Assembly (NCBI GenBank): GCA_019338205.1 | Contig: GCA_019338205.1_4761.1 | Strand: one strand, 5' to 3' | Source of the DNA: a phage | Length of the DNA stretch: 64,000 bases | Notes under the pieces: model-generated | The model's input: only the letters and a program-made list of their open reading frames with translations | Told to the model about the DNA's origin: nothing | Databases searched by the model: none | Program-made: the position numbers and the translations under genes | Shown here: positions 1 to 64,000 of the stretch, piece after piece | Position numbering within the stretch: the first letter of the stretch is position 1 | Layout of the letters: every line of letters starts with the position of its first letter

Positions 1-107
1 TGCACGGAAAACAGTATATTTGGTCATCTTTCTGTAAATCGTATGAGCTTTTAAGCTGGGCGATTGATGTATGGAAAATTGAATATGAAGTAATTACAGA
101 AGAGTGA
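1..107 (+). CDS. 3' end of hypothetical protein (partial, start outside window); C-terminus paralogous to 118..552 product
   Basis: In-frame translation ...QYIWSSFCKSYELLSWAIDVWKIEYEVITEE* resembles C-terminus of next ORF (QYLWSDFCQRYERLSWATRLWCVEYKEITK). Confidence 0.4.
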   Translation, partial: HGKQYIWSSFCKSYELLSWAIDVWKIEYEVITEE

Positions 108-117
108 GGAATACAAA

Positions 118-552
118 ATGAAAAAGTTGATGGCTACATTTCATGACATGCGAGATCTACCAGGTTTAGCACATATCGATTTTCCTGTTACTATGGAAGT
201 GTCGGAATATGACGGTTATCATGATATTCTGTTCATTAAAAATACTGAGTTTATCCGCTTAGGCGCTAAACCTGCTGTGCTATACCCAGAAGGAAACCGG
301 ACAGCGGTCAGAAAAACAAATTCTGTTAAATTGGCATTTAGTTCAGATGTTGACTTGGAACCAGCTTTCGGATATACTCCTGTCGAGATCACAAAATCGA
401 ATACTTCTTTCGTGAAAGTAGGAGAGAAAACGCATATTTCAACTATGCAAGACGGTACACAATATCTATGGTCCGATTTCTGCCAGCGTTATGAGCGTTT
501 ATCATGGGCTACCCGCTTATGGTGTGTTGAGTATAAGGAGATCACAAAATGA
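118..552 (+). CDS. hypothetical early protein
   Basis: 144 aa ORF, GAGG RBS upstream, stop overlaps next start. Confidence 0.6.
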   Translation: MKKLMATFHDMRDLPGLAHIDFPVTMEVSEYDGYHDILFIKNTEFIRLGAKPAVLYPEGNRTAVRKTNSVKLAFSSDVDLEPAFGYTPVEITKSNTSFVKVGEKTHISTMQDGTQYLWSDFCQRYERLSWATRLWCVEYKEITK

Positions 553-803
553 TCACCGGATATATTCCATATTCAACAACAAAACATATTGTCGGATTCG
601 AAGACATAGAAAAGTCTTGCTTTCCTCTCAAGGTTGAAGTAGACTTTATTACAGCGAACGGGTGGGCTTATGTTACCGTAGAAGAAATGAAGCGCGTAGG
701 GTGGGAAAACTGCATACACCTACCGCATCTTATCCTAGATGTTCGCGCTGGTGAAATTGATATTGCTGGAAAGATCTATGGAGACAATGTAAATGAAAAT
801 TGA
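549..803 (+). CDS. hypothetical early protein
   Basis: 84 aa ORF, AAGGAG RBS, overlapping ATGA coupling with upstream gene. Confidence 0.55.
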   Translation: MITGYIPYSTTKHIVGFEDIEKSCFPLKVEVDFITANGWAYVTVEEMKRVGWENCIHLPHLILDVRAGEIDIAGKIYGDNVNEN

Positions 804-990
804 AATTATTGATGATGGTGGATTTTCTTTCATGAATGGCGTTAAACTTCCTATCATCGTGGAAGGTCGTCGTTATGGGCTTGATTATCTTGTAGAAACG
901 CAGGAACTACAAAAAGCTGGCGTGCCAATTAAAGGTTATTTTCCTGAGTATGAATGGTGTTTTCGTGCAAATGAAGCCTGGGCGGTATAA
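793..990 (+). CDS. hypothetical protein, MKIEIID family paralog 1
   Basis: 65 aa; N-terminus MKIEIIDDGGFSFM..LPIIVEGR shared with next gene. Confidence 0.55.
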   Translation: MKIEIIDDGGFSFMNGVKLPIIVEGRRYGLDYLVETQELQKAGVPIKGYFPEYEWCFRANEAWAV

Positions 991-1008
991 CTAATTGAGG
1001 ATTATATT

Positions 1009-1266
1009 ATGAAGATTGAAATTATTGACCGTGCTGGGTATACTTTCATGGAAAAAGTTAAACTTCCTATCATTGTTGAAGGTCGACCCTTATGTCAAGG
1101 ATTCATGATAAAGACCAGAGAACTACGAAATGCGGGTGTTCCTGTTGAATCATGTTTCGGTGATGATTATGAATGGTGTTTCAGTGGTTTTCGTGCACAT
1201 AAAGTAAAAGAAGCACGAAAAGCGTCATGGTTTGCTCGCTTTAATAACTGGTTGAGGAATCTGTGA
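1009..1266 (+). CDS. hypothetical protein, MKIEIID family paralog 2
   Basis: 85 aa; GAGGATTATATTATG initiation region; paralog of 793..990. Confidence 0.6.
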   Translation: MKIEIIDRAGYTFMEKVKLPIIVEGRPLCQGFMIKTRELRNAGVPVESCFGDDYEWCFSGFRAHKVKEARKASWFARFNNWLRNL

Positions 1267-1604
1267 TGTGTGAAATGAAAAAGTATATGATTCTAAGTGA
1301 TTCAGGATACACCTTCTTACAAGGTATTGATAGTGACTCGCGTCCTATTGTATATGGAAAAGAACATCCGACCATTCTTGGGATCATTCTTGTTACGACA
1401 AGATCACTTCGTCGAGTGTCGGAAAGCCCATACCTACAAAACGTAAAGCAAGACCGAGAATGGGCTTTCGAGTTAGGTAAAGATCTTGTTGAGTGGGTAA
1501 ACTGTGAAGACAAGAACCAACGAAATCATGAAAGGAAGATTGCACGAAATGTACATAGAAAAAAACTTGATGAAATCAAAAACAGGATTCTACAATCAAT
1601 GTAA
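1266..1604 (+). CDS. hypothetical protein, distant member of same family
   Basis: GAGGA RBS 7 nt upstream of ATG 1266; SGYTFLQG motif resembles AGYTFMEK. Confidence 0.45.
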   Translation: MCEMKKYMILSDSGYTFLQGIDSDSRPIVYGKEHPTILGIILVTTRSLRRVSESPYLQNVKQDREWAFELGKDLVEWVNCEDKNQRNHERKIARNVHRKKLDEIKNRILQSM

Positions 1605-1824
1605 TAGGGTATTCATCGTCCTTCTGGATTCAGAAAACTATCCAGAACTCTCTAAAACGCGTTTTCCGTGCGTTGTTGAAGCACACAAGGCATATGCACC
1701 AGATAAACAGTTTATCGTTATGGCGAGCGAAATAGAGAGGTTAGGGGCGATCCCTAAACATGATGAATATGTGTTTCGTAAGGCGTTCTCTGTGCCTCAT
1801 TTTGGTGTAGAGTTAATTCACTAA
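1570..1824 (+). CDS. hypothetical protein
   Basis: ORF overlapping previous gene end; start uncertain. Confidence 0.3.
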   Translation: MKSKTGFYNQCNRVFIVLLDSENYPELSKTRFPCVVEAHKAYAPDKQFIVMASEIERLGAIPKHDEYVFRKAFSVPHFGVELIH

Positions 1825-1839
1825 AATCATAAAAAGTTG

Positions 1840-1868
1840 TTGACAGGGGATCGCGTATCCCCTATACT
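1840..1868 (+). promoter_or_regulatory. sigma70-like early promoter with spacer palindrome GGGGATCGCGTATCCCC
   Basis: TTGACA 1840-1845, 17 bp spacer, TATACT 1863-1868. Confidence 0.6.
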
Positions 1869-1911
1869 ACACACATCAAAACGAAACACACTTTTCTTAA
1901 GGAGAATCAAA

Positions 1912-2190
1912 ATGAGCAACCTGTCTTTCGCTAAAGTAGAAATTTCCAAAACTCGCGGTGGCATCAAAATCAAAACTTCCAATATCACTTCCTGCCGTGG
2001 TTGCGTCCGGTTTGCGTTCGACTTGGCAGCGAAGCTGGGTATTAAAACCTTTACCGTTGAGAGCGGATCTAACTGGACCACTCTGATTGTTACTGCCGCT
2101 TGGATCAATGGTGAGTATGTAGAAAAGGCATACTTTGACATTTTCTATGACTACGAAGAAAAATGCTTTTATGCACTGCAAGACATGTAA
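1912..2190 (+). CDS. hypothetical early protein
   Basis: AAGGAGAATCAAAATG RBS; downstream of promoter 1840. Confidence 0.55.
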   Translation: MSNLSFAKVEISKTRGGIKIKTSNITSCRGCVRFAFDLAAKLGIKTFTVESGSNWTTLIVTAAWINGEYVEKAYFDIFYDYEEKCFYALQDM

Positions 2191-2200
2191 GGAGGATAAT

Positions 2201-2509
2201 GTGACAACACAAGATATTGTTAATGTGCTTTATATCTGGACTACTGGTGCAATGATCTCGTATCTAGTATTCTGCTTGTACGCCAGATTCGACAAGGACA
2301 CCAAAGAGGTCGATACAGGAGCATTTTGTATTGCTGCAATCGTATGGCCTATAACGTGGACCGTGGTTGATATTGTTATGTGTTATAAGGGGCTGAAATG
2401 TTTTGGTTTGATGATTGCTGGTAAACCGGAAGCGAAGCCGCGCACGCATAAAGGATTCAGTCCAAAACCAGTCGATGACGGTCGATATAAACCGGAAGAA
2501 GATTTTTAA
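2201..2509 (+). CDS. hypothetical small membrane protein (GTG start)
   Basis: GGAGG RBS then GTG; hydrophobic segments. Confidence 0.35.
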   Translation: MTTQDIVNVLYIWTTGAMISYLVFCLYARFDKDTKEVDTGAFCIAAIVWPITWTVVDIVMCYKGLKCFGLMIAGKPEAKPRTHKGFSPKPVDDGRYKPEEDF

Positions 2510-2516
2510 AAAACTG

Positions 2517-2545
2517 TTGACATGAAAATGCGGTTATCATATAAT
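2517..2545 (+). promoter_or_regulatory. sigma70-like early promoter
   Basis: TTGACA 2517-2522, 17 bp spacer, TATAAT 2540-2545; short GCGGT/ACCGC repeat flanks -10. Confidence 0.55.
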
Positions 2546-2579
2546 GACCGCATCAAATGAACGATGTGAGGATTATATT

Positions 2580-2888
2580 ATGTTTATCTCTTCTGCTACT
2601 CCAGTTAAAGTTTACGGCGAAACTGTGTATCTTCCGGCTGGCTATCGCTATGTTATCGTTGACCGTCACGGTGTAGTGTATGCTTTTAAAGGCCGTCCGG
2701 TTGAGATTGATTCTGAATACGGTACATGGGGATATAAAGCCGCATACATGGATATTCCTGATTTGGGAGTACGTTTAGGAAGATTTGATAATGATGTTAA
2801 ACCATGCTTGATTAAGTATGCATCCTATGGTAAAACTGTTAAACCAAATAGCGTCGGCTGGATTGATGACGGCGTTAACGTGAAATAA
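2580..2888 (+). CDS. hypothetical early protein
   Basis: GAGGATTATATTATG initiation region. Confidence 0.6.
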   Translation: MFISSATPVKVYGETVYLPAGYRYVIVDRHGVVYAFKGRPVEIDSEYGTWGYKAAYMDIPDLGVRLGRFDNDVKPCLIKYASYGKTVKPNSVGWIDDGVNVK

Positions 2889-2902
2889 TGTGAGGTGAAT
2901 TT

Positions 2903-3196
2903 ATGCTGTCTACTCGTAAAATGGTTGTTGGTGTCGCTGAAAATGCTTTAGAAATCGCTGATGAGGCTTTGACCGTCGCTTATGTTCGACGTGAAGAATT
3001 GCTATTGAAACACGCGGATCTATTGGTTGAACGGAAAGAGACTATGAAAGCTGGTAAAAGCACGCTCGCGATTGCCATTAAACTATCTGATAGTGAAGAT
3101 GAGATCGTGGAGATCCACACTAAGATCAAGGAAGTAGAAAAATACTCTGAAATGCTGCGACATAATCTTGATGAATTAGGGGTAAATCATGGCTAA
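2903..3196 (+). CDS. hypothetical protein
   Basis: 97 aa ORF with GAGGTGA RBS. Confidence 0.55.
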   Translation: MLSTRKMVVGVAENALEIADEALTVAYVRREELLLKHADLLVERKETMKAGKSTLAIAIKLSDSEDEIVEIHTKIKEVEKYSEMLRHNLDELGVNHG

Positions 3197-3410
3197 GTTA
3201 CGATCTGGACGAGTTTTAACGCTGGCTGAACTGAAAGAAAAAGGTTTAGACCCTGATTCTGTAGGTATTAGACCTATTAATTACATTCTGTTTCTAGAGG
3301 GTAAACTCTTTACTAATGCTCATCCAGCATTAAATGCACCACATTTTTATAAGTGCAATGACTTTAACGGCTATATCGTTCCAGAATATTTCTTAGAATT
3401 TGATGATTAG
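3189..3410 (+). CDS. hypothetical protein
   Basis: 73 aa ORF, overlapping coupling. Confidence 0.45.
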   Translation: MAKLRSGRVLTLAELKEKGLDPDSVGIRPINYILFLEGKLFTNAHPALNAPHFYKCNDFNGYIVPEYFLEFDD

Positions 3411-3696
3411 TATAAAACACTCACCGACCGGAAAGGGGTCGGTGATCTTCAATGATGATAAACCGTTAATCTTAATTCGAAATGGTGACTGGACATTACA
3501 TTATACCCGTGTTACTATCCATTCACCGCCTAAAGAGATTCAACGGGAATTGGTTAGGATTGCCCTAACCGATAAGCATAAAGAGGCGGTGGGCTATTCT
3601 CTTTTGAAGTTGGGTGTTGACTTTCCTTTCGAGTATACGCTAACATTCAGAGAGCAGTCAGTGAAGCTAACAGAGATTCTATTCTCTGAGATATGA
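3400..3696 (+). CDS. hypothetical protein
   Basis: 98 aa ORF; start uncertain. Confidence 0.4.
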   Translation: MMISIKHSPTGKGSVIFNDDKPLILIRNGDWTLHYTRVTIHSPPKEIQRELVRIALTDKHKEAVGYSLLKLGVDFPFEYTLTFREQSVKLTEILFSEI

Positions 3697-3706
3697 GGAT
3701 TATATA

Positions 3707-4138
3707 ATGGTTTATCCAACTCCTAGTAAGATTTACATTGACGATACTCATTTTCTTGTTGAAATTATGGGTATCAAGTTTAGCGGTAATGTTAAAATTG
3801 TAGAATGGGAATTACACGGTCAACCTGTAACCGATTATGACCATTATATCCCTTTCGGTGGCGATGATAACTTTGTTTCATTTGACCATGAAGGTTACAT
3901 GAACTTTGAGCAAGACGATGTACCTTTGTATCTGGCAATGATGGATATTCCTATTAAAACAGAATATACAGAGGGCGATTGCGATTGTTGCGGATACTAC
4001 AGCGTAACAGATATTAAGCTGCCATCCGGTAAAGAACTTTACAAAGAGGATCATTTCGGAAACTGCAATTTTCCTTGCGGCTGGCAAGAATTTTTCGAAC
4101 TTGTAGAGATTGAGCGAACTTATTTGAGGAAGGGATAA
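3707..4138 (+). CDS. hypothetical Cys-rich protein
   Basis: GAGGATTATATAATG initiation region; CDCCGYY and CNFPCGW motifs. Confidence 0.55.
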   Translation: MVYPTPSKIYIDDTHFLVEIMGIKFSGNVKIVEWELHGQPVTDYDHYIPFGGDDNFVSFDHEGYMNFEQDDVPLYLAMMDIPIKTEYTEGDCDCCGYYSVTDIKLPSGKELYKEDHFGNCNFPCGWQEFFELVEIERTYLRKG

Positions 4139-4950
4139 TGAAGAAAGCATTAGGTTTAATTCCCTATACTGGCAATAAGGAAAAGCTATTGCCAGGTGTT
4201 AGTAAGTATTTCCCTAAGCACTATAACCGCTTTGTTGATGCCTTTTGTGGCGGCTTGAGCGTGTCTCTGTACGTCGAAGGTGATGTGCTAGCTAATGACT
4301 ATGACCATCGTTTAATTGACGCTTACAAGGCCATTGATGCGTGTCCTGATCCGGTTTCTACAATCAAGCGGATTATTTCCGAGAATGGTTTGTCTCGTGA
4401 TGATAAAGATGCTTACATGGCATTCCGTAAGAAGTATAACGAGAATCCAGATCCGCTATCGCTGTTTGTGTTGATTCAGCATAGTTTTAGCAACATTAAC
4501 CGCCATAATCGCAAAGGTGAATTTAATGCTAACTTTGGTCGCCGGACTTTTAACGAAAACGCGGTAGAGCGTGTCCTGAATTTTAAAGAAGAAAACAAAG
4601 ATGGTCGAATCAATTTTACTTCTGGACGATATGACGAGATCGAGATCTTGCCAGGTGATTTCGTTTATTTGGACCCGCCGTACCTTATCACTTCTGCTGA
4701 ATATAATAAGTTCTGGAGTGACGAGGAAGAGATTAAATTCTATCGGTGGGTAGAATCTATTATGGCGCGTGGTTTTCAGTTTGGTATCAGTAATGTCACG
4801 CATCATAAGGGAAATGTAAATGATCATCTTCTTGACTTTATCAAGCGGAATGATTTAAACTGCGTCCTGTTGAATAAGACCTATTGCCTAGACCGTTCAG
4901 GCGGCAAGTCTTCTGATACGCAAGAAGTTTATGTAACTAACGTAGATTGA
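4138..4950 (+). CDS. dam: DNA N6-adenine methyltransferase (Dam)
   Basis: AdoMet motif DAFCGG and catalytic DPPY motif; size 270 aa like T4 Dam. Confidence 0.8.
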   Translation: MKKALGLIPYTGNKEKLLPGVSKYFPKHYNRFVDAFCGGLSVSLYVEGDVLANDYDHRLIDAYKAIDACPDPVSTIKRIISENGLSRDDKDAYMAFRKKYNENPDPLSLFVLIQHSFSNINRHNRKGEFNANFGRRTFNENAVERVLNFKEENKDGRINFTSGRYDEIEILPGDFVYLDPPYLITSAEYNKFWSDEEEIKFYRWVESIMARGFQFGISNVTHHKGNVNDHLLDFIKRNDLNCVLLNKTYCLDRSGGKSSDTQEVYVTNVD

Positions 4951-4958
4951 GGTATAAT

Positions 4959-5240
4959 ATGGTAGAAATTTTTGGTTTTGAAGGTTACAACTGTAAGTAT
5001 TGCCAGAATGCAAAGCGCCTTTGTGAATCGCGTAAGATCCCTTACATCTACATTCCGGTTAATGATGGTGTGGACGAAAACGGTCGCCCTGTAAAGATTG
5101 ATTCTATCATTGCCGATATTCAGGATCGCGCAGGGGTAGAAGTTATTGCCACCATGCCGCAGATTTTCTATGATGGTGATTATATTGGTGGCTTTGATGA
5201 GTTCCGATCCTTTGTAGTCAAAAACAAGATTCATGGTTAA
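4959..5240 (+). CDS. nrdC: NrdC-like thioredoxin/glutaredoxin
   Basis: CKYC redox motif near N-terminus, ~93 aa, position upstream of gene 49. Confidence 0.65.
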   Translation: MVEIFGFEGYNCKYCQNAKRLCESRKIPYIYIPVNDGVDENGRPVKIDSIIADIQDRAGVEVIATMPQIFYDGDYIGGFDEFRSFVVKNKIHG

Positions 5241-5264
5241 ATACCTTCTTTGGAGGGTGAATTT

Positions 5265-5738
5265 ATGTTACTGACTGCTAAGAGTGCTAAAGAGTACAAA
5301 CAAGAACTATTCGAAAAACAGGGGGGCATTTGCCCCCTTTGTCAATTGCCACTTTTTGAGGATATGAGCAAAAACCATCTTGACCACGACCACGATCTAG
5401 ATGGTAAAGGTCAAGGCCGCGTAAGAGGATTGCTTCATTCGTGTTGTAACCGCTTAGAAGGATCGTTGACCGGAGACTTTAAACGGTTTGGTGTTGGTGC
5501 TTTAGGTGCTGACTTCGTTGTTTGGGCTACAAACTATGTTAATTACATCAAAGGAGACTACACCAACAATCATTTACATCCTCAATATGCTGTTGATAAA
5601 GTAAAACGATTTTCACGCTTGACACGCGCGGAGATGGTTGCTATTATGGACGCAGAAGGTTTCGATTACTGCGACGCTGATACACGAGAAGAGATCACGA
5701 AGAAGTATAAGAAACAATTTATACAAAGATTAAGATAG
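5265..5738 (+). CDS. 49: recombination endonuclease VII (gp49)
   Basis: ICPLCQ zinc motif, HLDHDHDL, RGLLHSCCN, FSRLTRAEM closely match my recollection of T4 endo VII. Confidence 0.8.
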   Translation: MLLTAKSAKEYKQELFEKQGGICPLCQLPLFEDMSKNHLDHDHDLDGKGQGRVRGLLHSCCNRLEGSLTGDFKRFGVGALGADFVVWATNYVNYIKGDYTNNHLHPQYAVDKVKRFSRLTRAEMVAIMDAEGFDYCDADTREEITKKYKKQFIQRLR

Positions 5739-5741
5739 TAG

Positions 5742-5770
5742 TTGACAATAAGAAATGGGAGTAGTAAAAT
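5742..5770 (+). promoter_or_regulatory. sigma70-like early promoter with GGGAGTA/TACTCCC inverted repeat across -10
   Basis: TTGACA 5742-5747, 17 bp spacer, TAAAAT 5765-5770. Confidence 0.6.
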
Positions 5771-5801
5771 ACTCCCATCTAATCAAGAAGGAGAATCAAC
5801 A

Positions 5802-6074
5802 ATGCGTAAGATGTTTAAATCCGGTGTGGCCTATGTTTTTAAATCTGAGCAAGCACGTAAAGACTTCCTAGAGGATGACTACGAAGGATTGAAAGATACC
5901 TACGAAGTCATCAAGAATGGGTTTACTGTTCTTAAAGTGTCACCTATTGGTTATGTAAGTGAAATCTCGGTTGATGGGAAAACATATACCGCTAAAGACT
6001 TTGATCCGCGTTGGGAATTTATGCTTCTTCCGTGTGACCGCATTCTGTTTCGTGCTGTTCAATTAGTGAAATGA
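5802..6074 (+). CDS. hypothetical protein, GF(K/T)VL-module family
   Basis: 91 aa; module GFTVLKVSPIGYVSEISVDGKTYTAKDF. Confidence 0.55.
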   Translation: MRKMFKSGVAYVFKSEQARKDFLEDDYEGLKDTYEVIKNGFTVLKVSPIGYVSEISVDGKTYTAKDFDPRWEFMLLPCDRILFRAVQLVK

Positions 6075-6088
6075 TAGAGGATTATATT

Positions 6089-6649
6089 ATGGTACAGAAA
6101 ACATACAAAGTATATTCGGTTAAGTCACCCAATGACGCTGTTTTTGAACGAGGTCGTTACTATACTTTCCGTAGTGCAGAAACAGTCGCAGAATTTATCA
6201 AACGATGTCCGCAACATAATAAGTTCTTGTATGACGTGCTTTGTAACGGCTTTAAAGTTCTCACTGTTGATGCGATGGGGCGTGTGTATCTGGTAGAAAC
6301 TCATGAGTATGAAGGTGCATCTGTTCTGATTGCTGCAAACGAGCGAAAATACTTTAAACGCATCACTAAAAAGCAGTTTGAAGAAATGAAACCAATTAAG
6401 AAAGAAGAATCTCTGGAAGATCTGATTAACTTGTTTGCGAAGTCTTCTTTGGTATCATTGACGCTGGAAGATTTTAGCTTTGATAATCAGCTATACTTTA
6501 AAAATGCCGATGACTTGAAAGATTTTCTGATTGAGAATAAACCTAAGCTAGAAACCTATATCAAAGGTGAGATTAAGCGCATGGAACATCAAGCAAAATA
6601 TAGCGCAGATAAAGTAGCTGAACTGAAAGAGATCCAAAGGTCACTTTAA
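6089..6649 (+). CDS. hypothetical protein, GF(K/T)VL-module family
   Basis: GAGGATTATATTATG; GFKVLTVDAMGRV and ERKYFKRITKK shared with next gene. Confidence 0.6.
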   Translation: MVQKTYKVYSVKSPNDAVFERGRYYTFRSAETVAEFIKRCPQHNKFLYDVLCNGFKVLTVDAMGRVYLVETHEYEGASVLIAANERKYFKRITKKQFEEMKPIKKEESLEDLINLFAKSSLVSLTLEDFSFDNQLYFKNADDLKDFLIENKPKLETYIKGEIKRMEHQAKYSADKVAELKEIQRSL

Positions 6650-6652
6650 CGC

Positions 6653-6681
6653 TTGACATGATGAAACGGGAGTAGTAAGAT
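6653..6681 (+). promoter_or_regulatory. sigma70-like early promoter with GGGAGTA/TACTCCC inverted repeat
   Basis: TTGACA 6653-6658, 17 bp spacer, TAAGAT 6676-6681. Confidence 0.6.
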
Positions 6682-6712
6682 ACTCCCATCTAAACAACGA
6701 GAGGATTATATT

Positions 6713-7891
6713 ATGGCTAAATTCTTTGAAGGGCATTACTACGCATTCCGTGAAGGCGGTAAAGATGAGTTTCTAGACTTTTCTCGCTATTCAATTACTC
6801 TGACCGATACTTCGCGCCGTGGTCATATTCGGGTTGCTGAAATTGTAGAAAAGGGCTTTAAAGTATTAGAAAAAGATGACCACGGTCATGTTGTTACTAT
6901 TGAAGCTGGAGATGTAGTTTATTCCGCTGAGGATATCGTTTATTATTGGGCTACTATGATTATGCACAATGAGCGCAAATACTTTAAACGCATCTCAAAA
7001 GAGGCATACGAAGCGATGAACAAGAAAGAGGATGCAATGCCGACTTACTTTGAAAAAGGTAAATGTTATTCGTTTACCCCGGAAGGTTTGCAAGAATTTA
7101 AGCGATTCTGGGGAGAGCATGATCCAGAGCACAAAGAAGCCATGAAACTTGTTGATTTTGTCGAATATGGCTTTTTAGTTGAAGAAGAATTGCACGGATC
7201 GGCTACCATGATCACCGCGAAAGGTGAAACTGTTAAGGCGGATCGTTTTTGTGACCAATGGAATTGCTTGTTTGACGGTAGCGAATTTGAATACTTCGCG
7301 GAAATCACGCGAGTTGAATATGTCCGTATGCAAGAGCGTGGTCAGAGATTTAAAGTAGGCGAACGATACAAGCCAAATCCACATAATTTGCCTCATTGGT
7401 TTAATACTGAAACCGTATCCAGTCATGTTATTGAAATTATTAAAACGCTGGAACATGGATTTAAGGTAACTAAAGTAGATTCTTTCGGAAGTGTTGACGC
7501 TGTTGAAGTTGATGGTGTAGAATATACTCCTAAATCTTTCGGGCTTTGCTGGTATCACCTGATCAGCAATGATGAACGTTATTACTTTGTTGAACTGCCA
7601 TCTGAACCGGAAGAAGCACTAGAAGATCATGATCATCTGTCTGAACTGGTTAAGCTGTTTGGTGATCTGCCGGATGGTGTAGGGGTGGCGGTAATGGGTG
7701 AAGGTGCTGTTATCCGAAACCTGAAAGACTTTAAAAAGTTCTTGATTGACATGCTGCCTAAACTTGATGATAATCTCGATAAAGATATTCAGAATCGCAA
7801 AGAAATTGTTAAAGATACTGAAAAAGAGATCGAAGAGATTCGAGCAATTCGCCAGAAGGTGAAAGCAGTAAAGAAAAAAGTTAGTTCTTGA
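6713..7891 (+). CDS. hypothetical protein with repeated GF(K/T)V modules
   Basis: 392 aa; internal repeats GFKVLEKDDHGHV, GFKVTKVDSFGSV; ERKYFKRISK motif. Confidence 0.6.
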   Translation: MAKFFEGHYYAFREGGKDEFLDFSRYSITLTDTSRRGHIRVAEIVEKGFKVLEKDDHGHVVTIEAGDVVYSAEDIVYYWATMIMHNERKYFKRISKEAYEAMNKKEDAMPTYFEKGKCYSFTPEGLQEFKRFWGEHDPEHKEAMKLVDFVEYGFLVEEELHGSATMITAKGETVKADRFCDQWNCLFDGSEFEYFAEITRVEYVRMQERGQRFKVGERYKPNPHNLPHWFNTETVSSHVIEIIKTLEHGFKVTKVDSFGSVDAVEVDGVEYTPKSFGLCWYHLISNDERYYFVELPSEPEEALEDHDHLSELVKLFGDLPDGVGVAVMGEGAVIRNLKDFKKFLIDMLPKLDDNLDKDIQNRKEIVKDTEKEIEEIRAIRQKVKAVKKKVSS

Positions 7892-7915
7892 CATGCGAAG
7901 GGAGTATGCTATAAT
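7888..7915 (+). promoter_or_regulatory. sigma70-like early promoter with GGGAGTA/TACTCCC inverted repeat
   Basis: TTGACA 7888-7893, TATAAT 7910-7915. Confidence 0.6.
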
Positions 7916-7945
7916 ACTCCCACTTAACAACGAGAGGATTATATT

Positions 7946-8440
7946 ATGTGGGTACAAGATGTTTGGTATACTGTAACTAAAGAAAACCTTGACGCATTCA
8001 GCGACCAATCTTGCGCTAATAGCTCAATTGCTGATATTCTTGAAGATGTGTTTGGTGGTGTAGATAAAATTCGTTTTAAAGTTGTTGTTAATTCTATGGG
8101 GTGTGTAAAAGACCTATATACCGATGATAAAGACCTTGATCTTAAACTTCATCTTCGTATTGATAATGCAAGTCTAGGTTATTGGTTTGAAGATAACGAG
8201 TATGAATACTTCACACCAGCAATTAAAGTTTTTGCAACTAAACTGGAAGCTGTACTAAATCTCCGACCAATTAATGTTGACGGTTACATTATCAAAAATA
8301 TTCAGGAGTGGGATTCATATCTAGATCAGATTATCCGAAATAGTAAGCAGGAAGCCGCTAATAAGAAGCGACAAGAGATCAAACAACTGAAAGCTGAACT
8401 GGAAGCGGCGGAAAAAGAATTAGCAGAACTGGTAAAATAA
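7946..8440 (+). CDS. hypothetical protein with C-terminal coiled coil
   Basis: GAGGATTATATTATG; 164 aa. Confidence 0.55.
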   Translation: MWVQDVWYTVTKENLDAFSDQSCANSSIADILEDVFGGVDKIRFKVVVNSMGCVKDLYTDDKDLDLKLHLRIDNASLGYWFEDNEYEYFTPAIKVFATKLEAVLNLRPINVDGYIIKNIQEWDSYLDQIIRNSKQEAANKKRQEIKQLKAELEAAEKELAELVK

Positions 8441-8449
8441 CTATCAACG

Positions 8450-8471
8450 AGCGGGAGAAATCCCGCTTTTT
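8450..8471 (+). terminator. intrinsic terminator hairpin AGCGGGAGAAATCCCGCT + T-run
   Basis: stem-loop followed by TTTTT. Confidence 0.55.
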
Positions 8472-8484
8472 CATAGGTGATACA

Positions 8485-10347
8485 ATGGAAAAACTAATCA
8501 AAGACATTACAGAGATCGCAACGGGTAAAGAAAACGAAGTAAGCAAAGAGAACGCGAACAAAGACGCGCGAACATTCCCGACACGTCGAGATCTGATTGC
8601 TGGTGCTGTGTCTAAACAGATTGCTAAAACCGTGTTACCTGAGCACATCTATAAAGCGCATGTAGACGGTGATATTCATTATCATGATATGGATTATGCA
8701 CCCGCTATGCCGTTTACTAACTGCTGTCTTGTTAATCTAAAAGACATGTTAGAGAATGGTTTTAAATTGGGTAGCGCACAAATCGAAAGTCCGAAATCAA
8801 TCGGCGTTGCTTGTGCTGTAACCGCTCAAATTATCGCACAGGTGGCAAGTCATCAATATGGCGGGACCACAATTGCAAATATCGATCAGGTGTTAGCGCC
8901 GTATGTTGAGAAAACATATCATAAACACCTTGCTGATGCCGAAACCTACGGAATCAAAGCTAATACTCTCTATGCACAAGAGAAGACAGAAAAAGAAACG
9001 CTAGACGGATATCAGGCGTTGGAATATGAGATCAACACTTTGTTCTCTACCAACGGTCAAACACCTTTTGTGACTTTAACCTTTGGTATGGGTACTAGCT
9101 GGGAAGAAAAACTGATTCAGAAAGCGATCTTGAAAGTTAGAATTAAAGGTTTAGGTAAAGATGGTATAACTCCGGTGTTTCCTAAGCTGGTGATGTTCTT
9201 AGAAGAAGGATTAAACCTTAAACCGGAAGATCCGAACTACGACATTAAGCAACTTGCATTGGAATGTTCTAGTAAGCGTCTTTACCCTGATTATATCTCT
9301 GCGAAGAATAACCGTAGTATCACCGGATCTAGTGTTCCGGTTAGCCCGATGGGTTGTCGTAGCTTCCTGGGTGTGTGGCATAATGAGAAAGACGAGGAAG
9401 TATTAGACGGACGTAATAACTTAGGTGTTGTGACTCTGAATCTTCCGCGTATTGCCCTTATTGCCTCGCGTCGTGCTGGTAAAGCGTCTGTAATGCGCAG
9501 AATTGAGCTATTCGAACAAGAGCTAGCTAATCGTATGCCTATTTGCTTTGATGCGCTCATGAGTCGCGTAGACGCTTTAAAAGGGGCTAAAGCCAATGTT
9601 GCTCCGGTGCTGTATACAGAAGGTGCATTTTTCCGTATTCATCAAAACGATGAAATTTTGGAAGTGCTGAAAGATGGTCGCGCTAGTATCTCTCTTGGAT
9701 ATATTGGTTTACATGAGGTATTGAGCGTCCTGTTTGGTGTTCATCCGTTTGATTCGGAAGATGCGCAGCGATACGGTAAACATATTCTTAAGATCTTGCG
9801 TCATTATACTGAAAAATGGAAGGATGAAACCGGACTTGGGTTTAGTCTTTACGGTACGCCAGCCGAGAGCCTTTGCTATCGATTTAATCGACTGGATCGA
9901 GAGCAATTTGGTATTGTTAAGGGTGCTACCGATAAAGACTGGTACACTAACTCATTCCACCTTGACGTAGACCGGAAAGTCACACCATTTGAGAAAATCG
10001 ACTTTGAGAAAGATTATCACTGGCTGGCGTCCGGTGGCATGATCTCTTATGTTGAGTTCCCAGACATGAAAAACAACCTGAAAGGTCTTGAAACTGTAGT
10101 AGACTATGCAATGGATAAATTGCACTACTTCGGTGTTAATACTCCTTCTGATGTATGTCATGTATGCGGATCTAATAAGGAAATGAGAGCGACCGAGTCT
10201 GGTTTTGTTTGCCCTGATTGCGGCAATGACAATCTGGAAAAGATGAATGTTATCCGTCGCGTTAGTGGATATCTTGGATCTGTTGATCTGCGTCCATTTA
10301 ACCACGGGAAACATTCCGAGATGGTAAACCGCGTTAAGCACATGTAA
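8485..10347 (+). CDS. nrdD: anaerobic ribonucleoside-triphosphate reductase (NrdD)
   Basis: 620 aa; C-terminal Cys cluster CHVCG..CPDCG and glycyl-radical motif RVSGYLG; uninterrupted (no intron evident). Confidence 0.85.
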   Translation: MEKLIKDITEIATGKENEVSKENANKDARTFPTRRDLIAGAVSKQIAKTVLPEHIYKAHVDGDIHYHDMDYAPAMPFTNCCLVNLKDMLENGFKLGSAQIESPKSIGVACAVTAQIIAQVASHQYGGTTIANIDQVLAPYVEKTYHKHLADAETYGIKANTLYAQEKTEKETLDGYQALEYEINTLFSTNGQTPFVTLTFGMGTSWEEKLIQKAILKVRIKGLGKDGITPVFPKLVMFLEEGLNLKPEDPNYDIKQLALECSSKRLYPDYISAKNNRSITGSSVPVSPMGCRSFLGVWHNEKDEEVLDGRNNLGVVTLNLPRIALIASRRAGKASVMRRIELFEQELANRMPICFDALMSRVDALKGAKANVAPVLYTEGAFFRIHQNDEILEVLKDGRASISLGYIGLHEVLSVLFGVHPFDSEDAQRYGKHILKILRHYTEKWKDETGLGFSLYGTPAESLCYRFNRLDREQFGIVKGATDKDWYTNSFHLDVDRKVTPFEKIDFEKDYHWLASGGMISYVEFPDMKNNLKGLETVVDYAMDKLHYFGVNTPSDVCHVCGSNKEMRATESGFVCPDCGNDNLEKMNVIRRVSGYLGSVDLRPFNHGKHSEMVNRVKHM

Positions 10348-10352
10348 TTTTC

Positions 10353-10384
10353 AGCCGATCCGAAAGGGTCGGCTTTTTCGTTTT
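10353..10384 (+). terminator. intrinsic terminator
   Basis: AGCCGATCCGAAAGGGTCGGCT hairpin + TTTTTCGTTTT. Confidence 0.7.
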
Positions 10385-10390
10385 GGGGTG

Positions 10391-10418
10391 TTGACAACCT
10401 GATTAGCTAATGTATAAT
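10391..10418 (+). promoter_or_regulatory. sigma70-like early promoter
   Basis: TTGACA 10391-10396, TATAAT 10413-10418. Confidence 0.55.
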
Positions 10419-10447
10419 GCTCACATCGAAAACAACGAGAGGACAAC

Positions 10448-10990
10448 ATGATGATGATGTTTTGTGTACTGAGCAAAGAAGTTAAACTTCGTAAACTGGA
10501 AATTGGCGATGGTGTTGTTGTTAAAATGCACGCTAGCACATTGGCTAGTTTTAATTTAAAGGAAAGTTTTTTTATTAGAGGAACGGTGGTTAATATCTGC
10601 TGGAGTCAATGCGAAGGAATCCGTAGCTTTTGCGTAATTGACGATGATAATAACCTGTATGTGATTCGCTATCATAATAATTCTGTATTGGTCTATACCG
10701 ACAATTCACGAGAATTATATACTCTTGAATTTGTTAAGCGTACTGATTGCGACCTATTTGTTCGTGCTTATGAAGAAGATGGCTGTTTTGCGACTGAAAC
10801 AGAAACAAATGAATATGTTCCTATGGAAGTAGGGGCAGAAATTAAACACAAGATCACGGATCGTATTTTTAAGGTTGTGGCGGTTGCTCATACTCAATTT
10901 GTAGCGCAAGCGCCGGATGAAGAATTTATTATCTACAATATTGGTAATGCAAGTTCTCATTTTCATAATGTACTATATCGCGACCTTTGA
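10448..10990 (+). CDS. hypothetical protein
   Basis: 180 aa ORF with GAGAGGA RBS. Confidence 0.55.
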   Translation: MMMMFCVLSKEVKLRKLEIGDGVVVKMHASTLASFNLKESFFIRGTVVNICWSQCEGIRSFCVIDDDNNLYVIRYHNNSVLVYTDNSRELYTLEFVKRTDCDLFVRAYEEDGCFATETETNEYVPMEVGAEIKHKITDRIFKVVAVAHTQFVAQAPDEEFIIYNIGNASSHFHNVLYRDL

Positions 10991-11007
10991 TAATGTGTGA
11001 GGTGAAT

Positions 11008-11529
11008 ATGAAATCATTAAACCGTAAGCGTAAAGCACAACGACACAAAGAACGAGCTAAAAAGATTGCTATTGAACTCTGTGAGCGTGAGGATAGCTAT
11101 TTGTCTACTGGTCGTTTGTATACATTCCATGCATTGATTGATGGTAAGCCAGTGTTGCATAATCATGATTGCTTGGCACTGTTTCACGAGATCGAACCAA
11201 TCCATCGTGAATGTGATGACAACAAAGCAAAAGGTCAATATTTCCTTACGTGTTCGTGTGGTCATGCTGGTTGTGCTGGATATTGGGAACCTGTTACTAT
11301 CCGTGAGAAAAATGATACCATTCAATGGGTCGCCCGTACCCGCGATGGTTATGATAAAGGTGCTGATGGTACTGGCGATAACGTAGTTTACTTTAATCGT
11401 GATTGGTATTATATGGCGCGATGTATGATCCTGTTTTATCTTGACTCGATGCCGTATGAATATTTCAGTTTCCAGAATGGGACCGAACTGACAGGGAAGG
11501 AATGGTCTGAATACATTCGAAAAATTTAA
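11008..11529 (+). CDS. hypothetical Cys/His-rich protein
   Basis: GAGGTGA RBS; basic N-terminus; CSCGHAGCAGYW motif. Confidence 0.55.
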   Translation: MKSLNRKRKAQRHKERAKKIAIELCEREDSYLSTGRLYTFHALIDGKPVLHNHDCLALFHEIEPIHRECDDNKAKGQYFLTCSCGHAGCAGYWEPVTIREKNDTIQWVARTRDGYDKGADGTGDNVVYFNRDWYYMARCMILFYLDSMPYEYFSFQNGTELTGKEWSEYIRKI

Positions 11530-11538
11530 AATAAATGC

Positions 11539-11567
11539 TTGACGGGGATCGCGAGATCCCCTATACT
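11539..11567 (+). promoter_or_regulatory. sigma70-like promoter with spacer palindrome GGGGATCGCGAGATCCCC
   Basis: TTGACG 11539-11544, 17 bp spacer, TATACT 11562-11567. Confidence 0.55.
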
Positions 11568-11609
11568 ATATTCATCAAGACGAGATACAACTTTACAGGA
11601 GAATCAAAT

Positions 11610-11762
11610 ATGTGGACTTTACTGATTTGGGAAACTGAAAACGCACAAGTAGAAATCCGTGAATACGAATACCTAAGCCCAGCTTATCTATTAGCATCTC
11701 GCGGTGGTTACTATAAAGCGCAGATTGTAAACGAGTTCGGGGTGATTGAATATGAGTTCTGA
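11610..11762 (+). CDS. hypothetical small protein
   Basis: 50 aa ORF with GGAGAATCAAATATG RBS, downstream of promoter. Confidence 0.4.
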   Translation: MWTLLIWETENAQVEIREYEYLSPAYLLASRGGYYKAQIVNEFGVIEYEF

Positions 11763-12255
11763 TACATACGGCAAACTACGCTATGCCGATATTAAAGATT
11801 GTGATATGGTTAACGGTGAGGGAGTGAGAGTCTCCCTTTACGTTACCGGATGTTCACACGCATGTGATGGTTGCTTTAATGCTAGCCTACTCAATCCTAA
11901 GAACGGGGAACCATTCACCGATGATACAATGGGATTGATTCTGGATCTGCTTAGACCTGATTTTATTCAGGGGCTAACATTCTTAGGTGGCGATCCACTG
12001 TATAAACGCAATTTAAAGGGTGTACAGCGGATCATCGATGAAGTAAAATCATGGATGCCAAATAAAGATATTTGGCTATGGTCTGGTTATACCCTTGACC
12101 AATTGAATGATGAGCAAAGAAAAATTGTAGAATCAGTTGACATGTTCATTGATGGGCGTTATATTAAAGATATGCCAACGAAGAAGCCGTGGCGGGGGTC
12201 TGACAATCAAGTACAATACAAGATTGTTAATAGTATTCCAGTGAAAATTATTTGA
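11746..12255 (+). CDS. nrdG: anaerobic RNR activating enzyme (NrdG, radical SAM)
   Basis: CxxxCxxC cluster GCSHACDGC; adjacent to nrdD. Confidence 0.8.
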   Translation: MNMSSDTYGKLRYADIKDCDMVNGEGVRVSLYVTGCSHACDGCFNASLLNPKNGEPFTDDTMGLILDLLRPDFIQGLTFLGGDPLYKRNLKGVQRIIDEVKSWMPNKDIWLWSGYTLDQLNDEQRKIVESVDMFIDGRYIKDMPTKKPWRGSDNQVQYKIVNSIPVKII

Positions 12256-12265
12256 GGTGATTATT

Positions 12266-12793
12266 ATGAAATGGGAAGTTGGTAAAACTTACAAGATTGA
12301 ATGCGAAGCGTCGAAAGCCGAACTAACTAAATTTTCGTCGTCTATTAACAGATGTATTGTTGACTTGTTGGCTGGTCGCCCGTTTAGGGTAGAAGACCTT
12401 GACGATGATGGTGATGTTAGAGAAATTACTGTTATTGGTAGTAATTTCGACTCTATGACGTTAAAAGAATCCCCTATTGGCTGTTCCGGCGTGTGGTTTT
12501 GGTCGGGTGAGCGTCGTTTCTTTACCGAAGTTACTATTGAACCTAAGATTCCAGATTCGGAAGAAAAAGAAGAAGACCTAACTTTAGAACGCCTGGGTCT
12601 GCTTATGGAAGCCTACGACATTCAGTTGATCGATAAGATGGGGTTACATAATAGCATTGCCAAAATTACTACCCTAGAAGGTATTAAGAGCGTACTGGAT
12701 GGTATGCCTAGCCGGATCGGTGCTATCCGAGAATACAAACAAACGCGCGACCGTATGATCCAATTAGAATCACGTATCAAAAATGAGAGATGA
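12266..12793 (+). CDS. hypothetical protein, MKWEVGKTY family paralog 1
   Basis: N-terminal MKWEVGKTYKIE; C-terminal helical tail. Confidence 0.55.
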   Translation: MKWEVGKTYKIECEASKAELTKFSSSINRCIVDLLAGRPFRVEDLDDDGDVREITVIGSNFDSMTLKESPIGCSGVWFWSGERRFFTEVTIEPKIPDSEEKEEDLTLERLGLLMEAYDIQLIDKMGLHNSIAKITTLEGIKSVLDGMPSRIGAIREYKQTRDRMIQLESRIKNER

Positions 12794-12797
12794 TATT

Positions 12798-13262
12798 ATG
12801 AAATGGGAAGTTGGTAAAACCTATGCGTGGAAAGATGTAAAAGATGCAAACCAATTTTTTAAATGGTATGATGTTGATTATTTGAAATATCTGAGATTAC
12901 CGTTTAAAGTTGCGTCGGTTGATGCGAAAAAAGGATACGTGCGGTCTGTATATCTTCATGATGGAACTTATATGAGTTCAACCGATGTAGGTCTATCTTG
13001 TTGGTTTCTGGATCATGACCGTAGCAGATTTGAAGAAATTATTATTCCAGAAGAATCTAAATTAATTGATCTTCTCAAGTTGGCGATGGATAATTATAAA
13101 ATCCGCTTTGAATGCAAATCACATGCGGCTATCGGTGCTAACGCATTGCGTCATATCTCCAGTTTTGAAGAGTTGAAAGATTTTCTTGACAAAATGCCGG
13201 AAAGAGTGCAAGCTATACAGGAAGCAGAGAAAGCATTAAACGAACTTGATAAAATCGGTTAA
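12798..13262 (+). CDS. hypothetical protein, MKWEVGKTY family paralog 2
   Basis: N-terminal MKWEVGKTYAWKD. Confidence 0.55.
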   Translation: MKWEVGKTYAWKDVKDANQFFKWYDVDYLKYLRLPFKVASVDAKKGYVRSVYLHDGTYMSSTDVGLSCWFLDHDRSRFEEIIIPEESKLIDLLKLAMDNYKIRFECKSHAAIGANALRHISSFEELKDFLDKMPERVQAIQEAEKALNELDKIG

Positions 13263-13274
13263 GGGGAATATATT

Positions 13275-14099
13275 ATGAAATGGGAAATTGGTAAAACTTA
13301 CACCTGGAAAGACGAAAACGCTAAAACTGAGTTTATTACTAACGGAGAAGGTGTTCTTTCTCCACTTAACAGCGATATTAGTGCAGCTATTGGTGACAAG
13401 CCATTTACCATCATCGAGATCGAGGGTAACGGTTGGATTGATGCAATAGAGCTAGACGGTGTTTATCATACGGCGAAAACTGCTACAGGAAAAGACATTT
13501 GGACTGCAACATATTTCTTTAGTCCATTCGATAGAAAATTCTTTCGTGAAGTTGAAGAAGTTCCCCAGAAATGGGAAGTTGGTAAAACTTATACTTGGAA
13601 AGATGTGAATGCTATGACAGACTTCTGCCATTATGCTGAAAACGCATCTAACCTTAATTATGTTATTGCACGAGCAATAAATTATAGACCTTTTACTGTT
13701 AAAAATGTTCGTCCATGTGGGCAAATTGATGTAATTGAAATTGATGGTAAAGACCATACTCTAATGAGCGCAACCGAAGATAGAGACCATAAAGGAACTA
13801 GCTGGTTTATTGATTCTGATAGAAAATTCTTTCGTGAAGTAGAAGAATTGGAAGTTATAACCACTGATTCTAAGATCGTTGGACAGTTGAAACGTCTGTT
13901 TAGTAGTCGTTACGGCCTGACAATGGTTAAATTTGGCGAAGCAAATGAAGGTAAAACCTTTGAACGTTTCGATGATTTCATTGCGGCACTTGACAAGATG
14001 GATGAAATCATGCAAGATCGCCAGAAGATTAAAGACCTTCAAGAAGACATTAAACGTCGTGAAGTTGAATTTTTGATTGGTAAAGAGCGAGGTTGGTAA
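13275..14099 (+). CDS. hypothetical protein, tandem double MKWE(I/V)GKTY domain
   Basis: MKWEIGKTYTWKD at N-terminus and QKWEVGKTYTWKD internally; repeated DRKFFREVEE. Confidence 0.55.
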   Translation: MKWEIGKTYTWKDENAKTEFITNGEGVLSPLNSDISAAIGDKPFTIIEIEGNGWIDAIELDGVYHTAKTATGKDIWTATYFFSPFDRKFFREVEEVPQKWEVGKTYTWKDVNAMTDFCHYAENASNLNYVIARAINYRPFTVKNVRPCGQIDVIEIDGKDHTLMSATEDRDHKGTSWFIDSDRKFFREVEELEVITTDSKIVGQLKRLFSSRYGLTMVKFGEANEGKTFERFDDFIAALDKMDEIMQDRQKIKDLQEDIKRREVEFLIGKERGW

Positions 14100-14100
14100 T

Positions 14101-14583
14101 ATGTTTGTTGCTGGCGTGACCTATCAGTGGAAAGATAAGAAAACGAGAGAAGATTTTGCAAACTTTAGCGTTGCAAATGATGCAATAGCAGAGTTTATAG
14201 GCGACCGTCCATTTAAAGTTATCGCATTTGATCACCATGCATCGGATGTTGATTATGTTTCTGCGATTGAAATTGATGGCACGGTATACACCTGCTGCAA
14301 TGTTGATGATGTACGGGAATACGCGCACAACTGGTTTTTGCAATCAGAAGAACGTCATTTTAAAGTGGTATCGGCAGAACTGACCACTGATGCAATGTTG
14401 GAACAATTTTTCAACAACTACGAAGTTTCTGTACGTCGATACGGTGAAGAGGAAGTATTTAAAATTGATGACTATAATCAGTTTAAACGAGTATTCGCCA
14501 CTAAGATCCAACGTGATATTGAACGCGAGAAGCGCATTAAGGAACTGGAAGAAGAACTAGAAAGATTAAAGGCTGAGAAATGA
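14101..14583 (+). CDS. hypothetical protein, diverged member of same family
   Basis: VTYQWKDKKTREDF..GDRPFKV..AIEIDGTVYT; coiled-coil C-terminus. Confidence 0.5.
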   Translation: MFVAGVTYQWKDKKTREDFANFSVANDAIAEFIGDRPFKVIAFDHHASDVDYVSAIEIDGTVYTCCNVDDVREYAHNWFLQSEERHFKVVSAELTTDAMLEQFFNNYEVSVRRYGEEEVFKIDDYNQFKRVFATKIQRDIEREKRIKELEEELERLKAEK

Positions 14584-14849
14584 TCGAGATATACGGTATA
14601 CCGAAAGAGGCTTATCATTGTTATGGTTGTATTAGTGCAATGAAGCTACTGGATGATCTGGGTATTCCGTATACACTTAAACCAGTATTCAAGCCGGTCG
14701 GGGTTGACATTATTCCCGACCGTGATATGATTGAAGAACTGGCGGGGAGGCTAAACTCAAAGAGCCTCCGGTTTGTATACCCCCAGATATTCATTGACAA
14801 CGAGCACATTGGAGGCTATAAAGAACTGAGGGCGATTTATGATTATTGA
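14580..14849 (+). CDS. glutaredoxin-like protein (NrdH-like)
   Basis: CYGC active-site motif near N-terminus; ~89 aa. Confidence 0.6.
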   Translation: MIEIYGIPKEAYHCYGCISAMKLLDDLGIPYTLKPVFKPVGVDIIPDRDMIEELAGRLNSKSLRFVYPQIFIDNEHIGGYKELRAIYDY

Positions 14850-14997
14850 GAATTTAGTTTCGGTGTTCATTATTGCTTTATTTGCTATAATGACTTTACC
14901 GTTGAAGAAGTGTAAGCACTGTAACGGAACAGGATTGCGTGGTGATGGGTGTTGCGCTCATTGTCATGGATCTGGTAAAGTAAGTATCATTAAGTAA
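14839..14997 (+). CDS. small membrane-anchored protein with two CxxCxGxG zinc-finger motifs
   Basis: 52 aa; hydrophobic N-terminus then CKHCNGTG and CAHCHGSG. Confidence 0.4.
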   Translation: MIIENLVSVFIIALFAIMTLPLKKCKHCNGTGLRGDGCCAHCHGSGKVSIIK

Positions 14998-15018
14998 TTC
15001 TTGAGTGAGGAATATATT

Positions 15019-15306
15019 ATGTTAGTACACAATGCAATCGCACACATGGTTTATTCTCGATTTGGGCGCATGGAAGAAATCAATATTACCGACGCAGATT
15101 TAGATCTGATGCAAGTCGAAGGCCAGACATATCTGAAAAATAACGGCGTGAATATCGGTAAAGCGCGTGTGCGTGAATTGTTAGTTGAATATATTCTCTC
15201 TGAATTTGGCATTAGTGCTTTCGGTGTGAAAGAGATTGCACCTAAGCGCGAAATTTCTGATAAAATGATCAAGAAATGCCAGAAAGCACGACGTAAGGGT
15301 TTCTAA
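15019..15306 (+). CDS. hypothetical protein, translationally coupled to downstream NTPase
   Basis: GAGGAATATATTATG; stop/start TAATG overlap with next gene. Confidence 0.5.
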   Translation: MLVHNAIAHMVYSRFGRMEEINITDADLDLMQVEGQTYLKNNGVNIGKARVRELLVEYILSEFGISAFGVKEIAPKREISDKMIKKCQKARRKGF

Positions 15307-16775
15307 TGAAGATTGAAACATTAATTGCATTGCCAGCGGCGGGGAAAACTGATGCTATACTTTCCCACGTCCTAGAGACAAAAGAAAAAGCGGTTATTGC
15401 TTCGCCATCTCGTGTTTTAAGTGAACAATCTTACAATAAGTTTAAAAGAATGGGCGGTCGTGCTGTCTTGATTGATAGCACAAGACTAAGAAGCCTTAAG
15501 ACAGTGCAAGCGTCGATAATGCAATCAGTTAAAGACGGTGCTGATGTGATATTCATTACACATACAGCGTTATCTAATATGGAACGTTCAAAAATGTTTG
15601 GTGAATATGCTCTTTACATTGATGAAGTTCCTCAACTGGTTGAATTTAATGAGTATCCGTTTAAGTCTAATCTTGAACTTATCACGAAGCATTGCGAACC
15701 AATCGCCGACGAATCGGAATGCCTACAGAACTTAGTTCTAAAAGACTCTGAGAAGGCCGTTATCAAAGAAAAGATAGAAAGTGCAAAGGATGGTACTGAT
15801 ATGATCGATTCTTCTCTTAGAGGGCTTTATGAGGCGTTATTAGAGAAGAAAATCAACGTTATGGTAAAACATAACGAAGGACACCGGAAGAATGGGTCGA
15901 AAATTGTTTTCTTGAACGATAACAAACACGGTACGTGGGGAGACTTTAAAAAGGTTACGATAGCATGTGCAAATCTCTTTGATACATATAGCGGGAAGTA
16001 TCTACGATACTATGCAAATTGCGATTTTGTTCCGAGTGCGCTAGAATCCAGACTATATTTCAAAGAGTATAAAAATACAGATAGAGTTAATATCATCCTT
16101 ATGACGGACTCTGAACGATGGTCGCGTCACCAGTCAGAAACAAACAATACCTTTGAACGTCTTGTTGATATGGTTAAAAATGAATGTGGCGATGACTTCA
16201 TTTATACCGTGAATCGGGACCGAGAAGCGTGTACAAATGGTATTGGTGAGCGGATACCTTACGGATCTTATGGTCTTAACTCTTACATTCATCATAAAAA
16301 TGTTGCTGTGATGTTCAGCTTTAACCCGCAACGATGGGAGATTGATATTTTAAAAGGTCTTGCTAATAGTTGTGATCTCCCGACAAACGAGTTTTTGAAA
16401 GCGCGTCATGTGTCTGATTATCTGGAACCAGCATTTCAATTATGTTTGCGTTGTAACCTGAGAGACAACGAGAGCAAGGAGAATGTTAATCTATATGTTC
16501 CTGATTTGGCGTTGGTAGATTATCTAAAAACGTTTCTACCTGATGCCAATGTAATAACAGACCGAATGATTCCGCTAGAATGTGGTGAGCGTAAAGGGCG
16601 AAAATCATTTAAAAAGATGTTCGATTTTAACGAGCAAGAGAATGCAAGATTTAACGGATTTAAGTACCGCATGAAGAAAAAGGGAAAAACTCTTGATCCG
16701 TCTGACGGTGAATCTGTAGAGATGGTTAGAGTGTGGATAACTAAGCAAAGAAAGTATAATGGTAATGGGGAATAG
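15306..16775 (+). CDS. P-loop NTPase of unknown function (Walker A/B, helicase-like N-terminal domain)
   Basis: LPAAGKT Walker A, YIDEVPQ Walker B-like; 489 aa, no match to a T4 core gene that I recognise. Confidence 0.55.
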   Translation: MKIETLIALPAAGKTDAILSHVLETKEKAVIASPSRVLSEQSYNKFKRMGGRAVLIDSTRLRSLKTVQASIMQSVKDGADVIFITHTALSNMERSKMFGEYALYIDEVPQLVEFNEYPFKSNLELITKHCEPIADESECLQNLVLKDSEKAVIKEKIESAKDGTDMIDSSLRGLYEALLEKKINVMVKHNEGHRKNGSKIVFLNDNKHGTWGDFKKVTIACANLFDTYSGKYLRYYANCDFVPSALESRLYFKEYKNTDRVNIILMTDSERWSRHQSETNNTFERLVDMVKNECGDDFIYTVNRDREACTNGIGERIPYGSYGLNSYIHHKNVAVMFSFNPQRWEIDILKGLANSCDLPTNEFLKARHVSDYLEPAFQLCLRCNLRDNESKENVNLYVPDLALVDYLKTFLPDANVITDRMIPLECGERKGRKSFKKMFDFNEQENARFNGFKYRMKKKGKTLDPSDGESVEMVRVWITKQRKYNGNGE

Positions 16776-16815
16776 CCCGAAAGGGTTATTTCCTAAATAA
16801 TAGCGAGGGTGCGAA

Positions 16816-17349
16816 GTGTCTGATTATGTAAACAATAAAGAGCTTTACGAAGAAATTTGCCGTTGGAAACAACAAATTGCAGCAGAAGGTCGGCAAGTTC
16901 CAATGAGCGATCAAATCGGCCTAGCAATTATGCAAATCTCTAAAAATCTATCACGTCGTTTTAACTTTTCTGGTTATAGTCAAACATGGCGCGAAGAAAT
17001 GATCGACGACGGAATCGAAGCGGCGGTCAAGGGTTTGATTAATTTTGACGAGACAAAGTATAAAAATCCTCATGCTTACATCACGCAAGCGTGCTTTAAT
17101 GCTTTTGTACAGCGCATTAAAAAAGAGAGAACAGCGACAGCCGCAAAATACAAATATTTTGTGCATCATGTATATGACGAACGCGACGCTGATATGTGCC
17201 AGATTGCTGATGAGGCATTCATACAGGACATTTACGATAAAATCAACAACTACGAGGAATCGGTCAATAAACCGAAAGCGCCAAAGGTTGAAGATGTATT
17301 GACCGAGGAATTGCCTAGCCTGGACCAATTTTATGAGATTGAAAATTAA
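16816..17349 (+). CDS. 55: late-transcription sigma factor gp55
   Basis: [48 protein letters not shown] match T4 gp55 as recalled; GTG start. Confidence 0.85.
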
Positions 17350-17566
17350 CATTTCCCGTTTGCTGGAAGAAGCAGAGTTTGAAACTGACCTTGTGCCGTA
17401 TTTCGCCAAATTATTTTTGAGAGATTGCGGCGTTCCGGTGATTATCGATCCGTGCAATATCAAATCACCGGATCTTGAGGTCTTTACGGGTACAATCTCA
17501 CATAGCTATAATGTATCAGAAGATGAATTTTCTTTAATAATTGATTATATCCCAGAAGGAAAATAA
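17333..17566 (+). CDS. hypothetical protein
   Basis: 77 aa ORF overlapping gp55 stop. Confidence 0.35.
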
Positions 17567-17567
17567 C

Positions 17568-17855
17568 ATGACTTACGATGAACAGCATGACCAGATTGCA
17601 GTGAATGAAGTAGACAAAGTACAAGCAGAACTAGAGGCTAAAGCCGCTAAGAAAGCGGAAAAGATCTTGCGTAAGAACTCGCGAGAGATTGCACGCCTTA
17701 AGCGGTGGGCTGAACAAGCTATCATCGATGATAACCGTGATGCGTATATCTACGCTATCGGAAAGTTACGTGATATCTATAAACAGCCACACACGCCAGA
17801 ACTGCTTTCTGCTATGTGGATTAGTACACGGCAAACGGTATTAAGTATGCTGTAA
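17568..17855 (+). CDS. hypothetical protein
   Basis: 95 aa ORF with AGGAAAATAACATG RBS. Confidence 0.5.
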   Translation: MTYDEQHDQIAVNEVDKVQAELEAKAAKKAEKILRKNSREIARLKRWAEQAIIDDNRDAYIYAIGKLRDIYKQPHTPELLSAMWISTRQTVLSML

Positions 17856-17865
17856 TGGCTTTATA

Positions 17866-17900
17866 AGGGAGACTCCGAAAGGGGTTTCCCTTTTTATTTT
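17866..17900 (+). terminator. probable intrinsic terminator
   Basis: GC-rich imperfect hairpin GGGAGACTCCGAAAGGGGTTTCCC + TTTTTATTTTT. Confidence 0.5.
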
Positions 17901-17945
17901 TCTATGATATAGTGAGAGCATCGAAAACGAAGAGAGGAAGAGACT

Positions 17946-18971
17946 ATGAAAATTTTGCTTTTAGGTGATCTGCATACTGGCATCGGTGGCGATGATCCGT
18001 GGGTGCATGAATATATTTTAGACACGATCAAGAAAGCGGTTGATTATTCTAAAGAAAACGGTATTAAGATATGGATTCAAACAGGGGATTGGTTTGATTG
18101 TCGCAAGGCTATCACACATGAAACCATGAAATTTAACCGTACTAAGGTCATCCCATTACTGGAAGAGGCAGGAATCACCTGTTATATCACGGTCGGGAAT
18201 CATGATATGTTTAAGCGCAATAAGATCCAGCCTAACTCGCCGCGTGAAGTGTTAAGCCAGTATGATTGCATTAAGGTTATTGATAAGCCGGAAACAGTTA
18301 CCTTTGATGGGGTATCATTCGACCTGTTCCCGTGGTTTTGTGATGACAATAAATCCGAGGTTTTAGAGTTTATTCAAAATTCATTCAGCGAATATTGTGT
18401 AGGCCATTGGGAGTTGTCCGGCTACTATTTCTATAAAGGGTTAAAATCCGAAGGTTATAGCGCGGACTTCCTCAAGAAATACCGTGAAGTGTTTTCCGGT
18501 CACTTTCATACTATCAGTGATGGCGGTAACGTAACGTATATAGGTACACCATACACACTAACGGCGGGTGACGAAAACGATCCGCGTGGTTTTTGGGTAT
18601 TCGATACAGATACACACAAAAAGGAGTTTATCCAGAATGACAAAACTTATCATGTGCGTATCACTTACCCGTCAGATGATAAAATCGATGTAGAACGCTT
18701 TAAAGGGCTTAGTGTGCGCCTAATTGCAACGGTCGCTGATAATGGGTTAACTAAGTTAGAAAGCGCGTTAGAGGCCGTTGTACACAAGCTAAAAGTGGTC
18801 CATAAGCTGGAGAGTAGCGCATCACAGGAAACAGGTGTTATTGAAGTTAAAAGCACTATTCAGATGGTCTATGAATATCTGGAAGAACAAAACCTAGAAC
18901 CGGAAGAACTTGCGGCAGTTAAGCGTATCTCTGATGAACTTTTAGCCGAAGTAAATAGCGCAAAAAGTTAG
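17946..18971 (+). CDS. 47: recombination nuclease subunit gp47 (Mre11/SbcD-like)
   Basis: LGDLH, GDWFD, GNHD phosphoesterase motifs; 341 aa. Confidence 0.8.
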   Translation: MKILLLGDLHTGIGGDDPWVHEYILDTIKKAVDYSKENGIKIWIQTGDWFDCRKAITHETMKFNRTKVIPLLEEAGITCYITVGNHDMFKRNKIQPNSPREVLSQYDCIKVIDKPETVTFDGVSFDLFPWFCDDNKSEVLEFIQNSFSEYCVGHWELSGYYFYKGLKSEGYSADFLKKYREVFSGHFHTISDGGNVTYIGTPYTLTAGDENDPRGFWVFDTDTHKKEFIQNDKTYHVRITYPSDDKIDVERFKGLSVRLIATVADNGLTKLESALEAVVHKLKVVHKLESSASQETGVIEVKSTIQMVYEYLEEQNLEPEELAAVKRISDELLAEVNSAKS

Positions 18972-19000
18972 TTGACGCGGGGAGAAATCCCCGTTATACT
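18972..19000 (+). promoter_or_regulatory. sigma70-like promoter with spacer palindrome GCGGGGAGAAATCCCCG
   Basis: TTGACG 18972-18977, 17 bp spacer, TATACT 18995-19000. Confidence 0.55.
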
Positions 19001-19025
19001 CTCTAAAAATTGATGGGAGGTTATT

Positions 19026-19277
19026 ATGATTACTGACACACTGAAAGAATTTAACGCAAGTTTAGAGAAGTTTACTAAGATCCGAGTTTTTGAGGTTGTT
19101 CGGAATGGTCAACATATGCTATCCTTCCGTTCTAATTACGGGATGTGGACACATGATGAAATTCCTTTCGACCGAGACAATATCACTAGACTGGAACTAG
19201 CAACCATCGTATCCCGTAAGGTTGCTGATATTACCCAGAATGTTATTGCTCGTGGGTCTATGGAGTCTGTACGATGA
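19026..19277 (+). CDS. hypothetical protein
   Basis: 83 aa ORF with GGGAGG RBS. Confidence 0.5.
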   Translation: MITDTLKEFNASLEKFTKIRVFEVVRNGQHMLSFRSNYGMWTHDEIPFDRDNITRLELATIVSRKVADITQNVIARGSMESVR

Positions 19278-19591
19278 AAACACTTGCACAAAAAGTAATG
19301 GAATTTAATGCAGCGTTGCCTATGTTTGCTCGCCGTAAGGGGATCTCCGTTGATGTATGGTATTCCAAAGAGCATGAAGAAGTTCGGATGATGCTCGAAA
19401 AGCGACTCACTGACACTACCGTTAAGTGTAAGTTTCGCTCTATTCCTCGCGATGAAATAGAATTTGATGAAAGCTATTACTTTACGCTGCGTCATGTGCT
19501 GAAACAAGCAATGGATGAACTTTTAGAAGACCTGAAACAATATGAGATTGAAGGGGGAACATATTATGAATACGACTATGGTCGCGGCTGA
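19274..19591 (+). CDS. hypothetical protein
   Basis: 105 aa ORF, ATGA overlap coupling. Confidence 0.5.
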   Translation: MKTLAQKVMEFNAALPMFARRKGISVDVWYSKEHEEVRMMLEKRLTDTTVKCKFRSIPRDEIEFDESYYFTLRHVLKQAMDELLEDLKQYEIEGGTYYEYDYGRG

Positions 19592-20138
19592 TCCAGATAA
19601 ATTGGTAATGCAACATTTTATTACGCTGTTGCATAACTACACGATAAAACAATCACATTACAAGAATCCGATTTATGGTTATCTGAAAGCGAATATTTCA
19701 TCTACGTGGGGTCAGCCAGTGGTTAAGCTGTATTATGATGATGGTTATCATCGTTATCTTAAAGTGATACATCCACAAGAATTGATGATCAATATGGATA
19801 TGGGCGTATTTGTAAAAGACAAAGTAGAATCCATTATTAAGAGTGTGGTTGGTGAATATAATCCGATTGTATATGGTGCTTTCGTACAGTGGAAACAATC
19901 CAGCAAGTATTATTTTCCGAATACTCCATTGACGTTAACAGGTTGGATCTCTGTCATGCATAGTGGGGTATTCCTGGAAGCGTCAGAGACAATGTATAAA
20001 GGGTATATTCTCCCACATCGACTGGTGAAGTGTGATTATCGCTTGACTGTAGGTGAATTTCGCGATATTCTGGAACAACAAGCGGAAGACCTGCAAGGTG
20101 AAATTGAAGAATTTTTAGAGGAACATAAACTAAAATGA
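19566..20138 (+). CDS. hypothetical protein
   Basis: 190 aa ORF; GGGGGAA RBS. Confidence 0.5.
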   Translation: MNTTMVAADPDKLVMQHFITLLHNYTIKQSHYKNPIYGYLKANISSTWGQPVVKLYYDDGYHRYLKVIHPQELMINMDMGVFVKDKVESIIKSVVGEYNPIVYGAFVQWKQSSKYYFPNTPLTLTGWISVMHSGVFLEASETMYKGYILPHRLVKCDYRLTVGEFRDILEQQAEDLQGEIEEFLEEHKLK

Positions 20139-20398
20139 TTCTATCGATGACCTACCTTAGACACAGGGTTATAGAAGGTCTTCGCGAATATCTGGCATTG
20201 AATAAAGGGATTTATGTTGATCCCTTTATGACATATGATCCTGCGACACTGGATTATGTGATCATGTTGCCAGATCGCAGAGACACATTAGTTAAAGTGA
20301 AGGCGGCAAGTGTTTACAACATTGATGAAGATGTGTTAGCATTTAATATTATGGAATGTGTGATTGCGGAGTGGATTAATGGCAAAGTTAAATTTTAA
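20135..20398 (+). CDS. hypothetical protein
   Basis: 87 aa ORF, overlap coupling. Confidence 0.45.
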   Translation: MILSMTYLRHRVIEGLREYLALNKGIYVDPFMTYDPATLDYVIMLPDRRDTLVKVKAASVYNIDEDVLAFNIMECVIAEWINGKVKF

Positions 20399-22061
20399 AA
20401 CCTTGCGCTATCAAAATATAATGAGCGTTGGTGCTGAACCTGTAGAGATTCAGCTAGACGGATTCAAAAAGACACTAATCACTGGCGTTAACGGTGCTGG
20501 TAAATCAACAATGATCGAGGCGCTTTGCTTTGTGTTGTTCGGTAAACCGTTTCGTAGTATCAAGAAAGGCCAATTGATTAACAGCGTCAACAAAAAGAAA
20601 CTGTTAGTCGAAGTCTGGTTTGAACTGGACGGGAAAGAGTTTTATATCAAACGTGGTCAAAAGCCGGAAGTATTCGAAGTGCATCGCGACGGTCAAAAGA
20701 TCGACGAGAGCGCAAGCACCAAAGACTTTCAGGAATATTTTGAAGGTATCATAGGCATGAACCTAGCCAGCTTCAAACAGATCGTTGTTTTAGGCACTGC
20801 TGGTTATGTTCCGTTTATGAGTCTTCCGGCAGCGGGTCGCCGTAAACTGGTCGAGGATTTGCTTGATATTGCTACGCTAGGCGAAATGGATAAACTGAAT
20901 AAAGCGTATGTGCGCGAGATTACCCAGAATATCCAAATGCAGGAAATGAAAGCTAATCACGTTCAGCAACAAATCAACACTCATAAAAAGTACATAGAAG
21001 ACGCTAGCAAGGCGAGTGCCGAGAATCTCCAGCGTTTACAGAATATGTATGATAAAGAGGTGGAATCGGCTAAAGCATTTAAAGCCGAAGAAACTCGCTT
21101 GACCGATGAGCTATTGGCTGTTGTTATGCCGGAAGATCCTAGCGCGGCATTGGCTAAAATTAATACGGCTATCGCACAGATTGGTGCGCAGATCCAGAAC
21201 TTTGACCGTGTTATTCATATGCATGAGAAAGGAGGGATCTGTCCTACGTGCACACAACCGATCATTCAGGGTAATGATCAAGCGGTGCGCGAGCAAAAAG
21301 CACAAGCAGAACATAAGCTGTCTCTGATTGACGAGAAGCGCGTAGAATACGCAGAGAAAGCCAATTCTTTCCAGACAGCACAAACTAAGGTCTTGGAAAT
21401 TAAACGCGCTATAGAGTCACAGAGAGCTAATTTAACGGCATCTGTAGGTCGGGCTAAACAGATCCAGAAAGCAATTCAGGAATTACAAAAAGAAAGGGTT
21501 GACAATTCCGAAGAACTTGCTAAACTGGAACACGAACTGGTAGAGATCACTAATGAAAAATCAAAACTAGTTCTTGAAAAATATCACCGTGGATTTGTAA
21601 CAGAAATGTTGAAGGATTCCGGTGTTAAGGCGTCTATCGTCAAGAAATATATTCCATATTTCAATGATCGGATTGCGTATTATCTTGATATCATGGAAGC
21701 GGATTATATCTTTACGCTAGATGAAGAGTTTAACGAAACAATCAAATCACGGGGGCGTGAATCGTTTTCGTATACATCGTTCAGTCAAGGCGAAAAGGCA
21801 CGTATTGACCTTGCGATGCTCTTTACATGGCGTGATGTTGCTGGTAAAGTATCTGGTACTAATATTTCTTTGTTGGTACTCGACGAAATTTATGATGGGG
21901 CTACTGACGTTCAGGGCGTAAAAGCACTTGATTCCATCATTGACAAGTTAGATGATAACGTGTATATTATCAGCCATCGTGACCATAACCCTGATGATTT
22001 TAGCCGTCATCTCAAGATGGTTAAACGTGGGCGATTCACTGAAATGAATGTTAACATTTGA
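20379..22061 (+). CDS. 46: recombination nuclease subunit gp46 (Rad50/SbcC-like ATPase)
   Basis: Walker A GVNGAGKST, long coiled-coil middle, Zn hook-like CPTC, C-terminal LLVLDE Walker B. Confidence 0.8.
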   Translation: MAKLNFKTLRYQNIMSVGAEPVEIQLDGFKKTLITGVNGAGKSTMIEALCFVLFGKPFRSIKKGQLINSVNKKKLLVEVWFELDGKEFYIKRGQKPEVFEVHRDGQKIDESASTKDFQEYFEGIIGMNLASFKQIVVLGTAGYVPFMSLPAAGRRKLVEDLLDIATLGEMDKLNKAYVREITQNIQMQEMKANHVQQQINTHKKYIEDASKASAENLQRLQNMYDKEVESAKAFKAEETRLTDELLAVVMPEDPSAALAKINTAIAQIGAQIQNFDRVIHMHEKGGICPTCTQPIIQGNDQAVREQKAQAEHKLSLIDEKRVEYAEKANSFQTAQTKVLEIKRAIESQRANLTASVGRAKQIQKAIQELQKERVDNSEELAKLEHELVEITNEKSKLVLEKYHRGFVTEMLKDSGVKASIVKKYIPYFNDRIAYYLDIMEADYIFTLDEEFNETIKSRGRESFSYTSFSQGEKARIDLAMLFTWRDVAGKVSGTNISLLVLDEIYDGATDVQGVKALDSIIDKLDDNVYIISHRDHNPDDFSRHLKMVKRGRFTEMNVNI

Positions 22062-22278
22062 CAGAGTAACGCAGCCGGAGTTAGAATTGTATACCTTAAT
22101 CAATCTATATTCCGGTGAAGAATATGTAGTTAGTATGGGGGATATGAAAAACAGCATATACAGCGATGCAGACATAACAAAAATGTTGTCTTGTCGTCAT
22201 CATGAGTTTATGCTGGTCCCCAACTTTGATAAACTCGATTACCCTGATGCTGGGGTTGCAACAAACTTTAGAACGTGA
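22048..22278 (+). CDS. hypothetical protein
   Basis: 76 aa ORF overlapping gp46 stop. Confidence 0.35.
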   Translation: MLTFDRVTQPELELYTLINLYSGEEYVVSMGDMKNSIYSDADITKMLSCRHHEFMLVPNFDKLDYPDAGVATNFRT

Positions 22279-22308
22279 TATACTGATTTTATTTTGGAGA
22301 TTAATATT

Positions 22309-22686
22309 ATGACTACTTCCGCAAACCTGGCTAAAATTACTGTAGCAGACATTCAGAACAAGAAAACCAGTCTCGAATTTGACCGAGCAATGAACAAGAT
22401 CCGTAAAGCGTGGGTACTACAAATGCCGGAAAGCGAGAAAGCTAAAATGAAGGTTATCCCACAGCAAGCACGCTTTGAACTGTACGCGCATATTGATGAT
22501 ATGGTGCAAAAAGAATGGATCGCGGCAATGCGCAAGTATTACGATGATTCAATTGCTAAAGGTGCTAAAACTATTCGAGGTAAAGATATTCTCGAAAAAG
22601 GTTATCAGATTGACACTGATGAACTGCTGATTGAAGCCGCTAGCGTAGTAGTAACTCGTCTGATCGCAATTGCTGATGGGAAGTGA
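22309..22686 (+). CDS. hypothetical protein (RpbA-position)
   Basis: 125 aa ORF between gp46 and gp45, where T4 has rpbA; identity not verified. Confidence 0.45.
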   Translation: MTTSANLAKITVADIQNKKTSLEFDRAMNKIRKAWVLQMPESEKAKMKVIPQQARFELYAHIDDMVQKEWIAAMRKYYDDSIAKGAKTIRGKDILEKGYQIDTDELLIEAASVVVTRLIAIADGK

Positions 22687-22690
22687 TAGA

Positions 22691-23068
22691 ATGAAACGTA
22701 TGAGCTTAAAAGAACAAATGCTATTCATCCTACAAAATAGTAAATTATGTCATATTCCGTTTGACTATATCAAAGATAATGATGTAATGAACTACCGTCA
22801 CAGGATAGAGTGTATTGAGTGGTATTTTGTCCTAGATAAATTTGTTGATGATGTGATTCGTCGTAAACTTGCGTTTGATGTTCGTGGTGATCTGGTATAT
22901 CTCGACGGAAAAAAGACCGCAAAGAATCCTGTTACTGTCTATGCTCTGCAACAATACTTGACAGCTTACATTGGATTGAAGTATACTCACTCATCCGATA
23001 AGGAAGCCGAGAAAAAATTTATCGAAAGAATGCTAAAGATTCAAAATGAGCACGAAGTAAACCCATAA
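22691..23068 (+). CDS. hypothetical protein
   Basis: 125 aa ORF upstream of gp45. Confidence 0.45.
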   Translation: MKRMSLKEQMLFILQNSKLCHIPFDYIKDNDVMNYRHRIECIEWYFVLDKFVDDVIRRKLAFDVRGDLVYLDGKKTAKNPVTVYALQQYLTAYIGLKYTHSSDKEAEKKFIERMLKIQNEHEVNP

Positions 23069-23098
23069 TTAATTGATTAACATGATAAAGGTGATTTG

Positions 23099-23785
23099 AT
23101 GAAACTGACTAAAGAAACCATTGCTACCCTGAAAAACTTTTCCGCTATTAACCCAGGTATCATCCTGAAAAAAGGAAACGTCCTGATCACCAAAAACATG
23201 ACAAACGTTGTATATGGTGAAGCGACTCTGAATCAAGAACTGGAACACGAAATTGGGATCTATGATCTTAACTCTTTCTTGGGTATTCTGAATCTGGTAG
23301 GCGATGAAGCAGATATTACGGTTGATGACCGCACCGGAAACATTCGTGTGTCTAATGATCGTCTGAAAATTAATTATCCTGGTGCTAGTGCTGCCGCCAT
23401 CGTATCACCGAAAGGCCGAGTTACTCCACCTGCAAGCGATGTAGATTACGAACTGAGCAACGACGATCTGAAACAGCTTATGAAAATGAGCAATCAGCTT
23501 AAAGTGGATCGCCTTGAATTTCTTCCGATTGATGGTCGTCTGATGATCAAAGGCTGGGAAGAGATTGACAAAAATAATCCGAATGAGATGTTTTGTCTTG
23601 ATATGGGCGAATATACCGGAACCGCAGACTTCCATTTCTTTATTCGTAAAGATAACATGAAACTGGTTGCTACTGACTTCGGCGATTACAAACTTAGCTT
23701 CACTCGCCGTAAGGCTGTATGGCTGGCAAGTGAAACCGTATCTTATATGATCGCGTGTGACCTTGACTCCAGCTACACCGACTAA
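23099..23785 (+). CDS. 45: sliding clamp gp45
   Basis: N-terminus MKLTKETIATLKNFSAINPGI resembles T4 gp45; 228 aa. Confidence 0.8.
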   Translation: MKLTKETIATLKNFSAINPGIILKKGNVLITKNMTNVVYGEATLNQELEHEIGIYDLNSFLGILNLVGDEADITVDDRTGNIRVSNDRLKINYPGASAAAIVSPKGRVTPPASDVDYELSNDDLKQLMKMSNQLKVDRLEFLPIDGRLMIKGWEEIDKNNPNEMFCLDMGEYTGTADFHFFIRKDNMKLVATDFGDYKLSFTRRKAVWLASETVSYMIACDLDSSYTD

Positions 23786-23796
23786 TATAATGATTG

Positions 23797-23823
23797 TGGG
23801 GAGTGTAAATACTCCCCGTTTTA
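23797..23823 (+). terminator. hairpin GGGGAGTGTAAATACTCCCC, attenuator/terminator-like
   Basis: perfect 7 bp stem followed by GTTTTA; same stem sequence as the promoter-embedded repeats. Confidence 0.4.
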
Positions 23824-23850
23824 ATGATGTAATTTGTGAGAGGTGATTAT

Positions 23851-24825
23851 ATGCTGAGTGTTAATGAAAATGAGTTTCAGTGGGAACAGAAATACCGTCC
23901 GAAATCAATTTCTGAATGTATTCTGCCGGAAGCAGATAAAAAGATCTTCGCGCAGATTGTTAAGCAAGGCCGAATCCCTTCTATGATCCTGCATAGCCCA
24001 TCGCCAGGTACTGGTAAAACAACCGTTGCTAAGGCGCTTTGCGAAGATGTGGGTGTTGATTATCTGTTTGTTAACGGCGCAGATTGTAAGATTGATTTTA
24101 TCCGCGATGAGATTACACGCTTTGCGCAGAGTGTATCACTCGATGAAGAAAAAAGAGAAAAAGGCAAAGTTGTTATTATCGATGAGTATGACCGAGCGGG
24201 GCTAGCTGATGCTCAAAGACACTTGCGTAGTTTCTCTGAGGCATACTCAAACAACGTGACATTCATTATCACAGCAAACGATCTAGAAGGTATTATCCCA
24301 GCGTTACGATCTCGATTTGACCCCATCACGTTTGGATCTCCGACTAAAGATGATCAGCTTCGCATGATGAAAGAAATGATCGTCCGGTGTAAAGCAATTC
24401 TTGATAAAGAAGGTGTACCAGTAGAAGAAATGCGCGTATTAGCGGAATTGGTTAAGCAGAACTTCCCAGACTTCCGGCGCGTAATGAAACTTTTGGACCG
24501 CTACGCTAAACACGGTAAAATTGATGCTGGCGTATTGAGTATGGTTATCGAAAGTAGCAATACCGAAGTAACCGATGTGGTGGAAGCACTTAAAACTAAA
24601 CAGTTTGCTAATGTGCGTAAACTTGCACCACGCTATACCAATACATACGCTCAATTTGTCAAGAAACTTTATAATGAGTTGTATACTCAAGTTAAGCCAG
24701 CTTCTATTATTCGTCTGACCGAGATTATCGGTGAAAATAATCAGATGTTTGCGCACGCGGCTGATAAAGAGATTCACATTGTCTTTTTGTTAATGCAATT
24801 AATGGTTGAATTGGAGTTCGTATAA
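23851..24825 (+). CDS. 44: clamp loader large subunit gp44 (AAA+)
   Basis: EQKYRP, HSPSPGTGKTTVAKALC, IIDEYDR motifs. Confidence 0.85.
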   Translation: MLSVNENEFQWEQKYRPKSISECILPEADKKIFAQIVKQGRIPSMILHSPSPGTGKTTVAKALCEDVGVDYLFVNGADCKIDFIRDEITRFAQSVSLDEEKREKGKVVIIDEYDRAGLADAQRHLRSFSEAYSNNVTFIITANDLEGIIPALRSRFDPITFGSPTKDDQLRMMKEMIVRCKAILDKEGVPVEEMRVLAELVKQNFPDFRRVMKLLDRYAKHGKIDAGVLSMVIESSNTEVTDVVEALKTKQFANVRKLAPRYTNTYAQFVKKLYNELYTQVKPASIIRLTEIIGENNQMFAHAADKEIHIVFLLMQLMVELEFV

Positions 24826-25403
24826 TGTTAGGTCAATTTTTCGGTGAAGATGATACACAATTAAACGAGCATGAAATTGCATGGCGCTCTCGTGATTGGG
24901 AAAAGGTGTCTGAATTAGCGGATACATTCACCGAGAAAACCGACAATGCATTATTTGCTCTGATGGATCATATCACCTTAGATAAACAGCGCGTTAATGT
25001 TGGGAACAATTCTGCATACAATCAGAGATGGATTAATACCGCTCTTTCCCAGCACGCAGATTGTCTATATAGCGCGTATGTGATGAATTTAATCGGTCAT
25101 GGCCTCCCAGATCAAATGCATTTTGATTATCTCTTACAGAGTATTTCTAAGGGGAAACGATACGGTAAATGGGCTAAAATAACAGAAGAATTGGACCAAA
25201 AATTGGTTTTAATGGCAGTGGCGAAAGCATATTGTGTAAATATGGATGACGCCCGGTTTTATCTCGATTTGGCTAATGAAAAGGGATATATGGACAAGTT
25301 ATTGAAGCACATTAAACCGTATGCGACCGATGAACTTTTGGCGGGTGTTACTAAGAATCAGACAGAAAGGAAACGACTTAAAAAGATTATAGAAAGGTGG
25401 TAA
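24825..25403 (+). CDS. 62: clamp loader small subunit gp62
   Basis: 192 aa, ATGA-coupled to gp44, synteny. Confidence 0.65.
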   Translation: MLGQFFGEDDTQLNEHEIAWRSRDWEKVSELADTFTEKTDNALFALMDHITLDKQRVNVGNNSAYNQRWINTALSQHADCLYSAYVMNLIGHGLPDQMHFDYLLQSISKGKRYGKWAKITEELDQKLVLMAVAKAYCVNMDDARFYLDLANEKGYMDKLLKHIKPYATDELLAGVTKNQTERKRLKKIIERW

Positions 25404-25404
25404 A

Positions 25405-25767
25405 ATGATTGAAATTAATTTGATTAGTCCTGAAAACTTCCTTAAAATTAAGGAAACTTTAACCCGCTGCGGCATTGCCAACAATCGTGACAAGACACTG
25501 TATCAGTCTTGTCATATTCTCCAGAAGAAAGGGCGCTATTACATCGTTCATTTCAAGGAGTTGTTGAAATTAGATGGTCGTAGTGTTAAAATGACGTGGG
25601 AAGATGAATTGCGCCGTAATAACATTGCAAAACTTCTTGCGCAGTGGAATCTATGCACCCTGATTGATAGTGATTTTGAAACTACCGAAGTTAATAATTT
25701 CCGTGTACTGTCTTTTAAACAGAAAGAAGAGTGGACGCTGATCGAGAAATATCAGATCGGGCGATAA
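25405..25767 (+). CDS. regA: translational repressor RegA
   Basis: MIEINL.., LYQSCHILQKKGRYYIVHFKE, FRVLSFKQK resemble T4 RegA; synteny between 62 and 43. Confidence 0.8.
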   Translation: MIEINLISPENFLKIKETLTRCGIANNRDKTLYQSCHILQKKGRYYIVHFKELLKLDGRSVKMTWEDELRRNNIAKLLAQWNLCTLIDSDFETTEVNNFRVLSFKQKEEWTLIEKYQIGR

Positions 25768-25788
25768 GATACTGATGGGATAGGGGTA

Positions 25789-25817
25789 TTGACAAACTAA
25801 GTCGATTCCCCTATAAT
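25789..25817 (+). promoter_or_regulatory. sigma70-like promoter upstream of DNA polymerase gene
   Basis: TTGACA 25789-25794, 17 bp spacer, TATAAT 25812-25817; imperfect inverted repeat GGGGTATTGAC/GTCGATTCCCC. Confidence 0.55.
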
Positions 25818-25849
25818 GAGTGTCTTTCGTAAGTGAAGGAGTTTATATT

Positions 25850-28528
25850 ATGTATTTTCTGTCATGTGAGCGAGTAGGTGATAAGATCTACGAGCGTTAT
25901 ATTGATTATGCTGGACAAGAACAAGAGCGTTACGTTGAATATACGCCAACATTATTTCATCATGCCGCGCCTGGTATGGTTACGAATTATAAAGATATCT
26001 ATGGCAAGCCTTGCATTGCTAAAAAATTCCCATCTATGAACGAGGCCAACAAATGGCGTAAAAAGATGGGAGAAATGGGGCAAGAGGCACTAGGGATGGA
26101 TGATTTTATCATCTCCTATCTGTCCGATACATATAAAGGCGAGATTCGATATGACCGAAATAAAATCCGTGTAGCGTGGGTTGATATTGAGGTCACTGCC
26201 CCAGAATTTCCTAAACCAGAAGAAGCGAAATATCCTATCGATGCAATTACGCATTATGATTCCGTACATGATCGTTTCTTTGTATTTGATTTGAAAGGAA
26301 AAAACGGTGAAATCTGGGAAGCAAGCAAGTCTATTCTTCGACCTGATATTGTGGAGCGCGTTGTTTATAACGTTTATGACACAGAAGATGAATTGCTGTT
26401 AGAATACATCCGATTCTTTGAGGAAAACCGACCCGTTGGTTTCACTGGCTGGAACACAGAAACATTCGATATTCCATATATCATTAAGCGTATCAGCAAT
26501 AAGTTTGGAAGTCGAACGGCAAACCGTTTAAGCCCGTGCGGTAAGATTAAATCCCGAATCTCACAGGATGATTTTGGCAACGAGCGTGAAGCATTTACGA
26601 TCATGGGGATCGAAAGCCTTGATTATATTGACCTGTACAAGAAATTTAGCTTTACGACTCAACCAACATATGCGTTAGATTATGTTGCTGAATATGAGAC
26701 AGGAATCGGTAAGGTTGATTATGATGGTCCGTTAAAGAAATTGCGTGATGACAATCATCAACTTTACATCGATTATAACATCGGCGACGTTGATCGTGTG
26801 CTGGCGATTGATAAAAAGCGTGGATTTATCGATCTTGTGTATAGTCTATGTTTCTATGCAAAGATTAAATTTAACCATGTTTATAACCCGATGAAAGTAT
26901 GGGATGCTATCATCTTCGGATCTCTGAAAGCTGAGGGTAAAGTAGTACCGGAAAATAAGATACAGCCTAAGCAGACTTATCCGGGCGCATTCGTAAAAGA
27001 ACCTGTGCCGAATGCTTACCGTTGGATGATGAGCTTTGACTTAACAAGTCTGTACCCATCTATTATTCGACAGGTTAATATTTCTCCTGAAACAATCGCT
27101 GGATCTTTTGATGCTGCACCGATGCACGAGTATATCAATAAAACTGCACCACGTCCGAGTGATGAGTATTCTTGCTCGCCTAACGGATGGATGTATAGAA
27201 AAGATATTCATGGTATCGTACCGATTGAGATTAAAAAGGTATTCGATCAGCGTAAGCAGTACAAAAACATGATGTTGGCATGTGATCGCAATGCTGAACT
27301 ATGTAAAGCGATTCTACACGATGAAAATCATGTTTATGGGGGAACCATTAGCTATAGCGTTGAAGTGCGTCACGACTTTGATGAAGCGTTTAAATCGATG
27401 CTTTCTGAATTAAGTAAAGATGCCTTAGAGAAATTGCTGGAAGAATGTAAAGACGAGTCGATCTTGTGCAATACAAACCAGCTTTCTCGAAAAGTTTTGA
27501 TTAACTCCCTTTATGGTGCGTTGGGGAATCCTAAATTCCGTTTTTATGATCTCCGTAACGCTAGTGCGATCACCTTGTTTGGTCAGCTTGCAATTCAGTG
27601 GATTGAGCGTAAGATTAACGAATACTTAAACGAGCTTTGCGGAACAACCGATTTTGCATATGTTCGTTATTGTGATACTGACTCCGTTTATGTGCTGGTT
27701 AACAATGTTGTTGATAAGGTTGGCGGGGAAGACCGTTTCGACGATACCGAAAAACTTGTTGACTTCCTTGATAATTTCGGTAAACATCGAATGGAACCGA
27801 TTATCGACAAAGGATATCGCGAGTTATGCGAGTACATGAACAACTACGAGCACTTGATGTTTATGGACCGCGAGGCAATTGCTGGTCCTCCGTTGAAATC
27901 TGCGGGTATCGGTGGATTCTGGACTGGTAAAAAGCGTTATGCTCTTAATGTTTGGGATATGGAAGGAACGCGCTTTGCTGAACCTAAGCTAAAAATCATG
28001 GGCTTGGAAACGCAACGTAGCTCTACACCTAAAGCATGTCAGAAATCACTGAAAGAATGTATTCGCCGTATGTTGCAGGAAGGGGAAGAATCGCTACAGA
28101 AATACTACGGTATTTTTGAGCAAGAATTTAGAAAACTTGACTATCTTGAGGTTGCTGCGGTATCATCTGCAAACAACCTACAGAAATACAGCGATTCAAA
28201 CGGGTATCCGATTAAGGGTTGTCCGTATGCGGTTAAGAGTGTATTGTGTTATAATCGTAATGCTCGAAAATTCGGACTAGATCCGATTCGTGAAGGCGAG
28301 AAGGTTATGATTGTACCGCTTAAAGATCGAAATCCGTTTGGAGAAATCTGTTTTGGTTGGTTGTCTGGTACTCGTATTCCTCCAGAAATTGAATCAGAGG
28401 TGTTGAAGTGGTTGGACTGGCCTTTGTTGTTTAATAAGACTTTCGTCAAACCACTGGAGAACATTACCACGGCTGCAAAGCTGCAATATGAAAAGGTGGC
28501 ATCGCTCACGGACCTGTTTGACATTTAA
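25850..28528 (+). CDS. 43: family B DNA polymerase gp43
   Basis: Exo motifs (DIEV, YNIGDVD), polymerase motifs (DLTSLYPSII, YCDTDS); ~892 aa. Confidence 0.9.
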   Translation: MYFLSCERVGDKIYERYIDYAGQEQERYVEYTPTLFHHAAPGMVTNYKDIYGKPCIAKKFPSMNEANKWRKKMGEMGQEALGMDDFIISYLSDTYKGEIRYDRNKIRVAWVDIEVTAPEFPKPEEAKYPIDAITHYDSVHDRFFVFDLKGKNGEIWEASKSILRPDIVERVVYNVYDTEDELLLEYIRFFEENRPVGFTGWNTETFDIPYIIKRISNKFGSRTANRLSPCGKIKSRISQDDFGNEREAFTIMGIESLDYIDLYKKFSFTTQPTYALDYVAEYETGIGKVDYDGPLKKLRDDNHQLYIDYNIGDVDRVLAIDKKRGFIDLVYSLCFYAKIKFNHVYNPMKVWDAIIFGSLKAEGKVVPENKIQPKQTYPGAFVKEPVPNAYRWMMSFDLTSLYPSIIRQVNISPETIAGSFDAAPMHEYINKTAPRPSDEYSCSPNGWMYRKDIHGIVPIEIKKVFDQRKQYKNMMLACDRNAELCKAILHDENHVYGGTISYSVEVRHDFDEAFKSMLSELSKDALEKLLEECKDESILCNTNQLSRKVLINSLYGALGNPKFRFYDLRNASAITLFGQLAIQWIERKINEYLNELCGTTDFAYVRYCDTDSVYVLVNNVVDKVGGEDRFDDTEKLVDFLDNFGKHRMEPIIDKGYRELCEYMNNYEHLMFMDREAIAGPPLKSAGIGGFWTGKKRYALNVWDMEGTRFAEPKLKIMGLETQRSSTPKACQKSLKECIRRMLQEGEESLQKYYGIFEQEFRKLDYLEVAAVSSANNLQKYSDSNGYPIKGCPYAVKSVLCYNRNARKFGLDPIREGEKVMIVPLKDRNPFGEICFGWLSGTRIPPEIESEVLKWLDWPLLFNKTFVKPLENITTAAKLQYEKVASLTDLFDI

Positions 28529-28546
28529 GATAAAGTGTGTATAATG
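28518..28546 (+). promoter_or_regulatory. sigma70-like promoter
   Basis: TTGACA 28518-28523, TATAAT 28540-28545. Confidence 0.55.
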
Positions 28547-28589
28547 GCGGGTGTTGGGTTACGATACCCACCAATGTGAGAAATATATT

Positions 28590-28778
28590 ATGAGAGACAT
28601 TGAAAAGATTAAACGTGAACGTGAGGAAGGCATAGAGCATTTCAAGAAAGTTCACGGAAATCACAGCAACGAAGTATTTGTGACGATCAATGTTGATGCG
28701 ATGAAAAAGTTAATTCAAGAGCACTACAAAGATCGAATAACAATGAAGCAATTAAAGTATTACGGATTAACTGAATAG
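28590..28778 (+). CDS. hypothetical small protein
   Basis: 62 aa ORF, GAGAAATATATTATG. Confidence 0.45.
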   Translation: MRDIEKIKREREEGIEHFKKVHGNHSNEVFVTINVDAMKKLIQEHYKDRITMKQLKYYGLTE

Positions 28779-28789
28779 AGGTATTAATA

Positions 28790-29860
28790 ATGTCTGTACT
28801 GGAAAAACTGAAAAAGAACTCTACCCTGAAAACTACTGCGGTACTGTCTAAATCCAGCTTCTTTAACGAAAAAACAAATACTCGCACTAAGATCCCGATG
28901 CTGAATATTGCGTTTTCAGGTGATCTTAAAAAGGGCTTTCAATCTGGTCTGATTTTCTTTGCTGGTCCGTCTAAGCACTTTAAATCAAACATGGGATTAA
29001 CTTGTGTTAGTGCATACATGAAACAGAATCCTGATGCGGCGTGTTTGTTCTTTGATTCTGAGTTCGGTATTACACCCGCTTATCTTGAATCTATGGGTGT
29101 AGATCCTGATCGCGTGGTGCATGTTCCAATCAAGAACATCGAAGAACTTAAATTTGAAATCATGAACCAGCTTGAGCAAATTACCCGTGAAGATAAAGTG
29201 ATCATCTTTATTGACTCAATCGGTAACTTAGCAAGTAAAAAAGAAGTTGAAGACGCGATTAATGAGAAATCCGCACAGGATATGACGCGAGCGAAAGCAC
29301 TTAAAGGCTTGTTCCGTATGGTTACGCCGTATCTGACTATGAATGATATCCCGTGCATCGCTATTAACCACACTTACGAAACGCAAGAAATGTTTAGTAA
29401 GACCGTTATGTCCGGCGGTACGGGCGCGATGTATTCAGCCAATGAAGTTTTCATTATTGGTCGTCGTCAGCAGAAAGAAGGAACCGAAATTACTGGTTAT
29501 GATTTTATCCTGAATGCGGAAAAATCACGAACCGTTAAAGAAAAATCGAAGTTCCCGATTAGCGTAACATTTAGCGGTGGCATCGATCCTTATTCTGGCT
29601 TGCTGGAATTGGCTGTAGAGTTAGGTTGGGTAGTGAAACCGTCAAACGGCTGGTATTCTCGTTCCATCCTGAATACTGAGACCGGAGAGATGGAAACCGA
29701 AGAACGCAAGTTCCGTGCTAAAGAAACCAATAGCATTGAGTTCTGGAAACCACTTCTGACAAACGATAAGTTTAACGAAGCAATCAACGATCATTATAAG
29801 CTGGGGCAAGTGATCAGCGACGAAGCAGTTGACAAAGAAATCGAAGATATGTTAGCATAA
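28790..29860 (+). CDS. uvsX: recombinase UvsX (RecA-like)
   Basis: FAGPSKHFKSN Walker A, strong resemblance to T4 UvsX over the ATPase core. Confidence 0.9.
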   Translation: MSVLEKLKKNSTLKTTAVLSKSSFFNEKTNTRTKIPMLNIAFSGDLKKGFQSGLIFFAGPSKHFKSNMGLTCVSAYMKQNPDAACLFFDSEFGITPAYLESMGVDPDRVVHVPIKNIEELKFEIMNQLEQITREDKVIIFIDSIGNLASKKEVEDAINEKSAQDMTRAKALKGLFRMVTPYLTMNDIPCIAINHTYETQEMFSKTVMSGGTGAMYSANEVFIIGRRQQKEGTEITGYDFILNAEKSRTVKEKSKFPISVTFSGGIDPYSGLLELAVELGWVVKPSNGWYSRSILNTETGEMETEERKFRAKETNSIEFWKPLLTNDKFNEAINDHYKLGQVISDEAVDKEIEDMLA

Positions 29861-29871
29861 CAATGGTAGTA

Positions 29872-29894
29872 AAGGGGCTACGTGCCCCTTTTTC
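29872..29894 (+). terminator. intrinsic terminator
   Basis: AGGGGCTACGTGCCCCT hairpin + TTTTT. Confidence 0.65.
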
Positions 29895-29915
29895 ATATCT
29901 AGAGAGGATTATATT

Positions 29916-30233
29916 ATGGATAAGAAACCAACAAGTTTAGAAGAAGCACACAGCTTGATTCAAGAAGCAATGAAGACAGTTATTCAGGAATTGATAATTG
30001 TTGATGAAGAGGGAGAACATCATATTGTCTATATTCATAATGTTGAATACGATCCAGACACTAAAGGTATTATGGTCGACTACTCCACGCCGTCAGATCG
30101 TGATGTGGTATATCCACACGTCATTAAGGCGTTAACCGCGCAGATCAAAGAAGCAGAAGAAAAGTTGAAAAAAGAAACTTTCTGGTATAAACTCAAGACC
30201 TTTGTTATGCGTGTAGTTGGGGGCTATGTATGA
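29916..30233 (+). CDS. hypothetical protein (gene 40 position)
   Basis: GAGAGGATTATATTATG; 105 aa between uvsX and 41. Confidence 0.5.
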   Translation: MDKKPTSLEEAHSLIQEAMKTVIQELIIVDEEGEHHIVYIHNVEYDPDTKGIMVDYSTPSDRDVVYPHVIKALTAQIKEAEEKLKKETFWYKLKTFVMRVVGGYV

Positions 30234-31642
30234 TTAAAACTATCTTTTCACAGTTGATTTACAATGGCGCATTCTTTACGAATGTATGGCCTCACCTTAA
30301 AGCGGACTACTTCACCGAAGACGAAGAAAAACTGATTTATAAGCTGATTAAAAAGCACGTAGACGAATATTCCAATATTCCTACGCCAACTGCATTACAG
30401 ATTGCTTTAGACAAGGAGAGAGGCAATCAGACAACATATGAAGGGGCTAAAACTCTTCTTGATTCGCTTGAGAATACACCGGAAGACCTTGATTGGTTAA
30501 TGAAGGAAACCGAAAAATTTATTCGTGACCGCGCTATGTATAATGCAATGTCACGGGCGCTAGAGATTCAGGCGAACGCACAACTACCAAAAGAGAAACA
30601 GAATAAGAAATTGCCGAGTGAGGGTGCTATCCCTGAGATCATGCAGGAAGCACTATCCATTACGTTTGATTCTGATGTAGGTCATGACTGGTTTAATGAC
30701 TTTGAAAAACGATTCTTGCTATATCAGACTAAGGCGAATAAGATCCCGTTTAAGCTGCCGATGTTGAATAAAATCACGAAAGGAGGGGCGGAAAGAAAAA
30801 CGCTAAATGTGTTGCTTGCTGGTGTAAACGTTGGTAAATCGCTTGGCTTGTGTTCTCTTGCTGCGGATTATATGGAATGTGGTTATGATGTATTGTATAT
30901 CTCAATGGAGATGGCAGAGCATGTCGTAGCCAAACGTATCGACGCAAACTTGCTTGACATTACATTAGATGAATTGGATAATGGTAATGTTTCTTTTGCG
31001 GAATATTCCGCACGTATGAAGCGTGTTAAGAATAAGAAGATCGGGGATCGTCCGGTTGGAAAATTGATGATCAAGCAGTATCCGACTGGTGGCGCAAACT
31101 CCAATCACTTTGAGGCGTTAATGAATGAATTGCGACTCAAGAAACAGTTTAAACCTGATGTTGTGATTGTTGACTATCTGGGGATTTGCGCATCGTCTCG
31201 CTTGCGTGTATACTCTGAAAATAGTTACACACTAGTTAAGGCGATTGCGGAAGAACTGCGAGGATTTTTTGTTAAGTGGGATGTTGTTGGTTGGACTGCG
31301 GCACAGACTACCCGCGAGGGTTGGGATGCTTCCGACCTTAACATGAGTGATACCGCTGAATCAGCAGGTCTTCCGGCTACTGCCGACTTTATGTTGGGTG
31401 TTATCGAAACCGAAGACCTGGCTAAAATGGGCGTCCAACTCATGAAGCAGATCAAGTCTCGTTACGGTGATAAGAACTATTATTCACGGTTTAACGTTGG
31501 TGTGAAGAAAGGCAATCAGCGTTGGTATGAAGTACCAAACCAGATCGCAGATCAGGAGAATGCACAAGTTAAACCACAAAGCGCACAGCAAGCCGAGAAA
31601 CGAGAAAAACTCGACGAGCTAGCAAATAACATGACTTTCTAA
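30230..31642 (+). CDS. 41: replicative helicase gp41 (DnaB-like)
   Basis: Walker A GVNVGKSLG, Walker B VVIVDYLG; 470 aa. Confidence 0.85.
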   Translation: MIKTIFSQLIYNGAFFTNVWPHLKADYFTEDEEKLIYKLIKKHVDEYSNIPTPTALQIALDKERGNQTTYEGAKTLLDSLENTPEDLDWLMKETEKFIRDRAMYNAMSRALEIQANAQLPKEKQNKKLPSEGAIPEIMQEALSITFDSDVGHDWFNDFEKRFLLYQTKANKIPFKLPMLNKITKGGAERKTLNVLLAGVNVGKSLGLCSLAADYMECGYDVLYISMEMAEHVVAKRIDANLLDITLDELDNGNVSFAEYSARMKRVKNKKIGDRPVGKLMIKQYPTGGANSNHFEALMNELRLKKQFKPDVVIVDYLGICASSRLRVYSENSYTLVKAIAEELRGFFVKWDVVGWTAAQTTREGWDASDLNMSDTAESAGLPATADFMLGVIETEDLAKMGVQLMKQIKSRYGDKNYYSRFNVGVKKGNQRWYEVPNQIADQENAQVKPQSAQQAEKREKLDELANNMTF

Positions 31643-31692
31643 TAAAATGCGCCCTACGGGGCGCTGGTGAATGATTTGATAGGAGATATAAC

Positions 31693-32328
31693 ATGATCGC
31701 TAATGCTTTACCGCCAAAATGGATCGTAAGTCGCTTTTATACTCTCAAGGAAGGTAACGCACCTGATGGTCGTCCGATCCGAGATCTGTTTCTGGAGATG
31801 ACTACAGCCGAAGCACAGTTTTATAATGATCTGACAGACGATAAGCCATTTCTCGTAAATTCGGTGGACCTTGATGGCAATGTCACATCAATCATCACAC
31901 ATGGTGGGGGAGTGAAAAATATTACTTCTCTGCGTGATCACGGTTGGGAAATTGCTTGTGTATTTCCTGCGGATGTACGCGGATTCTTTGATGAGGTATC
32001 TGATATTAAAGTAAATGCACTGGAACCATATGACGAGATCCCACCACTGAAAGAAGAAAAAGAGTTGACACCGGAAGATGTAGATAGTACACTACACCCC
32101 GACCTATTTAAGAAGATTAGCGGTTTATGGACTGTTACCCTGTATCCAACCGCATTAGGTCTAGAATTGGGTATGCCAACTTATTCTGATATTGATAACT
32201 GGAATAAGAGCATTGATAAAGATGTTGAAAAACAGCGAAATAATGCTAAAATGCAACTTAAAGAGAAACGCAAAGATCTTGAACGACAACTGAAAGAAAC
32301 AAAACATTTGCTTTCTACATTCGCTTGA
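31693..32328 (+). CDS. hypothetical protein
   Basis: 211 aa ORF. Confidence 0.5.
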   Translation: MIANALPPKWIVSRFYTLKEGNAPDGRPIRDLFLEMTTAEAQFYNDLTDDKPFLVNSVDLDGNVTSIITHGGGVKNITSLRDHGWEIACVFPADVRGFFDEVSDIKVNALEPYDEIPPLKEEKELTPEDVDSTLHPDLFKKISGLWTVTLYPTALGLELGMPTYSDIDNWNKSIDKDVEKQRNNAKMQLKEKRKDLERQLKETKHLLSTFA

Positions 32329-32358
32329 TCTATAATGAAACTCTAAGGAGACTATATT

Positions 32359-32736
32359 ATGAAAAATATGATTACGCCGGAAGATGTAGCATTCAAAACC
32401 GCATTCAACGGAGATATTCTTATTTTTATCGACGGTAAACACGCCGGAATGATTGAACCGGAAGGTCGCTGGGGTGTTGCTGAACTATATAACGTGGCGG
32501 GTGTAGAAGGTCATAAAACAGCACTTGTTTTCTTGTCAGATAAAGATCAAATGCGTCGAAAAATTGCTGCGCTCTATAATGAAGCAGTATATTTCTACGA
32601 ACCGTTTCATCGTATTAAAACGATCTCCCGCGTGACTCGAAAAGATGTTAATGCTTGTGTTATCAAGATTGTAGAGAATCAGGATAAACTGACGAAAGAC
32701 CAGATTGTTGACTTACTGAAAGAGATTATTCTATGA
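32359..32736 (+). CDS. hypothetical protein
   Basis: 125 aa ORF, AAGGAG RBS; possible promoter TTGCTT-17-TATAAT at 32308-32336. Confidence 0.5.
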   Translation: MKNMITPEDVAFKTAFNGDILIFIDGKHAGMIEPEGRWGVAELYNVAGVEGHKTALVFLSDKDQMRRKIAALYNEAVYFYEPFHRIKTISRVTRKDVNACVIKIVENQDKLTKDQIVDLLKEIIL

Positions 32737-32908
32737 TTGGATTTAAACAGTTTGTTGAAGAAAATAAACTCAAAGAAGATATGACCGCTGGCGATGCTGG
32801 CGGCAATCCTGAGAAGATCGCAGCAGGTGAAACGAGCGGATCTATTACCAATCGTGGACCTAGTGTAGCGGGTAAAGAAAAACGCAAAAAGGAGAAAGAC
32901 GGTGCTTA
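32732..32908 (+). CDS. hypothetical small protein
   Basis: 58 aa ORF, overlapping coupling. Confidence 0.3.
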
Positions 32909-33059
32909 GTATCATCATGTTTATCGTTGGCTTGCTGTCCGCTATTGTCGGTGTTGTTGTTTTCGGATTATCTGGACACAAAACAAAAACAGAAAAGTTA
33001 TCCGAGATCACAATGTATGTTGGTGTAGTTCTCATTCTGTTGTCGGTGGCGCTTAAATG
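32897..33059 (+). CDS. hypothetical small membrane protein
   Basis: 53 aa, two hydrophobic segments; GTG start. Confidence 0.3.
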
Positions 33060-33260
33060 ATTACGATGAAATGTCTTAAAAGCACATATGCACTTTTTGA
33101 AGCCGGAAAAGAATATGAATTTACAGAACTTGATTCGGTAGGCCGTTTTCGTGTATTCTCTTACACATCGCCAGATGGTAGTGTCTACAAATTTGGCTTA
33201 GATGAAAACGGAGAGAATGAAAATGAAAGTGTAGGAACTTTCATGAAATTTGAGCTATAA
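33057..33260 (+). CDS. hypothetical protein
   Basis: 67 aa ORF. Confidence 0.4.
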   Translation: MITMKCLKSTYALFEAGKEYEFTELDSVGRFRVFSYTSPDGSVYKFGLDENGENENESVGTFMKFEL

Positions 33261-33269
33261 GAGGTTATT

Positions 33270-34298
33270 ATGATTTACTACGCAGATTATGAAATAGCGG
33301 AAAAAGCCATATACGGCGAACGAAATTTTAAACGGTTGCATACTAGCTCATTTACGCTGGTCTGTAGTTGTCCGATCTGCGGTGACTCAAAGAAAAATCA
33401 TACTCAAGCGCGATTCCGTATCTATACCTATAAGGATAGTTTGCGTTGCGGCTGTTTCAACTGTAACTACAATCAGCCATTAGGTGAATTTCTCAAACAG
33501 TATAAGCCGGACCTATTCAGGGAATGGCTTATGGAACGACGGAAGGAACAAGGCGACCACAAGAACACCACGTTCAAGCCACTGAAAAAGGTAGAAAAGC
33601 CGGAGATTAAGAAAGTGCAAACATTGCCTTTCTGCGAGAGATTAGATACTCTTCCGGCTAATCATCCTATAATAAAGTATGTCAGTGATCGCTGTATTCC
33701 TCACGATAAATGGGATCTTCTGTATTTCACGAGAGAATGGCAAAAGGTAGCAAATCACATTAAGGCTGATACTTTCAAGAATCCACAACCTGAACCGCGT
33801 TTAGTGATTCCTATCTTTAACCGCGAGAACAAGATAGAATCCATTCAGGGGCGAGCATTGAGAAAGGATTACGGAAAGACCAAATATATGACGATTAAAA
33901 CTCATGAGTTAGCGAGTAAGGTCTATGGTCTTGAACGCGCCGATCCGAGTAAACCAGTGTATTTCTTAGAAGGTCCGATCGATTCATTGTTTATTGATAA
34001 CGGGTGTGCAATTACTGGCGGTACTTTGGGATTAGATGAAATCCCTTTCCCAGACCAGCGAGTGTTTGTACTTGATGCGGAACCACGGTCTGCCGATACA
34101 ATGCACCGACTGGAAAAGTTTATCAATGCAGGGGAAAAGATTGTATTGTGGGACCGTTGCCCGTGGCATTCTAAAGACGTTAACGCCATGATTCAGGACG
34201 AGGGCGCTACACGCGACCAGATCATGGAATATATCAAAGAGAACACCGTACAAGGTCTGATGGCTAAAATGCGGTTTATGAAATATTGTAAATTTTAA
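33270..34298 (+). CDS. 61: DNA primase gp61
   Basis: N-terminal zinc ribbon CPICGDS..CGCFNC; TOPRIM-like core; 342 aa; adjacent to gp41. Confidence 0.8.
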   Translation: MIYYADYEIAEKAIYGERNFKRLHTSSFTLVCSCPICGDSKKNHTQARFRIYTYKDSLRCGCFNCNYNQPLGEFLKQYKPDLFREWLMERRKEQGDHKNTTFKPLKKVEKPEIKKVQTLPFCERLDTLPANHPIIKYVSDRCIPHDKWDLLYFTREWQKVANHIKADTFKNPQPEPRLVIPIFNRENKIESIQGRALRKDYGKTKYMTIKTHELASKVYGLERADPSKPVYFLEGPIDSLFIDNGCAITGGTLGLDEIPFPDQRVFVLDAEPRSADTMHRLEKFINAGEKIVLWDRCPWHSKDVNAMIQDEGATRDQIMEYIKENTVQGLMAKMRFMKYCKF

Positions 34299-34312
34299 TT
34301 AATGAGGTGAAT

Positions 34313-34831
34313 ATGTCAGAATTTAATTCTTGTGCTGGTCTGGTTAACGAAAAAGATATTAACGCGGCTATCGCCGCATATCATCACGCGATTGCAGAAG
34401 GTAAAGATCCGTTTCAGGTGATGCTAGAAATGCAAACTGGTTTGCAGGTTGCATTATCCGAAAAATTTGATTGGGTCCCAAATCCAACTAAGCTAGAGAC
34501 TTGCGGTGAAATGCTGGATTGGATGCAACGGATGGATGACGCTATCGCAGACGAAACACGAGAGCTTTACACATCGCTGGGTGGAATGTCCAATGGTAAA
34601 GATGCAAGTGCAATCTGGAAAATGTGGAAAAAGAACCACGGAGAAGCGCGAGCGCGTAAATTCTCTGAACTGTCACCGGAAGATCAGCTTGAAGTGAAAT
34701 TTGAATTTGTGGACGCGATCCACTTCATTCTGTCAAAGATGATCCCGCTGGGTATTGACGCTCAAGAACTCTTTATTCTGTACTATCTGAAAAATGCTGA
34801 AAACTTCGCCCGTCAAGAACGCGGCTACTAA
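34313..34831 (+). CDS. MazG-like NTP pyrophosphohydrolase (gene 56 dCTPase family candidate)
   Basis: acidic helix motifs (DDAIADETRE, EVKFEFVDAIHFIL) and size ~172 aa; position beside primase. Confidence 0.45.
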   Translation: MSEFNSCAGLVNEKDINAAIAAYHHAIAEGKDPFQVMLEMQTGLQVALSEKFDWVPNPTKLETCGEMLDWMQRMDDAIADETRELYTSLGGMSNGKDASAIWKMWKKNHGEARARKFSELSPEDQLEVKFEFVDAIHFILSKMIPLGIDAQELFILYYLKNAENFARQERGY

Positions 34832-34838
34832 AAATTAG

Positions 34839-34867
34839 TTGACACTACTCTATAATGGTTTTATTAT
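34839..34867 (+). promoter_or_regulatory. candidate sigma70 promoter
   Basis: TTGACA 34839-34844, 17 bp spacer, TATTAT 34862-34867. Confidence 0.35.
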
Positions 34868-34897
34868 GCCTCCCGTCGAAAGATTGGAGGCTTTTTT
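34868..34897 (+). terminator. terminator-like hairpin that sequesters the downstream Shine-Dalgarno
   Basis: GCCTCC..GGAGGC stem + TTTTTT; GGAGG of 3' arm is the only RBS for ATG 34901. Confidence 0.55.
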
Positions 34898-34900
34898 ATT

Positions 34901-35404
34901 ATGCAATTTACACCAGAAGAACTTAACATCATTGATGAAGTGATGAACTCTAAAGAAAATATCGATATGTCGATCCTTAATGGATTGATCGAAAAGACTG
35001 AGCGGTTAGTGCATCATGAAGCCTTGTATCGCGGTGTGAGCAAAAGAGAAGGCCGTAAGCTGGATACCTTAATTGTTGGTGATTCTTTCGTTGTAGAGCG
35101 TCCTATGAGCTTTACGCCACTGCAATCAACAGCAGAGGACTTTGCAACCGATGTTTATGCAACAGGAAAGATTATTGCAATAAAACCTACCAAGCCTTGC
35201 ATGAATTATTACGAACATGCTATTGACCGAGTGGTGTCTAAAGAGTATGACAATCCGACTACTCGACTGTCTTTGTATGCTATGTTGGCAGATGAGCGCG
35301 AGTGCATATACAAGACAGGGACGACCATGATCCTTGATGAGATCGAGGAAGTTTACGCGTGTAATGGCGATCTGATAGAGATTTACAAATTTTCTTTAAT
35401 TTAA
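34901..35404 (+). CDS. candidate ADP-ribosyltransferase (ModA/ModB-like)
   Basis: R-S-ExE-like arrangement (LYRG, STAED, ADEREC) and synteny upstream of dda; weak. Confidence 0.3.
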   Translation: MQFTPEELNIIDEVMNSKENIDMSILNGLIEKTERLVHHEALYRGVSKREGRKLDTLIVGDSFVVERPMSFTPLQSTAEDFATDVYATGKIIAIKPTKPCMNYYEHAIDRVVSKEYDNPTTRLSLYAMLADERECIYKTGTTMILDEIEEVYACNGDLIEIYKFSLI

Positions 35405-35407
35405 GTG

Positions 35408-35436
35408 TTGACAGCACAAACCAGATAGACAATAAT
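35408..35436 (+). promoter_or_regulatory. sigma70-like promoter
   Basis: TTGACA 35408-35413, A/T-rich -10 region, C/A-rich leader. Confidence 0.4.
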
Positions 35437-35465
35437 ACACCCATACCAACTAAGGAGAATCAATT

Positions 35466-36221
35466 ATGAAACTGTTTGCTTTTAAATCTAACGAAGAATT
35501 GGCGCTGGTTGTTTTCCGTCTGAACTCTATCATGGCTGGCGCTTCACGTCGCAACAAAGACTTCTCTATGAGCTTAGTCACTGTGCGTAACATTTACCGT
35601 CAGACTCATTGCGCATATTCAGGTGAAGCGTTCGGTGAAGGTGATGATGGACTCTCCTTAGAGCGCATTGATTGCAATCTAGGATATGTTGATGGCAATG
35701 TAATTCCGGTTAAACTGAAATACAATTCTTTCCGTGGCAATCACACTATCGAATCTCTTAAAGAGATCCAGGAACTAGGAACTAACGGTAAACTTTCTGA
35801 TGATGAAATTGCCCTACGTGCGAAGTACATCGAGTGGATCGAACTTAACGAGAATCGCATCAAAAATCAGGAAATAGCAATCGAAGAAAAGAAGTTAGCA
35901 ATCGAGCGCCACAAAAAGCACAACGAACCGGAGAAAGCAGAGGCAGCCGAGCGAGCGATTAAAAATACTCTCTTCCGTATGGAAGAACGTTATCAGAAAA
36001 TTACAGATCTCAAGCAAGCCCTTAGCGAAATCAACAAGAAAGAAGAAAAACTTAAGGCTATTGCAAACAATACCGAAGTCGTGCTAAAATATACCAGCGT
36101 TTTGATTGAATCTCTTTCTAAGTATGAGAACTTAACGCCAGCACAAAAAGAACGCGTGAAATACGGGCTTCCGATTGATGCGTCGTGGATTGAATTGATG
36201 AAAGCGAAGGTAGGTTTATAA
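35466..36221 (+). CDS. hypothetical protein with coiled-coil C-terminal half (Srd-position)
   Basis: 251 aa; AAGGAG RBS; synteny only. Confidence 0.5.
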   Translation: MKLFAFKSNEELALVVFRLNSIMAGASRRNKDFSMSLVTVRNIYRQTHCAYSGEAFGEGDDGLSLERIDCNLGYVDGNVIPVKLKYNSFRGNHTIESLKEIQELGTNGKLSDDEIALRAKYIEWIELNENRIKNQEIAIEEKKLAIERHKKHNEPEKAEAAERAIKNTLFRMEERYQKITDLKQALSEINKKEEKLKAIANNTEVVLKYTSVLIESLSKYENLTPAQKERVKYGLPIDASWIELMKAKVGL

Positions 36222-36535
36222 TGCATGTATTTGCTGTATGTTATCGTGATAAAGACGGATTCTTTCAATACTCAGTGGACGCGAAGGGTCGCGTCCTAAC
36301 TTGCGAAACACATGATGCTGCGTTAGCGTCAATGTGTGATCAGATAGATTATTGTGAGAGTCTATTGGCAGGTGAACCGAAATACAAGGTTGTACCTAAA
36401 CGAAAATTTGGCATAATCCGGTCTTCTGAAATTGTTCGGGATGGTATCGAATATAAAATTCCTGAATATGAAAAAGAACGGGTACGGCGAGAACTCAATA
36501 CTATCTGTGTTCGCAAGGTGAGGATTTTAGGATAA
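36221..36535 (+). CDS. hypothetical protein
   Basis: 104 aa, ATGA coupling. Confidence 0.5.
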   Translation: MHVFAVCYRDKDGFFQYSVDAKGRVLTCETHDAALASMCDQIDYCESLLAGEPKYKVVPKRKFGIIRSSEIVRDGIEYKIPEYEKERVRRELNTICVRKVRILG

Positions 36536-37926
36536 TGAGCAGAGTATTAACTTTCGATATGTTAACAGACGGACAAAAACATGCTTTTGATGTTCTAATG
36601 AAACGCATTGAACAAAAGAAGCATACAACTGTCCGTGGTGCGGCGGGTACTGGTAAAACCGCAATGATGAAATTCATTGTTCAGGAAATGGTCCGTCGTG
36701 GTGTAACTGGTGTGGTTTTGGCAACGCCTACCCACCAGGCTAAAAAAGTTTTGAGTAAAGCGGTAGGTCGTCAAGCATTTACTTTACATGCACTACTGCG
36801 ACTAAACCCGACCAACTATGAAGATACTCAAGTATTTGAGCAAAAAGATACTCCTAAGCTAGATGATGTTCAGATCATCATTGTTGATGAAGCGAGTATG
36901 GTCGATAAGAAACTATTTGATATTCTCATGAAGAGTATCAACGGTCGAATTGTTATTATTGCCGTGGGTGATCTGTACCAGTTACGACCAGTTGATCCGA
37001 GCGGTGCAACGTCGATCTCTCCTTTCTTCACCGATGAAAGGTTTCAGAATGTAGAACTTACAGAGATTAAACGATCTAATGCGCCAATAATTGATGTGGC
37101 GACCGCTGTCCGTAATGGTAAATGGGTATTCGAAAAGCAGTGCGGTAACGAGGGTGTATTCCATAGCTCAACTCTGCCGGAGTTTATGAAGCATTATTTC
37201 GAAACCGTTAAAACGCCGGAAGACCTTCTAGAAAACCGTATTCTGGCCTACACTAACAAGAGCGTCGAAAAACTCAATGAAATTGTACGTAAGCGCGTTT
37301 ATAACACCGATGAACCAGTGATTGTAGATGAAATTCTGGTTACTCAGGAACCATTGATCGAATATCTGCGAGATGAACGCGGGAAGAAGATTCCCAATGT
37401 TATTTTTAACAATGGTGAGATGATCCGAGTTAAAGAGGTCATCCCGCGTGAATTTACATTACGTTGCACGGGGGTAGATCCGCAACCAGTTTTAGGCTAT
37501 ACTCTGAAAGTGGAAAGCGTCGATGATGACGAAGACAAAGAAATCCTAAATCAGAAAGTTGGTTTAGATGCAGTCGGAATCACTACAGATAAACCGGATT
37601 TAGTAGAAATCAACATTCTGACAGAACAACGCCAGAAGAACATTTTCTCTATCTATCTGAATACGGTCGCCGGACAATATCGCGAAATGAAGAAAGAGAA
37701 TCCAAAATTTAAACCAGATTGGGATTCCTTCTGGACGATGAAACGTATGTTCTTGAATGTAAAAGCATTACCAGCTTGCACCATTCATAAGTCACAAGGG
37801 ATCAGCGTAGACCGCGTGTTCCTGTATACTCCTTGCATGTGTACAGACAATGTTGACTTTGAATTGGCAATGCAGTTATTATATGTGGGTGTTACCCGTG
37901 CGCGGTATCGAGTAGACTATATTTGA
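36535..37926 (+). CDS. dda: SF1 DNA helicase Dda
   Basis: Walker A GAAGTGKT, IIVDEASM Walker B, C-terminal VGVTRAR; 463 aa. Confidence 0.85.
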   Translation: MSRVLTFDMLTDGQKHAFDVLMKRIEQKKHTTVRGAAGTGKTAMMKFIVQEMVRRGVTGVVLATPTHQAKKVLSKAVGRQAFTLHALLRLNPTNYEDTQVFEQKDTPKLDDVQIIIVDEASMVDKKLFDILMKSINGRIVIIAVGDLYQLRPVDPSGATSISPFFTDERFQNVELTEIKRSNAPIIDVATAVRNGKWVFEKQCGNEGVFHSSTLPEFMKHYFETVKTPEDLLENRILAYTNKSVEKLNEIVRKRVYNTDEPVIVDEILVTQEPLIEYLRDERGKKIPNVIFNNGEMIRVKEVIPREFTLRCTGVDPQPVLGYTLKVESVDDDEDKEILNQKVGLDAVGITTDKPDLVEINILTEQRQKNIFSIYLNTVAGQYREMKKENPKFKPDWDSFWTMKRMFLNVKALPACTIHKSQGISVDRVFLYTPCMCTDNVDFELAMQLLYVGVTRARYRVDYI

Positions 37927-37936
37927 GGAAATTATT

Positions 37937-38104
37937 ATGATTATGCGAAGTATCCCAGAATTTGACGAAGTGACGGTACGCCGTCACAATGGAACTGTTA
38001 CCATGTGTTTTAGTTGGGGTCATTATGGATGGAACGTATCCGGCGACAGTGAAGCTGAATGTATCAATAAAATGATCGAATATTTCACTAAGCGAGGGTT
38101 TTGA
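37937..38104 (+). CDS. hypothetical small protein ending ..KRGF
   Basis: 55 aa ORF; C-terminal segment duplicated in next ORF. Confidence 0.3.
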   Translation: MIMRSIPEFDEVTVRRHNGTVTMCFSWGHYGWNVSGDSEAECINKMIEYFTKRGF

Positions 38105-38105
38105 T

Positions 38106-38283
38106 ATGGCTAATGAAGCCAGAAGAACGAAGAGTTTAGATACGCGGTGTAAGCCAAAAATGACAAACGAACAGTTACAGGATTTTTTGGCTGTAGCTCT
38201 TAATTCGTCAAAAAAATCTCGTGACTACCAAGCTGTATGTATCAATAAAATACCAGAACATTTCATTAAGCGAGGGTTTTGAT
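38106..38283 (+). CDS. hypothetical small protein ending ..KRGF
   Basis: 58 aa ORF; shares 3' ~45 bp repeat with previous ORF. Confidence 0.3.
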
Positions 38284-38526
38284 ATGGTTGTTATTAATGA
38301 TATGGCTAATGTAATACATCTACAATCAATTGTCGCGTGGAACCGTCAAAAGATTCATTGTGACTATGCACAACATGTAATTAATTTTAACAACAAAGTA
38401 CGCGCATACATGGCAACGGACCGACTGTTAACCGATAATTACGGTAACGGGATTATTGATTGTAGCGGTTTCATTCTGGATAAAAACGATCTGGAGTTGT
38501 TCCGGCATATCGCGGAGGATATTTAA
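38284..38526 (+). CDS. hypothetical protein
   Basis: 80 aa ORF. Confidence 0.4.
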   Translation: MVVINDMANVIHLQSIVAWNRQKIHCDYAQHVINFNNKVRAYMATDRLLTDNYGNGIIDCSGFILDKNDLELFRHIAEDI

Positions 38527-38527
38527 A

Positions 38528-39196
38528 ATGCTTCCAGTGGATTTAATGATTGACTTTGAAAGTTTAGGTTATCCGCCTGATGGGGCGGTTATCAATATGG
38601 CGGCAATCGGATTTAAAGAAGATCCGCACAATCCACCTACATTTAAAGAACTGATTGACAATTCCTTTCTGGTAAAATTTGATATTCCTTCCCAGAAAGG
38701 TGTAAGGGTGTTTGATCATGGTGTGGTTGAATGGTGGAAGAATACCGCCTCAGAAGGCATGAGAAAGCAATTAATCACAAATGGTACGGAAGTATCAACT
38801 AAAGAAGGTTTAGCGCGTTTTAACGCATTCTGTGAAGCCGTAGGAGTAGATCCGGTTAAATCCGTATTGTGGTCACGCGGTAATGCGTTTGATATTCCGT
38901 TACTAGTTGATATGATCCGCCGTGCACACAATACACGAGAGACGTTCAGCCTTGAGCCTGTGCGATTCTGGAATATCCGAGATGTTCGCACCGCCATTGA
39001 GCGTACATTGATGCATCGCGGGATGTGTGAGTGTCCGTTACCAATGGGTACGCTAGATGGTTTTATCGCACATGATGCAATTCATGATTGCGCTCGCGAT
39101 ATTCTTATGCTAATCTATGCACAACGTTATGCTATGGGTCTGGAAGACCTACCAGAAAATCCAGATCCAAATTCAGTTAAGAAACAAAGGGGATAA
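38528..39196 (+). CDS. dexA: exonuclease A (DexA, DnaQ-like 3'-5' exonuclease)
   Basis: Exo I DFES, Exo III HDAIHD motifs; adjacent to dda as in T4. Confidence 0.65.
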   Translation: MLPVDLMIDFESLGYPPDGAVINMAAIGFKEDPHNPPTFKELIDNSFLVKFDIPSQKGVRVFDHGVVEWWKNTASEGMRKQLITNGTEVSTKEGLARFNAFCEAVGVDPVKSVLWSRGNAFDIPLLVDMIRRAHNTRETFSLEPVRFWNIRDVRTAIERTLMHRGMCECPLPMGTLDGFIAHDAIHDCARDILMLIYAQRYAMGLEDLPENPDPNSVKKQRG

Positions 39197-39197
39197 T

Positions 39198-39371
39198 ATG
39201 CCATTATACGATTATTCTTGTGAAGAACACGGTCAATTTCAGAAAATCCGCAAAATTTCCGAGCGTGAAAAGGCAGAATGCCCTGAATGTGGTAAAGAAT
39301 GCAAACAGGGATTAACTGCCCCGCGCGGGATTAATGGCGGGTACTATGATAAAAATGTGCGCGTGTCATGA
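39198..39371 (+). CDS. FmdB-type zinc-ribbon protein
   Basis: MPLYDYSCEEHGQF...CPECGK pattern. Confidence 0.5.
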   Translation: MPLYDYSCEEHGQFQKIRKISEREKAECPECGKECKQGLTAPRGINGGYYDKNVRVS

Positions 39372-39470
39372 GTCATATACTTGACAATCACTCAATTTTT
39401 AATATGATTGTTGCAGCCGTCTTTGTGGCGGTTGCAGTAAGTTATGGTTATGTTATGAAGAGGTTTAATA

Positions 39471-41294
39471 ATGAGTGAGTTCCGCATTTTATCGGATCGT
39501 GAACATGTTCTTAAGCGTGCAGGAATGTACATAGGATCAACAACTTACGAAGAACATCAACGTTTCCTGTTCGGTAAATGGACAAAAATTTCATATGTTC
39601 CTGGACTGGTTAAAATCATTGATGAGATCATCGACAACTCTGTAGACGAGGCGATTCGCACTAATTTTGAATTTGCCAATGTGATTAGCGTCGATATCCA
39701 AAACAATATTGTTACGGTAACAGACAATGGTCGCGGTATTCCTCAACATATGGTTACTACCCCAGAGGGCACGCAGATTCCGCAACCTGTAGCCGCATGG
39801 ACACGAACAAAAGCAGGGTCTAACTTTGATGATACCAATCGATTAACGCAAGGGATGAACGGTGTGGGGTCGTCGTTGTCAAATTTCTTTAGCGATTGGT
39901 TTACTGGTGTGACCTGTGACGGCGAAACAGAAATGACCGTTCAATGTACAAACGGTGCTGAAAATATCACATGGTCATCGAAACCATCAAAATTGAAGGG
40001 AACAAAGGTTACATTTTGCCCAGACTTCGACCACTTCGAAGGTTATATGATGGACAACTCTGTTTTAGATATTGTTCATGATCGTCTGCAATCATTGAGC
40101 GTAATATTTCCTAAGATCACGTTTAAGTTTAATGGTAAACGTATTGTTAGTAAGTTCAAGGATTATGCTAAACTATACAATGATGATCCGTTTGTCATTG
40201 AAGATAAAAACTTTTCACTTGCCCTAGTTCCGGCGGTCGAGGGAGAAGGTTTTAAATCAGTATCCTTTGCTAACGGTCTGTTTACCAAAAACGGGGGAAC
40301 ACACGTTGATTATGTGACAGATGATCTTTGTGAAGAGATTGTAAAACGAATCAAGAAAGAATATAAGGTTGATGTTACTAAAGCTGCGGTTAAATCTGGA
40401 TTGACCTGTATTCTTATTGTTCGTGAATTGCCTAACCTTCGTTTTGATTCACAGACAAAAGAACGCTTGACTAACCCGACTGGTGATATCAAGCGTCATA
40501 TTGATCTTGATTTTAAAAAGCTGGCTAAAGTCATTGCTAAGAAAGAAAACATTATCATGCCTATTATTGCTGTAGTCCTGGCACGCAAAGAGGCAGCAGA
40601 TAAAGCGGCAGCGACTAAAGCAGCAAAGGCAGCAAAACGGGCTAAGGTAGCAAAACACGTTAAAGCTAACCTTATTGGAACTGACGCAGAAACTACCCTG
40701 TTTTTGACGGAAGGTGATTCCGCGATCAACTATCTGATCTCTGTACGTGATCAAGATTTACATGGCGGTTTCCCGTTGCGAGGTAAAACTCTTACAACGT
40801 GGGAACAACCGGAGGCAAAGATCGTTAAGAACGCCGAAATTTTTAACATCATGGCGATCACTGGCTTGCAATTTGGTGTTGATGCATTGGAAGTTATGCA
40901 ATACAAAAATATTGCGATTATGACCGACGCTGATACTGACGGGATCGGGTCTATTAAACCTAGTCTGATCTCTTTCTTTGCACGTTGGCCTGAATTGTTC
41001 GAAGATGGACGAATCCGGTTTATCAAAACACCTATTATCATTGCTGAACCAAAGAAAGGTGGTGATGTTCGATGGTATTATGACCTAGAAGATTTCGAGA
41101 ACGACCGAGATAATATCAAAGGTTACAACATTCGATATATCAAAGGTTTAGCATCGCTCACAGAATCAGACTATCATCGCGTGATCAACGATCCTGTCAT
41201 GGAGATCATCACGTTACCGGAAAACTATAAAGAGCTATTCGATTTGCTCTATAGTGAAGATGCAGATCAGCGCAAAATTTGGATGCAATCATAA
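39471..41294 (+). CDS. 39: DNA topoisomerase II large subunit gp39 (GyrB-like, uninterrupted)
   Basis: GHKL ATPase motifs (VTDNGRGIP, GMNGVGSS), TOPRIM LTEGDSA, DADTDG; 607 aa single ORF. Confidence 0.85.
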   Translation: MSEFRILSDREHVLKRAGMYIGSTTYEEHQRFLFGKWTKISYVPGLVKIIDEIIDNSVDEAIRTNFEFANVISVDIQNNIVTVTDNGRGIPQHMVTTPEGTQIPQPVAAWTRTKAGSNFDDTNRLTQGMNGVGSSLSNFFSDWFTGVTCDGETEMTVQCTNGAENITWSSKPSKLKGTKVTFCPDFDHFEGYMMDNSVLDIVHDRLQSLSVIFPKITFKFNGKRIVSKFKDYAKLYNDDPFVIEDKNFSLALVPAVEGEGFKSVSFANGLFTKNGGTHVDYVTDDLCEEIVKRIKKEYKVDVTKAAVKSGLTCILIVRELPNLRFDSQTKERLTNPTGDIKRHIDLDFKKLAKVIAKKENIIMPIIAVVLARKEAADKAAATKAAKAAKRAKVAKHVKANLIGTDAETTLFLTEGDSAINYLISVRDQDLHGGFPLRGKTLTTWEQPEAKIVKNAEIFNIMAITGLQFGVDALEVMQYKNIAIMTDADTDGIGSIKPSLISFFARWPELFEDGRIRFIKTPIIIAEPKKGGDVRWYYDLEDFENDRDNIKGYNIRYIKGLASLTESDYHRVINDPVMEIITLPENYKELFDLLYSEDADQRKIWMQS

Positions 41295-41297
41295 CAC

Positions 41298-41325
41298 TTG
41301 ACATACAAGGGAGATTCTCTATAAT
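41298..41325 (+). promoter_or_regulatory. sigma70-like promoter inside a terminator-like hairpin
   Basis: TTGACA 41298-41303, TATAAT 41320-41325; flanked by AAGGGAGA/TCTCCCTT + TTTTC. Confidence 0.5.
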
Positions 41326-41359
41326 GGGAGTCTCCCTTTTCTTTTATGAGGATTTAATA

Positions 41360-41659
41360 ATGAGCAAAAAGAATAACATGATGATGAGTATGGCAAAGTT
41401 CATGGAAGCAGACCTGATCAAAAATACAGTACAGCATGAACGCCAGCGCGAAGCCGCAGTGATTGCAGAACAAGGTTTTCAGGTTATTCACAATCCACCT
41501 AAAGATACGATTAAATCGAAATACAGAGACGATCTGAAAGACCATGAAGTACGGGAACTGGTTAATGATCTGCATGACATTGCCATCAAATATCATGGTT
41601 ATCAGTGCTTACGAGAACTGATCGCAGAGCGAGTAATGGATGCATTGAAAAAAGATTAA
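41360..41659 (+). CDS. hypothetical protein
   Basis: 99 aa ORF. Confidence 0.5.
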   Translation: MSKKNNMMMSMAKFMEADLIKNTVQHERQREAAVIAEQGFQVIHNPPKDTIKSKYRDDLKDHEVRELVNDLHDIAIKYHGYQCLRELIAERVMDALKKD

Positions 41660-41666
41660 AAATCTG

Positions 41667-41695
41667 TTGACACTGGACCGGGGATATATCATAAT
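41667..41695 (+). promoter_or_regulatory. sigma70-like promoter with GGGGATAT/ATGTCCCC inverted repeat around -10
   Basis: TTGACA 41667-41672. Confidence 0.5.
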
Positions 41696-41725
41696 GTCCC
41701 CATCGAAAACAAAAGGTTGACTTAT

Positions 41726-41920
41726 ATGAAACCGTTTAAGAATGAAGAAACTCAAAAATTTTGTGAAAAAATTGCAGAAATCTACTTGACAGGGGAGAAG
41801 GAAAAAGCTAATATTATGTTCAATAAGTCAGTTTCCATGATGAAAGTAGCACGCTGGGAACTGATCGCAATGCAAGACCAAATTCGTTATCTAGTAACAA
41901 AGGAGAATCAAAATGCGTAA
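41726..41920 (+). CDS. hypothetical protein
   Basis: 64 aa ORF. Confidence 0.4.
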   Translation: MKPFKNEETQKFCEKIAEIYLTGEKEKANIMFNKSVSMMKVARWELIAMQDQIRYLVTKENQNA

Positions 41921-42107
41921 CCATTACATCGAACTGGCAAGCCGTAAAGTTTCAGACCTGAAAGGCGTAATTGCTTACTATGAAGAAGTCCTGAAAAACA
42001 AAATTGCTGATTGGGAACGTAAAGAATACAGCAAGTGCTTAGAGAAAAGCCGCGCTGAACTGGTTGACGCAGAAGCCCATCTGCAATGGGTGATTGAAAA
42101 TGTATAA
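41913..42107 (+). CDS. hypothetical protein
   Basis: 64 aa ORF with GGAGAATCAAAATG. Confidence 0.45.
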   Translation: MRNHYIELASRKVSDLKGVIAYYEEVLKNKIADWERKEYSKCLEKSRAELVDAEAHLQWVIENV

Positions 42108-42117
42108 GGAGTAGAAA

Positions 42118-42375
42118 ATGAGTCGAAGTTTTGATTTTCTGATCGCCAAGTGTCATCGAGAAAAGAAATCGATGGACCTGTTTATGGAGTGTTTGAGGTA
42201 TGAATATGCGCATCTTCGTAAACACAAAATTGACCCGCAGGTTTCCTACGAAAACATCAAGAAATATGCGAAAGAAGTGATTGACAACGATTGCACCGTG
42301 ACATATAATGCGTTTATTGATTTATGGGCTTGGGATGTAATCTACGCAGAGATGGACAAAGAAGATTTTAATTAA
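42118..42375 (+). CDS. hypothetical protein
   Basis: 85 aa ORF with AGGAG RBS. Confidence 0.45.
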   Translation: MSRSFDFLIAKCHREKKSMDLFMECLRYEYAHLRKHKIDPQVSYENIKKYAKEVIDNDCTVTYNAFIDLWAWDVIYAEMDKEDFN

Positions 42376-42389
42376 GTGAGGATCATATT

Positions 42390-44498
42390 ATGAAAATGCA
42401 TATTGATAATGAAGAAGTATTTGGCAGTGACTTGAGCGGTGCGGTTGATTTTTCACTGAAAGCAAGTAGCAAGGCTTTTATGGTGCTTTCTAAGAACACT
42501 TATCAATATTGTGAGCGTGCTTGCGTCCGTGAGTATTCGTGCAATGCTACCGACACTCACAAAGAAGCCGGAACCTTAGATCGTCCGTTTGATATTCATT
42601 TACCGACTGCAATCGAACCGTATTTTTCTGTGCGTGATTATGGTACGGGTATTCCGTCTAAGAAAGAATTAGAACAACTGTTTACGGTTTACTTTGAATC
42701 AACAAAAGACCAGACTAATGATTATATCGGATCTTTTGGTTTAGGTGCGAAGTCTGCTTATAGCTATACTGACAACTTTACAATCGTAAACTACTACAAT
42801 GGTCGCGCTTATGGCTTTACTGCATTTGTGCAAAACTCTATGCCGAAAATGGTGCAGATTTTCGACGAACCGACCTATGAAGACAACGGTCTGAAAATCA
42901 CTATTCCGGTGAAAGAAAAAGACATTCAGACATGGCATCGAGAAGCACAATTTGTACTTCGTCATTTTGGGGAACACAAACCTAATATCAATGCAATCGA
43001 AATTAATTATTTCCCTAGCTTTGATAATTATTATGTTTGCAATGGGCGTGATAACGATTCCTATGTAGTATATGCAATCATGGGTAAGATCCAGTATCCG
43101 ATCCCGTATGAATATGTTCGCGGAACATGGTTAGAAGCTGTAAACCGCCAGCACCAGACCATTTACATTAATTTTGAGTTGGGTGATCTGGACCTGATGC
43201 CATCGCGTGAAGAAGTTCACTTGTCAATTGAGACTAAAGCGAACATCGAAAAACGCATTGCAGAAATCAATGAAATGATGTTGGAAAAGGTTAAAGAAAA
43301 GATCGCCAACATTAAAACAGAGCGTAAACTTGCTCAATTTATGAGCGAGTATTCATCGACGCAACGCAATATTATTAGCAAGATGGGTAAGATCGGACAA
43401 TGGGACGATCCGGTAGCAATCTATAATAAGTTTGTGAATGCGGGTAAAGATTCGCCTAATGACGTAGAAGGTCAGGTGTATACTCTGTATCGTACTCGTC
43501 ACACAATCAGTAAATTGCGCCCTGCTTTCGTTAGCAGTCAATACAACATTACGCATTTTGTATGGATGCATAAAGAAGATATTATGTGTCTTATTGATGA
43601 TACCGATAAACCGAAACTGCGTGCACTGACTCTTAACGGCATGGTCCAGGAATACGGCATCAATAAAAAGGTACTTGTGTTCCGTCAGCGCAACGAAAAA
43701 CATATGGAGACTTTCGAGTACATCAAACAGTATTATGATGATTCTGAAATGACCGTGATTAAAGTGTCTGAGGCCGATGATCTGCGTGCTAAAGCAGTTA
43801 AACCGGAGAAGACCGAGCGTACACAACGTGAAGCGACTCCTAAGCTGCCTAACGTGTATATTATGGAAAAGATTGGTGACAGTTGGCATAAAACCAGCCA
43901 TCACATGAAAGCGGCAGAGATTCGCGAGTTATCAGGCTTGCACATGTTCCGCGTGGGTGATGCATTCGAAAGCCGTAGCCGTCAATCGATCTATAATGAA
44001 AATACATTACACACGGCGCTTGACTACTTCGGGGTAACAAAGTATATTATTACACGTAACGAGACACAAAAATATCTCGTTGACGAACAATTGGAATGTG
44101 CGCTAGAATTTGTTCGCGGTAAGCTGGCTGGTCTGGCTAAGAAGGTTAAGACCAATCATCTGGGGTATGGCGAATATCTGGGTGTGATCACTATGTTGTT
44201 TCATGACGATGAATTAGAACGCTGTATTCCAGAATTTATTGACAGACTGTACGGTCGTCATTATAATAAAGAGGTTTCCAAGTTACTCCTTCGTACTCGT
44301 TGGATTATGGACGAAGAAACTAAAAAGATCTGTGATGAAAAATTCACGGCAGCAAACGAACGAATTAAAGCAGTTTGTGCGAAGTTTAAAGAGAATAGCC
44401 CGTTACTGTATGATATTGTAGATAACTGGTATCGTATTCTGCATAACGACAAACGCGCACAAGACTTTATGAAACTGGTTAAGAATGTTAAATTTTAA
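42390..44498 (+). CDS. rIIA: rIIA protein (GHKL-type ATPase domain)
   Basis: Bergerat-fold motifs DYGTGIP and GSFGLGAKSAYSY; 702 aa; synteny 39-rIIA-rIIB-52. Confidence 0.75.
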   Translation: MKMHIDNEEVFGSDLSGAVDFSLKASSKAFMVLSKNTYQYCERACVREYSCNATDTHKEAGTLDRPFDIHLPTAIEPYFSVRDYGTGIPSKKELEQLFTVYFESTKDQTNDYIGSFGLGAKSAYSYTDNFTIVNYYNGRAYGFTAFVQNSMPKMVQIFDEPTYEDNGLKITIPVKEKDIQTWHREAQFVLRHFGEHKPNINAIEINYFPSFDNYYVCNGRDNDSYVVYAIMGKIQYPIPYEYVRGTWLEAVNRQHQTIYINFELGDLDLMPSREEVHLSIETKANIEKRIAEINEMMLEKVKEKIANIKTERKLAQFMSEYSSTQRNIISKMGKIGQWDDPVAIYNKFVNAGKDSPNDVEGQVYTLYRTRHTISKLRPAFVSSQYNITHFVWMHKEDIMCLIDDTDKPKLRALTLNGMVQEYGINKKVLVFRQRNEKHMETFEYIKQYYDDSEMTVIKVSEADDLRAKAVKPEKTERTQREATPKLPNVYIMEKIGDSWHKTSHHMKAAEIRELSGLHMFRVGDAFESRSRQSIYNENTLHTALDYFGVTKYIITRNETQKYLVDEQLECALEFVRGKLAGLAKKVKTNHLGYGEYLGVITMLFHDDELERCIPEFIDRLYGRHYNKEVSKLLLRTRWIMDEETKKICDEKFTAANERIKAVCAKFKENSPLLYDIVDNWYRILHNDKRAQDFMKLVKNVKF

Positions 44499-44509
44499 GA
44501 GGTGATATT

Positions 44510-44641
44510 ATGACTAAACTGACCGCTATCCAGAAAGAAACCATCCGTAAACAATACGCTCGCGGCTTGACTAAAGGCGAACTGGCACGAATCTATAATG
44601 TATCAGACCGCACAATCCGCAAGGTTGTCGAAGCAAAATAA
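44510..44641 (+). CDS. small helix-turn-helix protein
   Basis: 43 aa; GLTKGELARIYNVSDRTIRKV HTH-like; GAGGTGA RBS. Confidence 0.4.
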   Translation: MTKLTAIQKETIRKQYARGLTKGELARIYNVSDRTIRKVVEAK

Positions 44642-44642
44642 T

Positions 44643-44653
44643 TCTGGTATAAT
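44643..44653 (+). promoter_or_regulatory. candidate extended -10 promoter (TGgTATAAT) for rIIB
   Basis: TGGTATAAT followed by leader hairpin GGGCG..CGCCC. Confidence 0.35.
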
Positions 44654-44703
44654 GATGTGAATCGGGCGGCGATAGTCGCCCAACTAATAGAGGAATGAAT
44701 ACT

Positions 44704-45696
44704 ATGACTAAAGCAAAAATCACCGTCTCTGACCGTAACGTTCAATGCCTGGATTCTGAAAAACAAATCAAACTGGCTAAACAGTGGGGCGAAGGTAAGT
44801 TTACTACCCGCGAAGCACTTGCGGCAGCATTTGGGGTATCTCGTCGTACTGCCTCCCGTGTATTACTGATTCAGAAAGACGCAGTAGCGGAAGGTCGCAA
44901 GGCACTAGAAAAACGTAAAGCACGCCGTAAAACCAGTAAAGGAAAAGGCGGTGAACGCGCAAAAAAGCCCGTGACTACTTCCTCAAAAATCGTAGCAATA
45001 GCCTCAACTAAGTTTATTACTATTACATGTGGTGACATTGTTTATACTGCTGATCCGTCGCATGTTAACTTTAATGAAGCACTGGAAGCGATTAAACATA
45101 ATGATTTCATCAAAGCTATTACGCTGATTGACATTAAGAAAGCGGTTGAAGTATATTATCACGGCGCTTTCCGTATCGAAAATGGTATTGTGTATTATCA
45201 TAATATTGTTCTTGATAATAATCTGACTCGTCGAGTTGTGGAGTCGATTAAAGAGAATAAGCCATATACGCACTATCTGAACTTCTTTGAGAAGTGCAAG
45301 AAAAACCCTAGCCGTAAGGCCGTAGATCGTCTATTTGACTTCTTAGAGCACAACGACATTGAGATCGTGGAAGATGGTTGTTTCTATGCATGGAAACGTG
45401 TTGATGTTGATTATAAAGATTTCTTTACGCATACGTTTGATAATAGCCCAGGTCGCACGGTTAAAATGAAGCGTAAAGACGTGGACCCAGATGATGATCG
45501 CACTTGCTCTAATGGCCTCCACGTTGCAGCGAAACACTATATTCCGCACTATGGCGGTGGACGAGGCCGAATCATTAAATGTAAAGTTGATCCGCGTCAC
45601 GTTGTAAGTATCCCGAAAGATTATGCGAATGCCAAAATGCGCTGTCATCGTTACTATGTGGTTGAAGATGTAACCGAAGGTTTTAGCCATTACTAA
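44704..45696 (+). CDS. rIIB: rIIB protein
   Basis: size and position downstream of rIIA; N-terminal HTH-like segment. Confidence 0.6.
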   Translation: MTKAKITVSDRNVQCLDSEKQIKLAKQWGEGKFTTREALAAAFGVSRRTASRVLLIQKDAVAEGRKALEKRKARRKTSKGKGGERAKKPVTTSSKIVAIASTKFITITCGDIVYTADPSHVNFNEALEAIKHNDFIKAITLIDIKKAVEVYYHGAFRIENGIVYYHNIVLDNNLTRRVVESIKENKPYTHYLNFFEKCKKNPSRKAVDRLFDFLEHNDIEIVEDGCFYAWKRVDVDYKDFFTHTFDNSPGRTVKMKRKDVDPDDDRTCSNGLHVAAKHYIPHYGGGRGRIIKCKVDPRHVVSIPKDYANAKMRCHRYYVVEDVTEGFSHY

Positions 45697-45710
45697 CAGA
45701 GGAATTAATT

Positions 45711-46028
45711 ATGGTTGATATGAAAGTTACTTGCGAAAGTGCACATGTTGAAGTAGAACAGGTAGCATATCCATCTCGACGCGTTACGGTGACTTTAGAC
45801 GATGTGGATCTGGCTAATAATGTTACCGTTGAAGATATCGTTAATGAGTATGATCATAGCGAACTGCTAGATGCAATCCCTGAACATGTTGTTATTCAGC
45901 ACGTAGTAAGCAATAATGATCCATCGACTTTCATTAAAGAATATGGCGCTGATGAAATGCTCGATGAAATTGGTGAAAAGATTGTTATTGCATGGCTTGA
46001 AAACAACGGCTATACTGTAGAACAATAA
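45711..46028 (+). CDS. hypothetical acidic protein
   Basis: 105 aa ORF. Confidence 0.5.
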   Translation: MVDMKVTCESAHVEVEQVAYPSRRVTVTLDDVDLANNVTVEDIVNEYDHSELLDAIPEHVVIQHVVSNNDPSTFIKEYGADEMLDEIGEKIVIAWLENNGYTVEQ

Positions 46029-46035
46029 TAAACAT

Positions 46036-46060
46036 AGGCCGCGCAAAGCGGCCTTTCTTA
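46036..46060 (+). terminator. intrinsic terminator
   Basis: AGGCCGCGCAAAGCGGCCT hairpin + TTCTT. Confidence 0.5.
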
Positions 46061-46073
46061 GAGGGAATACATT

Positions 46074-46367
46074 ATGACGGTCACGATTATTACCAAATAC
46101 GACGACGAAAATGTGATTTACGGTGATGTGGTTGTTGTTCACGGTCGTAGCATGAAAGTTACTGGTAATTGTAAAGATGGTGCTATTATTTGCGGTGAAT
46201 TGGTGAGAACCGTCAATCCTATCACCGACGAACAAAAGCGAGTCATTATCAGAAAACTTAAAGACAGTGGATATTGTAACGTTGTGGTGATTCAGGAAAA
46301 ATTTGAAGTAGGCCACTTATACACAAATCAGAAAACAATTCCGGTATCAATGGTTAAAGGCGGTTAA
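46074..46367 (+). CDS. hypothetical protein
   Basis: 97 aa ORF. Confidence 0.5.
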   Translation: MTVTIITKYDDENVIYGDVVVVHGRSMKVTGNCKDGAIICGELVRTVNPITDEQKRVIIRKLKDSGYCNVVVIQEKFEVGHLYTNQKTIPVSMVKGG

Positions 46368-46369
46368 TA

Positions 46370-46732
46370 ATGCTAGGTCATTCTAAAATAGAAGATTGCT
46401 CATTCAGAGCAATGAAAGATGATTTTTCGGTCCTGTACGCGTCTATCCGAGAGTTGTTTGTAGATTTTAAGCAATTCAGAGAATACAAAGGCGTTAAGAT
46501 GCGGGAGTGGGTATTCTGGCCTTTCTATATCATTACTCTGTTTTCTATGGTATTTTGTTTTGTCGGGATCACTATCGCTAGCTTTGTTACTTGCGTTTTC
46601 TTGATTATCCGGTGTATCATGTTTGCTTTGATTGCTGCCCCGTTTATTGTGTCAATCCTTCCGTTAAAATGGCTATTGGATTGGGCTGATAAATCTGATA
46701 AAGTAAAGAATGTGATTTGTAAGCGTGTATGA
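46370..46732 (+). CDS. hypothetical membrane protein
   Basis: 120 aa with two long hydrophobic segments. Confidence 0.5.
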   Translation: MLGHSKIEDCSFRAMKDDFSVLYASIRELFVDFKQFREYKGVKMREWVFWPFYIITLFSMVFCFVGITIASFVTCVFLIIRCIMFALIAAPFIVSILPLKWLLDWADKSDKVKNVICKRV

Positions 46733-46739
46733 GGTGAAG

Positions 46740-48086
46740 ATGAATAAATCAGTTACTTACCGCAGCCTTGAAAGCATTGTACATAATGAAGCTAAGGAAT
46801 ATGCGATCTATTCCGCCGAGGAACGCGGTATTCCTCAATTAGTAGATGGTCTTAAACCAGTGCAACGCTTTGTTATGGAATGCGCTTTGCAAAAGAGTAA
46901 AGGCGACCGTAAGAAATTCCGTAAGATGGCAGATATTGGATCTGGTGTTGCTGAGTTGGGTTATCACCACGGGGAAACTAATGCCGTAGAAGCCGGATCA
47001 CTCATGGCGAATACATGGAGCAATAATACTCCACTGCTTGACGGTCAAGGTAACTTCGGATCGCGTTTAGTCCAGAAAGCGGGTGCGGCACGTTATATTT
47101 TTGCTCGTGTGCATGAAAACTTCTTTAAAATCTATAAAGATATGAATTGCGCACCTAAGCACGAAGATCTGGAACACATCCCGCCAGCGTTCTACTTGCC
47201 AGTTGTGCCAATGGTATTGGCTAATGGTATTAGTGGTATTGCTACAGGGTATAAAACTGACATTTTACCGCATTCACTGGAAAGCCTCATTGAATGCACA
47301 GAGCTAGCACTTGCCGGAAAACTGGATAAAGAACCTAGTGTTCAATTCCCGAAATTCACGGGTAAAGTTATCCCGCGAGATGATCGCGATGGTGTGATTC
47401 TTGAGGGTACATATGAACTAAACGGCAAGACTAAGCTGACAATATCAGAAGTTCCTTATAAGTTCGACCGTGAAGAATATGTAGCGGTACTGGATGCACT
47501 GGAAGAAAAAGATCTGATTGTATCGTATAATGACCGTTGCTCTAAGGATGGATTCAGATTTGAAGTAACACTGAAACGCGATTATTTCAAAAGCGAAGAT
47601 GAATCCGCTCGACATGAGCAAATCATGAAGGATTTTAAACTAACACAGTTAGTAGCCCAGAATATCGTAGTGGTTAATGAACGTGGTTTAGTAGAAGTAT
47701 TCGAGAAAGCGAGCGATCTGATCCGTCGATTCGTCGAAATCCGATTAGGGTATGTCGATAAGCGCATTGAATTGATGCAAGCGGAAACGCTGGAAGCATA
47801 CAATTATGCAATGGCTAAAGCCGAATTTATCGATCGCGTAATTAAGGGCGAAATCGAGCTACAGGGAAAGAAAAAGGCCGAGGTAATGCAATCCATCAAT
47901 GGACATGAAAAACTGCGTCCATACGCCGATAAGCTAGTTTCTATGCCATTGTATAGCGTTACTCAAGAAGAGTATGATCGACTGGTCAAAGATGCCGAGA
48001 AACATCATAGTGAATATGAGTATTGGACAAAGACGACCGCAATGAAGGAATATAAGAAAGATCTTAAAGAACTTAAGAAGGGTTGA
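46740..48086 (+). CDS. 52: DNA topoisomerase II medium subunit gp52 (GyrA-like)
   Basis: GLKPVQRFV, GYHHGE, LLDGQGNFGS, YIFARV motifs; active-site Tyr region. Confidence 0.85.
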   Translation: MNKSVTYRSLESIVHNEAKEYAIYSAEERGIPQLVDGLKPVQRFVMECALQKSKGDRKKFRKMADIGSGVAELGYHHGETNAVEAGSLMANTWSNNTPLLDGQGNFGSRLVQKAGAARYIFARVHENFFKIYKDMNCAPKHEDLEHIPPAFYLPVVPMVLANGISGIATGYKTDILPHSLESLIECTELALAGKLDKEPSVQFPKFTGKVIPRDDRDGVILEGTYELNGKTKLTISEVPYKFDREEYVAVLDALEEKDLIVSYNDRCSKDGFRFEVTLKRDYFKSEDESARHEQIMKDFKLTQLVAQNIVVVNERGLVEVFEKASDLIRRFVEIRLGYVDKRIELMQAETLEAYNYAMAKAEFIDRVIKGEIELQGKKKAEVMQSINGHEKLRPYADKLVSMPLYSVTQEEYDRLVKDAEKHHSEYEYWTKTTAMKEYKKDLKELKKG

Positions 48087-48292
48087 TTATGAAAGAATAT
48101 CCAGAAGGCGGTTATGTGGCTTTCGTGTACAACAATAAAAAGATTGTGCCAATGGTCGTTGAGACTATGGAAGAAGCCAACCGGATCACTATTGAATCTC
48201 TGAATAAGTTAGCAGAGATAACAAACACACCAGAACACAGAGCAACGATAGACTATTTGATGAAAGAATTTTTGGAGGGAAAGTATGACTGA
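48083..48292 (+). CDS. hypothetical protein
   Basis: 69 aa ORF coupled to gp52. Confidence 0.45.
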   Translation: MIMKEYPEGGYVAFVYNNKKIVPMVVETMEEANRITIESLNKLAEITNTPEHRATIDYLMKEFLEGKYD

Positions 48293-48680
48293 ACGACGCA
48301 TTACTTCAAATGGTTTGGGTACTCATCATGCCTGGATGGTTGACCCAGACAAAAATCCTTATAAACTTTACGATACAACGATTAAACCGTGGAATAATGG
48401 CGTATGGAAAACACCACCCACAACAGCACCTATTATGACTGATCCGCAACCGATTAGCCCTATGGCGGAACCAGTACAGATTAAGCCGTTACCTTACCAG
48501 ATAACAACGAATAGCATCGCCAACAAACAAGAAAATGATATTGATATGATCTACGAGATGATTAAACTTTGGCGTGATGTTTATCTGGGCGTTCTCTGCA
48601 ACACAGATAAAAGTGCACATGCGGCAGCGGTACTGGCATCTCATGCGGTAGACGAAGCCAAAAAGAAATTTAGTAAGTAA
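48285..48680 (+). CDS. hypothetical protein
   Basis: 131 aa ORF. Confidence 0.5.
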   Translation: MTERRITSNGLGTHHAWMVDPDKNPYKLYDTTIKPWNNGVWKTPPTTAPIMTDPQPISPMAEPVQIKPLPYQITTNSIANKQENDIDMIYEMIKLWRDVYLGVLCNTDKSAHAAAVLASHAVDEAKKKFSK

Positions 48681-48690
48681 CTGATTATTA

Positions 48691-48721
48691 AGCCGATCCT
48701 TGTGGTCGGCTTTTTTATTTT
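48691..48721 (+). terminator. intrinsic terminator
   Basis: AGCCGATCCTTGTGGTCGGCT hairpin + TTTTTTATTTT. Confidence 0.75.
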
Positions 48722-48730
48722 AAAAAGTTG

Positions 48731-48759
48731 TTGACTTCACGAATCCAGCCTCGCATAAT
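48731..48759 (+). promoter_or_regulatory. sigma70-like promoter
   Basis: TTGACT 48731-48736, 17 bp spacer, CATAAT. Confidence 0.5.
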
Positions 48760-48790
48760 ACACACATACCAAACAAAAGGAGAATCAAAG

Positions 48791-49063
48791 ATGAGCAACG
48801 AAAACAGCAAAGTGTTAGCAATTGCAAATAAAGTAGGTTACTGGAAATGCTGGGATGATATGGAGAAATTAGGCGGTCGCTATCTCGATAACTTAGAGTT
48901 GCATTATTGCCAAGCGCGTAATGCAGAAGTTGCGGGAGTAGCAATCGAAGATATTCCGTCTAAGGTCTTCGGATTCTCTAAAGATGATACTTTAGAATAT
49001 GTTTTCAAGGCTGTTATGGATCAAGCATGGGAAGACGCAGAGACACGCGCTCTTGATTGGTGA
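48791..49063 (+). CDS. hypothetical protein
   Basis: 90 aa; AAGGAGAATCAAAGATG. Confidence 0.5.
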   Translation: MSNENSKVLAIANKVGYWKCWDDMEKLGGRYLDNLELHYCQARNAEVAGVAIEDIPSKVFGFSKDDTLEYVFKAVMDQAWEDAETRALDW

Positions 49064-49067
49064 TAAT

Positions 49068-49229
49068 ATGAACTGGTATAAAATTTGGAAAAATCAGGTG
49101 GAGGCTTATCTAGGGTATAAGCCCACCGACGAAGAATTACTTGAAGCAATGTACGAAGACGGACTAAATCCGAAAGTAGCCGCGCAAGAATACGCGGAAT
49201 GGGTGAAGGTCGAAAATAATTTAAAATAG
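49068..49229 (+). CDS. hypothetical small protein
   Basis: 53 aa ORF. Confidence 0.35.
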   Translation: MNWYKIWKNQVEAYLGYKPTDEELLEAMYEDGLNPKVAAQEYAEWVKVENNLK

Positions 49230-49232
49230 TTG

Positions 49233-49261
49233 TTGACGTAAAGAAACGGGAGTAGTAATAT
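49233..49261 (+). promoter_or_regulatory. sigma70-like promoter with GGGAGTA/TACTCCC inverted repeat
   Basis: TTGACG 49233-49238, 17 bp spacer, TAATAT 49256-49261. Confidence 0.55.
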
Positions 49262-49293
49262 ACTCCCATACCAAACGAAAGAAGGAGAATCAC

Positions 49294-49506
49294 ATGAAAT
49301 CTAGTGAGCAAGTAGTGACTGAATTTATGAGCTACGAAGGAAACCGCATCTTTGGACGTTCTCAAGTTCGCGAGATCGTAGAAGAAGTTGCGGGAGAGTT
49401 TGCGGAATCTGGTCACGTTATCACGCAAGAACGTAAAGAAGAAGCAGTAAGCCAGATCATGGCTATGCAGAAAATGCGTATTAATGCACGAGCGGGTAAA
49501 AATTAA
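49294..49506 (+). CDS. hypothetical protein
   Basis: 70 aa; AAGGAGAATCACATG. Confidence 0.5.
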   Translation: MKSSEQVVTEFMSYEGNRIFGRSQVREIVEEVAGEFAESGHVITQERKEEAVSQIMAMQKMRINARAGKN

Positions 49507-49516
49507 AAAATAGTTG

Positions 49517-49545
49517 TTGACAGGGGATCGGCGATCCCCTATACT
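49517..49545 (+). promoter_or_regulatory. sigma70-like promoter with spacer palindrome GGGGATCGGCGATCCCC
   Basis: TTGACA 49517-49522, 17 bp spacer, TATACT 49540-49545. Confidence 0.6.
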
Positions 49546-49576
49546 AAACTCATCAAGACAACGAAGGAGAATCAAA

Positions 49577-49732
49577 ATGAAACATACTCACAAATTAATG
49601 GTTAAATTTTAAGGCGCTAAAGGATATGAACGTTACGGTGTATTCTTCTCTGAGGATGATGCATGGAATGCTGGTCTGGCAACGTTCGCCGAGCACAACA
49701 ACATTGAAGACTTTACTGTAGAAGAAATTTAA
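49577..49732 (+). pseudogene. small ORF interrupted by an in-frame TAA (candidate pseudogene or readthrough)
   Basis: Promoter + AAGGAGAATCAAAATG, 11 codons, TAA at 49610-49612, then 39 in-frame sense codons to TAA 49730-49732. Confidence 0.35.
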
Positions 49733-49739
49733 AAAGTAG

Positions 49740-49768
49740 TTGACACCGGATTAAGGGAGTAGTAAGAT
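49740..49768 (+). promoter_or_regulatory. sigma70-like promoter with GGGAGTA/TACTCCC inverted repeat
   Basis: TTGACA 49740-49745, 17 bp spacer, TAAGAT 49763-49768. Confidence 0.6.
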
Positions 49769-49802
49769 ACTCCCATCAAGACAAAACACTGAGGAATATA
49801 TT

Positions 49803-50561
49803 ATGAAAAACATTATCGCTGCTATCGTTCTTTCTGCTACTGCTTTCGGTGCTAACGCTGCGTCCTTTGATTGCGCTAAAGCTACTACCAAATCAGAGAA
49901 GTTTATTTGTGCTAATGAGTCTATCTCCGCACTGGACTCTAAACTTCATGAAGTGTATGTTAAGGCTGTTAAGATTGATCCGTCTCTGAAACAAGAGCAA
50001 CGAAACTGGAATAAAACTGTTCGTGATACAATGATCAATATCGGGCAGATTCAGCCACTGGAGGCTGTATACAACGCTCAAATCCAAAACTTGATGAATG
50101 TATTACCTAAAGAAGAAACCGCGTCAGAAAGCGATTCAGAGACTTCTGCGAAGGTTGAAGAAGAACAACCGAAACAGGAAGCAAAAGTGGTAGAAGAACC
50201 GAAGGTCGAAACTTTTACCTATCAATGCACTGTTCGCTATGAGTGGAGTATTAAAGATGGAATTTCTACCAAAATTAAAGAAGCGCCACTGTATGCCAAA
50301 TATGGAAATCAACCAGGAGATCTTAAAGTAACCATTAAAAATGGGAAGATGGTTGATTTTGTATACATTGATGAATACAACGTACACAAAGCAAACGTAC
50401 AAGAAACCGTTATGACTAAAGGCGGGTTTTATAAGAATGTTGGCAAGAAAGATCTATATGAATACTCCGTTTTCGAACCAAACGACGGAACTATTCGATT
50501 TGAAAAACGTCATCCTACATTCGGTGGAGCAATTGATGTAGATCAATACGTTTGCAAGTAA
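49803..50561 (+). CDS. secreted protein with LprI-like architecture (DUF1311-like N-domain + MliC-like C-domain)
   Basis: Signal peptide MKNIIAAIVLSATAFGANA; FDCAKATTKSEKFIC..LDSKLHEVY..QRNWNKTVRD; acidic linker; C-domain with two Cys. Confidence 0.55.
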   Translation: MKNIIAAIVLSATAFGANAASFDCAKATTKSEKFICANESISALDSKLHEVYVKAVKIDPSLKQEQRNWNKTVRDTMINIGQIQPLEAVYNAQIQNLMNVLPKEETASESDSETSAKVEEEQPKQEAKVVEEPKVETFTYQCTVRYEWSIKDGISTKIKEAPLYAKYGNQPGDLKVTIKNGKMVDFVYIDEYNVHKANVQETVMTKGGFYKNVGKKDLYEYSVFEPNDGTIRFEKRHPTFGGAIDVDQYVCK

Positions 50562-50572
50562 GAGGTTAAATT

Positions 50573-50860
50573 ATGCAATTCAATAACATGAAGATTACAA
50601 AAGATTGGTGGAAGGCGATGCAAGATACTCCAGAAACCAAATTGAATGAGACCACAACAACAATACAAGTTGATTACGAAGATCCGAAAGACATATACAG
50701 AGAGATTTTAATCAGAGAGCTTATAAAAGCTGGAAACTATCAAACACCAGATGGCCTTATTGACATGATGGTTAAAGGTCTGTATAGTGGTAAAAATCCA
50801 GATATTTTACCGTGGTACGAGGGATATTTTAAAACATATCGTGACCACAACCGAAAATAA
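50573..50860 (+). CDS. hypothetical protein
   Basis: 95 aa ORF. Confidence 0.5.
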   Translation: MQFNNMKITKDWWKAMQDTPETKLNETTTTIQVDYEDPKDIYREILIRELIKAGNYQTPDGLIDMMVKGLYSGKNPDILPWYEGYFKTYRDHNRK

Positions 50861-50883
50861 GTTGTTGACGTGAGGATTATATT

Positions 50884-51075
50884 ATGGTAATTTTTAATCG
50901 TGATGGTATCATAGTTCGGCAACATCCATTCCTTGAATACTATCAGGTTGAACAATGGGGATATGGGGATTGCTCGCGCTCATACGGTCAAAGCTGGGGA
51001 TACCGTACAGTTTTTGAATCAACTAATATTGACAAAATACGACAGAAAGTTTTAGAACTTCTGAACGATAAGTGA
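50884..51075 (+). CDS. hypothetical protein
   Basis: 63 aa; GAGGATTATATTATG. Confidence 0.45.
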   Translation: MVIFNRDGIIVRQHPFLEYYQVEQWGYGDCSRSYGQSWGYRTVFESTNIDKIRQKVLELLNDK

Positions 51076-51085
51076 GGATTGCATC

Positions 51086-51454
51086 ATGGAAATTCAAAAC
51101 AATTACGAAAAATGTGTTATTATCAATGATCTGCAACGTCAATTGCATCATTACGAAACCGATTATAAAACATCAACAAAAACCGGAAAGTTGAAAGTGT
51201 GGGAAGTCTGGTATAACCGAAACTATCTGGGAAGCATCCACAAACTTGATCGCAGTGATGTTTATACAATGCATGTAGGCGCTTGTGGTGAATCGGATGT
51301 AGCATCTAATTTCATGGAAGCACTTGCATTCTATGTAGAATATCTGGTAGACTATATCGAGTTGGAAGAGGAAGTGGTAGAATTGCTTCCTCCACCGGAA
51401 GAAGCGCCGGAAGCAACGATCCTGAAAGCATTAAAGAAAATCTTTGTTAAGTGA
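51086..51454 (+). CDS. hypothetical protein
   Basis: 122 aa ORF. Confidence 0.5.
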   Translation: MEIQNNYEKCVIINDLQRQLHHYETDYKTSTKTGKLKVWEVWYNRNYLGSIHKLDRSDVYTMHVGACGESDVASNFMEALAFYVEYLVDYIELEEEVVELLPPPEEAPEATILKALKKIFVK

Positions 51455-51462
51455 GGTGAACT

Positions 51463-51795
51463 ATGAAAAATGTACTGATTGTGTGGGAACTGATTCCAGA
51501 AACTACTGAATTATACATGGTACAGGTTGATAATAAAGAATTTGAAATTCTGAAACGCGTCAACTGCAAATATATTAACATTGATGACATAACCCCAGAA
51601 ATGGACTATGTAAACTATGCTCTCATGCAGCCTAGTTGGATTATGGATGAAACTAAAGCAGACGCCGAATCGCTGGGTGTACCGGAAGAAGTATTAGCGA
51701 AATGGCATCAATTCAAAGTTGAAATAAAGGAGGGCGAACCGTTTATTCCTAGCGGTATGATCGATGCGGTGATCGTAACAGGTTTTCATCTGTAA
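51463..51795 (+). CDS. hypothetical protein
   Basis: 110 aa ORF. Confidence 0.5.
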   Translation: MKNVLIVWELIPETTELYMVQVDNKEFEILKRVNCKYINIDDITPEMDYVNYALMQPSWIMDETKADAESLGVPEEVLAKWHQFKVEIKEGEPFIPSGMIDAVIVTGFHL

Positions 51796-51807
51796 GGAGA
51801 TTATACA

Positions 51808-52140
51808 ATGTTTAACTATGACAAATATGAATCATGGAAAGCGACCGAATTGAAAGAGGCAGCGCGGTTAATCACACCGCGTCTTTATCCGGTGCTGTTT
51901 AGCGCCGATAAAGTAACAAGGGAAGTCAACGAGGCGCTATCGGTTTTAGGCTATCTGATCGATAAAGTAGAGAAAACATCGGTATTCACAAATAGCGTAG
52001 AATATACACGGTATCGAGTGTTTTTAGATTCCTTGCTCGTTGTCATTAAGGCACTAAATGATCATAACTACACCATGAACATGACGAAAATAATCGACGA
52101 AGCAAGAATTATGACAGAGAATATTTTCGGTAAATTTTGA
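51808..52140 (+). CDS. hypothetical protein, paralog of 52249..52578
   Basis: C-terminal ..ARIMTENIFGKF vs ..ARKLAENVYGKF. Confidence 0.5.
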   Translation: MFNYDKYESWKATELKEAARLITPRLYPVLFSADKVTREVNEALSVLGYLIDKVEKTSVFTNSVEYTRYRVFLDSLLVVIKALNDHNYTMNMTKIIDEARIMTENIFGKF

Positions 52141-52142
52141 TT

Positions 52143-52265
52143 ATGAAAGATGATGAATCATTGAAAATTGCACTGGTTATGTTATTACACTGTATAGAAT
52201 TAGCAAACCACGAAAAAATGTTGAAACAACAGCGTGAAATTATGAGAGGTGATTATGATCGAGTT
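52143..52265 (+). CDS. hypothetical small protein
   Basis: 40 aa ORF filling intergenic gap; weak. Confidence 0.2.
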
Positions 52266-52578
52266 TGAAATTGACAACTTTCACGAAAAAGCAGAAGACA
52301 TAACCAAAATTTTGATTAGTCGAGGTGCATATAATACTAAAGATATTATAAAAGAAGTTAATGTAGCGATGGACGCGATCCGAAATGAATTTAAACATAT
52401 TTCAGAGATTGGAGAAAATGGTCATCTTGAAGATGTTGAGCTGGTAGCACTGCGACGCTATTACTTCTTTGTTGATTGCATCATTGATCTAGCTAAAAAT
52501 TATAGTCATTACATGAAAGATATTGTAAAAGATGCACGTAAGCTGGCAGAGAATGTTTACGGGAAGTTTCCAGAATGA
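52249..52578 (+). CDS. hypothetical protein, paralog of 51808..52140
   Basis: 109 aa; GAGAGGTGATTATG. Confidence 0.5.
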   Translation: MIMIEFEIDNFHEKAEDITKILISRGAYNTKDIIKEVNVAMDAIRNEFKHISEIGENGHLEDVELVALRRYYFFVDCIIDLAKNYSHYMKDIVKDARKLAENVYGKFPE

Positions 52579-52823
52579 AATTAGAACAAGCGATTGTATA
52601 CTTTGAGATGGGCTATGATATTGCTCGTGTAGAGTGGGAAGATGGTGATTTTGTCCGATTGATTGATCTTCCAGAAACAGCTATTGCACTGGTCAAAGTA
52701 GAAAACGGCATACAACGCAATTACGCGTTTTCTGACGAAGACAAACAAGCCGATGACTGGTACGCTACATGTTTTCATCATACAGCGTCAAAATGCGATT
52801 CAGGCGCGTCTATGCGTCAATAA
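52575..52823 (+). CDS. hypothetical protein
   Basis: 82 aa ORF, last plus-strand gene before convergent terminator. Confidence 0.45.
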   Translation: MKLEQAIVYFEMGYDIARVEWEDGDFVRLIDLPETAIALVKVENGIQRNYAFSDEDKQADDWYATCFHHTASKCDSGASMRQ

Positions 52824-52858
52824 AAAAGAAGGGGAGGCCGAAAGGCTTCCCCTTTAAG
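52822..52858. terminator. bidirectional intrinsic terminator between convergent early (plus) and late (minus) units
   Basis: AAAAAAGAAGGGGAGGCCGAAAGGCTTCCCCTTTAAGTT: GC stem flanked by A-run and T-run. Confidence 0.75.
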
Positions 52859-53515
52859 TTATCTAATCCTTCCGAGGATTCTGGCAGATTGATTGCAAAG
52901 AGTATCTAAATTCTCAATGTCAATATCCGGTTTATTCTTCCATGCAATGGAGATACTACCAGAATAGACATTGTCGAGATTGAATATAGGACAAGAATAC
53001 ATAACCCCTATATCGATACTCTCTAATTTCTTTTCTCTTGATGGAATATACTGGAAATCTTTATCGGTAAAATAGGATTTACCTAAAAGATGCCTACGAT
53101 ATTCTTCACTCGTTTTATTGATAGGGAATCCGCCTAAATTCTTTTCGTCGATCGTATGAGGTAGCTTTCCTTCATATGCCACCAAATCAACAAAATAGTT
53201 TAGGTTTTTCGGACGAAAACTAAAAACAGCAGAAAAATCGGCATCAGCCGACACATGAACTATCTGTAACTGCTCCTGTGCTGCATTATCAAAATTGCGG
53301 TCTTTCTCTACCTGGAGAACGTGAGCATAAGTCTCATAACGAGTCTCTTTATAAAGCGCAAATAACTCGTTTTTACTATAAACGACAAATGCTAATATAG
53401 ACAACACGACGGCAGCAAAAACACGAAGTACGAGCAACTCCGTGCTTTTAGTTGTGAAAATAGCGCGCAGGACATTTGAGATAGCAAAGTCTTTCCCTTT
53501 TTCAGAAACTTGCAT
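52859..53515 (-). CDS. t: holin T
   Basis: 218 aa; QLQIVHVSADADFSAVFSFRPKNLNYFVDLVAYEGKLP, YSCPIFNLDNVYSG, ARILGR match T4 holin t as recalled. Confidence 0.85.
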   Translation of the reverse strand: MQVSEKGKDFAISNVLRAIFTTKSTELLVLRVFAAVVLSILAFVVYSKNELFALYKETRYETYAHVLQVEKDRNFDNAAQEQLQIVHVSADADFSAVFSFRPKNLNYFVDLVAYEGKLPHTIDEKNLGGFPINKTSEEYRRHLLGKSYFTDKDFQYIPSREKKLESIDIGVMYSCPIFNLDNVYSGSISIAWKNKPDIDIENLDTLCNQSARILGRIR

Positions 53516-53548
53516 ATAATGCCCTAAGATAACTATGACAGTGTACTC

Positions 53549-53788
53549 TTATTTAGGTACTTGACTATCACTAGGTTTATCTTGCTCGTTGCTATCTTCT
53601 GACTGATCTTTATTAAACTCCTTATAAAGTTCTTCCACAAAACGATCATCAATTGGCGTATTGGTATAAGCCGCAAGACGACGAGCGCAATAGAAGAAAA
53701 TTTTAGTGAGCATCTTTTCACTAATTAACTTTGACAATAGTTTCATTCCGAAATTAGACAAAGCACCAATGACGATATTATAGACCAT
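53549..53788 (-). CDS. hypothetical small protein upstream of holin
   Basis: 79 aa; AAGGAG RBS; amphipathic N-terminus, acidic C-terminus. Confidence 0.5.
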   Translation of the reverse strand: MVYNIVIGALSNFGMKLLSKLISEKMLTKIFFYCARRLAAYTNTPIDDRFVEELYKEFNKDQSEDSNEQDKPSDSQVPK

Positions 53789-53841
53789 AGCCGTTTCTCC
53801 TTAGTAGTTCCCTTCCCTGGGAGTTTTCCTTAATTCTTTTT

Positions 53842-54144
53842 TTAACGGTTGCTCAAGCGTCTATAACGAAGATGGGAAATACCCCTGTTTGTAGTTACCG
53901 TGATCGTTACTCCCTGCGGCACAATACAAGAATGGATCTGTCCCCAATCATGACCCTTATGACTTCCAGACACACAGAAGCCATGCAAAAGCAATTCTGA
54001 GTCACCACCGCCACCACCAGAAGAACTAGCACCAAATGAAACCGTACCGAAAGCGTCGGCTGTCCAACCGTTAGGAATATCAAACCATCCCTGATTCGCT
54101 TTACCGGCTTTATTGTCTAAAACTCCATACACCCAATATCCCAT
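53842..54144 (-). CDS. glycine-rich small protein, tandem paralog C
   Basis: MGYWV..GWFDIPNGW..GGGGG; AGGAG RBS; TAATG coupling to upstream paralog. Confidence 0.6.
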   Translation of the reverse strand: MGYWVYGVLDNKAGKANQGWFDIPNGWTADAFGTVSFGASSSGGGGGDSELLLHGFCVSGSHKGHDWGQIHSCIVPQGVTITVTTNRGISHLRYRRLSNR

Positions 54145-54449
54145 TAATGCATTCTCCTAAATTGGAAGTGGTTTAAACTTCCTTTACCAATACTAAAACT
54201 GACAGTAGCGCCAGCACCAACTAAAGAACTTGCTCCCCAACTTCCTGCATTACCAGCGTGATGACCTGATTCGAGAGTACCGTTTACATATAATTCTGCG
54301 TCCAGGTCACCACCGCCACCAACGGCTTCGGCATGAACAGACACAATACCGCATGAATCAGCCACCCAACCATTAGGGATACCAAACCACCCACCATTAG
54401 CATAAATGCTAATAGCATTAGCCATTCTTCCCGCAACCCATCCAGCCAT
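54144..54449 (-). CDS. glycine-rich small protein, tandem paralog B
   Basis: MAGWV..GWFGIPNGW..GGGG; GGAG RBS. Confidence 0.6.
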   Translation of the reverse strand: MAGWVAGRMANAISIYANGGWFGIPNGWVADSCGIVSVHAEAVGGGGDLDAELYVNGTLESGHHAGNAGSWGASSLVGAGATVSFSIGKGSLNHFQFRRMH

Positions 54450-54451
54450 AA

Positions 54452-54748
54452 TTAAAACTCCATAAATTTAAAGTATTCAATACCACCGCCACCACCATGA
54501 CCAAAGGTGACAGTACATCCAGCAGGAACAAACGCATTAACCGTAAATCCCCAATCCCCACCACCACGACGACGCGCGGCGACCACACCGTCAACGGAAA
54601 TATGAATATCACCCCAAACATCACGAGCGGTATGCCGCAAAACGGCAACACCAGCACGACCGGGGACATATCCATTAGGAATGTCAAATACATGCCATTT
54701 TACAGCATCGATTTTAGTTCCTTGTTCATTACTTACCCAATAGCCCAT
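54452..54748 (-). CDS. glycine-rich small protein, tandem paralog A
   Basis: MGYWV..FDIPNGY..GGG..GGGGG; AAGGA RBS after hairpin. Confidence 0.6.
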   Translation of the reverse strand: MGYWVSNEQGTKIDAVKWHVFDIPNGYVPGRAGVAVLRHTARDVWGDIHISVDGVVAARRRGGGDWGFTVNAFVPAGCTVTFGHGGGGGIEYFKFMEF

Positions 54749-54786
54749 TTAAAATCCTTAGCGGGGATTTCTCCCCGCTATTTAAA

Positions 54787-57700
54787 TTAACCAAATAATT
54801 TTGCTTCAATTGCAGCAAGACGATCATGAAGAATTTTATTTTCTTCTTTCAGACGGTTATTTTCTTCTTTAAGAAGTGCGATTTCTTCGGTGTGTTCGTT
54901 GATTGCCGCAGTATTTAAACCAATTACACCGTTATAGTTCAAACGAAGTAGAGCTTCGCCATCAGGGTCACCTTCAACTAATTCTGGTAAAATAGCTTGA
55001 ACTTCTTGAGCAATTAAACCGGCGTTAGGTTCCCATTTCTGATTGCCTTCTTCATCTAGGCCTCGCTTCTGCATATAAGTGTAACCATTAATTTTGGAAA
55101 GCCTCTCAGAAGCATTTTCAAATTTAACAAGGTCTTTTTTAACACGAATATCAGAACGAACATAAACATCGCGGACATATGTGGAATAGGAATCGCTTTG
55201 TTGGATTAAATGACCAAAAGAAATAATAGCTCTTCCGTGTTCAGTCCACAGAGCACCAGTGGTATCCCAAAGACCTTCATGGAGATGGTAAGCGGACGAC
55301 CATGAAGCAATATGCATTCCATTTGCAACCATATTGATTCGGCCGTCACCACCATGAACTAATCCAGTATCATTATCACCAATAACAACACATGCGCCTG
55401 TCCATACAGGGTCACCTCCACCAGCTGATACTCTTACTCCAGCTTTAACCATGTCAGGAACGTACATGTTTCCATTATGGTGGAATTCGAAGACAGCTTG
55501 CGGATCAGAACCATTTTCCTGGTTACCTACACGAATAATACCTTGTGCCCAGTTATTAGGAATGCGTCGCATACCAAAATCAACGCCAGAAAAATATCCT
55601 TCGTTAGTAATACCAGATTTTCCTTTAATAATAGGGTAATAGCAGTCATTACCGACATAACCAAAATCCACAAATATAGGAGCTTCTTGACGCCATTGAT
55701 TTCCCCAATCGCCGGCCTGGTGTGCGATCCATTGTGTACCGTTTATATGAAGGCGGTCTCTATTAAAATTAAATGTTCCTTGTCCTTGAGGAGAAAGCGA
55801 TATTTCGCCGTTATTTGTTATGTATACAGCGCCTTGTGTAATGTAACTGTAAAAGCCTAGACCATTGTCACCACCGCCTTTGCCTATATACCAGTTACCT
55901 GTACCGTCTATGTCACCACGAATATGCAAAGAATTACTAGCAGTTGTTGATAATACAATAGAATCACCCGGACGTTTAATAATCAATCTACCTTCGGATT
56001 CAACTTCACCAAAAAATTTAGTCTTAATTGCACCAGTCGCTAAAGTACGTTCAGTGGAAAAATGAACGCCTTTGCTATCTTCTAACTGGATGATGTTATC
56101 ACGAGCATTATTACTATCACCCCAATGGTTAAATTTAAAATAATCTCGTGATCCTAAACGTCCGGCGTCAAAAATCATCAAGCCTTTCATGTTAATATCA
56201 CCACCAAAAAATGCGGTGAGAGAATCACATTTTAATTTTAAAACGTTAGCACGACTAGTACCACCTAAAGAAACATCACCAGTGCTAAATTCATAACTGA
56301 AAGGTCTATTTGTATTAAAGTTTCCATCTTTATCATTTTCGTCGGTGGAAAGAATATAAAGACGCGAGCTATCAGCACGGAAAATTGTACCAAAATTTCC
56401 GCCATACATACGGAAAGCATTAGCTGGGCGGAATTTAACTTCTGCGTTAAAAGTTGTAGTTGATTTAAACGTGGTTGCAGCACCGAAGTTAACTGCACCA
56501 TTAAAATCTTGTTGAGCTGTCCATGTATGGCGACCATCTTCAAGAACAACACGACGAACTCTGCAACTTCTATTTCCCGGATTACCAGCAACACGAACGA
56601 CAAAATAACGGTAGTTATTTTGTGTCACAGTACCGCGCCAAACCTGAACAGTACGCCCTGTGCTAGTGTGTTCGCTAGGACCGACGGAAAACAGAATCAA
56701 GTTTTCATCAATCGTGCCCCAATCCATATTTTCTGGCATGTTCTTTATTTTGTTCAAAGGAACGCTAAACATACTACCGGGGACAAAATCAAAAGTTTGC
56801 CAATCTAACTCTGTTAATTTAGATTTAACACCACCCATACCCAAAGTAATTGGCATAGAATAGGACGTATATACTTCGTACCAATTGCCCCAGATGTTAT
56901 TTGTCATCGCACGTTCAAACACGCGAGATCGCGTAGTTTCACCCGTTCCTGCGGTAGTGAAACGTTGGAAAATAGCGCCGCCGGAAGCACGCTGTTTAAC
57001 CTCAAGCAATCCGGTCATCTCAACCGGAACACCTTCTGCAACTGGACGGTTAATAACGGCATCAGTGCCTAAAATATTATATAAGCCAGGAGAACGAAAA
57101 TTATTAAGATCCCCGTCATAAAATGTGCTGGGAGTAACCATGCCTACTTGTTGCCACGGTCCCCAATTCGGAGCTTCTGGATCCCATGCACCAGCAAGAC
57201 AACGAACATATACAACACCCATTCGGGTAGTATAACGTTGCGTGCGAGAATAGTTACCACCTTCATAAATTTCTAAAAGACCTTGCGCGAGACCACCTTC
57301 TTCTGGGTAATTTCGAGAAAATGATGCAATGGAACTTGAACTATTTCGCCATAACCCAAAATGAGAAGCATCACCTAAAGTATTCAAGTCTAGTGTAGTT
57401 GATAGTGGACGTGTGCCAGTTTGAATATTGCGCCACGGACCCCATGGACCATCTACGCCATTCCATTTCGCGGACAAAGAACGGATATAAACGTTACCAG
57501 ACCGAACCGTATAACGCTGAGTGCCAGCAAATTGACCAGCCACAAATACTTCTAATACACCTACAGCATTCTCTTCTGGGAATTTATTTGCTGGCTGCGC
57601 ATTTGTTGAAGTTGATTTAGACCAAACGCCAGTAAATTTACCAGTAGGTCCATAATTATCTAAATTTGCATCAGATGGCAACTCACCGCGAAAGTGTCCC

Positions 57701-57849
57701 AAAGTAATTACATTATTGCTGTCATCTTTTGTATATAGTTCTCGATCCGCTAGGTTAATAGCAAGTTCACCCGGAGTTAGAATATTCGCATCCGGCTTGC
57801 GACCTGCCGTACTTGTTCTTTTAAATTGGATTCTCTGTAAATCTGCCAT
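54787..57849 (-). CDS. 37: long tail fibre distal subunit gp37 with C-terminal intramolecular chaperone-like domain
   Basis: N-terminus MADLQRIQFKRTSTAG..GELAINL like T4 gp37; C-terminus SDIRVKKDL..GYTYMQK..GLIAQEV..coiled coil resembles peptidase S74-type chaperone domains. Confidence 0.8.
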   Translation of the reverse strand: MADLQRIQFKRTSTAGRKPDANILTPGELAINLADRELYTKDDSNNVITLGHFRGELPSDANLDNYGPTGKFTGVWSKSTSTNAQPANKFPEENAVGVLEVFVAGQFAGTQRYTVRSGNVYIRSLSAKWNGVDGPWGPWRNIQTGTRPLSTTLDLNTLGDASHFGLWRNSSSSIASFSRNYPEEGGLAQGLLEIYEGGNYSRTQRYTTRMGVVYVRCLAGAWDPEAPNWGPWQQVGMVTPSTFYDGDLNNFRSPGLYNILGTDAVINRPVAEGVPVEMTGLLEVKQRASGGAIFQRFTTAGTGETTRSRVFERAMTNNIWGNWYEVYTSYSMPITLGMGGVKSKLTELDWQTFDFVPGSMFSVPLNKIKNMPENMDWGTIDENLILFSVGPSEHTSTGRTVQVWRGTVTQNNYRYFVVRVAGNPGNRSCRVRRVVLEDGRHTWTAQQDFNGAVNFGAATTFKSTTTFNAEVKFRPANAFRMYGGNFGTIFRADSSRLYILSTDENDKDGNFNTNRPFSYEFSTGDVSLGGTSRANVLKLKCDSLTAFFGGDINMKGLMIFDAGRLGSRDYFKFNHWGDSNNARDNIIQLEDSKGVHFSTERTLATGAIKTKFFGEVESEGRLIIKRPGDSIVLSTTASNSLHIRGDIDGTGNWYIGKGGGDNGLGFYSYITQGAVYITNNGEISLSPQGQGTFNFNRDRLHINGTQWIAHQAGDWGNQWRQEAPIFVDFGYVGNDCYYPIIKGKSGITNEGYFSGVDFGMRRIPNNWAQGIIRVGNQENGSDPQAVFEFHHNGNMYVPDMVKAGVRVSAGGGDPVWTGACVVIGDNDTGLVHGGDGRINMVANGMHIASWSSAYHLHEGLWDTTGALWTEHGRAIISFGHLIQQSDSYSTYVRDVYVRSDIRVKKDLVKFENASERLSKINGYTYMQKRGLDEEGNQKWEPNAGLIAQEVQAILPELVEGDPDGEALLRLNYNGVIGLNTAAINEHTEEIALLKEENNRLKEENKILHDRLAAIEAKLFG

Positions 57850-57916
57850 TTTATAAAATCCTTAACGGTTGTTAGAATAATATTATTTAGAAAAGCGGGG
57901 ATTATCCCCGCTAGAA

Positions 57917-59407
57917 TTAGAAAGTACCAAAATCAATTACCGCATTAAGCGGAACCGCGCCAACTTCGGCAGGGGTAGGTTTGTGTCCTTCGTGGTATAA
58001 TTCAAATGTATCGGTGTCCTGAGTATTGTTGCGTGATTTAACGAAAATAATTTTAGAATCATGTGTGATGCCTAGTTTCTCGTGCGCTTTAATATCACTA
58101 ACACGATGAATCATTGCTGTGCCATCTAAGCTATTAAGTCCAGCGTAGCAATTATCACCATTATAGTTAGCTTTTGCGGTACGAACGCCGTTTGCAGCGG
58201 GAACTGTCAAAGCACCTCTCATGGTATCGCCAGTAACATTAACATAGCGAGCATCAGCCAATTTACGGTTATCTACATAGTTCCATGCAGTCCATGATTC
58301 ATTAGAACAAGAACGCCAGCACATCGGATGATCAATAGATTCAGGATAGTATACCTGAACAATTCGACGAGTACCGACCGCATCTTCTGGGCGATATACC
58401 ATCAAAACGCCGTTATAATAGCTATCAGACGGTTTATTAGTACCTGATCCAGCATTTTCCACACGATAGATACCGCGATTAATAAGAGTGTTCCAATCAA
58501 CGTTTCCAATGATTGTTGGATTTGCTACCATTGATTTTTTCTCAAAGTAGCTCAAACGAACCAATTCATTAGGACCAGCAGGATCGTTTGTCGCCAACAT
58601 TCTAGGCGCTTGCAAGTTACCTTCCATAATATCACCAGCACGTTTAACCTGTGCATCATTGGTGACATTGCCTAGCCCAACATCGGCTTTAGTTGGTTTA
58701 TTGTTGGTGTGATAAAAACGACCTTCTCTGCCATTAACAAAAATGGTAGGCTCATCTTTACTTCGGAAGACCAACGTATCAAGAACGTTACCATAATAGA
58801 TCTTAGTCGCATCAAAATTAATTAAATCACGTTCCCTTGCAATTAATTTCGAATCAACCGATAGTTTAACAGTGACAGTGTTTAAATTATATGTTCCTGT
58901 GAGAGTATCACCGCGACGAGACACCAAATCTAAATCATTATTCGTTGGTTTATTAACAGGGCTATAGACGCGTTGACCTGTGTCTTTAATGGTTGTCCCT
59001 TCGATAGTCCCTTTAGACTTAAATTCGCCCGTTGTGGTGTCAATATACGCCATAATAACGCCATCACGGGCATTAACAAAGCCGATTGACTTCCATGAAT
59101 GCAAACCCCAGCTTACGCCGTCAAAATTAGCAGCGTCGCTCTGACCTTTAAAGATACCATTCTTTTTGGTTTCTCCAGCCGATGCGCTACCTACGCTTAA
59201 ACCTTCCTCGAAATGAACTTGCTTTTGAAATGTGCCACCTTCGGATGCACTAACAGCATCAAAATCGGTAGCCGAAGGTCTATCAAAAGCGGTATAGATT
59301 TTATGACCTTTGTAGAAAAGCTGATCCCCCGCTGGCTGGATCGTCAAGTTTCCTTGCGTCCAAATGGGAGATCCACCTACAGTAGATCCATATTTCAAAT
59401 CTGCCAT
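57917..59407 (-). CDS. 36: long tail fibre subunit gp36 (extended, 496 aa)
   Basis: N-terminus MADLKYGSTVGGSPIWTQGN..PAGD like T4 gp36; synteny. Confidence 0.7.
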   Translation of the reverse strand: MADLKYGSTVGGSPIWTQGNLTIQPAGDQLFYKGHKIYTAFDRPSATDFDAVSASEGGTFQKQVHFEEGLSVGSASAGETKKNGIFKGQSDAANFDGVSWGLHSWKSIGFVNARDGVIMAYIDTTTGEFKSKGTIEGTTIKDTGQRVYSPVNKPTNNDLDLVSRRGDTLTGTYNLNTVTVKLSVDSKLIARERDLINFDATKIYYGNVLDTLVFRSKDEPTIFVNGREGRFYHTNNKPTKADVGLGNVTNDAQVKRAGDIMEGNLQAPRMLATNDPAGPNELVRLSYFEKKSMVANPTIIGNVDWNTLINRGIYRVENAGSGTNKPSDSYYNGVLMVYRPEDAVGTRRIVQVYYPESIDHPMCWRSCSNESWTAWNYVDNRKLADARYVNVTGDTMRGALTVPAANGVRTAKANYNGDNCYAGLNSLDGTAMIHRVSDIKAHEKLGITHDSKIIFVKSRNNTQDTDTFELYHEGHKPTPAEVGAVPLNAVIDFGTF

Positions 59408-59440
59408 AAAGTAACCTCAAAAATTAGTTATAGTTCCGAG

Positions 59441-59448
59441 TATTTATA
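59441..59448 (-). promoter_or_regulatory. T4-type late promoter TATAAATA upstream of gene 36
   Basis: reverse complement of plus TATTTATA; 33 nt upstream of gp36 ATG; gp55 is present in window. Confidence 0.55.
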
Positions 59449-59567
59449 GAATGTTAACAAAATATCGCTTCGCGACGTGCCGTAGGCACTGACTAATTTT
59501 TAACCGAAACAAACTTTTCTATATTCTAAAGATCTTTCTTCGTTTTGGTTACATTTTAACCAACTGT

Positions 59568-59599
59568 ATAAAAATAAAGCCGACCACATGGATCGGCTT
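59568..59599 (-). terminator. intrinsic terminator after gene 35
   Basis: minus strand AGCCGATCCATGTGGTCGGCT + TTTATTTTTAT. Confidence 0.7.
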
Positions 59600-59609
59600 G
59601 TTAAAAATG

Positions 59610-60749
59610 TTAATCAACATCGAACTCTTTAAAGTTGTTGGATGTGATGTGTTTATTATCTCTAGGAAGTTTAAGAAGACTCATTACAGGGTTAGTAAAA
59701 TCACCGTTATCCTGAATATGAGTTGTTCTAACACCATTAACACCAAATGAAGTAGGACCAGTAGTTTTGACGACTCCACTGATCGGCGTTATTAGTATGT
59801 TTCTAATTTTAACAATACCTTCATTTGAGTTGGTTGGATATCTGATACAACCAGTTACTACACTATCGACACCTTCCGGCACGGTATAGACGGCTTCAAA
59901 CTTTTCCCATTGGTCTTTTTTGCTGGCATTGTATCGAACACCAGTTTTATATTGTCCATCGGTGAAGTAGTTGTGATAGAAACGCGCTGTTACGTTGGCT
60001 GCGGCTGCGGCACTATCACGGAACAATTCAAATGATAATGATAGTTTGTCACCTGCCTTTATGTTAAAATATTCAAGTGGTGCGCTGATCTCATCATGAG
60101 GCCATTGTATTAGCTCGAAATGTTCGGCATCTTCACTAACATACTCAACCGGATAATCTAAAAATCGTTGTGGTGTTCCTGTTATAGCAAGATCATCTAT
60201 AGTATCATAGACTTTCTCAATTTGTATAGATGAATCTTGTCCTTCCCCGTGGGTCGCTTGCATCCCTTCGCACACAATTTTACCCATTTTAGTAGAATAA
60301 ATTGCTGCATAGGATACACGAGGCATTTGCTGTAGCAAAATGTGATTCGGGAATGATACAGATCCCATCTTAGAAAATACAACATCACTTATCGGATCTG
60401 CAAACAATTCTCCATGCGTTGCCATCGCAATGATATAGTCACCTTTCAGCAAAGAAAGATAATCACGCATTGCCAAAACAGCACCGCGACCATAGAATAC
60501 CTTTTCTTCGTGTAGTTGTCCAGTTGGAGTAAGAACTTTAAAATTTAGGCCATTTTCATAGCCAGTGCCAACGATCTCCACTCCATTAAATCTAATCCTT
60601 GCTGGTTTGGTAGAATCCGCATTAGATCCGCGAACTTCCAGCTTATACATCACAGAGTTATTTTCTGAAATGCTGGTAAATGTCGCAGAGTCTTCGTCGA
60701 AATGCGCAAACCTAATTCCAGTGTTGCGTAATTCTATATCTTGTGTCAT
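59610..60749 (-). CDS. 35: long tail fibre hinge subunit gp35
   Basis: 379 aa; position between gp34 and gp36. Confidence 0.6.
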   Translation of the reverse strand: MTQDIELRNTGIRFAHFDEDSATFTSISENNSVMYKLEVRGSNADSTKPARIRFNGVEIVGTGYENGLNFKVLTPTGQLHEEKVFYGRGAVLAMRDYLSLLKGDYIIAMATHGELFADPISDVVFSKMGSVSFPNHILLQQMPRVSYAAIYSTKMGKIVCEGMQATHGEGQDSSIQIEKVYDTIDDLAITGTPQRFLDYPVEYVSEDAEHFELIQWPHDEISAPLEYFNIKAGDKLSLSFELFRDSAAAAANVTARFYHNYFTDGQYKTGVRYNASKKDQWEKFEAVYTVPEGVDSVVTGCIRYPTNSNEGIVKIRNILITPISGVVKTTGPTSFGVNGVRTTHIQDNGDFTNPVMSLLKLPRDNKHITSNNFKEFDVD

Positions 60750-60783
60750 AATAACCCCATAGGGGGACTTTCGCCCCCTTTAA

Positions 60784-63700
60784 TTAGTCTTCCCAGATAA
60801 AGTCTACGGTACGAGTCAGATTATTGGCGATGATTTTAACATTACCAACTTTGATCCAATCACGAACCGTCATAGAGTTCATTAAACCACCTTCTGCAAC
60901 TACTGCCCCGATTTCCTGAGCGGTAGGCTTATTCTGTTTGGTGTAAATTTCACCCCATGCGGTCCATTGACCACCAGTACCGGAACGGATATAATGTTTA
61001 TGAGTACCATCGGGGGACCAAAGCTGGGTAAGCCCGTCCGCGTCAGTACCCCATTGCATCAGAGTACCGTTTTTCTTCTCTGGATAAGTTTCTTTGATGT
61101 TCTGGGTAGAAACGCGCATATTCCAGAAACCGATGTTACCAATTGCTGGTGCAGTAGTAGCGATCGCTTCATGCTTAACTGATACAATAGACGCATTATC
61201 CATAATCAATTTACCAGTCATTGTATCACCAGCATTCTTAACAAACTGACGATTAAGAACTTCGTCTGCGTTTCCTGCGTGGACGATCTGATATTTCTGT
61301 CCGGCAATCTCTGTAGTAAGCGTCTGATAACCTGCTTTGATGTTAACACTTCCACCGTGACCGATATTCAGCATACCATCTGGGGAACGAGTCATTGCCG
61401 GATTAGACTGGTCAACAATGTATAAACCGCCTTGTTTCGCATACAGGTTGCGACCTGCAATAAAGTCTCTATATGCTGTCGCGTCGCCATTGTGTTTCAT
61501 AGCAAAGGCGTAATGCTCAACGACTCCACCATCATTGATTTTACCGAAAGCGATAGCATCACTATCAACAACTTGCGCTGTTCCAGTACCACCAACGATA
61601 ATAGACCATGAGTTTTTCATGCCTTCCGATGCGGTTGTGCCATGCAGAGTAATTCCGGTGTGTCCGTCAACTCCACGCTCACCCAACACCAGATGACCAT
61701 TACTCGGATCATCAGTAGAGTTCTTAGTCACAGACAGAGTTTCAAAGGAACCAGATTTTAAACAATCTAAATCGCCCTTCACGTTAACGTTTTTATTAAA
61801 CGTGTAATTGCTCTCAATGGTCTGGTCAATGTCTCTACGCGCCCATTTAGCGGCCTCTACGTCACCCAATTTCAAACTATTCTGAGCGGTTGCCATCTTA
61901 GGTAAGAAATTAGCAAGTGCGTAGTTTAATCCTTTAGGGGTAACAGCAATTCCGTCATGCTGGTAGTTTCCTAGTTCTTGAGTAGAACCTTGCAGATTGT
62001 CACCAACAAAACAGTTTTCCTGAGTAGCAACTTTCAAGAAACCACGACGAGCTTCGGTTGCTTTCCATGTATCCTCTGTCTGAACAACATATTTGAAGTT
62101 CTTCGGAGAAATTGCTACATTAGCCAGTGTACCAGCCACGGTTTCGGCTTGAGTACCAACGCGGATAATACCTTCTTTACCTTCGGTGGCCTTTTTGCCT
62201 TGCAGCTTTTTAGGAGTGATGATTGTAGTATCATCTTGACCAACATCCGTAAGCTGAGTAGTAGCAACTTTAGCGACACCTTTTGTGTCTTCGGTTGCAT
62301 CAAGACCTCTGATCATGATACCTTGCCACAAGTCACCAGTAAGGTTAAGCCCCTGAGTCGGGTCTACTTTCAAACGCTGTGCATTCTCAAAGAAGGTTTT
62401 AATCTTCAATGGGGTAGAAATGCGAGCATCGTCACGACCTGCGTCAAACTCTTCTTGAGTTGCAATTTCTGCTAAACCATGTAAAGTTTCCGTTGCGCGG
62501 CGAGTATGCAGCTTTTTAGGCGTGATGATATGGTTATCACTTTGACCTAAGTTTGTTTCTTCCTGAGTTGCAATTTCAGCGATACCAGTACGCGATTCGG
62601 TAGCAGTACGTTTCGTTAGCGTGCGAGTCGTGATTAGTAAAGCATCTTGCGGGGTTGATTCTGTAGCCCCTTGCACTTCCGCGTCAGTTGCCAGATACCC
62701 AACACCACGGGAAGTTTCGGTCGCCTTAACTTCGTTGATGTTTTGCGGAGTAACGATTTTAGCGTGGTCATTGATGTTATAGATCCCTGTACCAGCTTCA
62801 CCCCTTAGAGCGGCAGCATTACCGCCTACCTGAACAATTTCAGCGATACCAGCAAGATCCTCTGACGCTCGACGCTCTTCTAACTTCTTAGGAGTGATTG
62901 CGCGGGTATCGTCTAAACCTTCGTTGGTTTCATGTTGAGTTGCAATTTCCATCACACCACGACGGTCTTCGGTAGCAACACAGTCATTTAACTTTTTAGG
63001 TGTAACGATAACATCATCCAGGAAGCTGGAACCAGTATCTTGATGCGTTTCCGCTTGAGTTGCAATGCGAGCAATACCGCGTCGAGTTTCGTTGGCTGTT
63101 TTATTAGCCAGAACCTTTGGAGTCACCGCAACTTCGTCGCTAGGATTCTCTTCATGGTTTTTATTCGTTTCAGTCTGGGTAGCCAGTGCAATTACACCAA
63201 CACGATCTTTACGAGTCGGATCTACTCGTTCTACAATCGGGTGAGCATGTGCCACCAACCAGTATTTCTTACCATCATCACCTTCTGAATAAGAGAACTC
63301 CAGATAAGGTACATAATCATTTGCAGCGTTGAAAGACAATTCAGATACTCCCGTCCATGTATCGGTCCCATTGAATGGGTACTCGCTACGCTTAGGAAAC
63401 TGAACCGTGTTTTTCTGCATAAGGATTTTTGTATCCTCTTCTGAGGTAATGATTCGGCAAGTCTGGTTTCCGCGCATATACTGCATAGAAACTTGAATAC
63501 GATCACCCGGCTCGACATTGGTCGGTAAAGTCAAGGTAACATCACGATCACCAAATACTGCAACATAGCTATTAGGGGATAAGCGAGTATCACTAATGAT
63601 AGGATTCAAGCGAACAGACTGATCACCATCCCACAAACGCCATAAGTTTTCCGGTTTGTCAAATATGAATACACCATGACCGCTACGCTTACCAACAATT

Positions 63701-64000
63701 TCTTTTACCCCGAAAGTACCGATCGATTGTTCTTGCGCACCTTCATGCACTTTTACCGTAACATGGTTGGTTGCAGTCAATCCGTCAAGATCGGTAGTCT
63801 GGATCATATCACCGTTATTAGCAAACTTAGGAAGCATCAAAACAATGTTACCCAAAGAACTACGGCGGAATACCTGATCACCGTTTTGCATCTGGATCGG
63901 GTCGATAGATGGTTGTGCATATACCCCGCGTGGCTCCGTTCCCGTCTGGTAAACGTGCCAGCGATTGCGAACAAAAATGAAGTAGTTCATTGCATAAGGG
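60784..64000 (-). CDS. 34: long tail fibre proximal subunit gp34 (5' end beyond window)
   Basis: FPKRSEYP, repeated TPKKL..ATE.RRG..IATQ units, C-terminus RDWIKVGNVKII like T4 gp34; ORF open to window edge. Confidence 0.85.
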   Translation of the reverse strand, partial: PYAMNYFIFVRNRWHVYQTGTEPRGVYAQPSIDPIQMQNGDQVFRRSSLGNIVLMLPKFANNGDMIQTTDLDGLTATNHVTVKVHEGAQEQSIGTFGVKEIVGKRSGHGVFIFDKPENLWRLWDGDQSVRLNPIISDTRLSPNSYVAVFGDRDVTLTLPTNVEPGDRIQVSMQYMRGNQTCRIITSEEDTKILMQKNTVQFPKRSEYPFNGTDTWTGVSELSFNAANDYVPYLEFSYSEGDDGKKYWLVAHAHPIVERVDPTRKDRVGVIALATQTETNKNHEENPSDEVAVTPKVLANKTANETRRGIARIATQAETHQDTGSSFLDDVIVTPKKLNDCVATEDRRGVMEIATQHETNEGLDDTRAITPKKLEERRASEDLAGIAEIVQVGGNAAALRGEAGTGIYNINDHAKIVTPQNINEVKATETSRGVGYLATDAEVQGATESTPQDALLITTRTLTKRTATESRTGIAEIATQEETNLGQSDNHIITPKKLHTRRATETLHGLAEIATQEEFDAGRDDARISTPLKIKTFFENAQRLKVDPTQGLNLTGDLWQGIMIRGLDATEDTKGVAKVATTQLTDVGQDDTTIITPKKLQGKKATEGKEGIIRVGTQAETVAGTLANVAISPKNFKYVVQTEDTWKATEARRGFLKVATQENCFVGDNLQGSTQELGNYQHDGIAVTPKGLNYALANFLPKMATAQNSLKLGDVEAAKWARRDIDQTIESNYTFNKNVNVKGDLDCLKSGSFETLSVTKNSTDDPSNGHLVLGERGVDGHTGITLHGTTASEGMKNSWSIIVGGTGTAQVVDSDAIAFGKINDGGVVEHYAFAMKHNGDATAYRDFIAGRNLYAKQGGLYIVDQSNPAMTRSPDGMLNIGHGGSVNIKAGYQTLTTEIAGQKYQIVHAGNADEVLNRQFVKNAGDTMTGKLIMDNASIVSVKHEAIATTAPAIGNIGFWNMRVSTQNIKETYPEKKNGTLMQWGTDADGLTQLWSPDGTHKHYIRSGTGGQWTAWGEIYTKQNKPTAQEIGAVVAEGGLMNSMTVRDWIKVGNVKIIANNLTRTVDFIWED

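What the first reader, a model, noticed from the sequence alone, without database searches (positions are those of the whole stretch)
14839..16775. Three-gene module ending in a 489 aa P-loop NTPase of unknown function, upstream of gp55
Downstream of the NrdH-like glutaredoxin lies a 52 aa membrane-anchored double CxxCxGxG zinc-finger peptide, a 96 aa protein and a 489 aa protein; the last two are coupled by TAATG. The large protein has an N-terminal Walker A (LPAAGKT) and a DExx-like Walker B (YIDEVPQ) in helicase-like spacing, with a ~370 aa C-terminal region I cannot place. No T4 core gene of this size or type sits between nrdG and gene 55, so this is an accessory insertion in a hyperplastic region. 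Candidate roles include an anti-defence ATPase, a DNA-modification-associated kinase or helicase, or an exclusion system.
Basis: partly seen in the sequence, partly recalled or inferred. Interest (0 to 1): 0.6.

Follow-up and report, generated by a model that had tools for sequence, protein, structure and literature searches.

The report
Uncharacterised XPD/DinG-like helicase in RB49-type phage
The 489-residue protein is a complete but very divergent helicase-type ATPase, conserved next to the topoisomerase-I inhibitor gene 55.2 in many T4-related phages but missing from T4 itself; it is an ordinary kind of enzyme whose role has never been tested.

Summary
The window is an RB49-like phage (Krischvirus, 98.8-99.3% nucleotide identity).

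They are not a three-gene module:
- The 52-aa membrane and zinc-ribbon peptide occurs only in Krischvirus, with weak hits in FelixO1-like phages.
- The middle protein (95 aa) is the homologue of T4 gp55.2, a published inhibitor of E. coli topoisomerase I.
- The 489-aa protein is RB49ORF044c (phrog_2467, "unknown function").

The gene keeps its position (nrdH - 55.2 - helicase - 55) across Krischvirus, RB43-, 44RR-, Aeh1-, Proteus-, Serratia- and Erwinia-type phages. It is absent from T-even phages, so it is an old lineage gene rather than a recent insertion.

Most likely it is an early-expressed, ATP-driven DNA translocase or helicase that assists phage DNA replication, recombination or repair. 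A functional link to gp55.2 is possible but unproven. This is a new member of a known kind, of moderate-to-low interest.

The parts
15306..16775 (+). Gene for the 489-aa SF2 helicase-like ATPase (= RB49ORF044c; phrog_2467)
   Evidence: ORF. phrog_2467 E 1e-173 over the full length. Pfam DEAD 27.4 bits against a cut-off of 26, residues 11-130. 98-99% identical in Krischvirus and 35-42% in other Straboviridae. AF2 model pLDDT 89.2, pTM 0.78.
15327..15350 (+). Motif I / Walker A, ALPAAGKT (residues 8-15)
   Evidence: G13, K14 and T15 are invariant in 34 T4-type homologues. K14 is present in all ungapped sequences among 140 distant representatives, and invariant in A2.
15399..15572 (+). Motif Ia-like (ASPSRVLSEQS, residues 32-42) and Ib-like (VIFITHTAL, residues 81-89) parts of RecA domain 1. 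Only about 40 residues separate them, so there is no room for an Fe-S domain.
   Evidence: S33, L38, S42, F83, T85 and L89 are invariant in A1. L38 is 89% and T85 is 85% conserved in distant relatives. No conserved cysteines.
15612..15632 (+). Motif II / Walker B, LYIDEVP (D106 E107)
   Evidence: D106 and E107 are present in 140 of 140 distant representatives and invariant in A1 and A2.
15636..15941 (+). Inserted accessory domain of about 100 aa (residues 111-212) between motif II and the motif III-like strand (KVTIACAN, 216-223). This is the position of the Arch domain in XPD/DinG.
16071..16565 (+). RecA-like domain 2 (about residues 256-420) with motif IV-like FIYTVNRDR, motif V-like YGSYGLNSY (G323, N325), FSFNPQRW, motif VI-like EPAFQLCLRCNLR (Q378, R382, R386) and LYVPD
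   Evidence: G323, N325, Q378, R382 and R386 are present in 140 of 140 distant representatives. N303 is 94%, V398 92% and D400 91% conserved.
16566..16772 (+). Basic, mostly helical C-terminal tail (residues 421-489; 17 K/R in 69 aa); possible nucleic-acid-binding extension
   Evidence: Helices 443-458 and 468-484 in the model, with a low-confidence linker at 426-431. Composition. Two distant family members give weak, sub-threshold HTH hits at the equivalent place. The tails of T4-type members give none.
15019..15306 (+). Gene for the 95-aa homologue of T4 gp55.2 (DNA-binding inhibitor of host topoisomerase I in T4); upstream neighbour whose stop overlaps the helicase start
   Evidence: Pfam DUF7570 E 1.1e-28, 99.5 bits. 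phrog_1475. Annotated 55.2 in RB49, RB43 and Aeh1. 41.7% identity to T4 55.2 at the same map position. T4 function from PMC4396842.
14839..14997 (+). 52-aa membrane-anchored peptide with two CxxCxGxG motifs (= RB49ORF046c). It is a neighbour, not part of the conserved unit.
   Evidence: Sequence. phrog_3931 E 4e-10. DnaJ_CXXCXGXG scores only 14.6 bits against a cut-off of 32.7. tblastn finds it only in Krischvirus, about 50 FelixO1-like phages and one Aeromonas phage. Among 29 helicase loci it is found only in the two Krischvirus loci.

Best explanation
The 489-aa protein is an enzymatically active superfamily-2 nucleic-acid-dependent ATPase. It has two RecA-like domains, a domain of about 100 aa inserted between motifs II and III, and a basic C-terminal tail. 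Its predicted architecture is closest to the XPD/Rad3/DinG/CasDinG helicases, but it lacks the Fe-S cluster domain.

It lies on the early/middle-gene strand, inside the DNA-metabolism cluster nrdD-nrdG-nrdH-55.2-[helicase]-55-47-46-45-44-62-43.

I infer that ATP binding and hydrolysis at the cleft between the two RecA domains drives translocation along single-stranded DNA, probably 5'->3' as in XPD/DinG. This would unwind or remodel branched intermediates (forks, D-loops, R-loops) or strip proteins during phage DNA replication, recombination or repair. It would act as a fourth, accessory helicase beside gp41, Dda and UvsW.

It belongs to an old gene block (nrdH - 55.2 - helicase) of the Straboviridae that the T-even lineage lost. 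The upstream gp55.2 homologue is a separate, already characterised type of protein. A functional partnership between the two is possible but not shown.

Shown here: gene reality, motif conservation, fold, synteny and distribution.
Inferred: the DNA substrate, the polarity and the biological role.
For: Identity of the phage and genes.

Full SF2 motif set under strong purifying selection:
- 34 T4-type homologues.
- 140 distant representatives with D106, E107, G323, N325, Q378, R382 and R386 at 100% and Walker A GK[TS] in every ungapped sequence.
- Eight invariant columns in an 82-sequence alignment with 17% mean identity.

Fold:
- Confident model: pLDDT 89.2, pTM 0.78.
- Foldseek, run independently: the top 11 hits are all CasDinG, XPD or DinG, E 4e-10 to 2e-7.
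- The insertion lies between motif II and the motif III-like strand.

DNA-metabolism context and strand. There is no late promoter motif nearby.

Conserved position in RB49, RB43 and Aeh1 and in 29 IMG/VR loci. Normal GC and GC3.

Some relatives carry weak C-terminal HTH-like segments, which points to DNA as the substrate.

Earlier weak annotations agree: 'DEAD/DEAH box helicase, E 0.069' for RB49ORF044c in PMC1524935, and 'putative helicase' in phage W115.
Against: - No biochemical or genetic data exist for any member. Both PHROG families are 'unknown function' and no paper was found.
- Sequence methods see only a generic RecA1 domain. Pfam DEAD is barely above threshold. None of 82 members hits Helicase_C, DEAD_2 or Helicase_C_2.
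- A profile search of PDB sequences finds only N-terminal matches to PriA, Mfd, DDX, UvrB and reverse gyrase.
- hhalign of the family profile gives 10.7% probability against E. coli DinG but 72% against the DEAD-box protein RhlE, over RecA1 only.
- The XPD/DinG likeness therefore rests on a predicted structure. TM-scores are modest, 0.42-0.52.
- Motif VI has unusual spacing: Q-x3-R-x3-R.
- The phage already encodes Dda- and gp41-type helicases, and T-even phages do without this gene, so it is probably not essential.
- An RNA substrate is not excluded.
Confidence: 0.6

Rival explanations
1. Two-gene functional pair. The gp55.2 homologue (host topoisomerase I inhibitor, DNA binder) and the helicase act together on DNA supercoiling or R-loops. 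For example, they might stabilise and then resolve R-loops used to prime replication, or form a helicase plus topoisomerase-modulator device reminiscent of RecQ-Topo III or reverse gyrase.
For: - A 55.2 homologue lies upstream on the same strand in 28 of 29 helicase loci and directly abuts the helicase in about 20.
- The pair stays together in the RB43 group, where the downstream neighbour is gp34 rather than gp55.
- The stop and start overlap in RB49, RB43 and Aeh1.
- T4 gp55.2 binds DNA and blocks relaxation by topoisomerase I (PMC4396842).
- Reverse-gyrase helicase domains appear among the weak sequence and fold matches.
Against: - nrdH is equally syntenic, so the pattern fits a plain conserved gene block.
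- Other small ORFs occupy 0.8-2.2 kb between the two genes in 7 of 29 loci.
- More than 800 phages keep 55.2 without the helicase: 1093 records against 244.
- Distant family members have no 55.2 nearby.
- Stop/start overlap occurs with any upstream ORF.
- No interaction was tested.
Confidence: 0.15
2. Counter-defence or exclusion ATPase. The helicase would strip or mislead a host immune complex such as CRISPR R-loops or restriction translocases, or exclude competing phages.
For: - It sits in a region of T4-type genomes rich in accessory ORFs and is dispensable for the T-even lineage.
- Relatives occur in mobile elements or islands beside recombinases, type I R-M genes, methyltransferases and DUF4062.
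- Structural neighbours include CasDinG, Hna and DdmD.
Against: - There is no PADLOC match apart from one chance-level hit at E 0.009.
- Presence does not track DNA modification. The helicase co-occurs with dCMP hydroxymethylase in Erwinia phage Cronus, IME13 and Aeromonas phages.
- It is vertically conserved at one locus over deep divergence (35% identity), unlike fast-turnover anti-defence genes.
- The catalytic motifs are those of a housekeeping-type motor.
Confidence: 0.12
3. Replication-initiator or origin-binding helicase (UL9-like logic). The wider family would serve mobile elements and phages as a sequence-specific initiator, and the T4-type member would retain an origin-related role.
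For: - Distant members lie next to gene-free stretches of 1-2 kb. Two of these carry repeated small palindromes, GTTRC-N3-GYAAC.
- Weak HTH hits occur in the C-terminal tails of some members, and there is one weak Herpes_ori_bp hit.
- Neighbours include resolvases and integrases.
Against: - In the window there is no non-coding stretch: only 40 nt separate the helicase from gene 55. The palindrome occurs 0 times in 64 kb.
- Tails of T4-type members give no HTH match.
- From my own knowledge, T4-type replication is known to start from R-loops and recombination intermediates without a dedicated initiator.
- The palindromes could equally be promoters or terminators of those phages.
Confidence: 0.08
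4. RNA helicase or RNA chaperone (DEAD-box-like) acting on phage or host transcripts.
For: The only Pfam family above threshold is DEAD. hhalign favours RhlE over DinG for RecA1.
Against: - DEAD-box signature motifs (Q motif, DEAD, SAT, HRIGR) are absent. Motif II is IDEV and motif VI is QxxxRxxxR.
- No Helicase_C hit.
- The whole-protein structural neighbours are DNA helicases.
- The genomic context is DNA metabolism.
Confidence: 0.05

Closest known systems
XPD/Rad3/DinG family of SF2 5'->3' DNA helicases, especially the Fe-S-less or vestigial-Fe-S members (CasDinG of type IV CRISPR; S. tokodaii Xpd4; Finegoldia magna DinG)
   Same: - Two RecA-like motor domains with motifs I, Ia, Ib, II, V and VI.
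- An accessory domain inserted into RecA1 after motif II, at the Arch position.
- Size similar to a minimal XPD once the Fe-S domain is removed.
   Different: - No four-cysteine Fe-S domain. The only two cysteines invariant in T4-type members (C130, C380) are not conserved in the wider family.
- No Pfam DEAD_2 or Helicase_C_2 signal in 82 members.
- hhalign probability against E. coli DinG is only 10.7%.
- About 10% sequence identity.
- Motif II is DEV rather than DEAH.
- Motif VI spacing is Q-x3-R-x3-R.
- There is an additional basic C-terminal tail.
- Polarity and substrates are untested.
T4 accessory helicases Dda (SF1B) and UvsW (SF2, RecG-like)
   Same: Non-replicative phage helicases of T4-type phages, encoded among early and middle DNA-metabolism genes. 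They remodel forks, R-loops and D-loops, which is the role inferred here.
   Different: - The phage has its own Dda-like gene elsewhere in the window (36535-37926).
- T4 UvsW is a poor structural match (Foldseek rank 28, TM 0.22).
- There is no sequence similarity.
- This gene is absent from T4.
T4 gp55.2 (for the 95-aa upstream protein)
   Same: Pfam DUF7570 at E 1e-28, 41.7% identity, similar length, and the same map position downstream of nrdH. T4 gp55.2 inhibits E. coli topoisomerase I and increases phage fitness (PMC4396842).
   Different: In T4 it is followed by 55.1 and then 55; here it is followed by the helicase. Topoisomerase I inhibition has not been tested for the RB49-type protein.
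phrog_2467 / phrog_31024 (uncharacterised phage protein families)
   Same: The protein is a full-length member of phrog_2467 (E 1e-173). The longer relatives of about 800 aa match both families.
   Different: These families carry no functional annotation. The helicase assignment, motif set and fold are what this analysis adds.

Membership tests
Superfamily 2 helicases/translocases | Walker A (motif I) GxGKT/S | tested here: met
   AAGKT at residues 11-15. G13, K14 and T15 are invariant in A1. K is present in all ungapped sequences among 140 distant representatives.
Superfamily 2 helicases/translocases | Motif II DExx | tested here: met
   D106 and E107 are present in 140 of 140 distant representatives.
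Superfamily 2 helicases/translocases | Motif VI with glutamine and arginine finger(s) in a second RecA-like domain | tested here: met
Superfamily 2 helicases/translocases | Pfam helicase domain models above their curated cut-off | tested here: inconclusive
   DEAD (PF00270) scores 27.4 bits against a cut-off of 26 and is matched at E<=0.01 by 52 of 82 members. ResIII is matched by 30 of 82. No Helicase_C hit in any member.
XPD/Rad3/DinG family | Arch domain inserted in RecA1 between motifs II and III | tested here: inconclusive
XPD/Rad3/DinG family | 4Fe-4S cluster domain with four conserved cysteines between motifs Ia and II | tested here: not met
   Only about 40 residues lie between motifs Ia and Ib. 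No cysteine is conserved there. C130 and C380 are not conserved in the wider family. Some accepted members (CasDinG) also lack a functional cluster (PMC10450177 abstract).
XPD/Rad3/DinG family | Sequence-profile membership (Pfam DEAD_2 / Helicase_C_2, or profile match to DinG) | tested here: not met
   Neither family appears among the 25 most-matched families (of 37) listed for the 82 members at E<=0.01. hhalign of A2 against E. coli DinG gives probability 10.7%, over the Walker A region only.
XPD/Rad3/DinG family | Closest overall fold | tested here: met
XPD/Rad3/DinG family | 5'->3' translocation on ssDNA | not testable with these tools
   Requires helicase polarity assays.
T4 gp55.2 family (Pfam DUF7570), for the 95-aa protein | Profile match above cut-off, similarity to T4 55.2, and conserved position downstream of nrdH | tested here: met
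   99.5 bits against a cut-off of 27. 41.7% identity, E 1e-11 to T4. Position in T4, RB49, RB43 and Aeh1.
T4 gp55.2 family (Pfam DUF7570), for the 95-aa protein | Inhibition of host topoisomerase I | not testable with these tools
   Shown only for T4 gp55.2 (PMC4396842).
DnaJ-type CxxCxGxG zinc finger, for the 52-aa peptide | Two CxxCxGxG repeats forming one zinc centre | tested here: inconclusive
   Both motifs are present in the sequence. Pfam DnaJ_CXXCXGXG scores only 14.6 bits against a cut-off of 32.7.
Known anti-phage defence and candidate defence proteins (PADLOC-DB) | Profile match | tested here: not met
   The only hit is a chance-level match to RTasSLATT (E 0.009, 13.6 bits). The two small proteins give nothing.

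The most novel reading that the evidence does not exclude
The gp55.2 homologue and the XPD/DinG-like helicase are an ancestral two-component device of T4-type phages that manipulates DNA topology. gp55.2 blocks host topoisomerase I so that negative supercoils and R-loops accumulate. The helicase then processes those R-loops or D-loops, for example to control R-loop-primed origin firing. The T-even lineage later replaced the helicase's role. The protein would also be the first characterised member of a family of more than 1300 clusters of phage and mobile-element helicases.
Probability: 0.1. Interest if true: 0.65.

Novelty: new member of a known kind. Interest (0 to 1): 0.33.

Why it matters
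- It assigns a fold and a catalytic motif set to a widespread but unannotated phage protein family: phrog_2467 and phrog_31024, 244 phage genomes, and 1366 cluster representatives at 50% identity.
- It shows that many T4-related phages carry a fourth helicase that the model phage T4 lacks. T4-based pictures of replication and recombination may therefore be incomplete for RB49-, RB43-, 44RR- and Aeh1-type phages, several of which are used in phage therapy collections.
- The conserved neighbourhood with the topoisomerase I inhibitor gene 55.2 gives one concrete, testable lead.
- The enzyme class itself is ordinary.

Tried and rejected
1. Three-gene module. Rejected: the 52-aa peptide is restricted to Krischvirus and FelixO1-like phages and is absent from all other helicase loci.

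2. Helicase present only in phages with unmodified cytosine. Rejected: gp42 (dCMP hydroxymethylase) homologues occur in Erwinia phage Cronus (the same genome as L009), Stenotrophomonas phage IME13 and 48 Aeromonas phage records, groups that also carry the helicase.

3. T4 55.1 as a remnant of, or replacement for, the helicase. Rejected: there is no similarity (E 0.44). A 55.1-like ORF coexists with the helicase in L009.

4. TAATG as specific translational coupling with 55.2. It is generic: the start overlaps the stop of whatever ORF lies upstream in about 24 of 29 loci.

5. C-terminal tail as an HTH domain. No Pfam hit for seven T4-type and related tails. Only weak sub-threshold hits in two distant members.

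6. Sequence-level link to solved structures. phmmer and the A1 profile found nothing. The A2 profile found only generic RecA1 matches.

7. NCBIfam and PADLOC: no meaningful hits.

8. Recent horizontal acquisition. GC and GC3 are ordinary.

9. AFDB50 fold search: the library was unavailable.

10. The palindrome GTTRC-N3-GYAAC, seen beside distant family members, is absent from the window.

11. The 187-191-aa ORF coupled to the helicase in Aeromonas phages looked to me, from memory, like a DprA/SLOG-type motif. Pfam and PDB sequence searches gave nothing.

12. Literature: no paper on phrog_2467 or on the locus tags, apart from a Pfam table entry in PMC1524935.
Full report
**What the window is.** Megablast of 14500-17400 finds 59 phage genomes at 95-99.3% identity over the full length. 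All are RB49-like (Krischvirus; RB49 98.8%, ECD7 99.2%, FL15 99.3%). In RB49 the same stretch is annotated nrdH - RB49ORF046c - 55.2 - RB49ORF044c - 55 - a-gt.5 - a-gt.4 - (HNH) - 47. The + strand of the window from about 4 kb to 50 kb is the T4-type early/middle DNA-metabolism cluster. It holds nrdD, gp46/47, a gp41-like helicase, a Dda-like helicase, topoisomerase II subunits and rIIA.

**Checking the observation.** The ORFs are as described.
- The 52-aa ORF (14839-14997) has a hydrophobic N-terminus followed by CKHCNGTG and CAHCHGSG.
- The second ORF is 95 aa from ATG 15019, with a GAGGAA Shine-Dalgarno sequence, and ends at 15306.
- The 489-aa ORF runs from 15306 to 16775, and its ATG shares the A of the preceding TAA.
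- Walker A is ALPAAGKT (residues 8-15) and motif II is LYIDEVP (103-109).
- The flanking genes are an NrdH-type glutaredoxin and gp55.
- In T4, 55.2 is followed by the 71-aa 55.1 and then 55, so T4 has no counterpart of the large gene.

The middle protein is 95 aa, not 96. The TAATG junction is generic: the helicase start overlaps the stop of whatever ORF lies upstream in about 24 of 29 related loci.

**The two small genes.**
- The 95-aa protein hits Pfam DUF7570 at E 1e-28. It is 41.7% identical to T4 gp55.2 at the same map position and is annotated 55.2 in RB49, RB43 and Aeh1.
- T4 gp55.2 is a non-essential, fitness-increasing protein that inhibits E. coli topoisomerase I (PMC4396842). This gene is therefore a known T4-family gene in its normal place.
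- The 52-aa peptide (phrog_3931) is found only in Krischvirus, weakly in about 50 FelixO1-like phages, and in one Aeromonas phage.
- Among 29 loci that carry the helicase, the peptide occurs only in the two Krischvirus ones.
- The "three-gene module" therefore does not hold.

**The 489-aa protein: sequence.**
- It is a full-length member of phrog_2467 (E 1e-173, "unknown function").
- Pfam gives only DEAD/DEAH at 27.4 bits against a cut-off of 26, for residues 11-130.
- NCBIfam, PADLOC and PDB sequence searches give nothing useful.
- An alignment of 34 homologues (32-73% identity) shows invariant P10, G13, K14, T15 (motif I); S33, L38, S42 (Ia); F83, T85, L89 (Ib); D106, E107 (II). In the C-terminal half the invariant residues are Y300, N303, R306, G323, N325, N340, W344 and P375, F377, Q378, L379, C380, R382, R386.
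- A profile search of 1.84 billion cluster representatives finds 1366 relatives at E<=1e-3 and 803 at E<=1e-10. They fall into two length classes, about 470-600 aa and about 750-890 aa.
- In 140 of these distant representatives, D106, E107, G323, N325, Q378, R382 and R386 are each present in 140 of 140. Walker A GK[TS] is present in every ungapped sequence. The cysteines are not conserved.
The protein has a complete SF2 motif set, including an arginine-bearing motif VI (Q-x3-R-x3-R). It has no Fe-S cluster ligands.

**The 489-aa protein: structure.**
- AlphaFold2 with the 34-sequence alignment gives pLDDT 89.2 and pTM 0.78.
- The order of elements is: RecA1 strands and helices carrying motifs I, Ia, Ib and II; an insertion at about residues 111-212; the motif III-like strand KVTIACAN; the end of RecA1; RecA2 (about 256-420) with motifs IV-VI; and a basic helical tail (421-489, 17 K/R in 69 residues).
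- Foldseek agrees independently. Its top 11 are all CasDinG, XPD or DinG (E 4e-10 to 2e-7, TM 0.37-0.52).
- In BFVD the nearest models are uncharacterised proteins of Agrobacterium phage Atu_ph07, Ralstonia phage phiRSL1, Fusobacterium phage Fnu1 and others.
- The insertion sits exactly where XPD/DinG carry the Arch domain. There is no room, and there are no cysteines, for the Fe-S domain.

**Limits of the XPD/DinG assignment.**
- None of 82 family members hits Pfam DEAD_2, Helicase_C_2 or Helicase_C.
- The family profile matches PDB sequences only through RecA1 (PriA, Mfd, DDX, UvrB, reverse gyrase).
- hhalign of the profile gives 10.7% probability against E. coli DinG, but 72% against the DEAD-box protein RhlE, over RecA1 only.
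- I therefore describe it as XPD/DinG-like in predicted architecture. I do not file it as a member of that family.

**Distribution and synteny.**
- tblastn finds the protein in 244 phage records. These are Krischvirus (>=95% identity) and, at 34-42%, phages of Aeromonas (44RR, 31, 25, Aeh1 types), the RB43/RB16/Cronobacter/Enterobacter/Citrobacter group, Proteus, Morganella, Serratia, Erwinia, Pantoea and others. There are more distant hits in Atu_ph07 and Pseudoalteromonas phage PH357.
- The gp55.2 query finds 1093 records, including T4 and other T-even-type (Tequatrovirus) phages among the listed rows. More than 800 phages therefore keep 55.2 without the helicase.
- In 29 IMG/VR loci, a 55.2 homologue lies upstream on the same strand in 28, directly abutting the helicase in about 20, and 0.8-2.2 kb away with other small ORFs in between in 7.
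- nrdH is upstream in 28 of 29 loci. gp55 is downstream except in the RB43 group, where gp34 follows.
- Identities of the helicase, nrdH and gp55 fall together across lineages, and GC and GC3 are ordinary.
- The simplest reading is an old gene of the Straboviridae block nrdH-55.2-helicase that the T-even lineage lost, not a recent insertion.
- A 55.1-like ORF coexists with the helicase in L009, which is Erwinia phage Cronus. T4 55.1 is not a remnant of the helicase.
- The helicase also coexists with dCMP hydroxymethylase in several lineages. Its presence is therefore not tied to unmodified DNA.

**Wider family.**
- Long relatives carry a C-terminal extension of about 350 aa with no Pfam match. 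All relatives tested fall in phrog_2467 or phrog_31024.
- Contexts are phage contigs and chromosomal or mobile elements with resolvases, integrases, methyltransferases and type I R-M genes.
- None has a 55.2 homologue nearby.
- Several sit beside gene-free stretches of 1-2 kb. In PH357 and in L037/L038 these carry repeated GTTRC-N3-GYAAC palindromes. The window has none.

**How it most likely works.**
- Shown: this is a real, conserved gene. It has intact and strongly constrained ATP-binding and hydrolysis motifs and an arginine finger motif. It has two RecA-like domains with an inserted domain. It lies on the early strand within a DNA-metabolism context.
- Inferred: it is an ATP-driven translocase or helicase on DNA, probably 5'->3' on single strands as in XPD/DinG. 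It would remodel forks, D-loops or R-loops, or clear proteins, during phage replication, recombination or repair.
- It would be an accessory helicase beside gp41, Dda (both in the window) and UvsW. I put this at about 0.6.
- The rivals are a functional pair with gp55.2 acting on supercoiling and R-loops (0.15), a counter-defence or exclusion ATPase (0.12), an origin-binding initiator (0.08) and an RNA helicase (0.05).

**Novelty and prior knowledge.**
- A Pfam table in Nolan et al. 2006 already lists RB49ORF044c with a weak DEAD/DEAH hit (E 0.069) (PMC1524935).
- One GenBank record calls the protein "putative helicase".
- No functional study exists.
- The analysis adds the complete motif set, the fold, the family size and the synteny.
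- It is a new, divergent member of a known kind (SF2 helicases with XPD/DinG-like architecture). Interest is moderate to low. The one lead worth testing is the conserved neighbourhood with the topoisomerase I inhibitor gene.

Noticed in passing
window 12257-14583 (+): Four consecutive ORFs (178, 159, 274 and 168 aa; = RB49ORF051c-048c) all begin with an 'MKWEVGKTY.WKD...' type domain. The 274-aa one contains the domain twice. This is a tandem array of paralogues between nrdG and nrdH, of unknown function.
   Followed up: no
window 17855-17946, compared with L001 (RB49) 9356-10017: RB49 carries an HNH/AP2 homing-endonuclease ORF (RB49ORF040c, 555 bp) between a-gt.4 and gene 47. In the window the gap is only about 90 nt and holds a terminator-like hairpin (17865-17892). 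The endonuclease is therefore absent: a presence/absence polymorphism.
   Followed up: partly
window 14839-14997: The 52-aa membrane and double-CxxCxGxG peptide has weak homologues (42-44% identity, E 1e-3 to 8e-3) in about 50 FelixO1-like phages (Felixounavirus) and one Aeromonas phage. These are unrelated to T4-type phages, which suggests a small mobile accessory gene.
   Followed up: partly
L006 731-2899; L037 8497-9672 (= L038); L039 6395-7373; L005 6256-7246: Distant members of the helicase family lie next to stretches of 1-2 kb without called genes. In PH357 (L006) and in L037/L038 the loci carry several perfect small palindromes GTTRC-N3-GYAAC (4 and 3 copies per locus against about 0 expected, most of them inside the gene-free stretches). 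These may be promoters, terminators or origin repeats. There are none in the window.
   Followed up: partly
L034 3441-4004 and L016 3429-4004 (Aeromonas phage 44RR and 25 types): In these phages a 187-191-aa ORF overlaps the helicase start by 4 nt, instead of 55.2. It carries 'GxGSRETP...GRSGGAxGADxAFE'. I recall this as DprA/SLOG-like, but it gave no Pfam or PDB sequence hit.
   Followed up: partly
phage records (e.g. MH059636.2 Erwinia phage Cronus = L009; NC_029000.1 IME13): Homologues of T4 gp42 dCMP hydroxymethylase (56-58% identity) occur outside the T-even genera: in Erwinia phage Cronus, Stenotrophomonas phage IME13 and 48 Aeromonas phage records. These phages may also use a modified cytosine.
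   Followed up: no
window 16776-16815: The 40-nt spacer between the helicase stop and the GTG start of gene 55 contains a small hairpin (CCC-GAAA-GGG) followed by TTATTT. No TATAAATA late promoter occurs anywhere nearby; there is only one copy in the whole window, at 59441 on the minus strand.
   Followed up: no
proteins P0072-P0194, e.g. P0074 in L036 6001-8508: About 40% of the listed distant relatives are 750-890 aa, with a C-terminal extension of about 350 aa that has no Pfam match. A few (P0119, P0160) have N-terminal extensions of 365-415 aa instead.
   Followed up: partly

What the first reader, a model, noticed from the sequence alone, without database searches (positions are those of the whole stretch)
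34839..34900. Terminator-like hairpin that sequesters the Shine-Dalgarno of the next gene, directly after a promoter
Between the MazG-like gene and the next ORF, the sequence GCCTCCCGTCGAAAGATTGGAGGC followed by TTTTTT forms a 6 bp GC stem with a U-run. The GGAGG in the 3' arm is the only plausible SD for the ATG at 34901, 10 nt downstream. A TTGACA-N17-TATTAT promoter lies immediately upstream, so transcripts from it would begin in or just before the hairpin. This looks like an attenuator or translational operator controlling the downstream gene, which is a candidate ADP-ribosyltransferase and potentially toxic.
Basis: seen in the sequence. Interest (0 to 1): 0.5.

Follow-up and report, generated by a model that had tools for sequence, protein, structure and literature searches.

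The report
Known phage promoter-terminator cassette (PeSL)
The hairpin is real, but it is one of the already published promoter-plus-stem-loop cassettes (PeSLs) of RB49-type T4-like phages: it most likely stops and silences transcripts arriving from the upstream genes, while the gene's own promoter starts RNA inside the hairpin and so escapes it.

Summary

The window is a Krischvirus (RB49-like T4-type phage). The genes are 56 (dCTPase) and a modB-type ADP-ribosyltransferase.

The element is already on record. Nolan et al. 2006 list this exact hairpin as the RB49 terminator "modB<--56", overlapping early promoter Pe:9496. Arbiol et al. 2010 defined such composites in RB49/phi1 as PeSLs.

The "attenuator of its own promoter" reading does not fit the geometry. 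The expected start site (34874/34875) lies after the 5' arm, so own-promoter RNA cannot form the main stem. Predicted SD accessibility is 0.00 in read-through RNA and about 0.4-0.5 in own RNA.

Best reading: an intrinsic terminator and translational mask for upstream transcripts, fused to an insulated early promoter. This is the logic of T4 gene e and I-TevI. It also marks recombination boundaries.

One new point: modB homologues in seven other T4-like genera carry analogous promoter-embedded hairpins that cover the SD and the AUG.

No start site, termination or translation was measured. Interest is low.

The parts
34307..34831 (+). Gene 56 (dCTPase / NTP pyrophosphohydrolase). It is the last gene of the upstream transcription unit, and its transcripts run into the hairpin.
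   Evidence: ORF. PHROG 173 at E = 5e-37. Annotated as gp56 in RB49, GEC-3S and others.
34830..34838 (+). A-rich stretch AAAAATTAG directly upstream of the -35 box. It is UP-element-like and is the AT-rich module of a PeSL.
   Evidence: Sequence. The same AAAAA..GTTGACA module recurs in PeSL repeat family D1. PeSL anatomy is described in PMC2839356.
34839..34844 (+). -35 box TTGACA of the early (sigma-70) promoter of modB.
   Evidence: Invariant in 13 genomes, including JSE where the adjacent spacer is replaced. Annotated as minus_35_signal in GEC-3S. Part of RB49 Pe:9496.
34845..34861 (+). 17-nt spacer. It contains a TATAAT at 34851-34856 that is not a conserved -10 box.
   Evidence: The TATAAT is TATCAT in ELT3 and is replaced in JSE, while TATTAT stays invariant. 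No usable -35 box lies 16-18 nt upstream of it.
34862..34867 (+). -10 box TATTAT.
   Evidence: Annotated as minus_10_signal in GEC-3S.
34868..34873 (+). 5' arm GCCTCC of the main stem. It is also the discriminator (-6 to -1) of the promoter, so it is present only in RNA that comes from upstream.
   Evidence: The geometry follows from the -10 position. RB49 early promoters prefer C at -3 to -1 (PMC1524935).
34874..34875 (+). Predicted transcription start of the modB promoter (7-8 nt after the -10 box). C34874 is also the unpaired partner of T34885 in the hairpin.
   Evidence: Inferred from sigma-70 spacing rules and from the RB49 promoter model of Nolan et al. That model places T(-7) at RB49 9454, so position 0 is 9447, which is window 34874. 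Not measured.
34875..34884 (+). Inner stem GTC/GAT around a GAAA (GNRA) tetraloop.
   Evidence: Invariant in all relatives. GAAA loops also cap other terminators of this window, at 10353 and 17865.
34886..34891 (+). 3' arm GGAGGC. GGAGG (34886-34890) is the Shine-Dalgarno of modB.
   Evidence: Annotated as ribosome_binding_site inside the annotated terminator in Ec_Makalu_002 and Ec_Makalu_003.
34892..34900 (+). U-tract TTTTTTATT. It is the terminator tail and at the same time the SD-to-AUG spacer.
   Evidence: The run length varies from 5 to 7 among relatives.
34868..34891 (+). The whole hairpin. It equals the published RB49 intrinsic terminator 'modB<--56' (RB49 9430-9453).
   Evidence: TransTerm confidence 100 with a 10-bp stem, in Additional file 6 of PMC1524935. 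Coordinates verified on the RB49 sequence.
34901..35404 (+). modB-type ADP-ribosyltransferase gene, the gene served by the cassette.
35408..35436 (+). Next early promoter (TTGACA-N17-AATAAT), in front of srd. It has no hairpin, so modB transcripts run on into srd. It is the right-hand conserved border of the modB module.
   Evidence: Annotated as a promoter in GEC-3S. RB49 Pe:8927. A conserved island in L014.

Best explanation
The element is a PeSL (promoter-early stem-loop): one compact intergenic cassette that does three jobs.

1. **Terminator.** On RNA arriving from the upstream genes (primase 61, dCTPase 56), the sequence folds into a GC-rich hairpin followed by a U-run. It acts as an intrinsic terminator and closes that transcription unit.
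2. **Translational mask.** Any upstream RNA that reads through still carries the hairpin. The hairpin locks the modB Shine-Dalgarno into its 3' arm, so such RNA is poorly translated.
3. **Insulated promoter.** The near-consensus sigma-70 early promoter sits so that its discriminator is the 5' arm of the hairpin. RNA polymerase therefore starts at about 34874/34875, after that arm. The gene's own mRNA has a 26-27-nt leader with a free SD and no terminator.

The net effect is that modB, a toxic-type ADP-ribosyltransferase, is expressed only from its own early promoter and is insulated from its neighbours.

At the DNA level, the same conserved cassette marks the borders of exchanged gene modules.

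**Shown here:** the sequence anatomy, the predicted folds, the conservation, the mosaic borders, and identity with published predictions. **Inferred:** the start site, the termination efficiency and the translational effect.
For: **Anatomy and fold**
- Sequence and predicted structure.

**Identity with published RB49 features**
- Terminator 9430-9453 'modB<--56' and promoter Pe:9496 (9446-9496) overlap by 8 nt. The coordinates were checked on the RB49 sequence.
- GenBank records annotate the promoter (GEC-3S). Others annotate the terminator with the RBS inside it (Makalu_002 and Makalu_003).
- PeSLs were defined in RB49/phi1 with about 51-52 copies. One subclass has the stem-loop downstream of the -10 box.
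- The stem-loop of another PeSL (211/210) cut lacZ expression about as much as rrnB T1. Another PeSL gave about 13,000 Miller units as a promoter (PMC2839356).
- The window itself holds PeSL repeat families.

**Start-site geometry and SD accessibility**
- SD unpaired probability is 0.00 for RNAs that begin at or before 34868. It is 0.39-0.50 for RNAs that begin at 34873-34876.
- Among 19 promoter-gene pairs in the window, this is the only robust case of that switch.

**Conservation**
- The boxes, arms, loop and SD are invariant. The spacer, the internal mismatch and the T-run length vary.
- JSE keeps TTGACA-N17-TATTAT although half of the spacer is replaced.
- The island 34790-34940 is 90-100% identical in a contig whose modB protein is only 75% identical.

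**Same logic in other genera**
- The modB upstream regions of T4, RB69, S16, F48, JD18, EnC15 and QL01 all fold into hairpins. The 3' arm holds the SD and the AUG. The 5' arm covers the -10 box and discriminator of modB's own early promoter and ends at -2 to +4 relative to the predicted start.
- Their z-scores are -3.3 to -7.0, and many pair types are kept at each position.

**Known precedent**
- T4 genes e, soc, 49 and I-TevI (PMC3014915).
Against: - No transcript 5' or 3' end, termination efficiency or translation rate was measured for this element, here or in the papers I could read.
- The start site is inferred from spacing rules. If it lay at or before 34868, the model would fail.
- The stems are invariant within Krischvirus, so there is no covariation at this locus. 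The compensatory changes come only from architecturally similar hairpins in other genera, which are not alignable with this one.
- The high conservation could reflect recent recombination or homogenisation rather than selection.
- The predicted SD accessibility of the own transcript is only about 0.4-0.5, because weak alternative folds of -4 to -7 kcal/mol exist.
- The SD-to-AUG spacing of 10 nt is on the long side.
- The stem is GCCTCC/GGAGGC, not the G-run/C-run typical of RB49 PeSLs. The element also does not belong to the window's sequence-repeat families D1 or D5.
Confidence: 0.62

Rival explanations
1. Plain terminator plus plain promoter. The hairpin is only the intrinsic terminator of the 61-56 unit. 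Its overlap with the SD and with the promoter discriminator is a by-product of packing signals into a 69-nt intergenic space. Masking of the SD has no regulatory consequence, because almost nothing reads through.
For: - Canonical terminator shape. TransTerm confidence is 100.
- Phage genomes are tightly packed.
- Other terminators in the window sit just upstream of promoters without touching an SD, at 10353 and 48690.
Against: - An analogous overlap (SD and AUG in the 3' arm, own promoter's -10 region in the 5' arm) recurs upstream of modB in seven other genera. Their hairpins are not terminator-shaped, because they run into the coding region and have no U-tract.
- That recurrence argues that masking the start region is itself selected.
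Confidence: 0.22
2. First reader's model. The hairpin is a leader attenuator or translational operator that acts on transcripts from the adjacent promoter. It terminates or silences most of them until some signal opens the stem.
For: - The promoter and the hairpin are adjacent.
- The downstream product is likely toxic (PMC3014915, on the lethality of ModB over-expression).
Against: - The expected start site at 34874/34875 lies after the 5' arm.
- A start at or before 34868 would be 1 nt or less after the -10 box, which sigma-70 promoters do not do.
- The alternative TATAAT at 34851-34856, which would include the hairpin in the transcript, has no -35 box and is not conserved.
- No competing antiterminator fold was found, and there is no Rfam match.
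Confidence: 0.05
3. Primarily a DNA-level element. The conserved cassette, and perhaps its cruciform-capable inverted repeat, serves mainly as a homology patch or protein target for recombination that shuffles gene modules. Mini-circle formation has been reported for PeSLs. On this view the RNA-level effects are secondary.
For: - The borders of divergent alleles fall next to the cassette. The gene 56 allele switches at about 34800 in eight genomes.
- The modB allele in L014 is bounded by conserved islands at 34790-34940 and 35420-35480.
- The homing-endonuclease insertion in JSE joins inside the promoter spacer.
- The PeSL shuffling model and mini-circles are described in PMC2839356.
Against: - This reading is not exclusive of the RNA-level functions.
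- The borders lie about 40 nt inside the flanking genes rather than in the hairpin.
- JSE preserves promoter spacing and boxes despite the exchange, which points to selection on promoter function.
- No recombinase site is known.
Confidence: 0.08
4. Target of a phage RNA-binding regulator. The exposed GGAG of the own transcript would be cut by the RegB endoribonuclease. Alternatively, the U-rich SD-AUG spacer (UUUUUUAUUAUGCAA) would be bound by the RegA translational repressor, shutting modB off after the early period. The hairpin would then modulate access.
For: - RegB cleaves GGAG in the SD sequences of early T4 mRNAs, and RB49 has a regB gene (PMC3014915).
- RegA represses AU-rich start regions of early mRNAs (same review).
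- The resemblance of the spacer to RegA sites is from memory only.
Against: - Nothing here tests binding or cleavage.
- Many genes carry GGAG.
- This would be an additional layer and does not explain the hairpin itself.
Confidence: 0.03

Closest known systems
PeSL (promoter-early stem-loop) cassettes of RB49/phi1 (Arbiol et al. 2010, PMC2839356; Comeau et al. 2014, PMC4122927)
   Same: - Same phage group.
- Same order of modules: the upstream gene's stop codon in an AT-rich stretch, a near-consensus sigma-70 promoter, a stable stem-loop proposed to terminate upstream transcription, then the SD and ATG of the next gene.
- The published subclass 'stem-loop downstream of the -10' fits.
- It is associated with gene-module borders.
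   Different: - The stem is GCCTCC/GGAGGC rather than a G-run/C-run.
- The hairpin is too long to lie 'just before' the start site, so the start site splits it.
- The 3' arm is the SD itself.
- It shares only the generic modules with the window's repeated PeSL families.
- I could not see the paper's figures or supplementary list, so I cannot say whether this copy is among the 51 counted.
T4 genes e (lysozyme), soc, 49 and I-TevI: start-region hairpins with a promoter inside the 5' arm (reviewed in PMC3014915)
   Same: - Long transcripts from upstream carry a helix that sequesters the SD and/or the AUG.
- Transcripts started from a promoter that overlaps the 5' strand of that helix lack it and are translated.
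   Different: - Those promoters are late (gp55, TATAAATA), and the device delays expression. Here the promoter is an early sigma-70 type, and the device restricts expression to the gene's own early transcript.
- Here the hairpin also has a U-tract and is terminator-shaped.
- The effect is untested here.
Rho-independent (intrinsic) terminators of E. coli and its phages
   Same: - GC-rich stem, tetraloop and an immediately following run of 6 U.
- Located 36 nt after the stop codon of a co-oriented gene.
- Predicted by TransTerm at confidence 100 in RB49.
   Different: The tail doubles as the SD-AUG spacer, and the stem doubles as promoter discriminator and SD.
Lambdoid 'morons' (a gene flanked by its own promoter and terminator)
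   Same: A self-contained expression unit that is insulated from neighbouring transcription.
   Different: - Here the terminator and the promoter are fused into one upstream cassette that is repeated through the genome. The cassette is itself thought to be the site of exchange (discussion of PMC2839356).
- No terminator follows modB.

Membership tests
PeSL (Arbiol et al. 2010) | Near-consensus sigma-70 early promoter in an intergenic space, oriented towards the next gene | tested here: met
   TTGACA-N17-TATTAT, an 11/12 match. Invariant in relatives. Listed as RB49 Pe:9496.
PeSL (Arbiol et al. 2010) | [quoted passage not shown] | tested here: met
   TAAAAATTAG directly before TTGACA. The same module occurs in repeat family D1.
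PeSL (Arbiol et al. 2010) | Stable stem-loop overlapping or adjacent to the promoter (five positional subclasses) | tested here: met
   -15 kcal/mol hairpin that starts at the base after the -10 box. This fits the subclass 'downstream of the -10'.
PeSL (Arbiol et al. 2010) | Stem typically built from a G-run and a C-run (GGGG...CCCC) | tested here: not met
   The stem is GCCTCC/GGAGGC. The paper says 'frequently' and 'generally', so this is typical rather than obligatory.
PeSL (Arbiol et al. 2010) | SD and start codon of the downstream gene at the 3' end of the cassette | tested here: met
   GGAGG at 34886-34890 and ATG at 34901.
PeSL (Arbiol et al. 2010) | Association with insertion, deletion or replacement borders between related phages | tested here: met
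   The gene 56 allele border is at about 34800. The modB allele in L014 is bounded by conserved cassettes. The JSE endonuclease insertion joins inside the spacer.
PeSL (Arbiol et al. 2010) | Demonstrated promoter and terminator activity | not testable with these tools
   Shown by the authors only for other copies: 206/205 as a promoter and 211/210 as a stem-loop.
Intrinsic terminator | GC-rich hairpin immediately followed by a U-rich tract, downstream of a co-oriented gene | tested here: met
   Six outer G/C-rich pairs plus three inner pairs, then T6-A-TT. It lies 36 nt after the stop of gene 56. TransTerm confidence is 100 in RB49.
Intrinsic terminator | Transcript 3' ends at the U-tract | not testable with these tools
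   No Term-seq or Northern data were found for Krischvirus.
T4 gene e / I-TevI type start-region hairpin with internal promoter | SD and/or AUG base-paired in transcripts that come from upstream | tested here: met
   By prediction only. SD unpaired probability is 0.00 in RNAs that start at or before 34868.
T4 gene e / I-TevI type start-region hairpin with internal promoter | A promoter overlapping the 5' strand, so that its transcripts lack that strand | tested here: inconclusive
   The geometry fits: the -10 box ends at 34867, the 5' arm is 34868-34873, and the predicted start is 34874/34875. The start site is not mapped.
T4 gene e / I-TevI type start-region hairpin with internal promoter | The internal promoter is a late (gp55, TATAAATA) promoter, giving delayed expression | tested here: not met
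   The promoter is a sigma-70 early type, and no TATAAATA is present. The element works like this family but is not a member in the strict sense.
Leader attenuator / riboswitch | The whole terminator lies within the leader of the regulated transcript, with an alternative antiterminator fold or ligand-binding domain | tested here: not met
   The predicted start is inside the hairpin. No competing fold was found. No Rfam family matched at E <= 0.1.

The most novel reading that the evidence does not exclude
The Krischvirus hairpin is the local form of a device conserved across at least eight genera of T4-like phages. The DNA of modB's own early promoter (the -10 box and discriminator) encodes the strand that pairs with modB's SD and AUG. 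As a result, the toxic ADP-ribosyltransferase can be translated only from transcripts that start at that promoter, and never from read-through RNA. Krischvirus alone has fused this mask with an intrinsic terminator. I did not find this described for modB in the papers I could read.
Probability: 0.4. Interest if true: 0.4.

Novelty: already known. Interest (0 to 1): 0.18.

Why it matters
For this locus there is little new. The promoter, the terminator and the composite class (PeSL) are all published or annotated for RB49-type phages.

The practical value is a correction of the mechanism. The hairpin should be read as a stop and mask for upstream RNA, with the gene's own promoter starting inside it. 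It should not be read as an attenuator of that promoter.

A modest general point is worth a short experimental test. Putting the anti-SD strand into a gene's own promoter DNA is an economical way to make expression depend strictly on that promoter. T4-like phages appear to use this arrangement repeatedly in front of modB, and in front of T4 motB.2. ModB is now of wider interest as the enzyme that attaches RNA chains to host proteins (PMC10468400).

The cassette is also a compact natural "insulator" part: terminator, promoter and RBS in 69 nt.

Tried and rejected
- **Covariation at the locus itself.** All 13 Krischvirus genomes and two IMG/VR contigs have invariant stems. ModB is 99-100% identical within the genus, and the next relatives are below 31%. 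No test was possible. The only changes hit the internal mismatch: C>T in AV108 and T>C in L014.
- **Pattern scan of IMG/VR** with both arms left free. It gave only 2 hits and no compensatory variants.
- **The search for related loci with a multi-genus ModB alignment.** Single-protein scans gave only close relatives.
- **The spacer TATAAT (34851-34856) as an alternative -10 box.** Rejected: it has no -35 box and is not conserved.
- **A second SD-masking case in the window (27759).** Rejected: it lies inside a coding region and has z = -1.5.
- **Rfam.** Only chance-level hits.
- **Pfam for the downstream protein.** No hit. Its identity rests on PHROGs, tblastn and the conserved R-S-ExE residues.
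- **The RB69 'modB' TransTerm terminator.** It turned out to lie inside the upstream ORF and is not the analogous hairpin.
- **Literature for mapped start sites.** Desplats 2002, Tiemann 2004 and Miller 2003 are not held. No T4 or Krischvirus genome-wide start-site dataset was found.
- **MAFFT/RNAalifold on the seven non-Krischvirus leaders.** The alignment was partly out of register, with 5 of 14 pairs compensatory. I therefore used an SD-anchored pair table instead.

Full report
**1. What is in the sequence**

The window around the finding reads as follows:

...gene 56 stop TAA (34829-34831) - AAAATTAG - TTGACA (34839-34844) - 17 nt - TATTAT (34862-34867) - GCCTCC C GTC GAAA GAT T GGAGGC (34868-34891) - TTTTTT ATT - ATG (34901).

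- The promoter scan scores TTGACA-N17-TATTAT at 11 of 12.
- RNA folding of 34860-34910 gives one dominant structure (79% of the ensemble, -15 kcal/mol). It has six outer pairs, a C.U mismatch, three inner pairs and a GAAA tetraloop. The z-score is -3.6 against dinucleotide shuffles.
- GGAGG (34886-34890) is the only SD candidate, 10 nt before the ATG.

**2. Where the window comes from and what the genes are**

- Region 34300-35500 is 99.3-99.7% identical to Krischvirus genomes such as RB49, GEC-3S and kaaroe. These are RB49-like members of the T4-type Straboviridae.
- The upstream genes are primase 61 (33270-34298) and dCTPase 56 (34307-34831).
- The downstream gene (34901-35404) is annotated modB. 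It matches PHROG 832 'RNA polymerase ADP-ribosylase' at E = 1e-20. It is 27-31% identical to T4-type ModB proteins, and the Y-R-G, S-F and E-x-E residues are invariant. Pfam found nothing.
- srd, Y01A and dda follow. All of these genes are on the + strand.

**3. The element is already on record**

- The GEC-3S GenBank record annotates exactly this -35/-10 pair as a promoter.
- The Ec_Makalu_002 and Ec_Makalu_003 records annotate a terminator over the hairpin, with the ribosome-binding site inside it.
- The supplementary tables of Nolan et al. 2006 (PMC1524935) list an RB49 TransTerm terminator at 9430-9453 (- strand), labelled 'modB<--56', with confidence 100 and a 10-bp stem. They also list an early promoter Pe:9496 spanning 9446-9496.
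- I checked on the RB49 sequence that 9453..9430 is the hairpin. I also checked that the last T of the -10 box is 9454. The two published features therefore overlap by 8 nt. The promoter model's position 0, the putative start, is 9447, which is window 34874.
- Arbiol et al. 2010 (PMC2839356) described about 51 such composites in RB49 and 52 in phi1 as PeSLs. A PeSL has an AT-rich region holding the upstream stop codon, a sigma-70-consensus promoter, a stable stem-loop proposed to terminate or attenuate upstream transcription, and then the SD and ATG.
- They showed that the stem-loop of one PeSL reduced lacZ expression about as much as rrnB T1, and that another PeSL is a very strong promoter.
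- The window itself is full of PeSLs. There are 18 TTGACA-N16-18-TANNAT sites on the + strand, against 1.05 expected. Many carry stem-loops that bracket the -10 box. Repeat families correspond to the promoter, stem-loop and SD modules (D1, D5, D2/D9).

**4. Why the 'attenuator of its own promoter' reading fails**

- With the -10 box ending at 34867, sigma-70 RNA polymerase is expected to start 7-8 nt later, at C34874 or G34875. The pyrimidine-purine step favours G34875. This is established knowledge of start-site selection, and it agrees with the RB49 model above.
- The 5' arm GCCTCC (34868-34873) is the promoter's discriminator and is not part of that transcript.
- I folded RNAs with different 5' ends, all running to 34940. 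The mean unpaired probability of the SD is 0.00 for every start at or before 34868. It is 0.13 at 34870 and 0.39-0.50 for starts at 34873-34876, where only weak alternative folds of -4 to -7 kcal/mol remain.
- The TATAAT inside the spacer (34851-34856) would give a start upstream of the hairpin. It has no -35 partner. It is mutated in ELT3 (TATCAT) and replaced in JSE, while TATTAT is invariant.
- No competing antiterminator fold and no Rfam family were found.

**5. Most likely mechanism**

- RNA that arrives from genes 61 and 56 contains both arms and the U-run. It should terminate at about 34895-34900.
- This is the only terminator-shaped site on the + strand between 31967 and 40941.
- Any read-through RNA keeps the modB SD locked in the stem.
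- RNA that starts at the cassette's own promoter lacks the 5' arm. It cannot terminate there, and its SD is free.
- No terminator follows modB. The next promoter (35408-35436, in front of srd) has no hairpin, so modB transcripts continue into srd-dda.
- The cassette is thus an insulator that makes modB expression depend on its own early promoter.
- This is the logic documented for T4 genes e, soc, 49 and I-TevI. In those genes, long early transcripts sequester the start region, and a promoter that overlaps the 5' strand gives translatable RNA (PMC3014915). The difference is that those promoters are late ones.
- Over-expressed ModB is lethal to E. coli (same review), which gives a plausible reason for tight control.
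- All functional steps are inferred. None was measured.

**6. Comparative evidence**

*Within Krischvirus*
- The boxes, both arms, the loop, the SD and the ATG are invariant in 13 genomes.
- The variable positions are the spacer, the mismatch base C34874 (T in AV108) and the T-run length of 5-6.

*A metagenomic relative*
- An IMG/VR contig (L014) encodes a ModB that is only 75% identical and a diverged gene 56.
- It keeps an island at 34790-34940 at 90-100% identity.
- The only hairpin change is at the other mismatch base (T34885>C), and its T-run has 7 T.
- The modB-srd promoter region is a second conserved island. modB therefore behaves as a module bounded by two conserved cassettes.

*Other mosaic borders*
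- Eight genomes carry a divergent gene 56 allele (40-82% identity per 50-nt bin over about 34350-34800) that switches to about 100% identity from about 34800 on.
- In JSE, a homing-endonuclease gene on the opposite strand is inserted between gene 56 and modB. The junction lies inside the promoter spacer, yet TTGACA-N17-TATTAT is preserved.
- These borders fit the PeSL 'linker' model of modular shuffling. They also mean that conservation alone cannot be read as selection on RNA structure.

**7. An extension beyond the finding**

Because the local stems never vary, I looked at modB in other genera: T4, RB69, S16, F48, JD18, EnC15 and QL01.

- Each has a T4-type early promoter (TTTAC[AT]-N17-TATGAT, TATAAT or TAGTAT) directly upstream of modB.
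- Each has a strong hairpin whose 3' arm contains the SD and the AUG. The 5' arm covers the -10 box and discriminator and ends at -2 to +4 relative to the predicted start.
- The free energies are -15.5 to -26 kcal/mol, and the z-scores are -3.3 to -7.0.
- The arms differ between genera while pairing is kept. Examples are T4 GATATGATAGCTTCTG/CGGAGGCTATCATGATT, F48 GTGTTAGTATCTCTT/AGGAGATACTAACAT and QL01 ATGACCTCT/GGAGGTCAT.
- An SD-anchored table shows 2-4 pair types at most positions. RNAalifold on an imperfect MAFFT alignment still finds 5 of 14 pairs with double changes.
- IMG/VR variants add further small compensated changes.
- As a control, only modB among 19 promoter-gene pairs in the window robustly shows the 'masked in read-through, open in own RNA' switch. 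The other hit, at 27759, lies inside a gene and is not significant.
- In the first 50 kb of T4, modB and motB.2 show the switch (z = -4.5). dmd has a PeSL-like hairpin around its -10 box that does not reach the SD.
- The Krischvirus hairpin is shifted downstream of the -10 box. It is the only one followed by a U-run, so it combines the mask with a terminator.
- I did not find the modB hairpins described in the two PeSL papers. For T4/PST they place the stem-loops upstream of the promoter. The T4 post-transcriptional review lists only e, soc, 49, I-TevI and some endonuclease genes. Several key T4 papers were not readable, so prior description cannot be excluded.

**8. Verdict**

- The element is a PeSL whose promoter and terminator halves were both already predicted for RB49.
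- The mechanism is best described as upstream-transcript termination and SD masking, with an internal and therefore exempt early promoter.
- Novelty: already known. Interest: low.
- The only part that might merit follow-up is the cross-genus promoter-embedded mask in front of modB.

Noticed in passing
L019:355-430 (T4), L018:780-855 minus strand (RB69), L020:330-402 (S16), L021:327-402 (F48), L022:205-282 (JD18), L023:255-330 (EnC15), L024:312-384 (QL01): In seven other genera of T4-like phages, the region upstream of modB folds into a strong hairpin (z = -3.3 to -7.0). The -10 box and discriminator of modB's own early promoter pair with the SD, the spacer and the AUG. The arms differ between genera while pairing is kept.
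   Followed up: partly
L025:8128-8205 minus strand (T4 motB.2); L025:20520-20600 minus strand (T4 dmd): T4 motB.2 has a promoter-embedded hairpin (-24 kcal/mol, z = -4.5) with the -10 box in the loop and the SD (GAGGA) in the 3' arm. dmd has a similar hairpin around its -10 box (z = -4.5) that stops short of the SD.
   Followed up: partly
window 34350-34800: Eight Krischvirus genomes (TB34, AV108, KFS-EC, ELT3, phiS, SSG23, Makalu_003, OZ035808) carry a divergent allele of gene 56, at 40-82% identity per 50-nt bin. It switches to about 100% identity at about 34800, just before the cassette. Four of them (TB34, AV108, ELT3, phiS) are annotated with an HNH/homing endonuclease between genes 61 and 56, and KFS-EC is equally diverged there but unannotated.
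   Followed up: partly
L004:524-1510 (phage JSE); corresponds to window 34790-34855: JSE has a homing-endonuclease gene on the opposite strand, inserted between gene 56 and modB. Homology to the window resumes inside the promoter spacer, yet TTGACA-N17-TATTAT is preserved. An inverted repeat TGTGATC...GATCACA lies just upstream of the new -35 box.
   Followed up: partly
L014:1-2300 (IMGVR_UViG_3300005711_000037); window 34790-34940 and 35420-35480: A metagenomic Krischvirus-like contig has a ModB that is only 75% identical. The two flanking promoter cassettes are 90-100% identical, as expected if modB is exchanged as a module between conserved cassettes.
   Followed up: partly
window 1823-1882, 11522-11581, 49500-49559 (family D1); 5742-5778, 6653-6689, 49233-49269, 49740-49776 (family D5): These are repeated PeSL families. 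[quoted passage not shown] D5 has GGGAGTAG-TAAGAT-ACTCCC with the -10 box as the loop. A shared SD-ATG module, GAGGATTATATTATG, occurs 9 or more times.
   Followed up: partly
window 39381-39440: A second promoter (TTGACA-N16-TATGAT) is followed immediately by a long hairpin, 39408-39440, with 14 pairs, and no clear U-run. It is possibly another 'stem-loop downstream of the -10' PeSL.
   Followed up: no
window 12262-13629; 793-1085; 62019-63090: There are tandem paralogous short ORFs that begin ATGAAATGGGAAGTTGGTAAAAC (families D4, D6), a duplicated ORF start (D8), and a periodic repeat with spacings of 108-120 nt and their multiples near the end of the window (D3, D7, D10).
   Followed up: no
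window 10353-10374, 17865-17892, 34868-34891: Three + strand terminator-shaped hairpins in the window share a GAAA tetraloop.
   Followed up: no
L003:669-701 (phage TB34 record): The TB34 GenBank record annotates the same terminator on the strand opposite to the genes. On that strand the hairpin is followed by ATAATAAAACC, which is not a U-tract, so the annotated strand looks wrong.
   Followed up: partly

Follow-up and report, generated by a model that had tools for sequence, protein, structure and literature searches.

LprI-type proteins carry a small domain, PF07007 (LprI, formerly DUF1311), whose family members have been associated with antagonising periplasmic cell-wall-degrading enzymes. 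In Mycobacterium tuberculosis, LprI (Rv1541c) joins PF07007 to an MliC domain (PMC7933661). Among the LprI-domain proteins of enterobacteria, Salmonella ScwA alone has had its phenotype studied; it is periplasmic and disulfide-bonded and controls the levels of MltD and other hydrolases (Slt, AmiC) while having no role in lysozyme resistance (PMC7933661). Etsi4, a DUF1311 protein of EHEC, relieved the toxicity that the T6SS effector Etse4 exerts in the periplasm (PMC12981562), and a link between DUF1311 proteins and T6SS effectors has been inferred from gene context in Pantoea (PMC9796082) and in Salmonella Dublin (PMC8867033). Among phage proteins, T4 Spackle (gp61.3) inhibits the gp5 tail lysozyme (PMC7677548), and it is the only phage-encoded periplasmic tail-lysozyme inhibitor named in the literature cited here. 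The T4-type phages RB49 and phi1 are further known for their PeSL (“promoter-early stem-loop”) elements, which in reporter fusions act as strong early promoters and also as terminators (PMC2839356), and PeSL cassettes have been reported to mediate gene shuffling in RB49-type phages.

The gene considered here lies in a stretch of phage DNA of 64,000 nucleotides, which is called the window below. The first-pass annotation had described a phage-encoded protein, and the window indeed belongs to a Krischvirus (RB49-like) phage that is ~98% identical to RB49, the Krischvirus reference genome. Positions 49000-51500 match 59 Krischvirus records, and among the best 20 of these Escherichia phage RB49 has 98.4% identity and the 19 others have 94-98%. 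The gene sits among small genes between gene 52, encoding a topoisomerase subunit, and holin t, from which it is 2.3 kb distant. Its homologues RB49p262, phi1p262 and EpJSE_00265 are all annotated “hypothetical protein”, and the 252-aa product matches two PHROG families, both catalogued under unknown function: the match to phrog_14799 spans the entire protein, that to phrog_4675 the N-terminal half. The gene is intact and conserved in 57 phage records. Compared with RB49, which carries the same allele type, its codons differ at 16 synonymous and 2 non-synonymous places, distributed evenly across both halves, a ratio that indicates a functional coding sequence under purifying selection within one allele type. 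Literature searches on RB49p262 or on LprI-type phage proteins retrieved no specific study, and the sole mention found is a 2006 table in which RB49ORF260c is listed with a weak DUF1311 match (E = 0.2). The coordinates of the locus are collected in Table 1.

Table 1. Features of the locus, in window coordinates; the E. coli copies are given in the coordinates of the retrieved locus pieces.
Feature	Position	Strand	Description
PeSL-type element	49740..49774	+	sigma70-type promoter and stem-loop directly upstream of the CDS
Shine-Dalgarno GAGGAA	49791..49796	+	6 nt 5' of the ATG; read from sequence
CDS	49803..50561	+	252 aa, ATG start; RB49p262 / phi1p262 / phrog_14799 homologue
Sec signal peptide (predicted)	49803..49859	+	residues 1-19, cleavage site ANA/A, no lipobox
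LprI/DUF1311 helical domain	49860..50102	+	residues 20-100, invariant pair C24/C36
Acidic E/K/P/S-rich disordered linker	50103..50204	+	residues 101-134; from predicted disorder and composition
C-terminal 8-stranded beta-barrel cassette (predicted)	50205..50558	+	residues 135-252, allele A1, between C142 and C251
3' homology arm	50569..50635	+	start of downstream ORF 50573..50860; fragment also present behind E. coli prophage copies
Downstream ORF	50573..50860	+	95 aa, phrog_15915, function not known
E. coli copies	L004 12001-12771 (H2); L010 3001-3780, L011 3001-3795, L002 8001-8795 (others)		

Further along the window, three small ORFs (~100, 101 and 98 aa) lie on the - strand at 53842-54748, between holin t and gp37. 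They have no PHROG match and occur in only five phage records (G2248, UPWr_E1, G37-3 and KFS-EC, the last deposited twice), RB49 having dc5/p252 at this place.

Directly upstream of the gene is an element of the PeSL type. Its promoter consists of a -35 box TTGACA (49740-49745), a 17-nt spacer and a -10 box TAAGAT (49763-49768), matching the sigma70 consensus at 10 of 12 positions in a promoter scan, and a perfect 7-bp stem-loop, GGGAGTA-GTAAGA-TACTCCC (49755-49774), overlaps the -10 box. The strict pattern TTGACA-N9-GGGAGTA-N6-TACTCCC is found four times in the window against none expected by chance, and the four copies of this type, all on the + strand, lie at 5742-5776, 6653-6687, 49233-49267 and 49740-49774. 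The last of these fits the description of the PeSL-associated genes in the hyperplastic regions of RB49-type phages (PMC2839356). By analogy with the elements of RB49 and phi1, this promoter makes it plausible that the 252-aa protein is expressed early, as had been proposed before the element was recognised.

The N-terminus, MKNIIAAIVLSATAFGANA followed by AS, reads directly as a typical Sec signal peptide of the signal peptidase I type, in agreement with the first-pass annotation, with recognisable n-, h- and c-regions and an A-N-A site. A signal peptide is present in all homologues, and residues 1-20 are modelled with pLDDT below 50. No lipobox of the form L-[AS]-[GA]-C was found in the N-terminal sequence, which runs ...FGANA/ASFDC across the cleavage site. 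The domain that follows is, as judged from its sequence, a true member of the DUF1311/LprI family, and the same assignment had been made earlier from the spacing of its hallmark residues: residues 24-76 score 25.8 bits (E = 1.4e-5) against Pfam PF07007, above the gathering score of 22, over profile positions 1-71 of 106 only. The profile matches 15 of the 15 family members scanned, and likewise the protein P0019 and distant homologues from Klebsiella and Aeromonas phages; the N-domains of Klebsiella phage PWKp18 and Aeromonas phage AS-sw are PF07007-positive at 41% identity. Four cysteines (C24, C36, C142 and C251) occur without exception in all homologues, including those whose C-domain cannot otherwise be aligned. 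An AlphaFold2 model built from 14 homologues predicts four helices over residues 30-98, with pLDDT of 60-75; the models come from shallow alignments and reach a pTM of only ~0.45. Among PDB sequences, neither the complete protein nor the N-domain profile found a homologue.

With PF07007 proteins such as EHEC Etsi4, the phage protein thus has in common a signal peptide and a small helical domain with a conserved pair of cysteines near its N-terminus. It differs from the members of the T6SS immunity type in being the product of a probably early gene of a lytic T4-type phage, in possessing a long acidic linker and a swappable barrel, and in having no adjacent effector gene. The closest phage relatives outside Krischvirus are the phrog_4675 proteins of Klebsiella Marfavirus and Aeromonas T4-like phages, which are of similar size (239-250 aa) and, as in Krischvirus, are composed of a signal peptide, an LprI N-domain with the signature AASFDC...IC, a linker and a C-domain with two cysteines. 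The C-domain of phrog_4675 is, in contrast to that of the Krischvirus barrels (phrog_14799), a different family, conserved across genera (Klebsiella, Aeromonas).

Between the two domains lies the acidic linker, which had been recognised earlier and is borne out both by its composition, with 11 E and 5 K in residues 101-136, and by predicted disorder, with AlphaFold2 pLDDT below 50 over residues 104-131. Beyond it AlphaFold2 predicts eight beta strands over residues 135-251 (pLDDT 80-88), consistent with the original description of a beta-rich domain bracketed by two cysteines, here the invariant C142 and C251. M. tuberculosis LprI has the same layout of signal sequence, PF07007 and small beta-barrel, and the two proteins differ in that LprI is a lipoprotein with a bona fide MliC domain (PF09864), whereas the phage protein has neither a lipobox nor detectable MliC homology. 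The two-domain arrangement of LprI, to which the protein had been likened, is therefore a valid analogy for the order of the domains and fails for the homology of the second one.

The proposal that this second domain is MliC-like is not borne out by sequence comparison. None of the 15 members matched PF09864 at E <= 10, a profile of ten type-A barrels (the barrel type carried by the window, see below) found no MliC or PliC chain among PDB sequences, and an exhaustive phmmer search of the barrel against 1.84 billion representatives retrieved only its own family and three repeat-protein artefacts. When the C-domain alignment was compared by hhalign with an MliC alignment composed of the MliC/PliC proteins of E. 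coli, Pseudomonas and Brucella and their enterobacterial homologues, the probability was 1.7%, and it was 0.9% for the alignment of the alternative type-B barrels. With Pfam, PDB profile, hhalign and phmmer all negative, MliC homology was rejected at the level of sequence. The invariant MliC pattern S-x-S-G...Y...W-x-K-G (S42, S44, G45, Y48, W56, K58, G59) has no conserved counterparts in the phage barrel, which separates it from the MliC/PliC, PhiA and Neisseria ACP inhibitors; the barrel varies most in just this stretch, and the “TKGG” seen in the window allele is not conserved among the others.

The structural matches are generic. A Foldseek search of the barrel gave no match at E <= 1e-3, with NHBA, FABPs and lipocalins ranking first, and the structure search returned many generic small barrels, with PhiA, ACP and PliC among the matches and other, unrelated barrels equally good. 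The type-B model is also eight-stranded and retrieves barrels of the NHBA, fHbp and TbpB type and no member of the MliC/PliC family. On these models the barrel and MliC/PliC would belong to the same fold class, a resemblance that is non-specific. The C-domain is best described from its sequence as an orphan barrel bracketed by a predicted disulfide and not demonstrably MliC, and the MliC-like label is only weakly supported.

The barrel is a sharply bounded cassette (~50205-50558) that exists in at least two sequence-unrelated types in genomes otherwise ~97% identical. Phi1 and JSE are 96-98% identical to the window at the DNA level up to positions 50204 and 50210, and have no detectable identity from there until 50543 and 50560, after which it returns; the breakpoint at 50204 falls exactly where the predicted barrel begins (residue 135). 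In different relatives the 5' breakpoints fall at about 50173, 50181, 50204 and 50210, within or at the end of the linker. The barrel DNA of the window is present at 95-99% identity in 45 phage records and absent, even by sensitive blastn, from the other 14 of the 59 Krischvirus records, so the alleles are discrete. In public protein clusters type A is split into several sub-alleles with 27-41% identity to the window barrel, and there is also a type-B group, the two types having in common only a first-strand motif, F-x-Y-x-C...IDG. Homology between types A and B was considered and rejected, as hhalign gave 2.7%, and they are treated here as unrelated in sequence. The near-invariance of the N-domain is mere genome background, and the anomaly is the barrel. 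In Phi1 the downstream ORF (50573-50860) is also strongly diverged, at 69% nucleotide identity between flanks of 97%, which indicates that the replaced block in this phage reaches past the barrel into the next gene.

Discrete ancient alleles, together with purifying selection within an allele, fit a protein that faces variable partners. A partner within the phage itself was considered in the form of the gp5 lysozyme, whose domain is 94-100% identical in all 60 matching Krischvirus records, including Phi1 and JSE with their different barrels. Co-evolution of the barrel with gp5 was rejected on this ground: since gp5 is nearly invariant across barrel alleles, the barrel is not tracking the phage's own tail lysozyme, and exclusion of kin through gp5, if it exists, would rest on the constant N-domain. 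The tail fibres provide a second comparison, as the window and RB49 both carry allele A1 (97% nucleotide identity) but have unrelated gp37 tips; this is one counter-example to co-variation of barrel and fibre, drawn from the window and RB49, and the gp37 region of the window is itself mosaic. The gp37-like distal long-tail-fibre subunit of the window is encoded on the - strand at 54787-57849, and its C-terminal tip, especially 54861-55700, has 97% DNA identity to gp37 of T-even phages, Tequatrovirus PP01 among them. The C-terminus of RB49 gp37 has only ~35% amino-acid identity to it over the last 115 residues, and the window Krischvirus thus carries an imported fibre tip of the T-even type.

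Copies of the gene are also found on bacterial chromosomes. Among 5426 complete E. coli genomes, 26 have a copy annotated by NCBI as “lysozyme inhibitor LprI family protein”, in isolates from humans and animals, with 95-97% DNA identity to the phage gene over its first 371-408 nt. In each of the four genomes inspected (H2, 14EC017, PI7 and E275a) the copy lies at the end of a lambda-like prophage with capsid, portal, terminase and Rha genes; the prophage is inserted beside hicA/hicB, and in three of the four it is hicA/hicB that is annotated as truncated. Identity between phage and prophage begins 6 nt 5' of the ATG and ends inside the linker. In H2 and 14EC017 it resumes just past the stop codon for 64-81 nt at 82-91%, matching the start of the Krischvirus downstream ORF, and this remnant behind the prophage gene suggests a Krischvirus-like genome as the donor. 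At 38-39% GC, the copies resemble the phage (40.6%) and not E. coli. The gene has thus passed between lytic phage and prophage. At least three barrels occur in the four strains, A2-like in H2, A4-like (P0013 group) in 14EC017 and B in PI7 and E275a, so that cassette exchange operates at the prophage locus too. A position at the prophage end with at least three cassettes fits a function that is useful to lysogen and infected cell alike.

The first-pass annotation had compared the possible role of the protein with that of T4 Spackle, a small, early, Sec-exported periplasmic protein of a T4-type phage, as the Krischvirus protein is predicted to be. Spackle differs in being a single all-helical domain, and it has no sequence relationship to the Krischvirus LprI protein. 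A tblastn search with a Spackle query 100% identical to T4 orf 61.3, run against RB49 positions 1-146000 in three pieces and against the window, which covers the remaining span, found no homologue, the only matches being at E >= 0.066 inside gene 41. The only T4-lysozyme-like (GH24-like) sequence in RB49 is the Phage_lysozyme domain of gp5 (RB49 piece L012, 15150-16952), and the annotated endolysin, RB49p102 (same piece, 4719-5108), is a Peptidase_M15_4 protein and not a T4 e-type lysozyme. It follows that a periplasmic muramidase inhibitor would not disturb the phage's own lysis, and that with no Spackle, a gp5 lysozyme and a peptidase endolysin, such an inhibitor would fill in RB49 the niche that Spackle has in T4. 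For the same reason modulation of the phage's own endolysin, which had been offered earlier as an alternative, was rejected as unlikely. The T4-like Klebsiella phage PWKp18 has both an annotated Spackle (L008 140-421) and a 250-aa LprI-domain protein of phrog_4675 (L008 2501-3253), 2 kb apart near the primase gene, and Spackle and the LprI-domain protein are therefore not simple substitutes. A role analogous to Spackle is plausible, with circumstantial support from the absence of Spackle in RB49 that is weakened by PWKp18.

These observations can be brought together in the reading that we regard as the best supported and put forward tentatively, as possible rather than probable: early in infection the protein may bind or inhibit, in the periplasm, peptidoglycan hydrolases that enter the cell, and so serve envelope protection or superinfection exclusion. 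It would be made early in infection and exported by Sec as a soluble periplasmic protein of three parts, a constant helical DUF1311/LprI domain, a flexible acidic linker and a disulfide-stapled eight-stranded barrel. Sequence-unrelated barrel alleles would be swapped by homologous recombination, with the N-domain and linker on one side and the 3' flank of the gene on the other as arms. The protein would neutralise peptidoglycan-degrading enzymes entering from outside, for example tail lysozymes brought by superinfecting phages, or T6SS and bacteriocin toxins of the muramidase type, with the DUF1311 domain as a generic inhibitor module and the variable barrel as a module for specificity or for a second target. 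In role, and not in ancestry, it would resemble T4 Spackle and the periplasmic immunity proteins of T6SS. The reading is tempered by ScwA, which has no part in lysozyme resistance, by the co-occurrence with Spackle in PWKp18, by the generic structural matches of the barrel and its failure to track gp5, and by searches with the PADLOC defence models, which gave only noise (E 0.004-0.012). For the phage protein we infer periplasmic localisation, the disulfides, any binding partner and an exclusion phenotype. A bolder version, which we consider unlikely as a whole, would see a polymorphic periplasmic “immunity” gene in which a DUF1311 module is combined with barrels each directed against a different cell-wall-degrading weapon, the alleles being traded between lytic Krischvirus phages and a resident E. 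coli prophage as one exclusion arsenal common to virulent and temperate phages.

The protein might instead act on enzymes of the host, binding or stabilising lytic transglycosylases and amidases in the manner of ScwA and so affecting envelope integrity or the timing of lysis. ScwA, with its effect on MltD, Slt and AmiC and none on lysozyme resistance, is a precedent, the gene lies close to holin t, and PhiA, which inhibits a bacterium's own muramidase, is among the best structural matches of the barrel. Host peptidoglycan hydrolases are highly conserved within E. coli, however, and offer no obvious reason for unrelated barrel alleles, and ScwA is built differently, as a 275-aa helical protein that carries the LprI domain at its C-terminus; we regard this reading, too, as unlikely. 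In another reading the barrel would mask a receptor or entry route, binding the periplasm-exposed part of an outer- or inner-membrane component through which competing phages bring in their DNA, as with Llp, Cor and Imm, and the DUF1311 domain would be a scaffold. Receptor-related proteins are often allelic and cassette-like, as the barrel is, small eight-stranded barrels like those of NHBA, fHbp and TbpB serve to bind proteins, and the prophage end is a typical position for superinfection-exclusion morons. Against this, the barrel allele does not follow the tail-fibre type in the comparison of the window with RB49, the protein is predicted to be soluble and neither a lipoprotein nor a membrane protein, and the conserved DUF1311 domain is left without a role, which makes masking quite unlikely.

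Inhibition of animal or environmental c-type lysozyme, as by MliC and M. tuberculosis LprI, would make the gene a lysogenic-conversion or fitness factor that protects lysogens or infected cells in the gut. The order of PF07007 followed by a beta-barrel is that of LprI, and both the source of the chromosomal copies, human and animal E. coli, and their NCBI name would agree with it. The MliC loop residues that enter the lysozyme active site are nevertheless absent along with any detectable sequence homology, E. coli has an MliC of its own, unrelated barrel alleles would go unexplained if there were one conserved target, and there is no clear benefit for a lytic phage with a short latent period, so that we judge this function very improbable. 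Least probability of all is given to a small-ligand-binding or anti-defence role, in which a calycin- or Cap15-like pocket would sequester a periplasmic small molecule or lipid, or the protein would neutralise an envelope-associated host defence.

RB49-like phages are common in phage-therapy collections. New with respect to the databases and the literature found are the recombining, discrete barrel cassette, the sharing of the gene between Krischvirus and prophage, and the genomic logic of a phage with no Spackle, a gp5 lysozyme and a peptidase endolysin. If the protein is only a generic member of the LprI family, the gain is an improved annotation for phrog_14799 and phrog_4675. If it is an envelope-protection or exclusion factor, as we tentatively propose, this would give the phage DUF1311 proteins a function, would explain how RB49-like phages exclude competitors, and would show a lytic phage and a prophage trading the specificity cassettes of one gene, with the discrete barrel alleles providing ready-made material for specificity swaps.
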